Shown: one piece after another, positions 1 to 37,672 of the stretch
Layout: each line of letters opens with the position of its first letter
How positions within the stretch are numbered: the first letter of the stretch is position 1
Source of the DNA: a virus
Lineage: Duplodnaviria; Caudoviricetes
Virus record (IMG/VR): IMGVR_UViG_3300042808_000009
Coordinates: 1 to 37,672 of that record
Reading direction: 5' to 3' (one strand)
Length of the DNA: 37,672 bases
Translations under genes and position numbers: made by a program
The notes under the pieces: model-generated
The model's database searches: none
What the model was told of the DNA's origin: nothing
The model's input: only the letters and a program-made list of their open reading frames with translations

Positions 1-281
1 TTTGGAGAGCAGTCAAACGTGCTTTTTTCTATCTTCACACCCTTCGCGGCAATGATGTCTTCATTTTTTGGAATAGGAAGAACATACTCATATTCTTCTA
101 AATACTTTCTTTCAATCAATAGTTCAAACATCTCTTTATTTAATGAAACTGTTTTCTTAAAACCTATCTGTTGCAGTTTATGTTCTCCAACGAGAATGAA
201 CTCACTACCACGATAACATTTTTTTTTATTAAATTCTGGGTGGTCTGCTTTTAGATGATATCTTGTCTCTATTTTTTTCAT
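1..281 (-). CDS. Hypothetical protein, runs off the window's left edge (MKKIETRYHLKADHPEF...)
   Basis: ATG at 281, 3 nt after the stop of 285..509; frame open to position 1 (hand translation). Confidence 0.7.
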   Translation of the reverse strand, partial: MKKIETRYHLKADHPEFNKKKCYRGSEFILVGEHKLQQIGFKKTVSLNKEMFELLIERKYLEEYEYVLPIPKNEDIIAAKGVKIEKSTFDCSP

Positions 282-284
282 ATC

Positions 285-509
285 CTATTTTGTTATTTCT
301 AATATGAAATCTATTACATCTAGTCCTAGCTCTGCCTTTCTTGCTTCTACCTTGTCGAAAGGAAAATCTGGACTATCAGACCTCTTATCCTGTTTATTGT
401 AAGAGCCGCCTTCTCTGAAACTTATATCTTGCAAGCTATGTTTTTTAACAATCTCTAGTGCCTCCCTTTCTCTTTTTCCTAAATATAATACTCCGTCTTT
501 TGTTTTCAT
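285..509 (-). CDS. Hypothetical protein (74 aa)
   Basis: ORF track; A-rich leader; packed in the leftward operon. Confidence 0.75.
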   Translation of the reverse strand: MKTKDGVLYLGKREREALEIVKKHSLQDISFREGGSYNKQDKRSDSPDFPFDKVEARKAELGLDVIDFILEITK

Positions 510-514
510 AATTT

Positions 515-664
515 TTATTTATTAGTTGTAATTTTTTCTCCTTCAAAAGTAGTTCCGCAAGCATGTTCATTGTCTGTGCATGGACTTGCGTGACCTAGCA
601 TACATACTATACCGAGCAATAACCCAAATAGTAGTATAAGCAATCTTTGTGTTTCGTCATCCAT
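515..664 (-). CDS. Small membrane/exported protein (49 aa, MDDETQRLLILLFGLLLGIVCMLGHAS...)
   Basis: Hand translation; one hydrophobic helix; fills the gap between neighbours. Confidence 0.6.
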   Translation of the reverse strand: MDDETQRLLILLFGLLLGIVCMLGHASPCTDNEHACGTTFEGEKITTNK

Positions 665-668
665 AATA

Positions 669-803
669 TTATTTATTAATTATTTTTTTAATCTCTACTT
701 TTTCTGACTTTTTGTTTCTGTAAAACACTTCTGCTCTTGTCTTACTTTTCCTTTCCATAAAGTCATCATTGCTGATTCCTTTAATAAATTTCTTTTTTTT
801 CAT
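669..803 (-). CDS. Small basic protein (44 aa, MKKKKFIKGISNDDFMERK...)
   Basis: Hand translation; first ORF downstream of the promoter at 843-871. Confidence 0.6.
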   Translation of the reverse strand: MKKKKFIKGISNDDFMERKSKTRAEVFYRNKKSEKVEIKKIINK

Positions 804-842
804 AGTTTTTATAAGTTATTATTTACTTACCCCTACACTCTT

Positions 843-871
843 ATATTATCAGATACAAAGCGGTTTGTCAA
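843..871 (-). promoter_or_regulatory. sigma70-type promoter PL1
   Basis: TTGACA-17 bp-TAATAT with TG extended -10. Confidence 0.8.
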
Positions 872-891
872 GGGATTATCATTGAATTATT

Positions 892-1125
892 TTACTCCTT
901 AGAATCATTCATTAGTTCTACTGTTTCATACAGTATCTTATCTAGTTGGCTAACTAATTCGTTATACTTTTTTAAGTCTATCTTTTTTCCTAAAGTATTA
1001 TATCCACCAGCTAGGCAACATAATGCTTTTGCCTGTTCCACTTGACGCTTTCCCCTAAATTCTCCGTACTTTTCTAGTTTAATTGTTATTACCTTTTCTT
1101 TTATATCGATTGATTTATATTGCAT
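892..1125 (-). CDS. Hypothetical protein (77 aa)
   Basis: ORF track; own promoter PL2; AAAAGGT just before ATG. Confidence 0.75.
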   Translation of the reverse strand: MQYKSIDIKEKVITIKLEKYGEFRGKRQVEQAKALCCLAGGYNTLGKKIDLKKYNELVSQLDKILYETVELMNDSKE

Positions 1126-1164
1126 ACCTTTTATTTATTTATTTATTATTAACCCTACACTGAT

Positions 1165-1193
1165 ATATTACACCTATCGAAACGCTTTGTCAA
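1165..1193 (-). promoter_or_regulatory. sigma70-type promoter PL2
   Basis: TTGACA-17 bp-TAATAT; spacer similar to PL1/PL3. Confidence 0.8.
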
Positions 1194-1212
1194 GTGGGGA
1201 AATTATCCCCAC
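1194..1212. terminator. Hairpin just after the 1217..1816 stop codon, abutting the PL2 -35
   Basis: GTGGGGA-AATTA-TCCCCAC; no clear U-tract. Confidence 0.4.
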
Positions 1213-1216
1213 CTGA

Positions 1217-1816
1217 TTAATCGCAATTTTCCCAGTTTGGTTTTCCTTCCCACTTGTAATATTCATCGTGATACATATTCCTTCTAGTATCTCTAAGAAT
1301 AATATTTTTATCGTCATCACTCCATCCTCTTGGAATAGCCTTAACAATAAAACTTTCGCTTATGTTTCCGCTATTAATTACTGGAGCTACTTCACCGTTC
1401 ATCCAATCTCCGCTAACCTGTTTTTTGTCTAGTTCTACAACTTCAAACTTATTTTTTCCTGCTACTCCAATTACTTTGATGTAAGCATTTTTAGTACAAT
1501 TATATCCTCCTCTCCAGTGATAAATATCTCCAATCTTTACTACACTCGAGTCCATGTTTTTTAATGCTTCAGCTTTCTTTAATTTTCTCTGTTTTTTTAG
1601 TAATTCCCAATGGTCTATACTGGCAATTGTATTTTCTATTTTTTCCTTCATCCTTTCGATACTACTGAATGATATCCACCAAGTTCTATGTGATTGCTTT
1701 CCAGTAAAGAATATCGCTTTAGGATTATGTGGCTGTTCAAGGTTTGTATAAACAGCATGAAGCTCTGTTACTGAATATTCTTTGTAACCGTTTGGAATTA
1801 TTCTTTGTTTGCTCAT
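1217..1816 (-). CDS. Early phage protein of unknown function (199 aa)
   Basis: VKIGDIYHWRGGYNCTKNAYIKV resembles the 'VGDI..SWGY.QTN..Y.V' motif of a common phage hypothetical family. Confidence 0.75.
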   Translation of the reverse strand: MSKQRIIPNGYKEYSVTELHAVYTNLEQPHNPKAIFFTGKQSHRTWWISFSSIERMKEKIENTIASIDHWELLKKQRKLKKAEALKNMDSSVVKIGDIYHWRGGYNCTKNAYIKVIGVAGKNKFEVVELDKKQVSGDWMNGEVAPVINSGNISESFIVKAIPRGWSDDDKNIILRDTRRNMYHDEYYKWEGKPNWENCD

Positions 1817-1870
1817 AATTTTTTCTTTATTGTATTTATTAATTTATTATTCTCTCACCCTCACAATATC

Positions 1871-1899
1871 ATCTTAGCAGATACGAAACGCTTTGTCAA
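1871..1899 (-). promoter_or_regulatory. sigma70-type promoter PL3
   Basis: TTGACA-17 bp-TAAGAT with TG extended -10. Confidence 0.8.
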
Positions 1900-1903
1900 G
1901 CTC

Positions 1904-1931
1904 TTCCAATAAAATAAATTAGTGTTATAAT
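1904..1931 (+). promoter_or_regulatory. Divergent rightward promoter for the tail-fibre module
   Basis: TG-T-TATAAT extended -10 (1923-1931); weak -35 TTCCAA. Confidence 0.55.
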
Positions 1932-2097
1932 AAAAGTAACAAAAAAAGACCTTAATCAAGGTTTGTAAAATGACAAAAAAATGCCGTATTCTAGCGGAAA
2001 TCTCCCATTATATAGCAAAAAACAAAAGCGATTAGTAATTCCAAGAACATAATAATATTTTACACCATATAAATAATAAAGCAATAATATTATCAAC

Positions 2098-2997
2098 ATG
2101 CCAGTACCAGAAAATAAAATTCCAGAAGAAACTCCAACTAATGAAGAAACATTGCTAGAGGCAATGCTTGAAGATAATAGCGAAAAGATGGAGGAAAATA
2201 ATTCAATGCTCGAAACTGTAGTAGAGCAAAACTCAGAAAATCAGACCATCCAAGAAGCTCAGCTAGAAGTCCAGAATGACACTAAAGAAGCAGTACAAGG
2301 AACAGCCGCAGCAATTAATAATCTTAAACCAGAGTTCCAGAGGATGGCTGAGATGGCTGATTTTATAGGAGCTTTCTTGGCAAAGATAAAGGGAGAGAAG
2401 GGAGATAAAGGAGACAATGGAGAGAAGGGAGATACTCCGATATTTGGAACTGATTACTTTACTAATGAGCAGATACAGAAAATATCTGATGATATCCAAT
2501 CTAGGATAAGAGTTCCTGAAGACGGGAAAGATGGATATACTCCTATTCTCGGTAAAGACTTTTTCACTAAGGAGCAGATACAAGAGATGATTGATTACAT
2601 CCAGAAAAATGTTAAGGACGGAAAAGATGGAATAGATGGAATGGATGCCAAAGTAGATTATGAGTATATTTTTAAGGAGGTTCTTAATCGAGTAAAAATT
2701 CCTAAACAAAAAATACTGACTGAAAAAGAAATACTAGAAAGCTTGAAAGGAAAGTTCTCCTATAATGACCTAAAAGATAAGCCAGAGAGATTCTTTTCTG
2801 AGCAATCAGGTGGCGGAGGTGGAATATCTCAGATATTCGTAGGTTCTGGAAATGGGATTGAGGGGGCTGGAGCATCTGATGACCCTCTAAGATTAGACAT
2901 AGTACACGATGATACTTTAGACGGTAAAGGAACATTAGCAGACCCGCTTAGGGTGGCTGAAGACAAATCAATAATTTATGCAATAGCACTTGGGTAA
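2098..2997 (+). CDS. Putative virion protein with acidic coiled coil and short collagen-like G-X-Y repeats
   Basis: KGEKGDKGDNGEKGD, DGKDG repeats, twice-repeated TPI(F/L)G.D.FT. Confidence 0.75.
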   Translation: MPVPENKIPEETPTNEETLLEAMLEDNSEKMEENNSMLETVVEQNSENQTIQEAQLEVQNDTKEAVQGTAAAINNLKPEFQRMAEMADFIGAFLAKIKGEKGDKGDNGEKGDTPIFGTDYFTNEQIQKISDDIQSRIRVPEDGKDGYTPILGKDFFTKEQIQEMIDYIQKNVKDGKDGIDGMDAKVDYEYIFKEVLNRVKIPKQKILTEKEILESLKGKFSYNDLKDKPERFFSEQSGGGGGISQIFVGSGNGIEGAGASDDPLRLDIVHDDTLDGKGTLADPLRVAEDKSIIYAIALG

Positions 2998-2998
2998 T

Positions 2999-5248
2999 AT
3001 GAAAAAAATAATATCAAATTATATATTCGATGCTTCAGCCAAGACTATAACCTTGAGCGATTATGATTCAATATCGCTAGAAAGAGTTTTACTGATAGCA
3101 AATGTGGTAGATAATATTGTAATCTACGATTTTTCTAATCCTCTAAAAGGAGGAAGTGTTCTAAATAATGTTCTTACATTGGAGTACGATACTACATCAA
3201 TGTCAGACACAGACAATCTTCAGATTTGGTATGATGACGGAGTATATGAAGAATCAGGAGCAGTAGTTACTAACGCAAGACAGAAATTTAGAGATGGGTT
3301 TGCTTTAGGAGGAACTCAGCCAGACCCTACTATATGGGACACAATAGATGATAATCCGTCAGCAAACATAATAGAGACTGGCGGTAATTCTTCTAGCTCT
3401 TCTTACCTAAGAATTTCTCTTTCTCCTTTCCATGACGACAACATGGTAAGTATAACTTCGAAGAAATTATTTGCCATGCCTTTTAGAGTTGGATATGGAA
3501 TATCTCTATCTCAAAGAATAGTCGGAGTCGAGTGTGGTATGGAAATGGTCGGAGTAGATGAAAATGGAAATGTAGATAATAGCACTCCTATCGCTGATAA
3601 GGCTATAACAGGGGCTACTATTACAATAGCTTCTAATGTGGGAACTGTAACATGTACTGGTCATGGATTAGTGGGGGGTGATAGAATTGCAATATACGGA
3701 TGTGAAGACCCGAGGATGAATGTTTCTCCAGTAGTAGTTACCGTAGTAGATGCTGACAACTTTACTGTTCCAATAACCGCATCAAATGGAACATACTCTT
3801 CTTTGAATGGTTACATTAGAGTCATTGACCCATTCCTATATGCAAAGAATGGAGCTTCTTATCTTACAGAAAATGCTACTGCTACTAACGCTACGGTGTA
3901 TAATAGAAGAAATGGAAGTTCTTTTAGAGCTTTGAATTCTACTATAGCTACCACTGTAGCAAGTCAAGCAAATACATCTCCTTTTACAGATTCTTTCATA
4001 TCAGCAGCAACTCAAGAAATATATTCAAACTTGGATGAAGTATCTTGGAGGTCTGTAGGATTCGATGGAGTAGCAACTCCTTCTGGTTTGCTTAAAAGAA
4101 CTCAGGGGATACCAGACAACGATGTAAATTACAAGATGAGGGTAAGGATAAAAAACATCAAGGGTCTTACTAAGCCTATAGCCAGAATAACATCAATATC
4201 TAAAGGAGGTACTACTACCGCCACAGTAACAACAGATGTAAAACACAATCTTACTACATCAGACTGGATTCAGATTTACGGTGTGAGAGATATTGCTAAC
4301 TTCCCAAATCTTACAGCACAAACTCAGGTTTCTTCTGTTATAGATGATTATAATTTTACAGTTGTTATGACTGGAGCTGTTACCGCTAATTCTGCTGGTG
4401 GAGTTGTATGGAAAGTTCAAGGTTCTGTTTTAGCTCCTGGAGTTTATGCTCAGAATATCCAGAGCATATCTAGGACTAATAATGTATTGGCTGTAGTAGG
4501 AAATACTACATGGGCTACTCCTCTTCCAGGAGAGACTGTTCATTTATATGGTTTAGATGGGTCTGGAGCTGCTTATGAAGGAGCTTACAAGGTATTGAAG
4601 GTAAGTACATCAACTTTATACTTAGAAAGCGTAGGAGACGATTTTGTGTCTTTAGATTGCGGTGGTTCGGTAATAAAGAGAACAGACCTAAGAATCCATT
4701 TTGTTAGGGTTCTTGATTACACTAGGTTAGTAACTGAAATAGTCGGAGGAAGAGGAAATACTACCGATATAAACAACGCTGTTCCAGTAGCTATTACTGG
4801 TAGTGCTACATTGGCGGCAACTGTTTCTGGGGGTGCGGCAATAGATGCAGCGGTAGCTGGAACTCCAGTCGGAGCAGCCTGTAGAGCATCATTAGCCACC
4901 CCAGCAGCAGTATCAGCAGATGGTGATGTCCAGTTACCTTGGGTAGATAGAGTAGGTAGGCAAATGATTTCTCAAAAGTGTGCCACAGCGACAAAAACAA
5001 ATGTTTCTGGAAGTGCATCTAGCACGCAACTATTAGCGGCTAATACATCAAGACTTGGAGCTACTATATATAACGATTCTTCAGCTATAATGTATCTTAA
5101 CCTAGGAAGTACAGCTACATCGACAGACTTTACTGTAAAACTAGAACAGGATGATTATTACGAAGTTCCTTTCGGATATACTGGAGTTATAAACGCTATA
5201 TGGGCTAGTGCTACAGGAGCAGCAAGAATAACAGAACTAAGTTCATAA
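2999..5248 (+). CDS. Tail-fibre/baseplate-associated structural protein
   Basis: ATG 2999 preferred over TTG 2990; N-terminal 'YIFDASAKTITL...LLIANVVDNIVIYDF' module; repeated 'TVT..HGL..GD.I.IYG' (E1-FCCH-like) modules; Thr/Ser/Gly-rich. Confidence 0.7.
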   Translation: MKKIISNYIFDASAKTITLSDYDSISLERVLLIANVVDNIVIYDFSNPLKGGSVLNNVLTLEYDTTSMSDTDNLQIWYDDGVYEESGAVVTNARQKFRDGFALGGTQPDPTIWDTIDDNPSANIIETGGNSSSSSYLRISLSPFHDDNMVSITSKKLFAMPFRVGYGISLSQRIVGVECGMEMVGVDENGNVDNSTPIADKAITGATITIASNVGTVTCTGHGLVGGDRIAIYGCEDPRMNVSPVVVTVVDADNFTVPITASNGTYSSLNGYIRVIDPFLYAKNGASYLTENATATNATVYNRRNGSSFRALNSTIATTVASQANTSPFTDSFISAATQEIYSNLDEVSWRSVGFDGVATPSGLLKRTQGIPDNDVNYKMRVRIKNIKGLTKPIARITSISKGGTTTATVTTDVKHNLTTSDWIQIYGVRDIANFPNLTAQTQVSSVIDDYNFTVVMTGAVTANSAGGVVWKVQGSVLAPGVYAQNIQSISRTNNVLAVVGNTTWATPLPGETVHLYGLDGSGAAYEGAYKVLKVSTSTLYLESVGDDFVSLDCGGSVIKRTDLRIHFVRVLDYTRLVTEIVGGRGNTTDINNAVPVAITGSATLAATVSGGAAIDAAVAGTPVGAACRASLATPAAVSADGDVQLPWVDRVGRQMISQKCATATKTNVSGSASSTQLLAANTSRLGATIYNDSSAIMYLNLGSTATSTDFTVKLEQDDYYEVPFGYTGVINAIWASATGAARITELSS

Positions 5249-5252
5249 AAAT

Positions 5253-7097
5253 ATGTCTTTATATAAAAAACTTTTAGCATTAAAAACAAGATTTACTCCC
5301 GCTGGGAGTATTTCTGCTACAAATGTTCAGGGAGCTATAGAAGAACTAGATTCTGATTTATCTCTAAAAGCTACAATGTTTCCAGGAATAGATGAAACTA
5401 CTCCAGTTACAATATCAATAAATTATTCTACAAGAGTTCTTACTGTTACACCTACTGGAGCAAGTTTTAATGTATTAGTAGATGGCGGCGGAGTAGTAAC
5501 AAAGTATGTAAAATCTGGAGCAGTAGCATTTCCTGCTTTTACTGATACTAATGGAGTCTGGTATTTCTATTTCGATTCTTCTGGAAATCCTATTTCTACT
5601 CAGGTAATCCCTACTACTTATACTTCAGTCGCTATGATTTATAGGATTCTTTGGAATAATACACTAAGTGGCTCTTCAAAATCTATTACTGAAGCTTACG
5701 AAGTTCATGCAAATACTATTCCTGGAATAGACCACGACTGGAAGCATCAATACGGAGCAGTATGGGTAGAAGGAGGTTCTCTTGCATACACAGCACTTAC
5801 TTCTGGCTCTCCTAATGCAAGCGGAGTAAATACTTGTGTAGGAATGACATCTCTAACTAACTTAGATGATAATCTTAGATACACTATAGAAAATTCTTCT
5901 GGAGGATTATCTTGGCAACAAGTCTTAGGAGAAGTAGCTCCAGCAAATATTACTACTTCCAACGGAGGTCTTTTTGAAATTAGATATCAGAACGCTTCAA
6001 AAGTACAATTTGCCTTACCCGCTACAAGATTTCCTTTCGATTGGGATAGTGTATCAAATCTTCCAAATTATATTACAGCAGATGGAACAAGAACTCCAGT
6101 TACTAATCTATATTTTTTCGTTGTATTTTTATCTTCAATTCAAGACCCTAGAAATGGTAAGGCTGTAAAGTTAGTATCAGCTCCCGCAGAATATTCTACA
6201 ATTACCGCAGCTAGAGCAGTAACATGGACAGATATTCAAGCAGCATATCCAGTATTCGCAGATAAGGAGGTAAGACCTTTATATAGGATGATTTTCGAAT
6301 ATAGGACTACTTATGACATAGCTGTAAAGAAAACTGTACTTAGGGAAGTAGAAGATATAAGAGTAGCTCGAGTGGTAGCAACACCAGCGGCAGGTTCTAT
6401 GCCAGCAACATCAGTTACAGTTACACCAACTGGAAATGTAGTAGCTACAAATGTCCAAGATGCTATCGCTGAACTTGATAGTGAAAAGCTAGCAAACATC
6501 GTAGAAGACACTACTCCTCAGCTAGGAGGACAATTAGATGTAAATGGAAAATCACTAGGAGACGGAACATTAGAGTTATTAAGCTTTATAGAAACTGCTG
6601 AAGCGGTAAATGAATTTACCATAAAAAATGCCGCAACTGGTAATGCTCCAGAACTACAAGCAACTGGTGGAGATAGTAATATAGACCTCAAATTAGTTCC
6701 AAAGGGAACTGGAGTTGTCAAAGGAGAGAGAAAGATGTTCACAGTAAGATTAATCGATAAGGATACTGATTTAACAACTGGAAATGGAAAAGGCGGAGAG
6801 TTCAGAATATCTCCTCTTAGAGCAATAACGGTAAAGGATGTGGGAGCTTATGTAGATACTGCCGCTACTGGAGCTAATTTATTAACTGTAGACATAAACG
6901 AAGGAGGAACATCAATATTGTCTACTAAGATAACTTTAGATGATGGAGAGAAGACAAGTACCGCCGCAGTAACTCAGCCAGCGATATCAGATACTTCTAT
7001 TGCCTCTGATGCTATAATTACTTTTGATATTGACCAAGTAGGAAATACAACAGCAGGAAAAGGTCTAGTAGTTTGGTTAGAATATGAATACGCATAA
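5253..7097 (+). CDS. Tail-fibre-like protein
   Basis: Twice-repeated TP.G...ATNVQ.AI.ELDS motif; VEDTTPQLGGQLDVNG fibre motif. Confidence 0.7.
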   Translation: MSLYKKLLALKTRFTPAGSISATNVQGAIEELDSDLSLKATMFPGIDETTPVTISINYSTRVLTVTPTGASFNVLVDGGGVVTKYVKSGAVAFPAFTDTNGVWYFYFDSSGNPISTQVIPTTYTSVAMIYRILWNNTLSGSSKSITEAYEVHANTIPGIDHDWKHQYGAVWVEGGSLAYTALTSGSPNASGVNTCVGMTSLTNLDDNLRYTIENSSGGLSWQQVLGEVAPANITTSNGGLFEIRYQNASKVQFALPATRFPFDWDSVSNLPNYITADGTRTPVTNLYFFVVFLSSIQDPRNGKAVKLVSAPAEYSTITAARAVTWTDIQAAYPVFADKEVRPLYRMIFEYRTTYDIAVKKTVLREVEDIRVARVVATPAAGSMPATSVTVTPTGNVVATNVQDAIAELDSEKLANIVEDTTPQLGGQLDVNGKSLGDGTLELLSFIETAEAVNEFTIKNAATGNAPELQATGGDSNIDLKLVPKGTGVVKGERKMFTVRLIDKDTDLTTGNGKGGEFRISPLRAITVKDVGAYVDTAATGANLLTVDINEGGTSILSTKITLDDGEKTSTAAVTQPAISDTSIASDAIITFDIDQVGNTTAGKGLVVWLEYEYA

Positions 7098-7098
7098 T

Positions 7099-8076
7099 AT
7101 GATAGTCTTTTCTAAAGAGTGGTTTAACAAACACCAAGAAAATCTAGTAAAAATAGCTAGAAATCCTTTCATAGGAGAGGCTATTTTTGGGTTCAGTACA
7201 TTTGGACATAATGTAAAGACTAATAGAATAGTAGGAATAAGACAGAACTCTGTAATAGAACATATCGGATATGAAAATGGTTTACCAAAATTCAGAGAAC
7301 ATATAGCAGGATATAATTGCTACGCAGTAAGATTATTCGAAGAGTTTAATTTTGTATGGAGAGCAATTCATTTCTGGGACATGGAAATTGCTAATAAATT
7401 ATTCCCTCAATATAATCTAGGCTTTGATACATTGACTGTTTATACTGACCTACAAAGTAGCGAAACTAATTCTATAATGAGAGGTATGGGTGTTTTTCCA
7501 ACAGAGCAAAGTTTTTCTGATATATGTTCAATAACAACTGCCACAAGTGTTTCTATATCTGCTCCTTATGTTAACTTAACAGCTGGCACAACTACAGATT
7601 TATTTGCAGGAATAACTAGGTCATTTTTTTCATTCTATACTAACATAGGAAGTAACGCTAATGTATCAAGTGCTGTTATTGGTTTATTAATTCAGTCAAA
7701 ACTTAATGGTCTAGGAGAACAAGGTATTCATTTAGTAAAGACAACACAATCTTCAGATAATACTTTAGTGGGAGAAGACCTAGCATATATGACTAACGAT
7801 TCTTTATCGTATGTCAGTTATGGTGACGTAGTAACATCTACAACTAATAGATTTGATTTTCCTACTCTTAATGACTATTCAGCAATAAATAAAACTGGAA
7901 CTTCTAAATTTGCTGCTAGGGGAGAATGGGAATTAGATGGTACTTTTTCTGGAACATGGGTTGCTTCTGGAGTTTCAAGATATATAATAAGAAACTCTGC
8001 ACTTTCAGCTAATACCCCTAGATTAGTATTAGAATACACCTTATCATCATTTATTCCCCTTATTATAACATCTTAA
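7099..8076 (+). CDS. Putative virion/receptor-binding accessory protein (C-terminal beta-sandwich, DNRLRE/CBM96-like)
   Basis: ATG 7099 right after the upstream stop (track uses 7084); RSFFSF...VSSAVI...PRLVLEY pattern. Confidence 0.55.
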   Translation: MIVFSKEWFNKHQENLVKIARNPFIGEAIFGFSTFGHNVKTNRIVGIRQNSVIEHIGYENGLPKFREHIAGYNCYAVRLFEEFNFVWRAIHFWDMEIANKLFPQYNLGFDTLTVYTDLQSSETNSIMRGMGVFPTEQSFSDICSITTATSVSISAPYVNLTAGTTTDLFAGITRSFFSFYTNIGSNANVSSAVIGLLIQSKLNGLGEQGIHLVKTTQSSDNTLVGEDLAYMTNDSLSYVSYGDVVTSTTNRFDFPTLNDYSAINKTGTSKFAARGEWELDGTFSGTWVASGVSRYIIRNSALSANTPRLVLEYTLSSFIPLIITS

Positions 8077-8159
8077 AAATAGTTACAGTAAGTCACAAAA
8101 TGAATTTTGAGAGAGTTTTATCTTAAAAACGATAATTAATATGTTAATAAAAAACAAAC

Positions 8160-8465
8160 ATGCCAGGAGAAGAAAAACCTTTTGACAGCTATACATACGG
8201 TGAGAAAATGGGAATGATTTTCGAGAAGCTGAGCAACTTTGAGAAAGTTCAGATTCAGACTAAAGAAGAGATGAATGACAAACTAGATACTTTCATGGAA
8301 AAGTGCGATAAGAGACTTTGCGACTGCGAAAAAAAGATTGAAAAGCATCAAGATATAATATCAAACGCCAAAGGAAAAATAACGATAATATCGCTTGTAT
8401 ATTTTTTCGTTGTCGGATTCTTGGCTACTAATTGGAATAAATTATTTGACTTTTTTTCGAAGTAA
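8160..8465 (+). CDS. Coiled-coil protein with C-terminal TM helix (XhlA/holin-accessory-like)
   Basis: Charged heptads followed by ITIISLVYFFVVGFLA; next to lysis genes. Confidence 0.6.
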   Translation: MPGEEKPFDSYTYGEKMGMIFEKLSNFEKVQIQTKEEMNDKLDTFMEKCDKRLCDCEKKIEKHQDIISNAKGKITIISLVYFFVVGFLATNWNKLFDFFSK

Positions 8466-8480
8466 TTTTTGTGTGTTACC

Positions 8481-8664
8481 TGTGGATAAACTGTTAACAA
8501 ATGTGGAAAAGTGTTGACAAGTACCTGTGGATAAACTGTTAATTACTTGTGTAGAAAACTGTGGAAAACCCGTTAACAACATGTATAAAACTTGTTAATA
8601 AAAAACTAAAAATCCCCCCAACCTACATATATCCCCCCTAAATATATATTTTAATATTATAATT
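8481..8664. promoter_or_regulatory. DnaA-box array plus AT-rich element; candidate replication origin
   Basis: TGTGGATAA at 8481 and 8526, TGTGGAAAA at 8502 and 8560, seven degenerate copies, all co-oriented; AT-only run at about 8639-8665. Confidence 0.7.
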
Positions 8665-8681
8665 AGCGGTGAAAAATTTAT

Positions 8682-8710
8682 TTGACTTTTGTTTTTTATA
8701 AGAGTAAAAT
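8682..8710 (+). promoter_or_regulatory. sigma70 promoter giving a probably leaderless transcript of 8717
   Basis: TTGACT-17-TAAAAT; ATG 6 nt downstream. Confidence 0.6.
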
Positions 8711-8716
8711 TCAGTT

Positions 8717-9184
8717 ATGGATACAAAAAAGATTTTGAAATCATTTATCAGGATTGTTAATGGGATAAGAGAATACTCGCTAACCAAATTTTCTATTTCA
8801 GAATTTGGATTACAATGTCCTTTTAGATTCGCAGAAAATAATGCACTAGATAGAGAATATTTTACTGTCAGCGTAAATGAATTTCAAAAGATTTTAGAAC
8901 AGGACTGGACAACTCAATTAAAGTTCTCAAAAGAAAATTTCGACTGTGATGATTTTTCCATAATGCTAAAAGGACATCTTTCTTCCGAGTACGGAATTAA
9001 TCTTTTCGGGATAGCAATAGGTTTTATAGAAATAAACGGAAAGAAGTCTGGACACTCATTCGGAGTTTTCATGGATTCTAGTAAGGAGTGGTACATCGTA
9101 GAGCCTCAGAATAACGGAATATCAAAATTATCTCTAGGAAAAATTGGAGATAATATATACTCGATTGATTATGTAATTTTATGA
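8717..9184 (+). CDS. Papain/transglutaminase-like cysteine peptidase (lectin MOA/agglutinin C-terminal-like)
   Basis: FDCDDFS (Cys), GHSFG (His), IVEPQN (Glu) triad pattern. Confidence 0.7.
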   Translation: MDTKKILKSFIRIVNGIREYSLTKFSISEFGLQCPFRFAENNALDREYFTVSVNEFQKILEQDWTTQLKFSKENFDCDDFSIMLKGHLSSEYGINLFGIAIGFIEINGKKSGHSFGVFMDSSKEWYIVEPQNNGISKLSLGKIGDNIYSIDYVIL

Positions 9185-9678
9185 CAATTATAGACCAACT
9201 AAAAAAGACAATTAAAAATATATTCCACAAAAAAGGATTCAATGAATTTAAGAAAGACCTAGGACAAAGAGAAAGTGGAAATGATTATAAGTGCAAGAAC
9301 TCAGAAGAATTTCTTGGAAGGTGGCAATTCGGAATGGCTAGATTATCAGACTACGGAATTACTTATTTGTCAGATGGAAAATGGAAATGGAAGAATGGAT
9401 ATTCTGAAGAAAATTTCTTGAACTCACCAGAATTGCAGGATAGAGTATTTAAGTGGCATGTCGCTAATATCGTCAAAAGCGTAAAAACAAGGTATTCAGC
9501 GATTATTGGGACTAAAGTCGATGGAGTTTACATAGATGTCTCTGGACTGGTCGCAGGAGTGCATCTAGGCGGTATAGGAGGGGTTAATACTTTCTTATTC
9601 GCTGGAGTTAATTACAAAGATTCGCTGGGTACTGGAGTTAAAGATTATATTCAGCAATTCAGCGGATATAACTTATAA
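9181..9678 (+). CDS. Endolysin, lysozyme-like/lytic transglycosylase fold
   Basis: RESGNDY...N...LGRWQFG catalytic Glu motif; upstream of the holin. Confidence 0.75.
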   Translation: MTIIDQLKKTIKNIFHKKGFNEFKKDLGQRESGNDYKCKNSEEFLGRWQFGMARLSDYGITYLSDGKWKWKNGYSEENFLNSPELQDRVFKWHVANIVKSVKTRYSAIIGTKVDGVYIDVSGLVAGVHLGGIGGVNTFLFAGVNYKDSLGTGVKDYIQQFSGYNL

Positions 9679-9682
9679 ACCT

Positions 9683-9949
9683 ATGATAGAATTTGTTGGA
9701 ATAATAGTAACACTATTCGTTCAATGGCTAAAGAAAAAGCTTAAAACCGATGAATATTCTACACTGGTGATAGTAGCTTTCGTTTCTATTATCGCTGCTA
9801 CTGTGTATGCAATATTAGGAGGTACTGAGTTCTGGGAAACACTTGTTAGAATAGTAGAAGTTGCTGGAGCAATATATGCTTATATAATCCTGAGATTCAA
9901 AGATATAGAATCTCCGCCAATACAGGTAGTAGGAAGGAGTGTAAACTAA
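9683..9949 (+). CDS. Putative holin
   Basis: 88 aa, 2-3 hydrophobic helices, basic loop KKKLK. Confidence 0.7.
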   Translation: MIEFVGIIVTLFVQWLKKKLKTDEYSTLVIVAFVSIIAATVYAILGGTEFWETLVRIVEVAGAIYAYIILRFKDIESPPIQVVGRSVN

Positions 9950-9964
9950 TATTGTATAAAGAAG

Positions 9965-9991
9965 AATCTCCCTTTTATGGGGGATTTTTTT
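9965..9991 (+). terminator. Intrinsic terminator after the lysis cassette
   Basis: AATCTCCC-TTTTAT-GGGGGATT followed by T-run. Confidence 0.75.
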
Positions 9992-10036
9992 ATCCACAGA
10001 TTAAATACTTGACAAAAAATATAAAAAAGATATAAT
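9990..10036 (+). promoter_or_regulatory. sigma70 promoter with adjacent DnaA box
   Basis: TTATCCACA 9990-9998; TTGACA 10009-10014, 16 bp, TATAAT 10031-10036. Confidence 0.8.
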
Positions 10037-10136
10037 GAATATGTAGGGTGAGGCGAGGATGTTCGACAGTGACTAGGTTACGAAAGCATCGACATCCTGG
10101 CTGATAAGATAATAAATAAAAATAAAAGTAAAAAAT

Positions 10137-10409
10137 ATGGATACAGAAGAAGCAATATTAAAATGGAAGAAAATACAAGATTCTTGGCATCCTAATATGA
10201 CAACAGAAGAAATAGTAGAATATAGCGAAAAGGAAATTGCTCTTGACCAAGAGTGGAAACAATCATTGTTTGAAAAATATAACCTTCAAGATGTTTCAAT
10301 CAAACTAAAAGAAAGAGCCTACGCATTAGCATATCAATATGGTCATTCTTCTGGCTATGGAGAAATAGAGAATTATTTTCAAGACTTTAGTAGTTTATTA
10401 AAAGAATAA
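10137..10409 (+). CDS. Hypothetical protein
   Basis: ORF track; AYALAYQYGHSSGYGEI motif typical of a phage hypothetical family. Confidence 0.8.
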   Translation: MDTEEAILKWKKIQDSWHPNMTTEEIVEYSEKEIALDQEWKQSLFEKYNLQDVSIKLKERAYALAYQYGHSSGYGEIENYFQDFSSLLKE

Positions 10410-10420
10410 GAAAAAATATT

Positions 10421-10807
10421 ATGGAAAACTTTATAACACAAAAAGCTCACAAATGGGGAAAAGAAGTAGAAGTAAAAAACTATATTCCTGAAGTATTGCT
10501 TCCTATAACTAAGGCAATCAGCGAACTATCAGCTGAAGGAATTGTAGGAGTAATATACTTCTATAACAAAAATGAATGTAGTTGTTGCTACGGAGCAAAA
10601 AATGTTTCTTTCACCGTAGAAGGGAACTACGCTGGAAATATGGGAAGTTATGGAACAGATATAATTGAACATAGGATAAAATTCAGTGCTAATATGGAAG
10701 AAGCACAAATGATGTTCAAAGTATTTAAGAAGCATCTTCGAGGAACTGGATACAATATTACTTGGGAAAAAAAAGAAACTGTATGTATGTTTATAACAAG
10801 AAAATAA
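10421..10807 (+). CDS. Hypothetical protein
   Basis: ORF track; operon packing. Confidence 0.75.
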   Translation: MENFITQKAHKWGKEVEVKNYIPEVLLPITKAISELSAEGIVGVIYFYNKNECSCCYGAKNVSFTVEGNYAGNMGSYGTDIIEHRIKFSANMEEAQMMFKVFKKHLRGTGYNITWEKKETVCMFITRK

Positions 10808-11160
10808 TAGGGATAATTATTGGTGTATTGCTATTCCCTATAATAAGTAATGCAAGCATATTATCGGAGTTAAGGGTACATAATTTGAATGAAGTAGAGT
10901 TTAGTAAAAAGTGTCCTACAACAAATATGGCTTGTACTTATGGAGGAGACATATTCATAAACTTAAATACTAAAAAAGTTAATCTTTATGAGTATGCTTT
11001 CTTCCATGAAGTAGGACACAATCTATTCACACCATATATGAGAGAGTATAGAGAATATGATGAGGAAGAATTATGTGACTATTTTTCTCTTTGGATAATT
11101 ACTGGAATAGACCTAGGAGATGGACTGTTTCAGAAGATGATAATAAACGGGTTAAAATAA
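10783..11160 (+). CDS. Signal-peptide-bearing zincin metallopeptidase (ImmA/IrrE-like core)
   Basis: ATG 10783; KKIIGIIIGVLLFPIISNA signal; FFHEVGH plus EEELCDYFS. Confidence 0.65.
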   Translation: MYVYNKKIIGIIIGVLLFPIISNASILSELRVHNLNEVEFSKKCPTTNMACTYGGDIFINLNTKKVNLYEYAFFHEVGHNLFTPYMREYREYDEEELCDYFSLWIITGIDLGDGLFQKMIINGLK

Positions 11161-11165
11161 AAAAC

Positions 11166-11390
11166 ATGGAAACATATCAAAAAACACAAAATTATTTAGT
11201 TACAATGGATGTCACAGAAAATCCTGACAACATTTGGAACGATAAGTACGATGTAGAGATTAACGGTAATCATGTATTCCTTCACAACAAAGAAAAAAAA
11301 GAACTACCAGAAATTACAGAAGATAATTTGGTCGACATGGCAGCGATTATATTATCAATTCCTTCATATATCAGAAATGATATTCGATAA
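11166..11390 (+). CDS. Hypothetical protein (METYQK...)
   Basis: Start moved to the ATG after the previous stop. Confidence 0.7.
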   Translation: METYQKTQNYLVTMDVTENPDNIWNDKYDVEINGNHVFLHNKEKKELPEITEDNLVDMAAIILSIPSYIRNDIR

Positions 11391-11634
11391 GAAAGAAGCT
11401 GTATTATATAGAATTGCTCAAGAAGGAAGAAGAGATATCAGGATGAAAGAAAGAGAGGCTGAAATAATGCAGCTCAATAAAAAAGGATATAAAGTTTCAA
11501 AGGTGTCAAAAGGTCAGTACAGGATAAATAATGTTATTGATGTATATCCTCTCCACCAGGAGTATCACAATCTCGGAAGCGGAAGAAGAGGTAATTATAA
11601 GAAACTCAAGGATGTCATTGATAAAATAAAATAA
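11377..11634 (+). CDS. Hypothetical basic protein (MIFDKKE...)
   Basis: Start moved to ATG 11377, overlapping the previous gene end. Confidence 0.7.
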   Translation: MIFDKKEAVLYRIAQEGRRDIRMKEREAEIMQLNKKGYKVSKVSKGQYRINNVIDVYPLHQEYHNLGSGRRGNYKKLKDVIDKIK

Positions 11635-11635
11635 T

Positions 11636-12115
11636 ATGAAAAAAGAATACGAGGTAACCCCTGAACAAGACAAGGAGATTAAGAAACTATTAGGAATTAA
11701 TATTGGATTATGGAAGCCAGAAGAAGATGAGTGGTATAACTTTATAGATGATATTGGAATTGTTAATTCTGGTACTACATACGAAAATAACAATAGTAAT
11801 GATATTAGAAGGATAGAGATGGGTAATTACTTTCAAAATATAGAAGAAGCCCAAAAAGCCCTAGATAAACTCAAGGCAATCCAGAAGGTAAAGGAGTATA
11901 TTGCGGATAATTTCGGAGTTGTTACAGTAGATAAAAATGATTGTCAAAAATTATTCACTATTAACTATGTTAGGGGAGTAAATGAATTTATATACGAACA
12001 TAATAGTACAGCTTTAGTATATTCTCCCTTCGGTTACCTAAAATCATTTGAAGATAGTGAGCTATTAATCAAGGATTGCGAGGAAGAGTTAAAGATAATA
12101 TTTGATGTTAAATAA
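11636..12115 (+). CDS. Hypothetical protein
   Basis: ORF track; WKP...W.....G...D.RR..MGNYF...EEA pattern common in phage hypotheticals. Confidence 0.8.
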   Translation: MKKEYEVTPEQDKEIKKLLGINIGLWKPEEDEWYNFIDDIGIVNSGTTYENNNSNDIRRIEMGNYFQNIEEAQKALDKLKAIQKVKEYIADNFGVVTVDKNDCQKLFTINYVRGVNEFIYEHNSTALVYSPFGYLKSFEDSELLIKDCEEELKIIFDVK

Positions 12116-12116
12116 T

Positions 12117-12512
12117 ATGCCACAAGAAAAAGAAACTCAAAAAGAAAAGTTTGAAATTGTTAATAATAAAAAGTTTGATTCTATTAAAGATAATTATTCT
12201 GCTAGAGACTACTTTGAGAAAGAAGAATTAAATTTAAAAGAAAAAGAAACTTGGGAGGATAATCCAATTGCCATAGTGATAAATAATAATCAGAAAGGTT
12301 GGGAAAATATAGTTGAGACAAAACCGTTCACAACTCTTGATGTCGGAGAAAAGCTATATTCAGAGAGCCAAGTGAGAGAAGAAATCCAAAAGGCAATAGA
12401 GGAGGAGAGGAGTCGTATATATGATTTCCTTGAAGAATATGTGTCTAACAGAGGATTAGACGCAAAAGAAATTAGCAACATAATTTTCGATAATTATGAC
12501 CAACCTAAATAA
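12117..12512 (+). CDS. Hypothetical protein (MPQEKE...)
   Basis: ATG 1 nt after the previous stop. Confidence 0.7.
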   Translation: MPQEKETQKEKFEIVNNKKFDSIKDNYSARDYFEKEELNLKEKETWEDNPIAIVINNNQKGWENIVETKPFTTLDVGEKLYSESQVREEIQKAIEEERSRIYDFLEEYVSNRGLDAKEISNIIFDNYDQPK

Positions 12513-12960
12513 GCTGACCGCATTAATTGTGGAGGCAGTGCCAGAGATAATGGAGTTAGGAAAAGGCTGTAAGGTTAAGGTGGATTACGGAATAGCGACT
12601 GTTAAAAATCCAGATGCAGTTATCACAGGAAAAGAATGTTCGAGGTTAAGTAATTATATTATTGATGAATTATGTGGTTTTATAGAGGGAGAATGTCTTG
12701 ATGGAAGAAGCTTTTATGACTTAAAAAGAGGTATTAGAATGGATGGCAGTGTTATTTTAATGAAGCCAAAATGGTTCAAAATCCTAGGCAGGGATATTAA
12801 TCTTGAAGATTGTTTATTCTGCATTATCAATAAACCTAAAAAAGATTGGGAGTGGAAAGACAAAGCAATAAAGATACTGCTTGATAATTGGGAACTTATG
12901 AAATGCTTATCTGACCAAAGTGAGGAGACAATTAATAAATTATTAGAAATACTACAATGA
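12496..12960 (+). CDS. Hypothetical protein
   Basis: ORF track; overlaps neighbours. Confidence 0.75.
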   Translation: MTNLNKLTALIVEAVPEIMELGKGCKVKVDYGIATVKNPDAVITGKECSRLSNYIIDELCGFIEGECLDGRSFYDLKRGIRMDGSVILMKPKWFKILGRDINLEDCLFCIINKPKKDWEWKDKAIKILLDNWELMKCLSDQSEETINKLLEILQ

Positions 12961-13208
12961 ACAAAGAAGAACTAATCAAAGAAGTAACAGACTGCATTTA
13001 TGAAAATGAAGCAGATTACGATACAACTGAAAGAAGGATAAGAATGATTCTAGCTCCATTCGAGAAACAAATCCAACAAGACTTCCTAAGGGAGGTGTTG
13101 CCAGAGAAAAGAAGTCATTCTTATGGAGAAGATGAGTCAGATAAAGATTATAACGAGTGTCGCCAAGAGATAATTAATAATGCAAAGAATAAAGGAATAG
13201 AGATATGA
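12957..13208 (+). CDS. Hypothetical protein
   Basis: ATGA overlap. Confidence 0.75.
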   Translation: MNKEELIKEVTDCIYENEADYDTTERRIRMILAPFEKQIQQDFLREVLPEKRSHSYGEDESDKDYNECRQEIINNAKNKGIEI

Positions 13209-13372
13209 AAACAAAAATAAAAGTAACAAGAATAGAAGCAGGCGATGACTTAAATATTGGAGATGAGGGATATATAGACGGATATCTAGTCAAAGATAGA
13301 CCATATATTGTCGCAGTAATTAATAAAGAAATACATCTACTTTGTTTTTATCAAGTAGAGGTAATAGAATAA
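13205..13372 (+). CDS. Small beta-rich hypothetical protein (55 aa, MKTKIKVTRIEAGDDLNIGDEGYIDGY...)
   Basis: Hand translation; ATGA overlap. Confidence 0.7.
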   Translation: MKTKIKVTRIEAGDDLNIGDEGYIDGYLVKDRPYIVAVINKEIHLLCFYQVEVIE

Positions 13373-13403
13373 TATGAAAAACTAATACTAACAAAATAAT
13401 AAT

Positions 13404-13637
13404 ATGAAAACTCAAGAAGAAATAGTCTTAGACAGACTTTTAGAAAAAGGAGAGGTCGATAACTTCTGGGCTATTAGTAATTATATTCTAAGACTCGGGG
13501 CTATAATATGTCAGCTTAGGAAGAAAGGATATGTAATAGAAGGAATATTTGGAAAAGAAAGAGGAAAAGATAAGCAGTTTTGGAAAAACTATTATTACAT
13601 ATTAAAACCTAGGCACGAACAAGAAAAACTAATATGA
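13404..13637 (+). CDS. Winged helix-turn-helix DNA-binding protein (HTH_39-like)
   Basis: TQEEIVLDRL...ILRLGAIICQLRKKGYVIEG. Confidence 0.7.
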   Translation: MKTQEEIVLDRLLEKGEVDNFWAISNYILRLGAIICQLRKKGYVIEGIFGKERGKDKQFWKNYYYILKPRHEQEKLI

Positions 13638-13825
13638 GCGTAATACTTGATGAAAATAAAGAAGTGTTCAATAAGGAAAATCCTAAAACTCCTAAGTATG
13701 TTTTTTTAGGAACACTAGAAGAATATTATAAATTAAAGAAAGAAGGAAAGCTTAGACTAACTATAAAAAAAGAAAGTAAGGATGGTAATATATTCGAGAT
13801 AGACCCTAAGTCTATAAAAAGATAA
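13634..13825 (+). CDS. Hypothetical protein
   Basis: ATGA overlap. Confidence 0.7.
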   Translation: MSVILDENKEVFNKENPKTPKYVFLGTLEEYYKLKKEGKLRLTIKKESKDGNIFEIDPKSIKR

Positions 13826-13826
13826 C

Positions 13827-13855
13827 TTGACAGAATAATATAAAAAAGATATAAT
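13827..13855 (+). promoter_or_regulatory. Consensus sigma70 promoter, leaderless start of the recombination operon
   Basis: TTGACA-17-TATAAT; ATG at 13862; shares 19 bp AATATAAAAAAGATATAAT with the 10009 promoter. Confidence 0.8.
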
Positions 13856-13861
13856 AACAGT

Positions 13862-14167
13862 ATGACGATAGAAAAAACGAGAAAATATAAAAAGTCTCTC
13901 TGGTCATGGGGTTATCCAGTAATTATGTCAAAGGTATTACAATACGACATGATTGTAGATGGAAAGTGGAAAGTAAAATTAGTAGAGATTACTAAGAAAA
14001 ACATTCCATCATTATTATCAGAACTAGAAGAGTCTAGGAAAACTGAACTTGGTCATAATGTGATTATGGGAGAAATTGACAAAAAGAAGTTCTTTGCTGG
14101 TGGAATCCAGGATGAACTATTTTTAACAAGAGAAAGGAAAAAGGTTTTAACAGGGTCGATAAGGTAA
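13862..14167 (+). CDS. Hypothetical protein
   Basis: ORF track; directly after the promoter. Confidence 0.7.
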   Translation: MTIEKTRKYKKSLWSWGYPVIMSKVLQYDMIVDGKWKVKLVEITKKNIPSLLSELEESRKTELGHNVIMGEIDKKKFFAGGIQDELFLTRERKKVLTGSIR

Positions 14168-14191
14168 ATAATTAATTAAATTAAAAAGGTT

Positions 14192-14923
14192 ATGGAAAAT
14201 AAAAATATTTTAGCTACTATTCACGAAGAAGTGAACAGGGAGCTAGCAAATAAAGAAGTTTTGGCAACTCTAGTTCAGACTACTTTCAAAGGTCTTACTG
14301 CCGAAAATGCAAGGCAAGCTATAATTGAGGGAATGGTAAGAGGATTCACTTTTAAGGACTTCTTAGAAAAAAATATCTACGCTATTAAGTTTGGGGACGG
14401 ATATTCATTGGTTACATCAATTGACAACTCTAGGAAAATAGGAATGAGAAGCGGAATAGTAGGAACTGATGCTCCAATATATACATACGATGATGAAGGA
14501 AAAGTAGAATCATGCTCGGTAACTGTTAAAAAAATGATTAACGGTTATGTAGGAGAATTTACTGCTTTAGTATTCTTCGATGAATATTACAAGCCAGGTA
14601 AAACCTACAATGGAAAATATACTCCTTCTTTGTGGGATACTAAGCGAAGAACTATGATTGCAAAAGTAGCAGAGATGCACGCTTTAAGAAAGGCTTGTCC
14701 TGAAGAACTCGCTCAATCTTATGTAGAAGAAGAAATAGGAAGAGAAGAAGCTTTGAAAGTAGTAGACGAAGAGAACTCTGCTGAACAGTGGAAGGATAAG
14801 ATTTCAAAGTCAGAATCAATTGCTGAACTTTCTAAGAATTGGAGCGATACACCTATCCAGTACAAGAAAGAATTAGAATCTCTGAAAGATGAGATGAAGA
14901 ATAATCTAATTGAAAAAAAGTAA
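14192..14923 (+). CDS. bet: Single-strand annealing protein, Red-beta/RecT family
   Basis: LWDTKRRTMIAKVAEMHALRKACPEEL..Y motif; adjacent to the exonuclease. Confidence 0.85.
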   Translation: MENKNILATIHEEVNRELANKEVLATLVQTTFKGLTAENARQAIIEGMVRGFTFKDFLEKNIYAIKFGDGYSLVTSIDNSRKIGMRSGIVGTDAPIYTYDDEGKVESCSVTVKKMINGYVGEFTALVFFDEYYKPGKTYNGKYTPSLWDTKRRTMIAKVAEMHALRKACPEELAQSYVEEEIGREEALKVVDEENSAEQWKDKISKSESIAELSKNWSDTPIQYKKELESLKDEMKNNLIEKK

Positions 14924-15666
14924 TGAAAATAAAAAGGTTTGAAACAAAAGATGAATGGATGAAGGCTAGAAATGGGAAGATAACAGGTTCTTCCCTAGCC
15001 GATATCGTAAGCCAATCTGGAGCTACGAAAGAGATTATATGTAATGCTCTTGATGAGTTAGGAATAGAGTATGACAAGAAAGCAACAAAAGATGTTTTAA
15101 TGGATATGCTTCCTGTTTTAGAAAGAGCTAGGATAGAAGTAAATGGAGATAAGAAAATAGGATTTTATGAGCTTATCGCTAAAAGGATAGCCATAGCTCC
15201 AGACGGAGAGAATCCTATGGATAGGGGAACTAGGCTAGAGCCTGAAGCAATTGCTAGATTTGTCAAAGAAACTGGTAAGAAAGTAGATTCTTCTCTAGTT
15301 ATATGGGAGAGAGACGATAATGATTCTATTGCTCTTTCGCCAGATGCTTTTATTGAAAACAAGAAAGGATTAGTAACAGAAGCGGTAGAGGCAAAATGTC
15401 TATCTTCAGCAGACCATATTAAAGCATTTCTTACTCAAGAAATACCAGACAAGTATAAATGGCAAACAAGGCAATATTTCATCGTAAATAAAGACCTGGA
15501 AAACTTGTACTTCTGTTTCTATGACCCTCGTGTAATGGCAAAAGACTTCTTCTTCATCTTGATTACAAGAAAAGATGTGGAGAAAGACACAGACTTCTGC
15601 TTAGAGTTCGAAAAGCTAATCCTTAAAGAAGTAGAAGATGTAGTTAATGAACTGACAGGGTTCTAG
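14923..15666 (+). CDS. YqaJ/lambda-type exonuclease with HeH/LEM-like insertion
   Basis: EWMKARNGKITGS, MDRGTRLEPEA, SPDA, EAKC, WQ..QY motifs. Confidence 0.85.
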   Translation: MKIKRFETKDEWMKARNGKITGSSLADIVSQSGATKEIICNALDELGIEYDKKATKDVLMDMLPVLERARIEVNGDKKIGFYELIAKRIAIAPDGENPMDRGTRLEPEAIARFVKETGKKVDSSLVIWERDDNDSIALSPDAFIENKKGLVTEAVEAKCLSSADHIKAFLTQEIPDKYKWQTRQYFIVNKDLENLYFCFYDPRVMAKDFFFILITRKDVEKDTDFCLEFEKLILKEVEDVVNELTGF

Positions 15667-15667
15667 T

Positions 15668-16066
15668 ATGGAAAAAGTATTCGGATGCAAAATTGAGGGA
15701 GGAAAGTTAGTTTTTACTAGCCCATCCTCCTTCAGAGAGCATTGTAAGACTTTAATAGGAAAAGAATTAGTTCTAACTTTATCTGACAGGAAGAAGAAGA
15801 GAAGTCTATTGCAAAATAATTACTACTGGGGTGTAATAATAAAAATACTATCCGAAGAACTCGGATATGAGACAGAAGAAATGCACGAGGTATTGAAAAG
15901 CCTATTCATACCTCCTAAGGAAATAATAATTAAAGGAATACCGTTCGAGGTAAGGAAGTCCACCTCTAAGCTAAACAAAAAAGAGTTCATGGAATATAAG
16001 GATGCAATTCAGAGATGGGCTGCTTCAATGGACATATACATTCCAGACCCGAACGAATTTATATGA
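15668..16066 (+). CDS. NinB/Orf-like recombination accessory protein
   Basis: KRSLLQNNYYWG...STSKLNKKEF.EY...IPDP. Confidence 0.7.
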   Translation: MEKVFGCKIEGGKLVFTSPSSFREHCKTLIGKELVLTLSDRKKKRSLLQNNYYWGVIIKILSEELGYETEEMHEVLKSLFIPPKEIIIKGIPFEVRKSTSKLNKKEFMEYKDAIQRWAASMDIYIPDPNEFI

Positions 16067-16230
16067 AAACTATGTTCACAAATATATTTGCTGTAATATT
16101 TATCTACTTTATCCATGTTCTATTTTTCGTTATTATACAATGGGCTACTAACGGATTACTAGGGACATCTTTTGAATTTAATTTTCTTGCAGGAGGATTG
16201 CTATTAATGATTGTTAGGATGTTACTATGA
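16063..16230 (+). CDS. Small two-TM membrane protein
   Basis: ATG 16063 (ATGA overlap); two hydrophobic helices. Confidence 0.7.
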   Translation: MKTMFTNIFAVIFIYFIHVLFFVIIQWATNGLLGTSFEFNFLAGGLLLMIVRMLL

Positions 16231-16739
16231 AACCAAAATCAGCACAGCAAAAAGGAAAGAGAGCTGAGAATGAAGTAAACCGAAGAATAGAGAGAGCAGG
16301 TCTAGGAAAGTCAGTAAGAACTCCTGGCTCTGGGAGCGGAAAGATGAAGGGAGATGTATTCAATAGCTTACCATTTACAATCGAAGTAAAGAATCAGAAG
16401 ACAATAAAGCTCATGGAGTGGATTAAACAATCGAAGGAGCAGGCTAGAATAGGCTCTTATGACCCTAACAAGTGGGCTTTAGTAATAGTAGACCCTCAAG
16501 GAGTTCAAGACCCTGAGAGGATGGAAATATTCGCTGTAACAGAATTGGATGAGTGGCTAGAGCTTCTTAAAAAGTATTCAGAGCCTAAGATAAAAGAGCC
16601 AGACAGGGAATTGAAATATCTTTTGGAATCTGTTAAAATAAGTATAGATAGAGTGATTAAAGACCCGAATGAGCTTAACAATAAATATTTTGCAAAAAGG
16701 ATATCAGATACCGCAAAGAAGATTATCAAGAGATTGTAG
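16227..16739 (+). CDS. Holliday junction resolvase-like PD-(D/E)xK nuclease
   Basis: KGKRAENEV...RTPGSGS...GDV...IEVKNQ. Confidence 0.75.
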   Translation: MKPKSAQQKGKRAENEVNRRIERAGLGKSVRTPGSGSGKMKGDVFNSLPFTIEVKNQKTIKLMEWIKQSKEQARIGSYDPNKWALVIVDPQGVQDPERMEIFAVTELDEWLELLKKYSEPKIKEPDRELKYLLESVKISIDRVIKDPNELNNKYFAKRISDTAKKIIKRL

Positions 16740-16968
16740 GTTCTCGCATCCTATCGGAAGATGGGATGAAAGAGCTTCACAGCTCTAGGGGAAAGTTTTT
16801 TCTTAAACCTTTTTAGCTTTCCCCTTTTATAGTATTTCAGCTACGGTGTTCATTACATTTTTTAGATAGTTATTTATTTATTATTCGACTATTAGTTATT
16901 AACACACCCATTTCTAAAAGCGAGTGCCTATATCTGTAGCTAGGCACTGTAGCTGTGATATTATAAAA
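16738..16968 (+). ncRNA. Cluster of stable RNA hairpins (candidate sRNAs/RNase III sites)
   Basis: Stems 16738-16777 (GGAA loop), 16787-16825, and a 26-bp stem 16825-16850/16943-16968; G-U pairs favour + strand RNA. Confidence 0.55.
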
Positions 16969-17045
16969 TTAATTGTAAAAAGATGGCTTTTATAAAAATT
17001 GTATTGCTTTATCATTTATTTGTTTCGGATGTTTCGTAACAATTT

Positions 17046-17070
17046 AACTAGACTTTGTGTCTAGTTTTTT
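17046..17070 (+). terminator. Terminator-like hairpin
   Basis: AACTAGAC-TTTGT-GTCTAGTT-TTTT. Confidence 0.55.
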
Positions 17071-17074
17071 ATTA

Positions 17075-17167
17075 GGCGGTGTGGTGAAATCGGTAGACAC
17101 CTATTCTAAAGCTGGAATAGTAGCCTATGAGACTAATAGGTTGGGGGTTCGAGTCCCTCCTCCGCCA
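17075..17167 (+). tRNA. tRNA-like element A (Leu-like class II scaffold, 8-nt anticodon loop, no assignable anticodon)
   Basis: Acceptor GGCGGTG/CTCCGCC-A; D arm GTG-AAATCGGTAGA-CAC; TATTC-TAAAGCTG-GAATA; long variable arm; GGGGG-TTCGAGT-CCCTC. Confidence 0.7.
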
Positions 17168-17222
17168 CAGTCCATTTATTCCCATTATTGGGGGGCTAGC
17201 TCTTTAACAACTAGGTGAGAAA

Positions 17223-17453
17223 ATGAAAACAAGAAAGTGTCCGATTTGTGGGAACATTAGGATATGTAATAGACATCACAGATTCCCTGTCGCTGTATGG
17301 GGACAGAGCAATAACATTATCTGGCTTTGTTTAGATTGCCATGCTGAATTGCATAGGGAAATAAACAAGAAGGAAAATGATATCTTAAAGCAGTATCCTG
17401 AAATTTACACTGGAGCGTTAGATAGTGCAATGAAAAAAGGAGGTAGAAAATAA
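17223..17453 (+). CDS. Small HNH endonuclease
   Basis: CPICG...HHRFP...NNIIWLCLDCHAELH; GGTGA SD. Confidence 0.8.
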   Translation: MKTRKCPICGNIRICNRHHRFPVAVWGQSNNIIWLCLDCHAELHREINKKENDILKQYPEIYTGALDSAMKKGGRK

Positions 17454-17593
17454 TGTGGAAAGAATTTGTCTACATCATAATACTACAGTATTTCATTGTT
17501 TCTATAGTATCTCTTTATGATGGTAATGTTCCAAATGCAGGATATTGGATATTTGCAGCACTTCTGAACATCTCGGTTATCTACATGAACTAG
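17453..17593 (+). CDS. Small membrane protein (46 aa)
   Basis: AGGAGGT SD, TAATG overlap, two hydrophobic segments. Confidence 0.7.
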   Translation: MWKEFVYIIILQYFIVSIVSLYDGNVPNAGYWIFAALLNISVIYMN

Positions 17594-17600
17594 ATAAAGC

Positions 17601-17732
17601 ATGCAGGACATAAACAAAAAAATGGAAGAATTACTGAACAGCCAAGAAGCACTTATCTGTAAGATGAGGATTGCTTTAAGAGAATCTGAAAAGACATTAC
17701 GAGAATCACAGAAACAAGGAGGAATATTATGA
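17601..17732 (+). CDS. Small coiled-coil protein (43 aa)
   Basis: Hand translation MQDINKKMEELLNSQEALICK... Confidence 0.6.
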   Translation: MQDINKKMEELLNSQEALICKMRIALRESEKTLRESQKQGGIL

Positions 17733-17872
17733 CCTATCAAGAGCCTCTAATCACCCGCATAAACCGTCTTATGCAGGAACTTGAGGAAAGTATCGACAGA
17801 GTACAGGAAATCAGCGTAGAGCTAGAAAATATAGTCAATGAAGAGAGGTTAGAACAGAATGACTGGAAGTAA
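17729..17872 (+). CDS. Small acidic coiled-coil protein (47 aa)
   Basis: AAGGAGG SD, ATGA overlap. Confidence 0.65.
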   Translation: MTYQEPLITRINRLMQELEESIDRVQEISVELENIVNEERLEQNDWK

Positions 17873-18005
17873 AGTCGAAAAAGCTCTAAAGCTCATCAAG
17901 TTTTTAGAGGAAAAGGAGAAGTCAAAATCAGACTCAGATTACTGGGACAACCTTATCTGGAACGATGACGACCCCGAGCGACAGAGGAACTACGACTATG
18001 ATTAA
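17859..18005 (+). CDS. Small protein with acidic C-terminus (48 aa)
   Basis: GAGGT upstream; overlaps the previous gene. Confidence 0.6.
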   Translation: MTGSKVEKALKLIKFLEEKEKSKSDSDYWDNLIWNDDDPERQRNYDYD

Positions 18006-18126
18006 GAAAGGAGAACAGTCACTATTATCAGACTTCGATGGACAACAATCAAAGCTTTCATATTTCTTTCCGAAAGAAGTAAATGCTCTTGAGCAAGAGC
18101 TATCAAAAAAGCACTGCAAAAAGTAG
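17998..18126 (+). CDS. Small hypothetical protein (42 aa)
   Basis: Overlapping start; followed by a hairpin at about 18145-18173. Confidence 0.5.
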   Translation: MIKKGEQSLLSDFDGQQSKLSYFFPKEVNALEQELSKKHCKK

Positions 18127-18276
18127 TGCTTGTTTTTATAAAAAACTCTCCACCGTTTTGGATATAGGAGAGTGAAAGTTTTTCTTTAATGATTGTATAC
18201 AATAAGAATAATTATCCTTCACTAATATAGACGGTTTATTATGATATTTGTTACAGGAATTTAATATTTTTACTAC

Positions 18277-18304
18277 TTGCAATTAAAAATATATGTGATA
18301 TAAT
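18277..18304 (+). promoter_or_regulatory. sigma70 promoter
   Basis: TTGCAA-16-TATAAT with TG extension. Confidence 0.7.
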
Positions 18305-18327
18305 ATGAATATAATATAAAAACAAAA

Positions 18328-18555
18328 ATGGATAAAAAAGAAGTAATGGACAGTTGGAAGCCAATAGAATTTAAGCCTATACATATTGATAAGGCTGAAA
18401 ATAATGACAAGGCGACAAGAAAGAGAAACTACAGAGGAGCTTTCAAGAATATGTTTATGGGTAAAAGCGGAGAGGTCGAATTAGAAATCATAAGACCAGG
18501 AGATATGAATTTAGAAAAATGTTCAGGAGGAAAGAAGAAGCCTCCAAAGAAATAA
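18328..18555 (+). CDS. Hypothetical basic protein
   Basis: ORF track; follows the promoter. Confidence 0.7.
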   Translation: MDKKEVMDSWKPIEFKPIHIDKAENNDKATRKRNYRGAFKNMFMGKSGEVELEIIRPGDMNLEKCSGGKKKPPKK

Positions 18556-18560
18556 TAAGA

Positions 18561-18657
18561 CTTGGAGTGGTGAAATTCATTAAAGACACACAAAGCTAGA
18601 GGGTATAGGCTATTGACCATACCGTATAGGGGTGGAAGTCCCCTATCTCCAAGCCCA
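18561..18657 (+). tRNA. tRNA-like element B (encoded CCA, no recognisable anticodon arm)
   Basis: CTTGGAG/CTCCAAG-C-CCA; D arm GTG..CAC; ATAGGGG-TGGAAGT-CCCCTAT T-like arm. Confidence 0.55.
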
Positions 18658-18663
18658 ATATAG

Positions 18664-18738
18664 GGAGATATAGTTTATGGAAAACATTCCTCTGGTAACC
18701 CCAGTAGAAAGAGACAGGTTCGATTCCTGTCGTCTCCA
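18664..18738 (+). tRNA. tRNA-like element C (23-nt anticodon arm)
   Basis: GGAGATA/CGTCTCC-A; GTTT-ATGGA-AAAC; ACAGG-TTCGATT-CCTGT. Confidence 0.65.
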
Positions 18739-18761
18739 ATAATAAATAAAATAAAAATATC

Positions 18762-19073
18762 ATGAGCAACGAAACACAAGAACAAAACGAAGAAGTAGTA
18801 GGAGGATTCGACATAAAAAATGAATGTCAAACAATAGAACAGGAAGAGAGAGAGGTAAGTTATGGAGAGAAAGCAGTAGGATTAAAATTTAATCCTGGAA
18901 AAAATGAACAGGTTAATGTGTGCAAACAAATTTTTGCAGGAGCAATCGACCAGATGGATATGTTAAGAAGGAATAGTGAAGCTCCAGAGGTGAAAAGACT
19001 TGCCTCAGTAGCAATAACTGAGATGCAGACAGCTCAGATGTGGGCAGTAAAAGCATTAACCTGGAAAGACTAA
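18762..19073 (+). CDS. Acb2/Tad1-like helical-hairpin protein; putative immune-signal sponge
   Basis: VGLKFNP...CKQ.FA..ID...KRLASVAITEMQTAQMWAVKALTW resembles the Acb2/Tad1 hairpin signature. Confidence 0.6.
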   Translation: MSNETQEQNEEVVGGFDIKNECQTIEQEEREVSYGEKAVGLKFNPGKNEQVNVCKQIFAGAIDQMDMLRRNSEAPEVKRLASVAITEMQTAQMWAVKALTWKD

Positions 19074-19121
19074 TTATTTCCTGTCCTCCTATCTTATGAT
19101 GGGAGTGAGGAGCTAATTACT

Positions 19122-19206
19122 CCCCGAGTAGTTAAGTAAATGCCACGCCACAGTAATCTTCTGATGACATGGTGAGGAGATGGAGGTTCAAATCCTCCCT
19201 CGGAGT
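19122..19206 (+). tRNA. tRNA-like element D (weak D arm, enlarged anticodon arm)
   Basis: CCCCGAG/CTCGGAG; TA at positions 8-9; GGAGG-TTCAAAT-CCTCC. Confidence 0.55.
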
Positions 19207-19208
19207 AT

Positions 19209-19302
19209 TCCACTCTAGTTTAATAGGAAAACCTCTTCGCTAGTGCGACTTAAATGTCGCCAATGCAATAGAGTAATGAAGGTGCAAATCCTTCGAGTGG
19301 AA
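19209..19302 (+). tRNA. tRNA-like element E (about 41-nt anticodon arm)
   Basis: TCCACTC/GAGTGGA-A; GTTT-AATAGGA-AAAC; CTCT...GCGAC-TTAAAT-GTCGC...AGAG; GAAGG-TGCAAAT-CCTTC. Confidence 0.65.
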
Positions 19303-19306
19303 CAAT

Positions 19307-19462
19307 ATGACAATAATAATAAGCGTAGACAATAAGAACGGAGGATTATACATTACTAGGAAAAAGTATAGGATAACTATTTGTATTTTCTTCCTAGCGG
19401 TAATAATATATTTCGGTAATTTCGAAAAGGATTTTAAGGAATCATTAAAAAAAGTAATATAA
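19307..19462 (+). CDS. Small hypothetical protein with a hydrophobic segment (51 aa)
   Basis: Hand translation; ends 4 nt before the next ATG. Confidence 0.55.
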   Translation: MTIIISVDNKNGGLYITRKKYRITICIFFLAVIIYFGNFEKDFKESLKKVI

Positions 19463-19466
19463 AATT

Positions 19467-19715
19467 ATGATAGAAAAAATAGAAAGGGGTTGTTTGTGCT
19501 TTGAAATAGTAGATAAAGTAAACGAATTAACAGATACTGTTAACAAATTAGAAAATACGAAAAGTTTAATAGAGTCATTCTTAAATGAAGTAAGTGTAGG
19601 TGATTCAATTACTATTGGAGATAGAACTTTCAAATTTGTATCAGACCCAATAAACCCAGACGAGATTGCAATTTCACCAACAGACTCTATTCCTTTTCCA
19701 AAATTTAAAGATTAA
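19467..19715 (+). CDS. Hypothetical protein
   Basis: ORF track. Confidence 0.7.
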   Translation: MIEKIERGCLCFEIVDKVNELTDTVNKLENTKSLIESFLNEVSVGDSITIGDRTFKFVSDPINPDEIAISPTDSIPFPKFKD

Positions 19716-19925
19716 AATAAAAAATATACATACCTAATTGATGAACAGTAATTATAGTTTCCTTTTCAGTTCTCCCATTACGGGAGGATTGCTAGGAGAT
19801 AATAATCGAAGGTATTGTCTCTATTTCATCTAGTTTCTAGAGGACAAAAAAACAATTGTCGAGATTGTTTTCCTCTATAAGATACTCACCGAGTGTTTTA
19901 TAAAGGTAAATAATAAAAAAGGTTT

Positions 19926-20174
19926 ATGAAGATATTAGTATTAACATCAGACGAAGAAGAGTTCAATCGGTTCATGCGGATAAACATCAAGAAGATAACT
20001 AAAGACTATGAGCCAGTACAAGTGAAGTCTTTAGAAGAATTAGAATCGCAAAAAAACTCAAAGTATATTATAATAAAAGACAGGAACTATACATTTACTC
20101 ATAGAGGATATTGGTTCAATCGGATAGTAGAAAAAAATAGATTAAAGATGTATTGTAAGTTCTATGATAAATAA
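19926..20174 (+). CDS. Hypothetical protein
   Basis: ORF track; AAAGG upstream. Confidence 0.7.
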   Translation: MKILVLTSDEEEFNRFMRINIKKITKDYEPVQVKSLEELESQKNSKYIIIKDRNYTFTHRGYWFNRIVEKNRLKMYCKFYDK

Positions 20175-20179
20175 AAAAT

Positions 20180-20806
20180 ATGGAAAACAAAAAGGAACAT
20201 AAAATAAAGACCATCAATGAAATATTCGAGGTAGTAAACGAAGAGAATGTAGATTGCTTCTTAGAAGACTTCTCTAATTTCGTAAGGATTAGGCTTGAAA
20301 CTAAGACTATGTGCGAAATGTTATTTGTACCAGATTATATAGAGCGGAATGTAAAATTCGAAAATTCATTTAATTGGATAGATGATAGAAAGAACGACAT
20401 CAATATAAATGTCAATCTCATAAAGGGAGAGAGCGAAGCGGAGGAAGAGATTAAACTTAATCCTAAAGAGGTAGATGAGGTAGCTTTTGGATGTTCATTA
20501 GAAGAAAAGAAAACAGAAGAACTCCCAAGGTTTAAATATATAATAACATGCTTTAGCTATAAAGACCTAGGAATAGCCATTGATGGACTGAAGAAGCTAG
20601 GATATACATTTCCATACGAAGGGATGGAAGAAGATATAATAATGTCATATCTAGAAGAAAAGAATATGGCGATAAGAATGGTTACTGCACTTAATGGACA
20701 TATTGTCTATGGTAAACCTAAAGAGACATGGGTTCGAAGGGATATTAAGTGGATAACAGCAAATGATTTTCTAAGATACCTAAGAATAAAAAATATAATC
20801 GGTTAA
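20180..20806 (+). CDS. Hypothetical protein
   Basis: ORF track. Confidence 0.75.
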   Translation: MENKKEHKIKTINEIFEVVNEENVDCFLEDFSNFVRIRLETKTMCEMLFVPDYIERNVKFENSFNWIDDRKNDININVNLIKGESEAEEEIKLNPKEVDEVAFGCSLEEKKTEELPRFKYIITCFSYKDLGIAIDGLKKLGYTFPYEGMEEDIIMSYLEEKNMAIRMVTALNGHIVYGKPKETWVRRDIKWITANDFLRYLRIKNIIG

Positions 20807-20822
20807 TCGGTTAACAAACCTT

Positions 20823-21338
20823 ATGCCAGGAAATAGTGCAAGAGAAAACGGAAAACTAGGGGGAAGACCTAAAGGAACTAAGTCAAAGGCTACCCTAGAG
20901 AAAGAAGCAGTATTAAAAGCCTTCCGAGAGAGGGCTATGAGTGTAGCTGACCAATTGCTAGATTCTCAATTGATTCTAGCTAGAGGGCAGACATTTCTTT
21001 ATAAGATTACCAAGGAGCTAGTAATAGATAAGAAAGGAAAGAAGACTTACAGGAATAGAAAGCCGAAGCTAGTTATAGACCAAGCGGAGATAGAGAAGTA
21101 TTTAGAAGGTCTTATAGATGAAGGAGACAAAAATAATCCTAAAGACCCGAAAGACGCTTACTACTTCATCACCACTAAAGAGCCGAACAACTCAGCTATT
21201 GATTCTATCCTAGATAGGACATTCGGAAAGGCAGTAAGTAGGACAGAGCTAACTGGTAAGGATGGATTGCCACTTATACCAGATGCGGAGACTAAGAAGA
21301 AAAGTGATAAAGCCATAGATGAATACCTCGAAAATTAA
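20823..21338 (+). CDS. terS: Terminase small subunit
   Basis: ENGKLGGRPKG N-terminus, LDRTFGKA..ELTGKDG C-terminus; precedes TerL. Confidence 0.75.
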   Translation: MPGNSARENGKLGGRPKGTKSKATLEKEAVLKAFRERAMSVADQLLDSQLILARGQTFLYKITKELVIDKKGKKTYRNRKPKLVIDQAEIEKYLEGLIDEGDKNNPKDPKDAYYFITTKEPNNSAIDSILDRTFGKAVSRTELTGKDGLPLIPDAETKKKSDKAIDEYLEN

Positions 21339-22878
21339 AGAAATATTGAACAATGGAACTCCAGTAGAGCTAAAGGCACTATTCTCTTTCGATTCTACAA
21401 CTCTAGACAAGAAGGTAATCCTGAAATTCAATATCTGGGCTAGAAAGTTCTTCGTGGGATATTTCACTAGCAAAGATGCAGACTTTCACAATACCAAGAT
21501 AGACTATTACAATCTTCAAGCTTACAGAGGAAATATACTTACCTTTACTGACATAGCTTTCAGAGGAGCTGCAAAGACATCCAGGACTAAATTATTCCTG
21601 GCTTTTTGCATTGCTAATGACAATGACCATTTCAGGAAGTATATCAAGATTCTATCAGAGGATGATACTAACTCTACGCAGATAGTAACTGATGTCTATA
21701 ATATGCTTATCAATCCTTCTATTTCTATAATCTATCCAGAGATATTCGCAGAGACCAATTACAAGAGAGAAGAGAAAAGGGATTCATTCACTACTGCGAC
21801 AGGAATAAAGATGCTAGCCGATACAGTAGGAACTTCTGGTAGAGGAGCTTTGCAAGAGTTCTCAAGACCAGACTTGATTCTATTCGAGGATTTCGAAAAT
21901 AGGATTACACTTAGGTCTGGAAAGATAACTCAGAGGATATGGGATAACATGGAAGAAGCAAGGACATCTCTCGCAAAGGGAGGTTCTTGTATTTATAATT
22001 GTAACTACATATCAGAGCTAGGAAATGTCCATAAGCTAGTCCAGAACAAAAGTCTAATGAACATAGTAGAGATTATACCGATAATTGATGACAAGGGAGT
22101 TATAACATGGGAGAGATATTCGAAAGAAGACATTGAAGAGATGAGAAAGAGAGATGACGATTTCGAAGGTGAAAGATTATGTAAGCCTTCCGCTAGCAAA
22201 GATATATTCTTCGATAGAGAGATGCTTGATAAGATGCCTATAAGACAGCCAATAAGAGATATCGCAGGATTCAAGATATTCAGAGAGTATGACCCGAGCC
22301 ATAGATACGGTAGCGGACACGATGTAGCGGGCGGAGTAGGGCTTGATAGTTCTACATCAGTATTTATAGACTTTTCTACTATCCCCGCTCAAGTAGTAGG
22401 AACATTCGCAAGCAACACTGTTTTACCTGAGGCTTTTGGTAATGAGGTATATTCAGAGGGAAATAGATTTGGAGGATGTCTTCAGGCTATAGAAAACAAT
22501 AAGTTTGAGCAAACGATACTAAGAGCTAAGCAGCTAGGCTCTAAGCTATTTAAGATGAAGGATAAGAACGATTACGGATACAATACCAACAGCCTATCTA
22601 AGCCAACGATGCTACTAAGTCTAAAAAAGGGTGTCTCAGACGGTTTGCTAGAGCTGAATGATGAAGAACTCATCAATGAGCTTAAAAGCTACTCTAGGAA
22701 CGATTTAATAGAAAGAGAGCAGGCTGTAAACATCACTACTAGGCACTTTGATAAACTAATGGCACTTGCAATCGCATGGCAGATGAAAGATTATGCTCAG
22801 GTATCAGACAAGAACGATGATGACGATGACGACTTCGACTATCAAGACAAGTCTCTATATCCTGGAGTAGGAATATAA
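21319..22878 (+). CDS. terL: Terminase large subunit
   Basis: Walker A FRGAAKTS, Walker B LILFEDFE, RNase H-like GHDVAGG..DSS and HFDKLMALAIA. Confidence 0.9.
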   Translation: MNTSKIKEILNNGTPVELKALFSFDSTTLDKKVILKFNIWARKFFVGYFTSKDADFHNTKIDYYNLQAYRGNILTFTDIAFRGAAKTSRTKLFLAFCIANDNDHFRKYIKILSEDDTNSTQIVTDVYNMLINPSISIIYPEIFAETNYKREEKRDSFTTATGIKMLADTVGTSGRGALQEFSRPDLILFEDFENRITLRSGKITQRIWDNMEEARTSLAKGGSCIYNCNYISELGNVHKLVQNKSLMNIVEIIPIIDDKGVITWERYSKEDIEEMRKRDDDFEGERLCKPSASKDIFFDREMLDKMPIRQPIRDIAGFKIFREYDPSHRYGSGHDVAGGVGLDSSTSVFIDFSTIPAQVVGTFASNTVLPEAFGNEVYSEGNRFGGCLQAIENNKFEQTILRAKQLGSKLFKMKDKNDYGYNTNSLSKPTMLLSLKKGVSDGLLELNDEELINELKSYSRNDLIEREQAVNITTRHFDKLMALAIAWQMKDYAQVSDKNDDDDDDFDYQDKSLYPGVGI

Positions 22879-22880
22879 TC

Positions 22881-22908
22881 TTGTATATTTATATGAAAGT
22901 AGTATAAT
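22881..22908 (+). promoter_or_regulatory. sigma70 promoter for the portal operon
   Basis: TTGTAT-16-TATAAT. Confidence 0.6.
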
Positions 22909-22939
22909 TAAAGCATAATTAAGCCTAAAACATAAAAAT

Positions 22940-23167
22940 ATGGCAAAAAAAGACACAAAAACATCAGAAAAAGATGTAAAACCAACTGGAAGTGATAAAA
23001 ATACTTCAAAAGGAGCAGCAAACAAAGATTTTCCTATTCCAATCTATGATGTATACGGAAATCTAATCAGAGAGTATTCAAAGGAAGTTCATGGAGAAAA
23101 ATACAAGGACTTAGCTGAACAGTTCTGTAAGAAAGGATATCTATTAGAAAAACCTAAGAAAAAATAA
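22940..23167 (+). CDS. Small basic hypothetical protein
   Basis: ORF track. Confidence 0.75.
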   Translation: MAKKDTKTSEKDVKPTGSDKNTSKGAANKDFPIPIYDVYGNLIREYSKEVHGEKYKDLAEQFCKKGYLLEKPKKK

Positions 23168-23188
23168 TACAGACCGCTCCAATGTATT

Positions 23189-25093
23189 ATGAAAACAGAA
23201 GACATAGAAAAAATATTCGTTCAGTGTAAAGCGGAGATTGACCATGAAAGGAATCTGAAGAAGAAAAGGATTGATGAGGTAGCTCTTAACGAGGACATAA
23301 TAAACTCTGTCAAACCATCTTCCACAGACAGCAGAGCAAACTTCTCTCTAGGTAGAGGAGACGAGTTCTTAGAGACTTACCTATCAAAAATAATAAGTCC
23401 TCTTACATTCAAATTCACGAAGAAGAAGGATTCTCAAATGCAAGAAGTAATCCTGATGAACGCATTGAAAGATACTGATAAAACAAAAGGACAATGGGAC
23501 AGGAAGGATAGGTTCTCGAAAGTTCAAGCAATTACTTACGGTAGAGCAATACAGTTCTATTGTGCAACTACAGCCAATGGAAAGTATAAGTCAATCTTAG
23601 AGAACATAGATTTCTATGATTTCCTAATTGATTCTGACGCAGGCGGAGAAGATATAGAGAAGGCTTACTACATGGGAAATTACAATGTGGTTATTCCTAG
23701 AAAAGACCTGATAGAGGGAGCTAAAAAAGGAATATACCTAAAAGAACCAGTAGCTAGACTTCTAGAAGGTACTAACAACCAGACATTGACCATAGAAGAG
23801 CAGTATAAGATGAGAAGAGATACCGACCTAGGAAAGATAGTAAAACTTCCCACAAAAGAAAAGTACAAGTTTTGGAGATGGTTTACTACTTACGAAGGGG
23901 AAAGGTATTACTGTATTCTTGACAATGACGGAACTGGTATTAGATGTGAACTTATGAAAGAAGCCTTTTCTGGAACTGAAGATTGTCCTCAAGGGTGTTA
24001 CCCATACACCACATGGGCTACCAGAGATGATATGACAGTGTTTTGGTCAAAAAGTCCTATTGATGCAATTAGGGAATTAATTTACGGAGAAAATATCAGC
24101 ATCAATCAGATGATGGATAACTCCGAGCAAGTTAATAATCCTCAGAAAGCTGTTCAGGTAGAAAATATTAAGAATATGGCTGAGCTGAAGTACAATAGGA
24201 AGAATCTTCATATATTGGTCAAGGGAGATGTAGATATCAATAAGGCTTATAAGCCTATGGTAACACCTCCTATTGATACTCCTATCAAGGTCTATGATAT
24301 TTTAGAATCAATCCTTCAAAAAGCATCTGGGGTAACCGATGCAACCGCAGGGGTAGCAGATGAAGACGGAAAGGTAGGAATATACGAAGGAAATGTTCAG
24401 GCTATAGCAGACAGATTCAGGCTAATAAGAGACAGGTATAGAGATTCTTACCAAAGGCTCGGGATGCTCTATCAGCTGGGAGTAAAAACAAATCTTAGTA
24501 CTAAGCAAGCTGTAGAGATAATCGGAGAAGATGGTGTAGAGGTTAAAAAGATATCTAGGAGAGACCTTTTCAAGAAAGGTGATGATTTCCTCATAAAAGT
24601 AGAATCAGCCGACTCAGAAGCTACTAAGGGGGCTATAGAGCAAAGAACTAAGATTCAGTTCTTAGAAAGAAATATTCTAAATGCAGTCCAGAATCAAAAG
24701 AAGGCTTATGAACTTGGAGCAAGAGCTGCTGGATTCACTGAAGACGAAACTAAGTCATTATTAGATACAAGTGAGTACGGAGATGCAAAGCTTATGTCTG
24801 AATGTTCAAGAGACATTGAAGATATCATAGGCGGTAAAGAAGTAAAGCCTAATAGGAGAGCTAACAATGCCTACAAGAAGAAGATAGTAGACTACATGGA
24901 AGACCAGGCAGAAAAAATAGACTCCAACCAATTCAAAATGCTTCAGGATTATGTGTTAAAGATAACTCCTATAGTTACTAAGAATGAAGCCAAGGACTTG
25001 ATGATAAAACAGCAAGCATTACCACCTGTTCAGGGAGGAGTACAAGCAGGAGTGTCGAACCCTGTTCCTCAAGAAGAGCAACAATTAACTTAA
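23189..25093 (+). CDS. Portal protein
   Basis: 634 aa after TerL; FW..SP...IRE.....N...NQ.MDN....NNP and SGVT...G motifs of P22-like portals. Confidence 0.8.
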   Translation: MKTEDIEKIFVQCKAEIDHERNLKKKRIDEVALNEDIINSVKPSSTDSRANFSLGRGDEFLETYLSKIISPLTFKFTKKKDSQMQEVILMNALKDTDKTKGQWDRKDRFSKVQAITYGRAIQFYCATTANGKYKSILENIDFYDFLIDSDAGGEDIEKAYYMGNYNVVIPRKDLIEGAKKGIYLKEPVARLLEGTNNQTLTIEEQYKMRRDTDLGKIVKLPTKEKYKFWRWFTTYEGERYYCILDNDGTGIRCELMKEAFSGTEDCPQGCYPYTTWATRDDMTVFWSKSPIDAIRELIYGENISINQMMDNSEQVNNPQKAVQVENIKNMAELKYNRKNLHILVKGDVDINKAYKPMVTPPIDTPIKVYDILESILQKASGVTDATAGVADEDGKVGIYEGNVQAIADRFRLIRDRYRDSYQRLGMLYQLGVKTNLSTKQAVEIIGEDGVEVKKISRRDLFKKGDDFLIKVESADSEATKGAIEQRTKIQFLERNILNAVQNQKKAYELGARAAGFTEDETKSLLDTSEYGDAKLMSECSRDIEDIIGGKEVKPNRRANNAYKKKIVDYMEDQAEKIDSNQFKMLQDYVLKITPIVTKNEAKDLMIKQQALPPVQGGVQAGVSNPVPQEEQQLT

Positions 25094-25099
25094 AAAAAG

Positions 25100-25504
25100 A
25101 TGCCAGAAGTAGAAGAACAAAGAGAAGAAGAAGTAGGAAAGCTTAGTTACGAAATTTTCGAAGAGAATAAAGATGCTCCAGAAAATACTCTTATAAAAGT
25201 AAGTGGATTCGTAAGGATATTCAAATTTTCTGAGATACTAAGCGACTTAGAGTATTACAAGAAAAAGAAGATAGAGACCGAGAGCAATATCGGAATACTA
25301 AAGTCTCAGCAAGATATCATCGTGTCTTCTAATAAGGAGCTAAAAGATATGAGCGTAGAGACACTGAGAGCTGCTAGTGCATGCTACGAAAAGATAGTAG
25401 TTCAATCTCAGCTGAATAAAGAACTTGGTGAGCTTAACGATGAGATTACTTACCTTACTAGACTAGCTGACGAAATAAAGGAGAATACAAAGCTAAAGAT
25501 ATAA
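25100..25504 (+). CDS. Hypothetical coiled-coil protein
   Basis: ORF track. Confidence 0.75.
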   Translation: MPEVEEQREEEVGKLSYEIFEENKDAPENTLIKVSGFVRIFKFSEILSDLEYYKKKKIETESNIGILKSQQDIIVSSNKELKDMSVETLRAASACYEKIVVQSQLNKELGELNDEITYLTRLADEIKENTKLKI

Positions 25505-25508
25505 TCTT

Positions 25509-25811
25509 ATGGAAAAAGACAAAGAGAAAATTGAAAGCATGAAGAAAGACTGGGGTCAATATACAGAGATTGTTAAAGTAGCTGAAAGCAAAGGAGGAAA
25601 GAAAATAATTTCTCTTATAAAGCAAGACGCATGTTCTTCAATTGTTTCTTTAGGAAACTATAAGGATATGAGTAGGGATGAGCTTGTATCGGTTATAGCA
25701 AGAATGAACGAGAGGATTGAATTGCTAAGATTATTCAAGAACTCAAAAACAAATAAAGAGGTAATAGAAGAAATTTTAGAATCAATTGATTCTGAAGAAG
25801 AGAAAGAATAG
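25509..25811 (+). CDS. Hypothetical protein (post-portal small protein)
   Basis: ORF track; position typical of podovirus head modules. Confidence 0.75.
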   Translation: MEKDKEKIESMKKDWGQYTEIVKVAESKGGKKIISLIKQDACSSIVSLGNYKDMSRDELVSVIARMNERIELLRLFKNSKTNKEVIEEILESIDSEEEKE

Positions 25812-25814
25812 CCC

Positions 25815-25894
25815 ATAGTGGGTTATTCCCCATCATTGACTGGTATTTAACTTAGCGGTCTGGTATCTTTTGATGGTGGGGAATAGCCTATTAT
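25815..25894 (+). ncRNA. 25-bp RNA hairpin with 30-nt loop
   Basis: ATAGTGGGTTATTCCCCATCATTGA / TTGATGGTGGGGAATAGCCTATTAT pair fully when G-U is allowed. Confidence 0.65.
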
Positions 25895-25897
25895 AAT

Positions 25898-25925
25898 TTG
25901 ACAAGTATTTTAGTAGGTATATAAT
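25898..25925 (+). promoter_or_regulatory. sigma70 promoter for the scaffold/capsid operon
   Basis: TTGACA-16-TATAAT. Confidence 0.75.
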
Positions 25926-26029
25926 ATAAGTAACAACCGCTGGTGGAATCCAGTTTTCAAGTGCGAGCGACTTGTCCGAAAGGAGAATAATGCTCCGAAG
26001 TGCCATACTGCGTTAATAAGGTCTCATCT

Positions 26030-26764
26030 ATGCCAGAAGAAAATAAGGTAATAGAAAACGCTCCAGTTCAGGAGGATAATAAAGAACAGATAGTGGTAGA
26101 AAACAAGAAGCCAACTATTGAGAACATCTTAGAAGAATCAAAACCTTCAAGGACAGTTCCAGAATCTGTATTCATTCAGCAGAAGAACGAAGCTAAAAAA
26201 CATAAGAACGAAAATGTTAAGCTAAGTAACGAAATCGCTGAACTTAGGAGACAGATTGATAGTGGCGAGATAAGTAAGAGGGAAGGTAATGATAGCATCG
26301 ACAAGCTAGCGGAAGAGTACAATGTCGATAAAGACTTCGTAGGAAAGCTTGCATCAGCCATAAAAGCTGATACAGAAGCCAAATTTGAAGAGAAGCTAAG
26401 ACCTTTCAAGGAAAAGGAGAAGAAAGAGACATTCGACAAGGTATTCAAAGAACATTATAATAATGCTCTTAAAGAAATGCCAGAGTTTGCAAATATTGCA
26501 GATGAGGATGTCATAAAAGCTCTTGCCCTAAGACCTGAAAATAAAGATAAGTCTTTAGAGGACATCTTCGAGAAAGTTTACGGTAAAGTAGTTGTAAGAG
26601 AAAAGAAGCCAGTAGAATCATACACTCCAGGAGGAGAGAAATTGAATCCTGCTGTAGATATGAAAAGGGCTGAGACAGATATTGACTACTTGAATAAAGT
26701 TCTTGATGACCCTTCCACAAAAAAGATTTATAATGAAAATAGAGCAAGAGAGCAGAAAAGATAA
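26030..26764 (+). CDS. Scaffolding protein
   Basis: ATG 26030 (MPEENK); charged coiled coil with 'TVPESVF...K'; directly upstream of the capsid gene. Confidence 0.75.
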   Translation: MPEENKVIENAPVQEDNKEQIVVENKKPTIENILEESKPSRTVPESVFIQQKNEAKKHKNENVKLSNEIAELRRQIDSGEISKREGNDSIDKLAEEYNVDKDFVGKLASAIKADTEAKFEEKLRPFKEKEKKETFDKVFKEHYNNALKEMPEFANIADEDVIKALALRPENKDKSLEDIFEKVYGKVVVREKKPVESYTPGGEKLNPAVDMKRAETDIDYLNKVLDDPSTKKIYNENRAREQKR

Positions 26765-26787
26765 ATTAGAAGACCGCTCTTAACAAA

Positions 26788-28002
26788 ATGTCTTTAACCA
26801 AATTTAATAAGGTAGTAAGTAACTCATATCAGGAAGATTTCTACAAGAAAGTAGTAAGTCCAGAGATATGTTCAACAAAATGGAAGGAGCAACTAAAGTA
26901 TGGTGAAAGTATTGAAAGACCATATCTTGACCTTTCCAATGTAAGTGTAAGGGCAACTGTAAAAAATTCAGCATCTACAATCGATGATGTTTTAGACGGT
27001 TCTGAGTTCTTGACAGTTAACCTATCTTTCGAAACAGCAGTAGGTATCCATGATGACGATGTAAAGCAGGCTAGTAACCTAAAGCCAATCGAGAAAATCG
27101 GTTCTCAGCTTGGTAAGAAAATAAGAGTTCACCTTGACGGTTCAGTCCTAAAGGAAATTAAGAACGCTTACCAGACATTTGACACAGGTGATTTGACTAA
27201 CCTCATTTCAACTGGAGTCCCAATGGAACTTAACACAACTAATGTTCCAAAGATGAGTTCGATGATGATGGCTAAGCTAAGAGGAGCAGATATTGATATC
27301 GAAGAATACACAATGTGTTTTGTCGGTGATGCTTTAGCTCTAGCTCTAATTGAGCAGTACCTACAGTCAAAGGCTACTGACAACGCAGCCAACATCTTTG
27401 CTAATGGTTACAAGGGTAAACTAGCAATGGGAAGGATTTATACATCTGAAAACTTGACTGGTGAAGCTGTATTATCTATGGCAACACAGCCTACAGATGG
27501 TGATACAGTAGTTATTAACGGAATTACATTCACCTTCAAGACTGTTCTTGGAGCAGTCGCAGGTAATGTATTGATTGGAGGTTCAGCTGATGTAGCTAGG
27601 GCAAACTTGGCAGCATTGATTAACTCTCCTTCTACTACTACTGCTAACGGAGTAGCATTGTCAGCAGCTAACATCAAAAAGATTAGCGAGACATTAAGGA
27701 TTGCAGCAACTAACGATAACACAGCAAACACAATGACTATCGTTGGTACAGGTTCTGGTAGGTTAGCTGTTTCTGAGACTTTTACTGATGGAACAGATGC
27801 TTGGACAGCAAACTTCATTCACTGCTACTATGGTGTTCAAGGAGAAGGAATCGATTTAGTAGTCCAGGACTTAACAGAAGTAGACATCAGAGAAAATTCC
27901 GACAGAAGGTCATCTAACATCTTTGCTAATTACTTAGCAGGTGTTAAGGTCTTCATCGATGGTGCTAGGAAGTTCTTGGATGTATGGGTTAAGGTTTCCT
28001 AA
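26788..28002 (+). CDS. Major capsid protein (P22-coat-like HK97 fold) with insertion domain
   Basis: Position; KYGESIERP, G.IYTSENL and YLAGVKVF motifs. Confidence 0.8.
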   Translation: MSLTKFNKVVSNSYQEDFYKKVVSPEICSTKWKEQLKYGESIERPYLDLSNVSVRATVKNSASTIDDVLDGSEFLTVNLSFETAVGIHDDDVKQASNLKPIEKIGSQLGKKIRVHLDGSVLKEIKNAYQTFDTGDLTNLISTGVPMELNTTNVPKMSSMMMAKLRGADIDIEEYTMCFVGDALALALIEQYLQSKATDNAANIFANGYKGKLAMGRIYTSENLTGEAVLSMATQPTDGDTVVINGITFTFKTVLGAVAGNVLIGGSADVARANLAALINSPSTTTANGVALSAANIKKISETLRIAATNDNTANTMTIVGTGSGRLAVSETFTDGTDAWTANFIHCYYGVQGEGIDLVVQDLTEVDIRENSDRRSSNIFANYLAGVKVFIDGARKFLDVWVKVS

Positions 28003-28009
28003 CCTTTTT

Positions 28010-28045
28010 GGAGTAGCCTAGCCTAAAAAACTAGGCTCTCCTTTT
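28010..28045 (+). terminator. Intrinsic terminator after the capsid gene
   Basis: GGAG-T-AGCCTAG...CTAGGCT-CTCC-TTTT. Confidence 0.7.
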
Positions 28046-28067
28046 ATAAACTTAAAGAAAAAAAACT

Positions 28068-28706
28068 ATGCGACAAACAGACCCATCATTGCCAGGAGTT
28101 CTAATCTATGAAAAGGATGAGCTTGGATACATCAATAGATGTGACTCGAAAGGTAATCTTTTAACCACAGCATCAAAGTTCGCTATCGGATGCGAAATGA
28201 AAGACACCACTACTGGTAATCTTTATATCAATAAAGGTACTGTAGCAGTTCCATCATGGGAGCTAGCTATAACCGATTTGCCACCTGCTTCAATAGTCAT
28301 TACAAAGCAAGTAACTATATCAGCAGCAGATATCGTAGGAACTGCCGCTGGTCAGCTAGGTCATGCTTCAGGAGTAGTCCTAGTAGCAGACCCAGGTGCA
28401 ACTAAGGCAATCCAGTTCTTAGATGCAATCTTAGATTACGATTACGACACAGCCGCTTATACAGCAGGTGGAAATGTAACTGTAAATTCAAACGGAGGTT
28501 CAGCTTTAACTGGAGTAGTTTCAGCAGCAAACTCTTTAGGAGCTGCCGCAGATAAGATTGTCCAATTCGTTCCATTAGCAGCCACAGCAACAAACTTGAC
28601 AGCTAATAAGGGATTGAACCTAGTAGCCGCTTCAGCTTTCACACAGCCTGGAACTGCCGCTGGTACAGTCGTTGTTACCGTAAGATACATCGAAATATCT
28701 TTGTAA
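28068..28706 (+). CDS. Putative capsid decoration/cement protein
   Basis: Follows the capsid gene; Ala/Gly/Thr-rich beta-sandwich ending GTVVVTVRY. Confidence 0.55.
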   Translation: MRQTDPSLPGVLIYEKDELGYINRCDSKGNLLTTASKFAIGCEMKDTTTGNLYINKGTVAVPSWELAITDLPPASIVITKQVTISAADIVGTAAGQLGHASGVVLVADPGATKAIQFLDAILDYDYDTAAYTAGGNVTVNSNGGSALTGVVSAANSLGAAADKIVQFVPLAATATNLTANKGLNLVAASAFTQPGTAAGTVVVTVRYIEISL

Positions 28707-28751
28707 TTTTACATACTGCCCTATAAAGGGTAGTAGTAAGAATATAAAAAT

Positions 28752-29372
28752 ATGAACACAGTACAAGAAATACTAACAGCTTTTGAATTAGAAGTAGACG
28801 ACAGTTCTGAGCTATCATCTTCAGAGGAACTGAGTATTTTGAATAGGAACTACATGTTGCTTGCTACTGATAGACCATGGGAGGAATTGAAGAAGGGAGC
28901 ATCAGGAAATATCCTATCAGATTCAATCGGTTATTACATTACTCTTCCTACTGACTTTATGTCATTCGCAGAGAGGGATGATAATGGAGGAAAATGGAAG
29001 ATATATGTTGGTTCTCAATTAGAAGAATATTCAGTAGTTCCATTTTCAGAAAGAAGAAATTATAGGAACATGAGCGGATATGCTTATCTTGATATGCAGA
29101 ACAGAAAGATATATTTTTCTTACACTCCAGTAGAATTTACATACGAGTTCGACTATTGCAAGATACCTAGCGAACTTATTATAGCAACAACACCTACCCC
29201 GATAGTCCCATTCTTTCCTTCTTCTTACTGGCACATATTGGTACACATGATGGCCAGAGACTCTTACATCATATCACTATTCGAAAAGGATAGAGCTTAC
29301 ACCAAAGAGCAGGAATTAAAGTATCAAGAGTGGTTCGGTAAATTATCACTTTATAACGCAAACCTAGCATAA
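28752..29372 (+). CDS. Head-tail adaptor (P22 gp4/T7 gp11-like)
   Basis: RPWEEL, ITLPTDF, P..P..YWHILV motifs; size and position. Confidence 0.7.
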   Translation: MNTVQEILTAFELEVDDSSELSSSEELSILNRNYMLLATDRPWEELKKGASGNILSDSIGYYITLPTDFMSFAERDDNGGKWKIYVGSQLEEYSVVPFSERRNYRNMSGYAYLDMQNRKIYFSYTPVEFTYEFDYCKIPSELIIATTPTPIVPFFPSSYWHILVHMMARDSYIISLFEKDRAYTKEQELKYQEWFGKLSLYNANLA

Positions 29373-31732
29373 TGGACAACGAAGTAAAAAAATTTAATGC
29401 TGGAATATACAATCAAGAGCCAGCATCGGAGATACCTACTAATGCCGCTCAAGACAGCATGAATTGGATTACTGGAAATGGAAAAATAACCTTATCTCAT
29501 GGAAGGAAATTGATAGGAACTGAAGGAGGAATCGGAAGGAATGACGGAGAGCATTATACCTACAAGACAAGCGGAGAGAGAGTGAGATATAGGAAAATAG
29601 GAACAAAAATTCAATACTGGAACGGGTCTTCTTATGTAGATGTCATTACTGGATTAACTGCCGATTCAGATTATTCATTTGCCAACTATTCATCTTTAGC
29701 TGGTAACTTTTTGATTATAAGCGGAGTAGACGGTCTTTATAAGATTAATACCGCTAATCCTACAGACTACCTATCTCTTTATGTCAAAGGAACTAACGAC
29801 AAGGGAAAGATATTAATTGATAAGAGTAGGATGCTAATGTGGGATTGTTCAGATGTTACTAAGACATCTCTTAGAGTATCTTGGATTGATGGACAAGATT
29901 CTAGTACATACACTACTATTACAGGGGAGCTTCTCGAGGGAAGCGGAACTACCTATGTCGGAACTTTAGACTTTAAGTCTCTTGTAGCTATCGCTAATTG
30001 CTTCGCTTTGGAGATTACAGCAAACACAGCGGGAGGAACTGAGACATTCAAAGATAACCGAGATGGAACTCTTACTGGCTCGCTAGGAGGAACTGGAACT
30101 ATCAATTATATTACAGGAGCATATTCAATTACTTTCAATAGTGCAGTTACCTTATTGGTAGACCAGCAGCAGACAACTCAAGATACTGCTGTCGCTTTCG
30201 GTGAGGCTGATGCAACGACAAAATACTTCATAATAGCTCAGAAGTTTAGACCATCAAAGACAGCACTAGGCGGAGTAAGGCTTTATAAGAAAGCTAATAC
30301 TGGAACACCAGTAGGAGCAATAACTATTGATGTAGTGGCAGACAATGCAGGTTCTCCATCATCTACTGTCCTAGCAAGCGTTACTATTCCAATAGCGACA
30401 TATAATGCCCTGCCAATCGGAGAGTTCGAAGCATTATTTACTTCTGCGATAACAGTAGGAATTACTACTGATTACTGGTTAAGAGCATACACTTCTGCTG
30501 ATACTTCTAACCATCCAAACCTGGGAGCAAATAGTGCGGGAGGATATGCTAGCGGTTCGGTTAAATACTATAATGTAACTGACGGATGGACAGCAATAGC
30601 AACAATAGACTTATACTTCAAGACAATATATGGAAATGCTAGTGTTACATACCAATACGAGAACTCAAACAGTAAAGGTATAACAGATTTTACTTTCTCA
30701 TTACCAAGAGTAGAGGGAACAGGAAATATAATATCTCAAGATATAGGAGGTGATAAGATTGTAAATGTCCTAATAGGTCAAGACGGAGCTTATTATTCTC
30801 TAAAGGAAAAGTCAGCCTATAAATTAGATATAGCTCCAGATGATGCGTCTTTTGATAATAATGTATATCGTAGAGAAATAGGAACTCCTTTTTTCAGAGC
30901 ATCAATATCTTCTTCTAAAGGAATAGTTTTTGTAAATACTGCCAATGAAGAAAAACCGATTCTTACTATTCTTCAAAGAAATGAGCTAGGAAACGAAGTA
31001 GAGCCGACCGACTTATTGACCCATTTCGATTTCAGCCTATTCGATTATTCAGATGCATGCATGGAAGTATTCGATAATTATATATTGATAGCTTGTAGAT
31101 TGAATGGAAGCACGAGCAATGATAGAATATTATTGTGCGACATAGTAGATGGAACGGTGGATGTCCTAAAATTCAGAGCCAGGACTTTTGCAAAAGAAGG
31201 AGGAGATATCTACGCAGGTCATCCGCTGACAATGAACACTTACAAGATATTTGATGGTTTCGATGATGATGGAGTAATAATTGATAACTATTGGATAGGA
31301 AAAGAAGAAGATTACAGCTCTAATAGATTAAAGAAATTTAGGAAGCTAATGTTGCAAGGATTGATAGACCCAGACCAGGCTTTAGAGATTTATATTGATT
31401 ATGACAATTCTGGATTCGAACTTGTAGGAACTGTAGTAGGTTCAGGAGCTTATGTAGATTACGCATCTTCTCAATCAATAGGAAGCAATATGCTAGGAAG
31501 TTCACAGCTAGGAGGAGATGATTTCGTAGAAGCTTATCCTTACTTATGCGAAATAAAAATGAAGTGTCCAAAGTTTAGGAATAGAGTTATAAAATATATC
31601 GCTAAAGGAATTGGATATATTGATATAAAAACATCGACTGATGTAGATATATTATCTTTCGAGAATAGAATACCTAAAAAGTACCGTCAAAAACAGAATG
31701 TATCTTTAGACGGATTATCAACCGATAACTAA
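29372..31732 (+). CDS. Tail nozzle/DNA-stabilisation protein (P22 gp10/T7 gp12-like) with inserted domains
   Basis: 786 aa beta-rich; KKFRKLMLQG C-terminal motif; follows the adaptor. Confidence 0.7.
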   Translation: MDNEVKKFNAGIYNQEPASEIPTNAAQDSMNWITGNGKITLSHGRKLIGTEGGIGRNDGEHYTYKTSGERVRYRKIGTKIQYWNGSSYVDVITGLTADSDYSFANYSSLAGNFLIISGVDGLYKINTANPTDYLSLYVKGTNDKGKILIDKSRMLMWDCSDVTKTSLRVSWIDGQDSSTYTTITGELLEGSGTTYVGTLDFKSLVAIANCFALEITANTAGGTETFKDNRDGTLTGSLGGTGTINYITGAYSITFNSAVTLLVDQQQTTQDTAVAFGEADATTKYFIIAQKFRPSKTALGGVRLYKKANTGTPVGAITIDVVADNAGSPSSTVLASVTIPIATYNALPIGEFEALFTSAITVGITTDYWLRAYTSADTSNHPNLGANSAGGYASGSVKYYNVTDGWTAIATIDLYFKTIYGNASVTYQYENSNSKGITDFTFSLPRVEGTGNIISQDIGGDKIVNVLIGQDGAYYSLKEKSAYKLDIAPDDASFDNNVYRREIGTPFFRASISSSKGIVFVNTANEEKPILTILQRNELGNEVEPTDLLTHFDFSLFDYSDACMEVFDNYILIACRLNGSTSNDRILLCDIVDGTVDVLKFRARTFAKEGGDIYAGHPLTMNTYKIFDGFDDDGVIIDNYWIGKEEDYSSNRLKKFRKLMLQGLIDPDQALEIYIDYDNSGFELVGTVVGSGAYVDYASSQSIGSNMLGSSQLGGDDFVEAYPYLCEIKMKCPKFRNRVIKYIAKGIGYIDIKTSTDVDILSFENRIPKKYRQKQNVSLDGLSTDN

Positions 31733-31738
31733 AAAAAT

Positions 31739-33346
31739 ATGTTAATTCTTGGAAAAATAGTAGCAGATTTTAGAACACAATTAAACTCTAAAATACTTGC
31801 TACAGAAGAAGCATGCTCTATAGAATCTATCTTGACCGATGATGGAGATACTATTCCAAACGGGAATTATTTCTTCACTATAGATGGAGATAGTTCTCAG
31901 AAGGAGCATATAATGGCTACTCTAACTGCAAAAGTAGGCGGAGGGGCTGATTTGACTAATATAAAGAGTATTTCTAGGCTAGGAGTAGATTCAGTAGGTG
32001 TAGTAAGAGAACATAGAGTAGGGGCTACTATCACAGTTACAGACTGGGCTATAATGAAAGCCATTCTTAATCTTTTAGACGGAACTTCAGATTTTGATGC
32101 TGATGTACCTCTTGGATATGATGGAAATCCAATTCTAGTTGCTGGAAGTAATAAGTTCGCTACTGTAAAATATGTAGACGATACAGCTATCGCAGGAAGT
32201 CCTAAGGCTACTGAAGCTACTTTCGGTCTGACTAGGTTAAGTAAGGCAGCCGCAGACCCAGTAACACCAATCGCAGTAGGAGATAATGATGATAGAGTGC
32301 CAACACAGACAGAGAATGATGCACTACCAGGTACAAGCGGAACACCAAGCACGACAAATAAATTCGTAACAGAGAACGATACATCGAACTATTCTACTAT
32401 AACAGCAGGAACTATTTCATTTACAGCAGGAACAAAGACAATCGGAGATAGCGGTTCAGGATTTGTTACATCTAATTTCAGAGCGGGAGATAGTATCGTA
32501 GTTTCAGGCTCAGCGTCAAACAACGGAACATTCACTATTGTATCTGTAGCAGCGGGTGCAATCGTAGTTGCAGAGTCACTTACTGGAGAACTAGCGGGGG
32601 CAAGTGTTACGATTACTACGGTTACCGCTAATAAGGTTTATAGGCTAAAATCAAATGGAAAAATTGATGCAACAAAGCTAGAAGGAGATTTACCTGCTAT
32701 TAGTGGTGCTAATTTAACTGGAGTACTAGCTTCTAATTTAGATAAATATTCTGGATTAGGAGAAGCAACAACTAATAAAACAAGGTGGAACTATCAGCTA
32801 CCTTTTTCAAGCTTTTCTCATAGTAACGCTGCTATTACTAGCTATACATTTTATGCAACAAGGACAGTTTCATCTTCTAATAACTATAGTGCTGCTGCTG
32901 TTTATAATGGACAATTTACACCTCTATATTTTGCTACTAAGAACTTTGCTGTAGAATTTTTCATGAAATTAAATTCTACTGGAACTAATACGGTAAAGGC
33001 TGGATTTAATGATTTACAAGGTTTTTATGGAGCATATAATGAAACTACATACGACTGTGCTGAATTTTCTATAGCTCCAGATGGAAAACTTTATTCTCAT
33101 GTAGCTAATGGAACTAATTCTACCGTAACTGAAATTACAGGAATAACTTTAACATCATGGAATAGATATAGAATTGAAGTAGATGCAGCTGGAGAATGTA
33201 GGTTCTATGTAAACGGAGTATTAAAAGATACTAGGACAACTAATGTTCCAAATGGAAATCTAGTTAATTTTGGATTAGGTGGGTCAGGAAGTGCAACAAA
33301 TTTGGTCGACACAATATCATTACCAGAGTTTTCAGTAGCAATATAA
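31739..33346 (+). CDS. Tail fibre/spike with C-terminal LamG/ConA-like domain
   Basis: ATVKYVD, ATEATFGLTRLS, AISGANLTG fibre motifs; WNRYRIEV..G.C.FYVNG. Confidence 0.7.
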   Translation: MLILGKIVADFRTQLNSKILATEEACSIESILTDDGDTIPNGNYFFTIDGDSSQKEHIMATLTAKVGGGADLTNIKSISRLGVDSVGVVREHRVGATITVTDWAIMKAILNLLDGTSDFDADVPLGYDGNPILVAGSNKFATVKYVDDTAIAGSPKATEATFGLTRLSKAAADPVTPIAVGDNDDRVPTQTENDALPGTSGTPSTTNKFVTENDTSNYSTITAGTISFTAGTKTIGDSGSGFVTSNFRAGDSIVVSGSASNNGTFTIVSVAAGAIVVAESLTGELAGASVTITTVTANKVYRLKSNGKIDATKLEGDLPAISGANLTGVLASNLDKYSGLGEATTNKTRWNYQLPFSSFSHSNAAITSYTFYATRTVSSSNNYSAAAVYNGQFTPLYFATKNFAVEFFMKLNSTGTNTVKAGFNDLQGFYGAYNETTYDCAEFSIAPDGKLYSHVANGTNSTVTEITGITLTSWNRYRIEVDAAGECRFYVNGVLKDTRTTNVPNGNLVNFGLGGSGSATNLVDTISLPEFSVAI

Positions 33347-33350
33347 AAAT

Positions 33351-35555
33351 ATGCCAATACCAAAATATATACAAGACCCAAACAACCCTTTCGCTTCTAT
33401 CCCAAATCCTGCTTACGATAGAACAAAGACACAGGCGGAAAATGATTTTAATCAGGATAATTTGTCATCTAGTAATATTAAAAAGTCTACTGTCAGTCAA
33501 GGAGTAACTCCACTCCCAGAAGTTAAAACTGCTACTGTTCCAGAAAAACCAGCTATTACTACAGAAACTATACCAGAGACAACCACAGCGACAGATACAA
33601 TTCAGCCAAAAGTATCAAAAATGACTTTAGCTGACTTAGGACTAGACTATTCCCCTACTGAAGACCAGATAGCAATCGATAAGGCTCAAAAAGATATTAT
33701 CGGTATTTATCCAAAAGAATCACCAGATGAGGCAAAGACAAGAGAGGAAGTCCTAAGACAATTCAGAGGAGAGATTGATGCTCTTGATGTAGCTAAAGCA
33801 GCTCAATTAGCTGACCTAGAAAGAAGCTATCAGAAAAAAGAAGAAAGGAGCTTAGGTAGTTCTAGGGCTTTACTTGCAAATACTGGTATGCTCGGGCAGG
33901 TAGGCGGAGAGACTATTCAGCAAGGAATAATAAGTGATATAGAAAGACAGAGAATGTCAGATGTAAATAAGGTTAGGTCTGATTTCGAAGAGAAGAGACA
34001 AAAACTATTATCTGAAGCAAGAACAACTGGAGAGACAACTTATAACGCTAGAAAAAATGCTTTTGCAGAAGGTAGTAAGGCTTTAGTAGATTACATAAAA
34101 TCTAAAGGAGAGACAAGGAAGCAAAACACTAAGAGTTTTGTAGATAGTGCTATCGCTAGCGAAATAGACCTATCAAAAGAAGATTTGACAGAATATGCTA
34201 AGTCTCTCGGAGTTTCTAAAGGAGATATATTAGCTCAATACAATATAGCTAAGATTGCTAATGATAAGGTAAAGGCGGAAGCGGCAAAGGCTGAGGCGGA
34301 GAGATTAAAGTTAGCAGCTGAGACAGGAAGAATAACTGCTGAGACAGGAAAACTAGGAGCAGAAACATCTAAGATAGGAGTAGAGAAAGCTGTCGAACAG
34401 TACAAGCTCGATAACCCAGAAAAGCAGTACAACAATATTAAGGAAGTAGATGGCGGACTGTACGATATGGACACAAAGACTTGGTTAGTACAACCTAAAG
34501 GAGAAGCTGCTGATTGGTCATACAACAAAGATGTAAATGGGCTAGTAAACTCTAAAACTGGAGAAGTAAAACCATACGAGGCATCTGGAGGTGCTGGAGC
34601 TACTGCTAAAGTTTATGCTAACGATACTAAGATTTCCGAGATTGATAATCTTCTTAAAGGAGATAGCGGAATACTAAGTGCTGTCGGAACAATTGACAGA
34701 GGAGCATTATCTGGACTAGGAGCTGTAGAAGGATTCCAAGGTAAGACTCAAAACTTTATAGCTGGAGTAGAACAGTTAGTCAAAGAGATGACCCTTGATA
34801 AACTTATTAATGCAAAAGCTCAAGGTGCTACATTCGGAGCATTGTCTGAAGGAGAGCTGAAGTTACTGTCTGATAGTGCCTCTAAGATTGGTACATGGGC
34901 TGTCAAAGATGATAAAGGAAATATCACTGGTTACAATGTAGACGAAGGTTCTTTCAAGAAAGAGTTACAGAAGATTCAAGACGGTCTCAAACTCGATAAG
35001 GCTATAAGTCTAGGAAAACAATCTGGAGTATCAGCAGACGAAGTTAGACAGACAATAATTGAGCTTAACAACAAGTATCAAGGAACAGACATGGAAGGAA
35101 AAGGATACGATAGAGTATTAGAAAAACTACAGACTTCTTCATCGGGAAATACTAATGGTGGAGGCGGTACACCTACAGCCTCGTCTGATGCTCAATCAAT
35201 AGTTAACGCTATAAAGAAAACAGAAAGTAGCGGAAACTATGGAGCTAAGGGATTAAGCGGAGAGACTGGAGCATATCAATTTATGCCAGCAACATTTAAT
35301 GCTTATGCGAAAGAATACACTATACAAACAGGAGAACCAATATCAGGACAGACACCAGAAAATCAAGATAAGATAGCATTATTTAAGGTGCAACAATGGA
35401 TAGATAAAGGTTATGATGCAAAACAAATTGCTTCAATGTGGAACGCAGGAGAAGGAAGACCAGATGCCTGGAAGAATTGGAAAGGTGTAAATGCTTTTGG
35501 AGTAGCATACGATACTCCTGCTTATGTAAATAAAGTATTATCAAATTTAGGATAA
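33351..35555 (+). CDS. DNA ejection/internal virion protein with C-terminal lytic transglycosylase domain
   Basis: Coiled coils, GATFGALSEGEL; KTESSGNY...GAYQFMPATF...WNAG...YVNKV. Confidence 0.8.
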   Translation: MPIPKYIQDPNNPFASIPNPAYDRTKTQAENDFNQDNLSSSNIKKSTVSQGVTPLPEVKTATVPEKPAITTETIPETTTATDTIQPKVSKMTLADLGLDYSPTEDQIAIDKAQKDIIGIYPKESPDEAKTREEVLRQFRGEIDALDVAKAAQLADLERSYQKKEERSLGSSRALLANTGMLGQVGGETIQQGIISDIERQRMSDVNKVRSDFEEKRQKLLSEARTTGETTYNARKNAFAEGSKALVDYIKSKGETRKQNTKSFVDSAIASEIDLSKEDLTEYAKSLGVSKGDILAQYNIAKIANDKVKAEAAKAEAERLKLAAETGRITAETGKLGAETSKIGVEKAVEQYKLDNPEKQYNNIKEVDGGLYDMDTKTWLVQPKGEAADWSYNKDVNGLVNSKTGEVKPYEASGGAGATAKVYANDTKISEIDNLLKGDSGILSAVGTIDRGALSGLGAVEGFQGKTQNFIAGVEQLVKEMTLDKLINAKAQGATFGALSEGELKLLSDSASKIGTWAVKDDKGNITGYNVDEGSFKKELQKIQDGLKLDKAISLGKQSGVSADEVRQTIIELNNKYQGTDMEGKGYDRVLEKLQTSSSGNTNGGGGTPTASSDAQSIVNAIKKTESSGNYGAKGLSGETGAYQFMPATFNAYAKEYTIQTGEPISGQTPENQDKIALFKVQQWIDKGYDAKQIASMWNAGEGRPDAWKNWKGVNAFGVAYDTPAYVNKVLSNLG

Positions 35556-35559
35556 AAAT

Positions 35560-37672
35560 ATGGCTTTATTAGACGAAATACTAGCAGAAGACGAAGGACT
35601 GAATAAAAAGTCCGTTCCTTCTAATATTTTCCCTTCTGCGGTAAAAAAAAATATTCCTGCCAAAAAAAGTCTCCTTCAATCTATAGAAGAAGAGGATAAA
35701 AGCACTCCCCTACCCTCTCCAAAAGCCCAAAATAAGCCATTCTGGGAGAAGATGGGGGAGGGGATAGTGCAAATACCTGAAAAGGTAGTAGGAGCAGCTC
35801 AGGAGAGGGCAAAATTGGCTGGAGAATCGATTGCAAAGATACCTACTTATGCAGAAAAAGCAGGAGGTAGTCCTTTGGCTTACGGTTTATCTACACTTCA
35901 AGCCGCTGGAGATGTCGTTGGAGAAGCGGCAAGGTTCGGTGGAGATGTTATTGGAGCTGGTATTTCTCCTTTGGGTGCTATAATACCAGAAGAGGTAAAG
36001 AAACCAGCAGGAGAAGCGATATCAGCAGTCTCAGGTGCTATATCTTCTGGAGTAGAATCTATTCCAGGAATGACACCAGAAATAAAGAAAGGTCTAGGAA
36101 ATGTCTTTGATGTAGCTACTTTAGGATTCGGAGGAAAAGCTGCTAAGGGAGCATTAGAAACAGCTCCTACTGTTGGAAAGGTGGCTAAGGAAGCTGCTGA
36201 AACTACAGTTACTAAAGCTAAGGAGGTAGTTCCAAATGTTATTGAATCGGTAAGAACACCAGAGAGGATTGCCAAGAATGTAGATGAGCTTGAACAGACA
36301 TATATCAATATTGCTAGCGGAACTAAACCAGGAATGAAGAAGTTATCAAAGACTGAAGCAAAGACTGAAGCTCTTGACATGGCTGGAACTTCTGGAAAGA
36401 CACCGATGAGGTTATTAGCAGAACAAAGAATTATTCCTAATGTATCTGGAACTAAGATAGATACAGCCGCTCAAGCAGATGAATTAAGAAAATCAGTCTC
36501 TCCTTTAGTAGAGAAGAATAAGGAGGCACTGAAACAGGCAGAACTCTCTACCGCTCCAGTTTCTTTCGATGAACTAGAACAAGCAGCAATAGCAAAAGCA
36601 AAAACCCAAAGAAATGTAGATAGCGGAAGATTCGATAAGATGGAAAAGGAAATAATAAACGAGTTCAATTTACTTAGGAAAAACTATCCAGAAGGAAATG
36701 TACCGCTTACGAAGATAGACGAAATAAAATCAGCAAGGTGGGATAATATTTTTGCTAATAAGGGATTGATGGATGCAGACATCCTTAAAAAAGATAGTGA
36801 GTATGCAATCGCAAAATCTCTCCAGGAAACAATAGAGAAAAGAGCCAAAGAGGCTGGAAATGAAAATGTAGCTCAGTTAAATAGAGATATCGGGGATATT
36901 TTAGAATCATCTAAGTTCCTAGAGGACATCAATGGAAATACAATCAAGGGAGGAAGACTTTTGAAATATGTCACTACCGCTATCGGTGGAACTTATGGGA
37001 CAAGTGCCTTTGGTAAAGTTATTGGAGCATTGACTGGAAACATGGTCGGTCAATTGATTCTATCTAATGAGATAGCCAATCCTATCAAAAGGGCTATTCT
37101 AGGAGAGTTCAAGGCTTCAAACCCTCAATCATTTACTAAGACAGTAGAATGGCTTAGGAAGCAGAAATTAGACCAAGAATCTAGGAAATTATTACCACCT
37201 CCTAGCTTCATTCCCGCAAAAGCCCCAGAGGTAAAATCAGGAGCGGTACTACCAACAAAACAGACACCTGAAGAACTTAGAGCATCGCAAAGAGCTGCTG
37301 GAGTAAAAACTAATCCCGCTCTCCCATATTCTCTTCCCGCTCCAGGACAGACCACTAAGCCCGCAATAAAAGTATTCCCCGCTGGAAAGAATATAGACTA
37401 TCTAGGAACTGACAAGAATGTAGTGATTCCTGGAAAGTTACCCCAGAGCAAGATTATTAAACCTAAAAACTCTGAAATAACTGTATATAGGGGTGGTAAA
37501 GAAAATGGAAGATATATGTCTACAAGTAAAAATGTAGCTGAAGATTTTGCAAAAAATAGAGGTGGATATGTTTCGCAATTTACTATTAATCCTAATGCAA
37601 AAATAGCAAATTATTCAGATTTTCCAAATGCTACTTATAAAGGAATAAATGATTGTAATATCGATAGATTTT
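35560..37672 (+). CDS. Large DNA ejection protein, runs off the window's right edge; ART-like motif near the end
   Basis: ATG 35560; frame open in every stretch I translated through to the window end (absent from the track because it has no stop); VYRGG...MSTSKNVAEDF. Confidence 0.8.
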   Translation, partial: MALLDEILAEDEGLNKKSVPSNIFPSAVKKNIPAKKSLLQSIEEEDKSTPLPSPKAQNKPFWEKMGEGIVQIPEKVVGAAQERAKLAGESIAKIPTYAEKAGGSPLAYGLSTLQAAGDVVGEAARFGGDVIGAGISPLGAIIPEEVKKPAGEAISAVSGAISSGVESIPGMTPEIKKGLGNVFDVATLGFGGKAAKGALETAPTVGKVAKEAAETTVTKAKEVVPNVIESVRTPERIAKNVDELEQTYINIASGTKPGMKKLSKTEAKTEALDMAGTSGKTPMRLLAEQRIIPNVSGTKIDTAAQADELRKSVSPLVEKNKEALKQAELSTAPVSFDELEQAAIAKAKTQRNVDSGRFDKMEKEIINEFNLLRKNYPEGNVPLTKIDEIKSARWDNIFANKGLMDADILKKDSEYAIAKSLQETIEKRAKEAGNENVAQLNRDIGDILESSKFLEDINGNTIKGGRLLKYVTTAIGGTYGTSAFGKVIGALTGNMVGQLILSNEIANPIKRAILGEFKASNPQSFTKTVEWLRKQKLDQESRKLLPPPSFIPAKAPEVKSGAVLPTKQTPEELRASQRAAGVKTNPALPYSLPAPGQTTKPAIKVFPAGKNIDYLGTDKNVVIPGKLPQSKIIKPKNSEITVYRGGKENGRYMSTSKNVAEDFAKNRGGYVSQFTINPNAKIANYSDFPNATYKGINDCNIDRF

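Follow-up and report, generated by a model that had tools for sequence, protein, structure and literature searches.

What is the role of a long hairpin that is encoded among the head genes of a phage, and whose loop is complementary to short sites in front of the portal and capsid genes? The question is raised by an uncultured phage represented by a stretch of 37,672 nt (IMGVR_UViG_3300042808_000009, which was analysed whole and is called the window here), likely a virus of tiny Patescibacteria. GenBank phage records hold no close relative of the window, the best reaching 27%. A count of capsid homologues gave 1,423. The comparisons are made in a family set of 76 dereplicated relatives, 51 of which carry a long hairpin behind the portal operon (long class) and 25 of which form the short class; the tree of the family is a quick build in which 22 of 73 forks are open. 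The 3' end of the host 16S rRNA was sought in four MAGs that contain relatives, without a 16S gene in any of them, and Rfam returned tRNAs only, both for the window (E <= 1) and for 5 related loci (gathering score).

Head-gene region, hairpin and complementary sites

The features of the region, all on the + strand, are the following:

22903..22908, +: candidate -10 box (TATAAT, found by eye) of a promoter feeding ORF75, portal, ORF134, ORF100 and hairpin
23164..23190, +: hairpin of the portal leader, or lock (predicted fold; 5' arm 23164-23171, loop 23172-23182, 3' arm 23183-23190)
23189..25093, +: portal protein, 634 aa (AlphaFold model pLDDT 79; best Foldseek matches podovirus portals, E 4.5e-14)
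25100..25504, +: conserved 134-aa ORF, position kept in the family, no family match
25509..25811, +: conserved 100-aa ORF, predicted helical, its stop adjoining the hairpin (family alignment)
25815..25894, +: long hairpin, or key; the 3'-terminal element of the portal operon, beginning 4 nt past the stop of the 100-aa ORF
25854..25862, +: guide segment, in the apical part of the hairpin, fully complementary to 23170-23178 (over 9 nt) and to 26771-26778 (over 8 nt)
25898..25925, +: promoter of scaffold-capsid, a sigma70 consensus (12/12 match), directly after the hairpin
25936..25941, +: third, weaker target, a 6-nt complement where the scaffold-capsid mRNA is predicted to begin
25958..26022, +: scaffold-leader element, two predicted tandem H-type pseudoknots (drawn by eye, 39 leaders)
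26030..26764, +: putative scaffolding protein, 244 aa (position and ESM Atlas)
26757..26795, +: capsid leader (predicted fold), with its target 26771-26778 inside hairpin 26770-26781 of 4 pairs
26788..28002, +: major capsid protein, 404 aa, HK97 fold, Sf6/P22-like (AlphaFold and Foldseek)

Sequence searches gave no name to the portal, scaffold or capsid protein, and it is the predicted folds that identified portal and capsid, the latter with a model of pLDDT 86.9 that matches the Sf6 coat protein (Foldseek E 2.3e-11). The 244-aa putative scaffold, for which a PHROG search gave no match, resembles in the ESM Atlas a cluster automatically named 'putative Scaffolding protein' (0.96) and another with PF09306 on 13% of its members (0.92), while the look-alikes of the 100-aa ORF are unnamed viral clusters. 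The TATAAT at 22903..22908 would belong to the portal-operon promoter; its -35 region matches at only 3 of 6 positions and it is absent from the list of the program's promoter scan. No target is present at the five portal genes of the family whose -10 box lies 4-14 nt ahead of the ATG (p 0.05). A -10-like box within 55 nt of the hairpin is found at 40 of 51 long-class loci vs 1 of 24 in the short class.

The hairpin folds on the + strand with -41.9 kcal/mol (z -6.9), compared with -18.3 kcal/mol (z -1.4) on the - strand, and comprises 25 outer pairs, a 6-pair helix with three G-U pairs and a weak 3-pair apex. Across the 51 relatives that have it, the median is 25 pairs, the median start lies 1 nt past the stop codon, and the + strand folds better in 42. 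The hairpins of the short class also start close to the stop (median 5 nt). RNAalifold gave no consensus structure for a MAFFT alignment of 24 hairpins with stems of varying length and a likeness of about 43%; conservation of the stem therefore rests on single-sequence folds and not on counted covariation. No intrinsic terminator is listed at the hairpin of the window, whose stem and loop exceed the limits of the scan; at least 5 T appear in the next 9 nt at 13 of 51 long-class loci. No terminator-like site on the + strand is listed by the program scan between the portal leader and the hairpin. Searches for RNA data on 22800-28100, and in three runs of the same study, yielded none, which counts neither for nor against transcription of the hairpin.

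The first-pass annotation had placed an identical 9-mer before two head genes, and AGACCGCTC is indeed found at 23171-23179, 9 nt before the portal ATG (23189), and at 26771-26779, 8 nt before the capsid ATG (26788). Its core AGACCGCT has three copies on both strands of the 37,672 nt, namely the two leaders and an inverted copy at 25854-25861, and occurs nowhere else, compared with a mean of 0.44 and a maximum of 2 in 100 dinucleotide shuffles, a count that is weak evidence taken alone because the word was picked after being seen. One-mismatch matches are not enriched (11 vs 13.6 expected). The loop had been described as the complement of the motif, which holds for 9 nt at the portal site (23170-23178) and 8 nt at the capsid site, but leaves the ninth base (C) of the motif unpartnered. 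Likewise, the GGTAT claimed to extend the loop is present, but sits in the weak 6-pair helix, outside the open loop. A weaker third site had been overlooked: ACCGCT at 25936-25941, 10 nt downstream of the -10 box in promoter 25898-25925. Complementary sites flank the hairpin, with 23170-23178 upstream and 25936-25941 and 26771-26778 downstream, and the capsid site stands behind a different promoter than the hairpin of the portal operon.

The motif does occupy the place of a Shine-Dalgarno (SD) sequence, as annotated, but no leader listed for this genome carries one. Across the family, SD-like words at -16..-5 appear in 1 of 76 capsid, 6 of 58 portal and 0 of 62 adaptor leaders, not above their frequency at -46..-35. 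To judge from these leaders, phages of this family use no SD sites, and the targets are not SD sequences.

The scaffold-leader element is separate from the hairpin and is possibly a site of scaffold autoregulation. Its pseudoknot model, which was drawn by eye from the same 39 sequences that scored it, has 74% of cells paired vs 59% when shuffled, with two-sided change in 11 of 15 pairs (slid controls, 26-45%). Ahead of a major capsid protein, PMC10690425 mentions five candidate RNAs, but its main text contains neither 'portal' nor 'kissing'; its supplementary motif tables could hold the scaffold-leader motif or the hairpin.

Co-variation of loop and leaders across the family

Comparison of the 51 long-class relatives shows complementarity between the loop and sites in the leaders of portal and capsid, and shows that loop and sites change in step. 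Complementary runs of at least 7 nt were counted for cognate and for permuted loops (20,000 permutations), in a test that does not model descent: they are found in 33 of 51 capsid leaders (permuted mean 7.4, maximum 19), 16 of 37 portal leaders (mean 2.5, maximum 10) and 12 of 51 scaffold 5' ends (mean 2.3, maximum 9). Control leaders all fall inside the permuted range (p100, 2/50; adaptor, 4/46; p212, 1/22; terL, 1/31). The signal persists when the common CCCC loops are removed, with 15 of 24 capsid leaders vs 2.5 (maximum 10) and 7 of 15 portal leaders vs 1.0 (maximum 6). In 24 short-class relatives, pairing between apex and leaders stays within the permuted range; the whole intergenic region of this class gives a weak signal with the capsid leader (p 0.019) and none with the portal leader (p 0.82).

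Entire keys are exchanged between relatives. Between the window and the relative L006, for example, whose capsid proteins share 56% identity, cognate pairs match at 8 of 8 positions, and crossed ones at 3.5 and 2.0. Among sites with one odd pair, 17 have G-U, 5 have A-C and 2 have both, vs a background of 183 G-U and 369 A-C, and this preference argues for RNA pairing rather than a protein operator. The latter, acting on DNA or RNA, was the alternative given in the first-pass annotation and, together with mere chance, would account for one word in three copies near head-gene starts. However, the word is swapped wholesale between relatives with complementarity retained, the loop carries it in inverted form in those cases that were looked at, G-U is tolerated over A-C, and the control leaders behave as permuted ones. 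Operator and chance are thus largely refuted, and we find them hardly credible, while the main proposal of that annotation, that an RNA loop pairs with head-gene leaders, withstands the decisive check which the annotation itself had named, as loops and leaders change together. Its interpretation is thereby supported in part.

The scaffold 5' end is, by its sequence, a third target in part of the family; with a duplex energy measure it is not significant (p 0.057), and in L006 it has kept the sequence of the window while the loop changed. Moreover, 15 of the 37 portal leaders in the long class fail to pair with their loop (dG > -10). Head assembly does not need the key, since 25 of the 76 representatives belong to the short class.

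Net pairing energies with both partners opened, a calculation that allows loop-loop contact and ignores sterics, are -8.5 kcal/mol for the portal, -6.3 for the capsid, -1.1 for the p100 and 0 for the adaptor leader of the window, and values of -4 or lower are reached in the family by 22 of 37 portal, 20 of 37 capsid, 3 of 37 p100 and 1 of 34 adaptor leaders. Nested RNAcofold predicts no complex between the hairpin of the window and either the portal or the capsid leader (ddG 0). When 21 nt of the loop region were scanned for duplexes across the genome without constraints, the targets did not stand out, the portal site being joint best on the + strand and the capsid site not among the top matches listed. 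With the 13-nt core in loci of 9-15 kb, the capsid site is in the top 5 windows in 21 of 40 and the portal site in 14 of 31. The stronger duplex sites inspected (6 loci) fall inside coding regions and are treated as chance.

Leader folds and proposed activation of the procapsid genes

In the predicted fold of the portal leader, the target (23170-23178) begins in the 5' arm of the lock, and the 3' arm takes in the A and U of the start codon. Of the long-class portal leaders, 22 pair with their loop, and each of these is predicted to form a similar hairpin of differing sequence. In the capsid leader, a predicted helix (26757-26763/26789-26795) encloses the 4-pair hairpin and partly covers the start codon. 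In 15 of 17 portal and 26 of 39 capsid leaders, the leader stem has the target as its upstream arm (borderline for capsid, p 0.053); the capsid site of the window itself scores as pairing mainly upstream.

The effect of occupancy was calculated as the energy needed to open the AUG from -12 to +12 with either the target or control blocks occupied. Blocking the target changes this energy by -2.4 kcal/mol in portal leaders (n=19; control +0.2, p 1e-4; 15 lower, 1 higher) and by -2.8 kcal/mol in capsid leaders (n=42; control blocks 0.4 lower, p 4e-6; 28 lower, 4 higher), with a drop of 3.2 kcal/mol in the capsid leader of the window. Portal leaders are also more closed where a target is present (median 5.8) than where it is absent (2.9, p 0.002) or in the short class (2.5, p 2e-5), whereas for capsid leaders the difference between those with a target and those of the short class is not significant (4.95 vs 4.2, p 0.49). 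Target-bearing portal leaders are therefore predicted to be closed by default and to open when the target is occupied.

This geometry of the target arm, together with the predicted opening, favours activation. Our best reading, which we regard as a little more probable than improbable, is that the hairpin is a lock-and-key translational activator of the procapsid genes: its loop would pair with the 5' arm of the leader stems, freeing the start codons and turning translation on. The hairpin would form the 3' end of the portal-operon mRNA or persist as a stable 3' fragment of it; the first-pass annotation had proposed a phage sRNA, possibly released by RNase III. It would act in cis on the portal leader, which lies 2.7 kb upstream, and in trans on the mRNA for scaffold and capsid, transcribed from the promoter that follows the hairpin, where it may also protect or open the first nucleotides of the scaffold 5' end. 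The scaffold-capsid promoter is a plain host sigma70 consensus, and with head promoters of this kind it is the key that would supply the late timing. The key may then act as a positive-feedback threshold that ties bulk capsid synthesis to completed portal messages. Lineage-specific keys could stop co-infecting phages or prophages from switching on each other's head genes; alternatively, their diversity may reflect mere compensatory drift.

The position of the targets bears on the sign of this regulation. Capsid targets start at a median of -35, which is outside the usual ribosome footprint, and portal targets at a median of -18; the capsid targets of the window, L006 and L031 lie close, from -20 to -10. 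RNA bound at -18 or at -20 to -10 normally blocks the 30S subunit. The same pairing might be repressive, the loop kissing the leaders and blocking initiation in the lysogen or in early infection, with changes of key setting immunity groups, in the manner of P1 C4 and P4 CI or of the 3'-5' UTR pairing in icaR. We consider this unlikely, but to be taken seriously, given that portal targets occupy -18..-10 with their G-run exposed in the hairpin loop, that one of the relatives is integrated as a prophage and has a tyrosine integrase, that a perfect sigma70 scaffold promoter would need silencing, and that most loops are C-rich, like the UCCCC motif described for icaR (PMC3868564). Nevertheless, the targets are not SD sequences, in phages that show no SD enrichment; the median capsid target is as far out as -35, and the pairing extends into the 5' arm, away from the AUG; closed portal leaders are needless for a repressor; and a key placed behind the portal gene would be made when head genes are needed.

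A split sign, in which the key dampens portal (negative feedback in cis) and activates capsid, setting a low portal/high coat ratio, would suit the different designs of the leaders, loop-displayed at -18 in portal and toehold plus stem at -35 in capsid. It is nonetheless highly doubtful, as the window, L006 and L031 have the close position at both genes and the predicted opening energy drops in both designs.

The role of the hairpin could also be mainly physical: placed by the last stop codon, it would hand ribosomes to the portal (closed loop) and capsid starts, replace the SD-anti-SD helix in a host that lacks SD sites, or gather portal, scaffold and capsid mRNAs for co-translational nucleation of the procapsid. 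Its start at the stop codon agrees with this, as do the close sites that take the SD position in SD-free leaders and the correspondence of three targets with the three proteins that nucleate a P22-type procapsid (10.1101/2022.12.13.520362). Yet short-class hairpins lie near the stop too, without pairing, one loop binds a single target at a time, and locks explain the leader stems more simply; we give such a role little chance. Rather improbable, too, is the wider idea that a self-encoded, lineage-specific RNA address replaces both late transcriptional control and SD recognition, docking and delivering ribosomes and gathering the three messages for co-translational nucleation of the procapsid around a portal.

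If lock-and-key activation is true, a covarying key common to the messages of portal, scaffold and capsid would provide a late switch that needs no protein, and would bear on the coupling between portal supply and coat synthesis. In addition, the family offers natural near-orthogonal key-lock pairs (such as those of the window and L006), usable as riboregulator parts, with which the idea can be tested in reporter or cell-free systems without culturing the host.

Comparison with known RNA regulators

A search of the literature for a system of this kind, a hairpin addressing head-gene leaders, found no description. The sRNAs that activate rpoS depend on Hfq. These anti-antisense activators (DsrA, RprA, ArcZ and the phage-encoded StxS, which is made by a prophage) pair through a short seed with one arm of an inhibitory leader structure and are reported to activate translation (PMC7547250). 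The likeness lies in where the target falls, reaching into the upstream arm of a stem that covers the initiation region with its other arm, and in the base-pairing specificity, which in the phages is suggested by natural compensatory changes. In contrast to the single-stranded seeds, host gene and long leader of rpoS, the phages would address their own head genes, with a 7-10 nt loop on a stem of 20-30 pairs, leaders of 25-60 nt devoid of SD, and lineage-specific keys and locks.

The C4 RNAs of P1/P7 and the CI RNA of P4 have complementary sites up- and downstream within the same region, and their targets are antirepressor or immunity-operon genes. They are immunity RNAs processed by RNase P (PMC5499578). 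As in C4/CI, a structured phage RNA lies inside the regulated region with short complementary sites on both sides, and sequence swaps would yield specificity groups. Membership in this group is ruled against by the lack of an Rfam match and by targets that precede portal, scaffold and capsid; furthermore, the geometry predicts opening, unlike the termination or block exerted by C4/CI.

In icaR of Staphylococcus aureus, the 3'-UTR pairs with the 5'-UTR, hits the SD and represses (PMC3868564). As in icaR, a C-rich 3' element faces a G-rich site before a start codon, which for the portal leader may be that of the same message. However, many of the keys are not C-rich, the sites belong to leader stems and are non-SD, and the key would reach a second operon too. 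The SD-sequestering type of icaR was rejected on the grounds that the target of the window is not SD-like and that the leaders show no SD enrichment.

In synthetic toehold switches, a stem behind a single-stranded toehold hides the start, and in plant RNA viruses the kissing between 3' CITE and 5' UTR brings the 3' end into long-distance contact with a loop of the 5' leader. The predicted capsid leader resembles the former, being composed of a toehold and a start-hiding stem, so that the key, if it activates, would be a natural toehold-like activator; the proposed long-distance loop contact between 3' end and leader resembles the latter. Unlike either, the phage arrangement would be a natural one in a bacterial dsDNA phage, with a trigger of 7-10 nt.

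Hairpin and complementary sites in the window

Both 9-mers preceding the portal and capsid start codons, together with the inverted 8-mer of the hairpin loop, have been confirmed in the window sequence at the positions reported by the first-pass annotation, and the 8-mer occurs at these three places only (mean of 0.44 in shuffled windows and never three in 100 shuffles, for a word chosen post hoc). The window holds the following features:

17075-17167, tRNA gene
18664-18738, tRNA gene
19209-19302, tRNA gene
23170-23178, target (loop-complementary site) in the portal leader
25815-25894, + strand, long hairpin (the key) at the 3' end of the portal operon
25936-25941, weaker target at the predicted scaffold 5' end
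25958-26022, conserved element just before the scaffold AUG
26771-26778, target in the capsid leader

In folding predictions the hairpin has high stability when read from the + strand (z -6.9) but not from the - strand (z -1.4), and the perfect loop complement measures 9 nt in the portal leader and 8 nt in the capsid leader. Directly 3' of it lies a perfect sigma70 promoter, with the third loop-complementary site (6 nt) located 10 nt downstream of the -10 box. The window leaders are A/T-rich and lack an SD, and in the relatives' leaders the interval -16..-5 is not enriched in SD-like words over -46..-35.

According to predicted folds and fold searches, the portal gene encodes a podovirus portal and the capsid gene an HK97-fold, Sf6/P22-like coat protein, while the scaffold assignment is putative, a lead only; two conserved small ORFs are among the genes flanking the hairpin. 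A search with the capsid at E<=0.001 yielded 1,423 homologues, of which only two carry an organism in the source name (Parcubacteria and Paceibacterota). One relative, L167, is a prophage encoding a tyrosine integrase; housekeeping genes flank it on its 568-kb contig, which belongs to a Saccharibacteria-labelled MAG. These labels and this prophage make a Patescibacteria host likely for the window, although some hits sit in MAGs of other phyla. The integrated L167 occupies the L185/L184 region (G001:C1, about 267600-308500): its PF00589 integrase is close to gltX, rplI marks the opposite side, and it holds a cluster of glycosyltransferase-like ORFs, judged by their N-termini only.

Elsewhere in the window, an ~80-nt element is present in three copies (793-872, 1115-1194 and 1821-1900). 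Each copy precedes an ORF read leftward, and its final bases are TTGACA in reverse complement; these are probably repeated leftward promoters. A recombination module (RecT-like, RecE-like, NinB, RusA) spans 14192-16739, and no integrase was seen among the window ORFs scanned. No complete + strand ORF is listed beyond 35555, which suggests that within 35560-37672 an open frame continues past the right end and that the contig is possibly truncated.

Covariation of loop and leaders among relatives

The relatives gathered comprise 183 loci, 139 of them with distinct capsid genes. A total of 108, with the 100-aa ORF (p100), scaffold and a clean capsid start, were usable; five were excluded for an insert or an irregular start at the capsid, and coverage was lacking in the remainder. 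Dereplication at <90% capsid identity left 76 representatives: 51 of the long class (at least 15 pairs, apical domain of at least 6 nt, a limit relaxed from 7 during the analysis) and 25 of the short class, 24 with a hairpin. This class rule is independent of the targets, but was fixed after the sequences had been viewed, and the misfolded or non-guide loci L019, L036, L066, L097, L119, L133 and L135 were kept and counted as long. Long and short loci intermingle in a capsid tree built by a quick method, in which 22 of the 73 forks are unresolved and the window stands on a long branch.

In the cognate test, a 19-nt apex-centred window was compared with 60-nt leaders under 20,000 permutations. 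Runs of at least 7 Watson-Crick pairs were found in 33/51 capsid leaders (permuted 7.4, maximum 19), 16/37 portal leaders (2.5, maximum 10) and 12/51 scaffold 5' regions (2.3, maximum 9). Among the controls they appeared in 8/47 leaders of the 134-aa ORF p134 (permuted 3.1, maximum 11), 2/50 of p100, 4/46 of the adaptor, 1/22 of p212 and 1/31 of terL, and the short class did not exceed its permuted range. When all CCCC loops are removed, the signal stays for capsid (15/24 versus 2.5, maximum 10) and portal (7/15 versus 1.0, maximum 6). A comparison that leaves the loop aside finds a G+C-rich word of at least 6 nt common to the portal and capsid leaders in 17 of 37 long loci (permuted 4.5, maximum 12) and 1 of 21 short ones. 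Loop and leaders vary together in the relatives. Keys are swapped as wholes between relatives, each word preceding both portal and capsid (AGACCGCT in the window, GGTTGTGGA in L006, GAACAGG in L012, GACGAGG in L035, GACTGGGGA in L071), and a cross matrix of 14 chosen loci is mainly diagonal, with cross-talk among G-run keys. Shared descent can copy a chance match, but many different complementary pairs cannot arise from it.

The first-pass annotation offered a protein operator as an alternative. Sites with a single odd pair carry G-U in 17 cases, A-C in five and both in two, against a non-cognate background of 183 G-U and 369 A-C, and the hairpin folds better on the + strand in 42 of the 51 long loci. 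This is the signature of + strand RNA pairing and speaks against an operator. Of the earlier proposal of a phage sRNA coordinating head genes, the loop-leader pairing is thus borne out by covariation and G-U excess. Judged from sequence comparison, RNA-RNA pairing of loop and leaders is almost certain, and the address linking the 3' hairpin to the procapsid gene starts is real, selected and lineage-specific.

Several further motifs were observed. In L021, L022, L027, L078 and L168, a fourth loop-complementary G-run occupies the last 17-33 nt before the 134-aa ORF, at the portal gene end and mostly with a C-run downstream; across the family this site is not significant (8/47, within the permuted maximum). 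The short-type loci L036, L037, L039, L066, L138 and L171 carry GACCGAT or GACGGAT ~15-20 nt before the capsid AUG, words resembling the window's target, and no consistently covarying intergenic partner was found in these six. Near the base of the long stems (alignment A5), a GUGU..CUG / CAG.ACA..AC pattern recurs in many relatives and is possibly a nuclease or protein site. L097 (about 425-671) has an extra branch within the hairpin that leaves the C-rich loop intact, and L030 (about 4415-5196) holds about 600 nt extra in the pre-scaffold region. The scaffold-leader element, shared with 38 relatives (alignment A4), is predicted to fold into two H-type pseudoknots in tandem, and 11 of its 15 pairs show two-sided changes; it has no Rfam match, shows a similar layout by eye in short-class leaders, and is a candidate scaffold autoregulation site. 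Inserts of 480-870 nt between scaffold and capsid, at the capsid start of L026, L029, L045, L072 and L164, several ending in a common motif, may be introns or homing elements that split the 5' end of the capsid gene.

Predicted opening of the leaders

All 22 pairing portal leaders are predicted to form a small hairpin with a 3' arm that overlaps the AUG or ends 0-9 nt upstream of it; both arms vary in step with the key, and the target comprises part of the 5' arm and the loop. Capsid leaders, with a median target start of -35, typically show a single-stranded toehold and, 3' of it, a G-run that pairs with a C-run immediately upstream of the AUG. With targets (runs of at least 6, a few chance hits included) forced single-stranded, the predicted cost of opening AUG -12..+12 falls by 2.8 kcal/mol in capsid leaders (n=42; 0.4 for control blocks; p 4e-6) and by 2.4 kcal/mol in portal leaders (n=19; control +0.2; p 1e-4). 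Portal leaders with a target are more closed (5.8) than target-less (2.9) and short-class ones (2.5); target-bearing capsid leaders (4.95) exceed control genes (2.4) in closure and do not differ significantly from short-class capsid leaders (4.2, p 0.49). A target is absent from all five portal genes whose -10 box lies 4-14 nt upstream of the ATG and which seem nearly leaderless (p 0.05).

Net pairing energies in the window, including the opening of both partners, are -8.5 (portal), -6.3 (capsid), -1.1 (p100) and 0 (adaptor). Among the 37 loci with a portal leader, energies of -4 or below were obtained for 22 portal, 20 capsid and 3 p100 leaders, and for 1/34 adaptor leaders. By the same energies, single extra sites appear before p100 in L012 and L021 and before the adaptor in L013 and L041. 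Nested co-folding of the hairpin with the window portal or capsid leader, a method that does not reach loop-loop contacts, gave no complex.

Proposed action and known systems

Modelling somewhat favours activation of portal and capsid translation by the key. As an RNA key, the hairpin would form the 3' end of the message from the portal operon; its loop would nucleate on the exposed half of the target and then invade the 5' arm, freeing the A/U-rich stretch and AUG on which SD-independent initiation would depend. The portal leader may be contacted in cis and the capsid and scaffold sites in trans, given that a -10 box follows the hairpin in 40/51 long loci; L050 and L068, with no such box by eye, could act wholly in cis. 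Repression instead is unlikely, with the close position of the portal target, the C-rich loops and a temperate relative (prophage L167) in its favour; a split sign of control and, at a similar level, ribosome hand-over or mRNA gathering are less probable still. Under activation, the key could bring about a delay that needs neither a late sigma factor nor an antiterminator. The P22 procapsid is nucleated by portal, scaffold and coat proteins (10.1101/2022.12.13.520362), so a single key would tie the making of coat protein to the completion of portal messages.

A literature search, which covered few subscription journals, found no published description of such hairpin-leader pairing. An SD-sequestering loop has been rejected as the identity of the key, as has membership of the C4/CI RNAs, given the lack of an Rfam match and the different targets. 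The layout of the key is like that of the C4/CI RNAs, which PMC5499578 names, and like the icaR 3'-5' UTR pairing (PMC3868564). In its predicted action, the key can be likened to the anti-antisense activators of rpoS, among them StxS, an sRNA from a prophage (PMC7547250).
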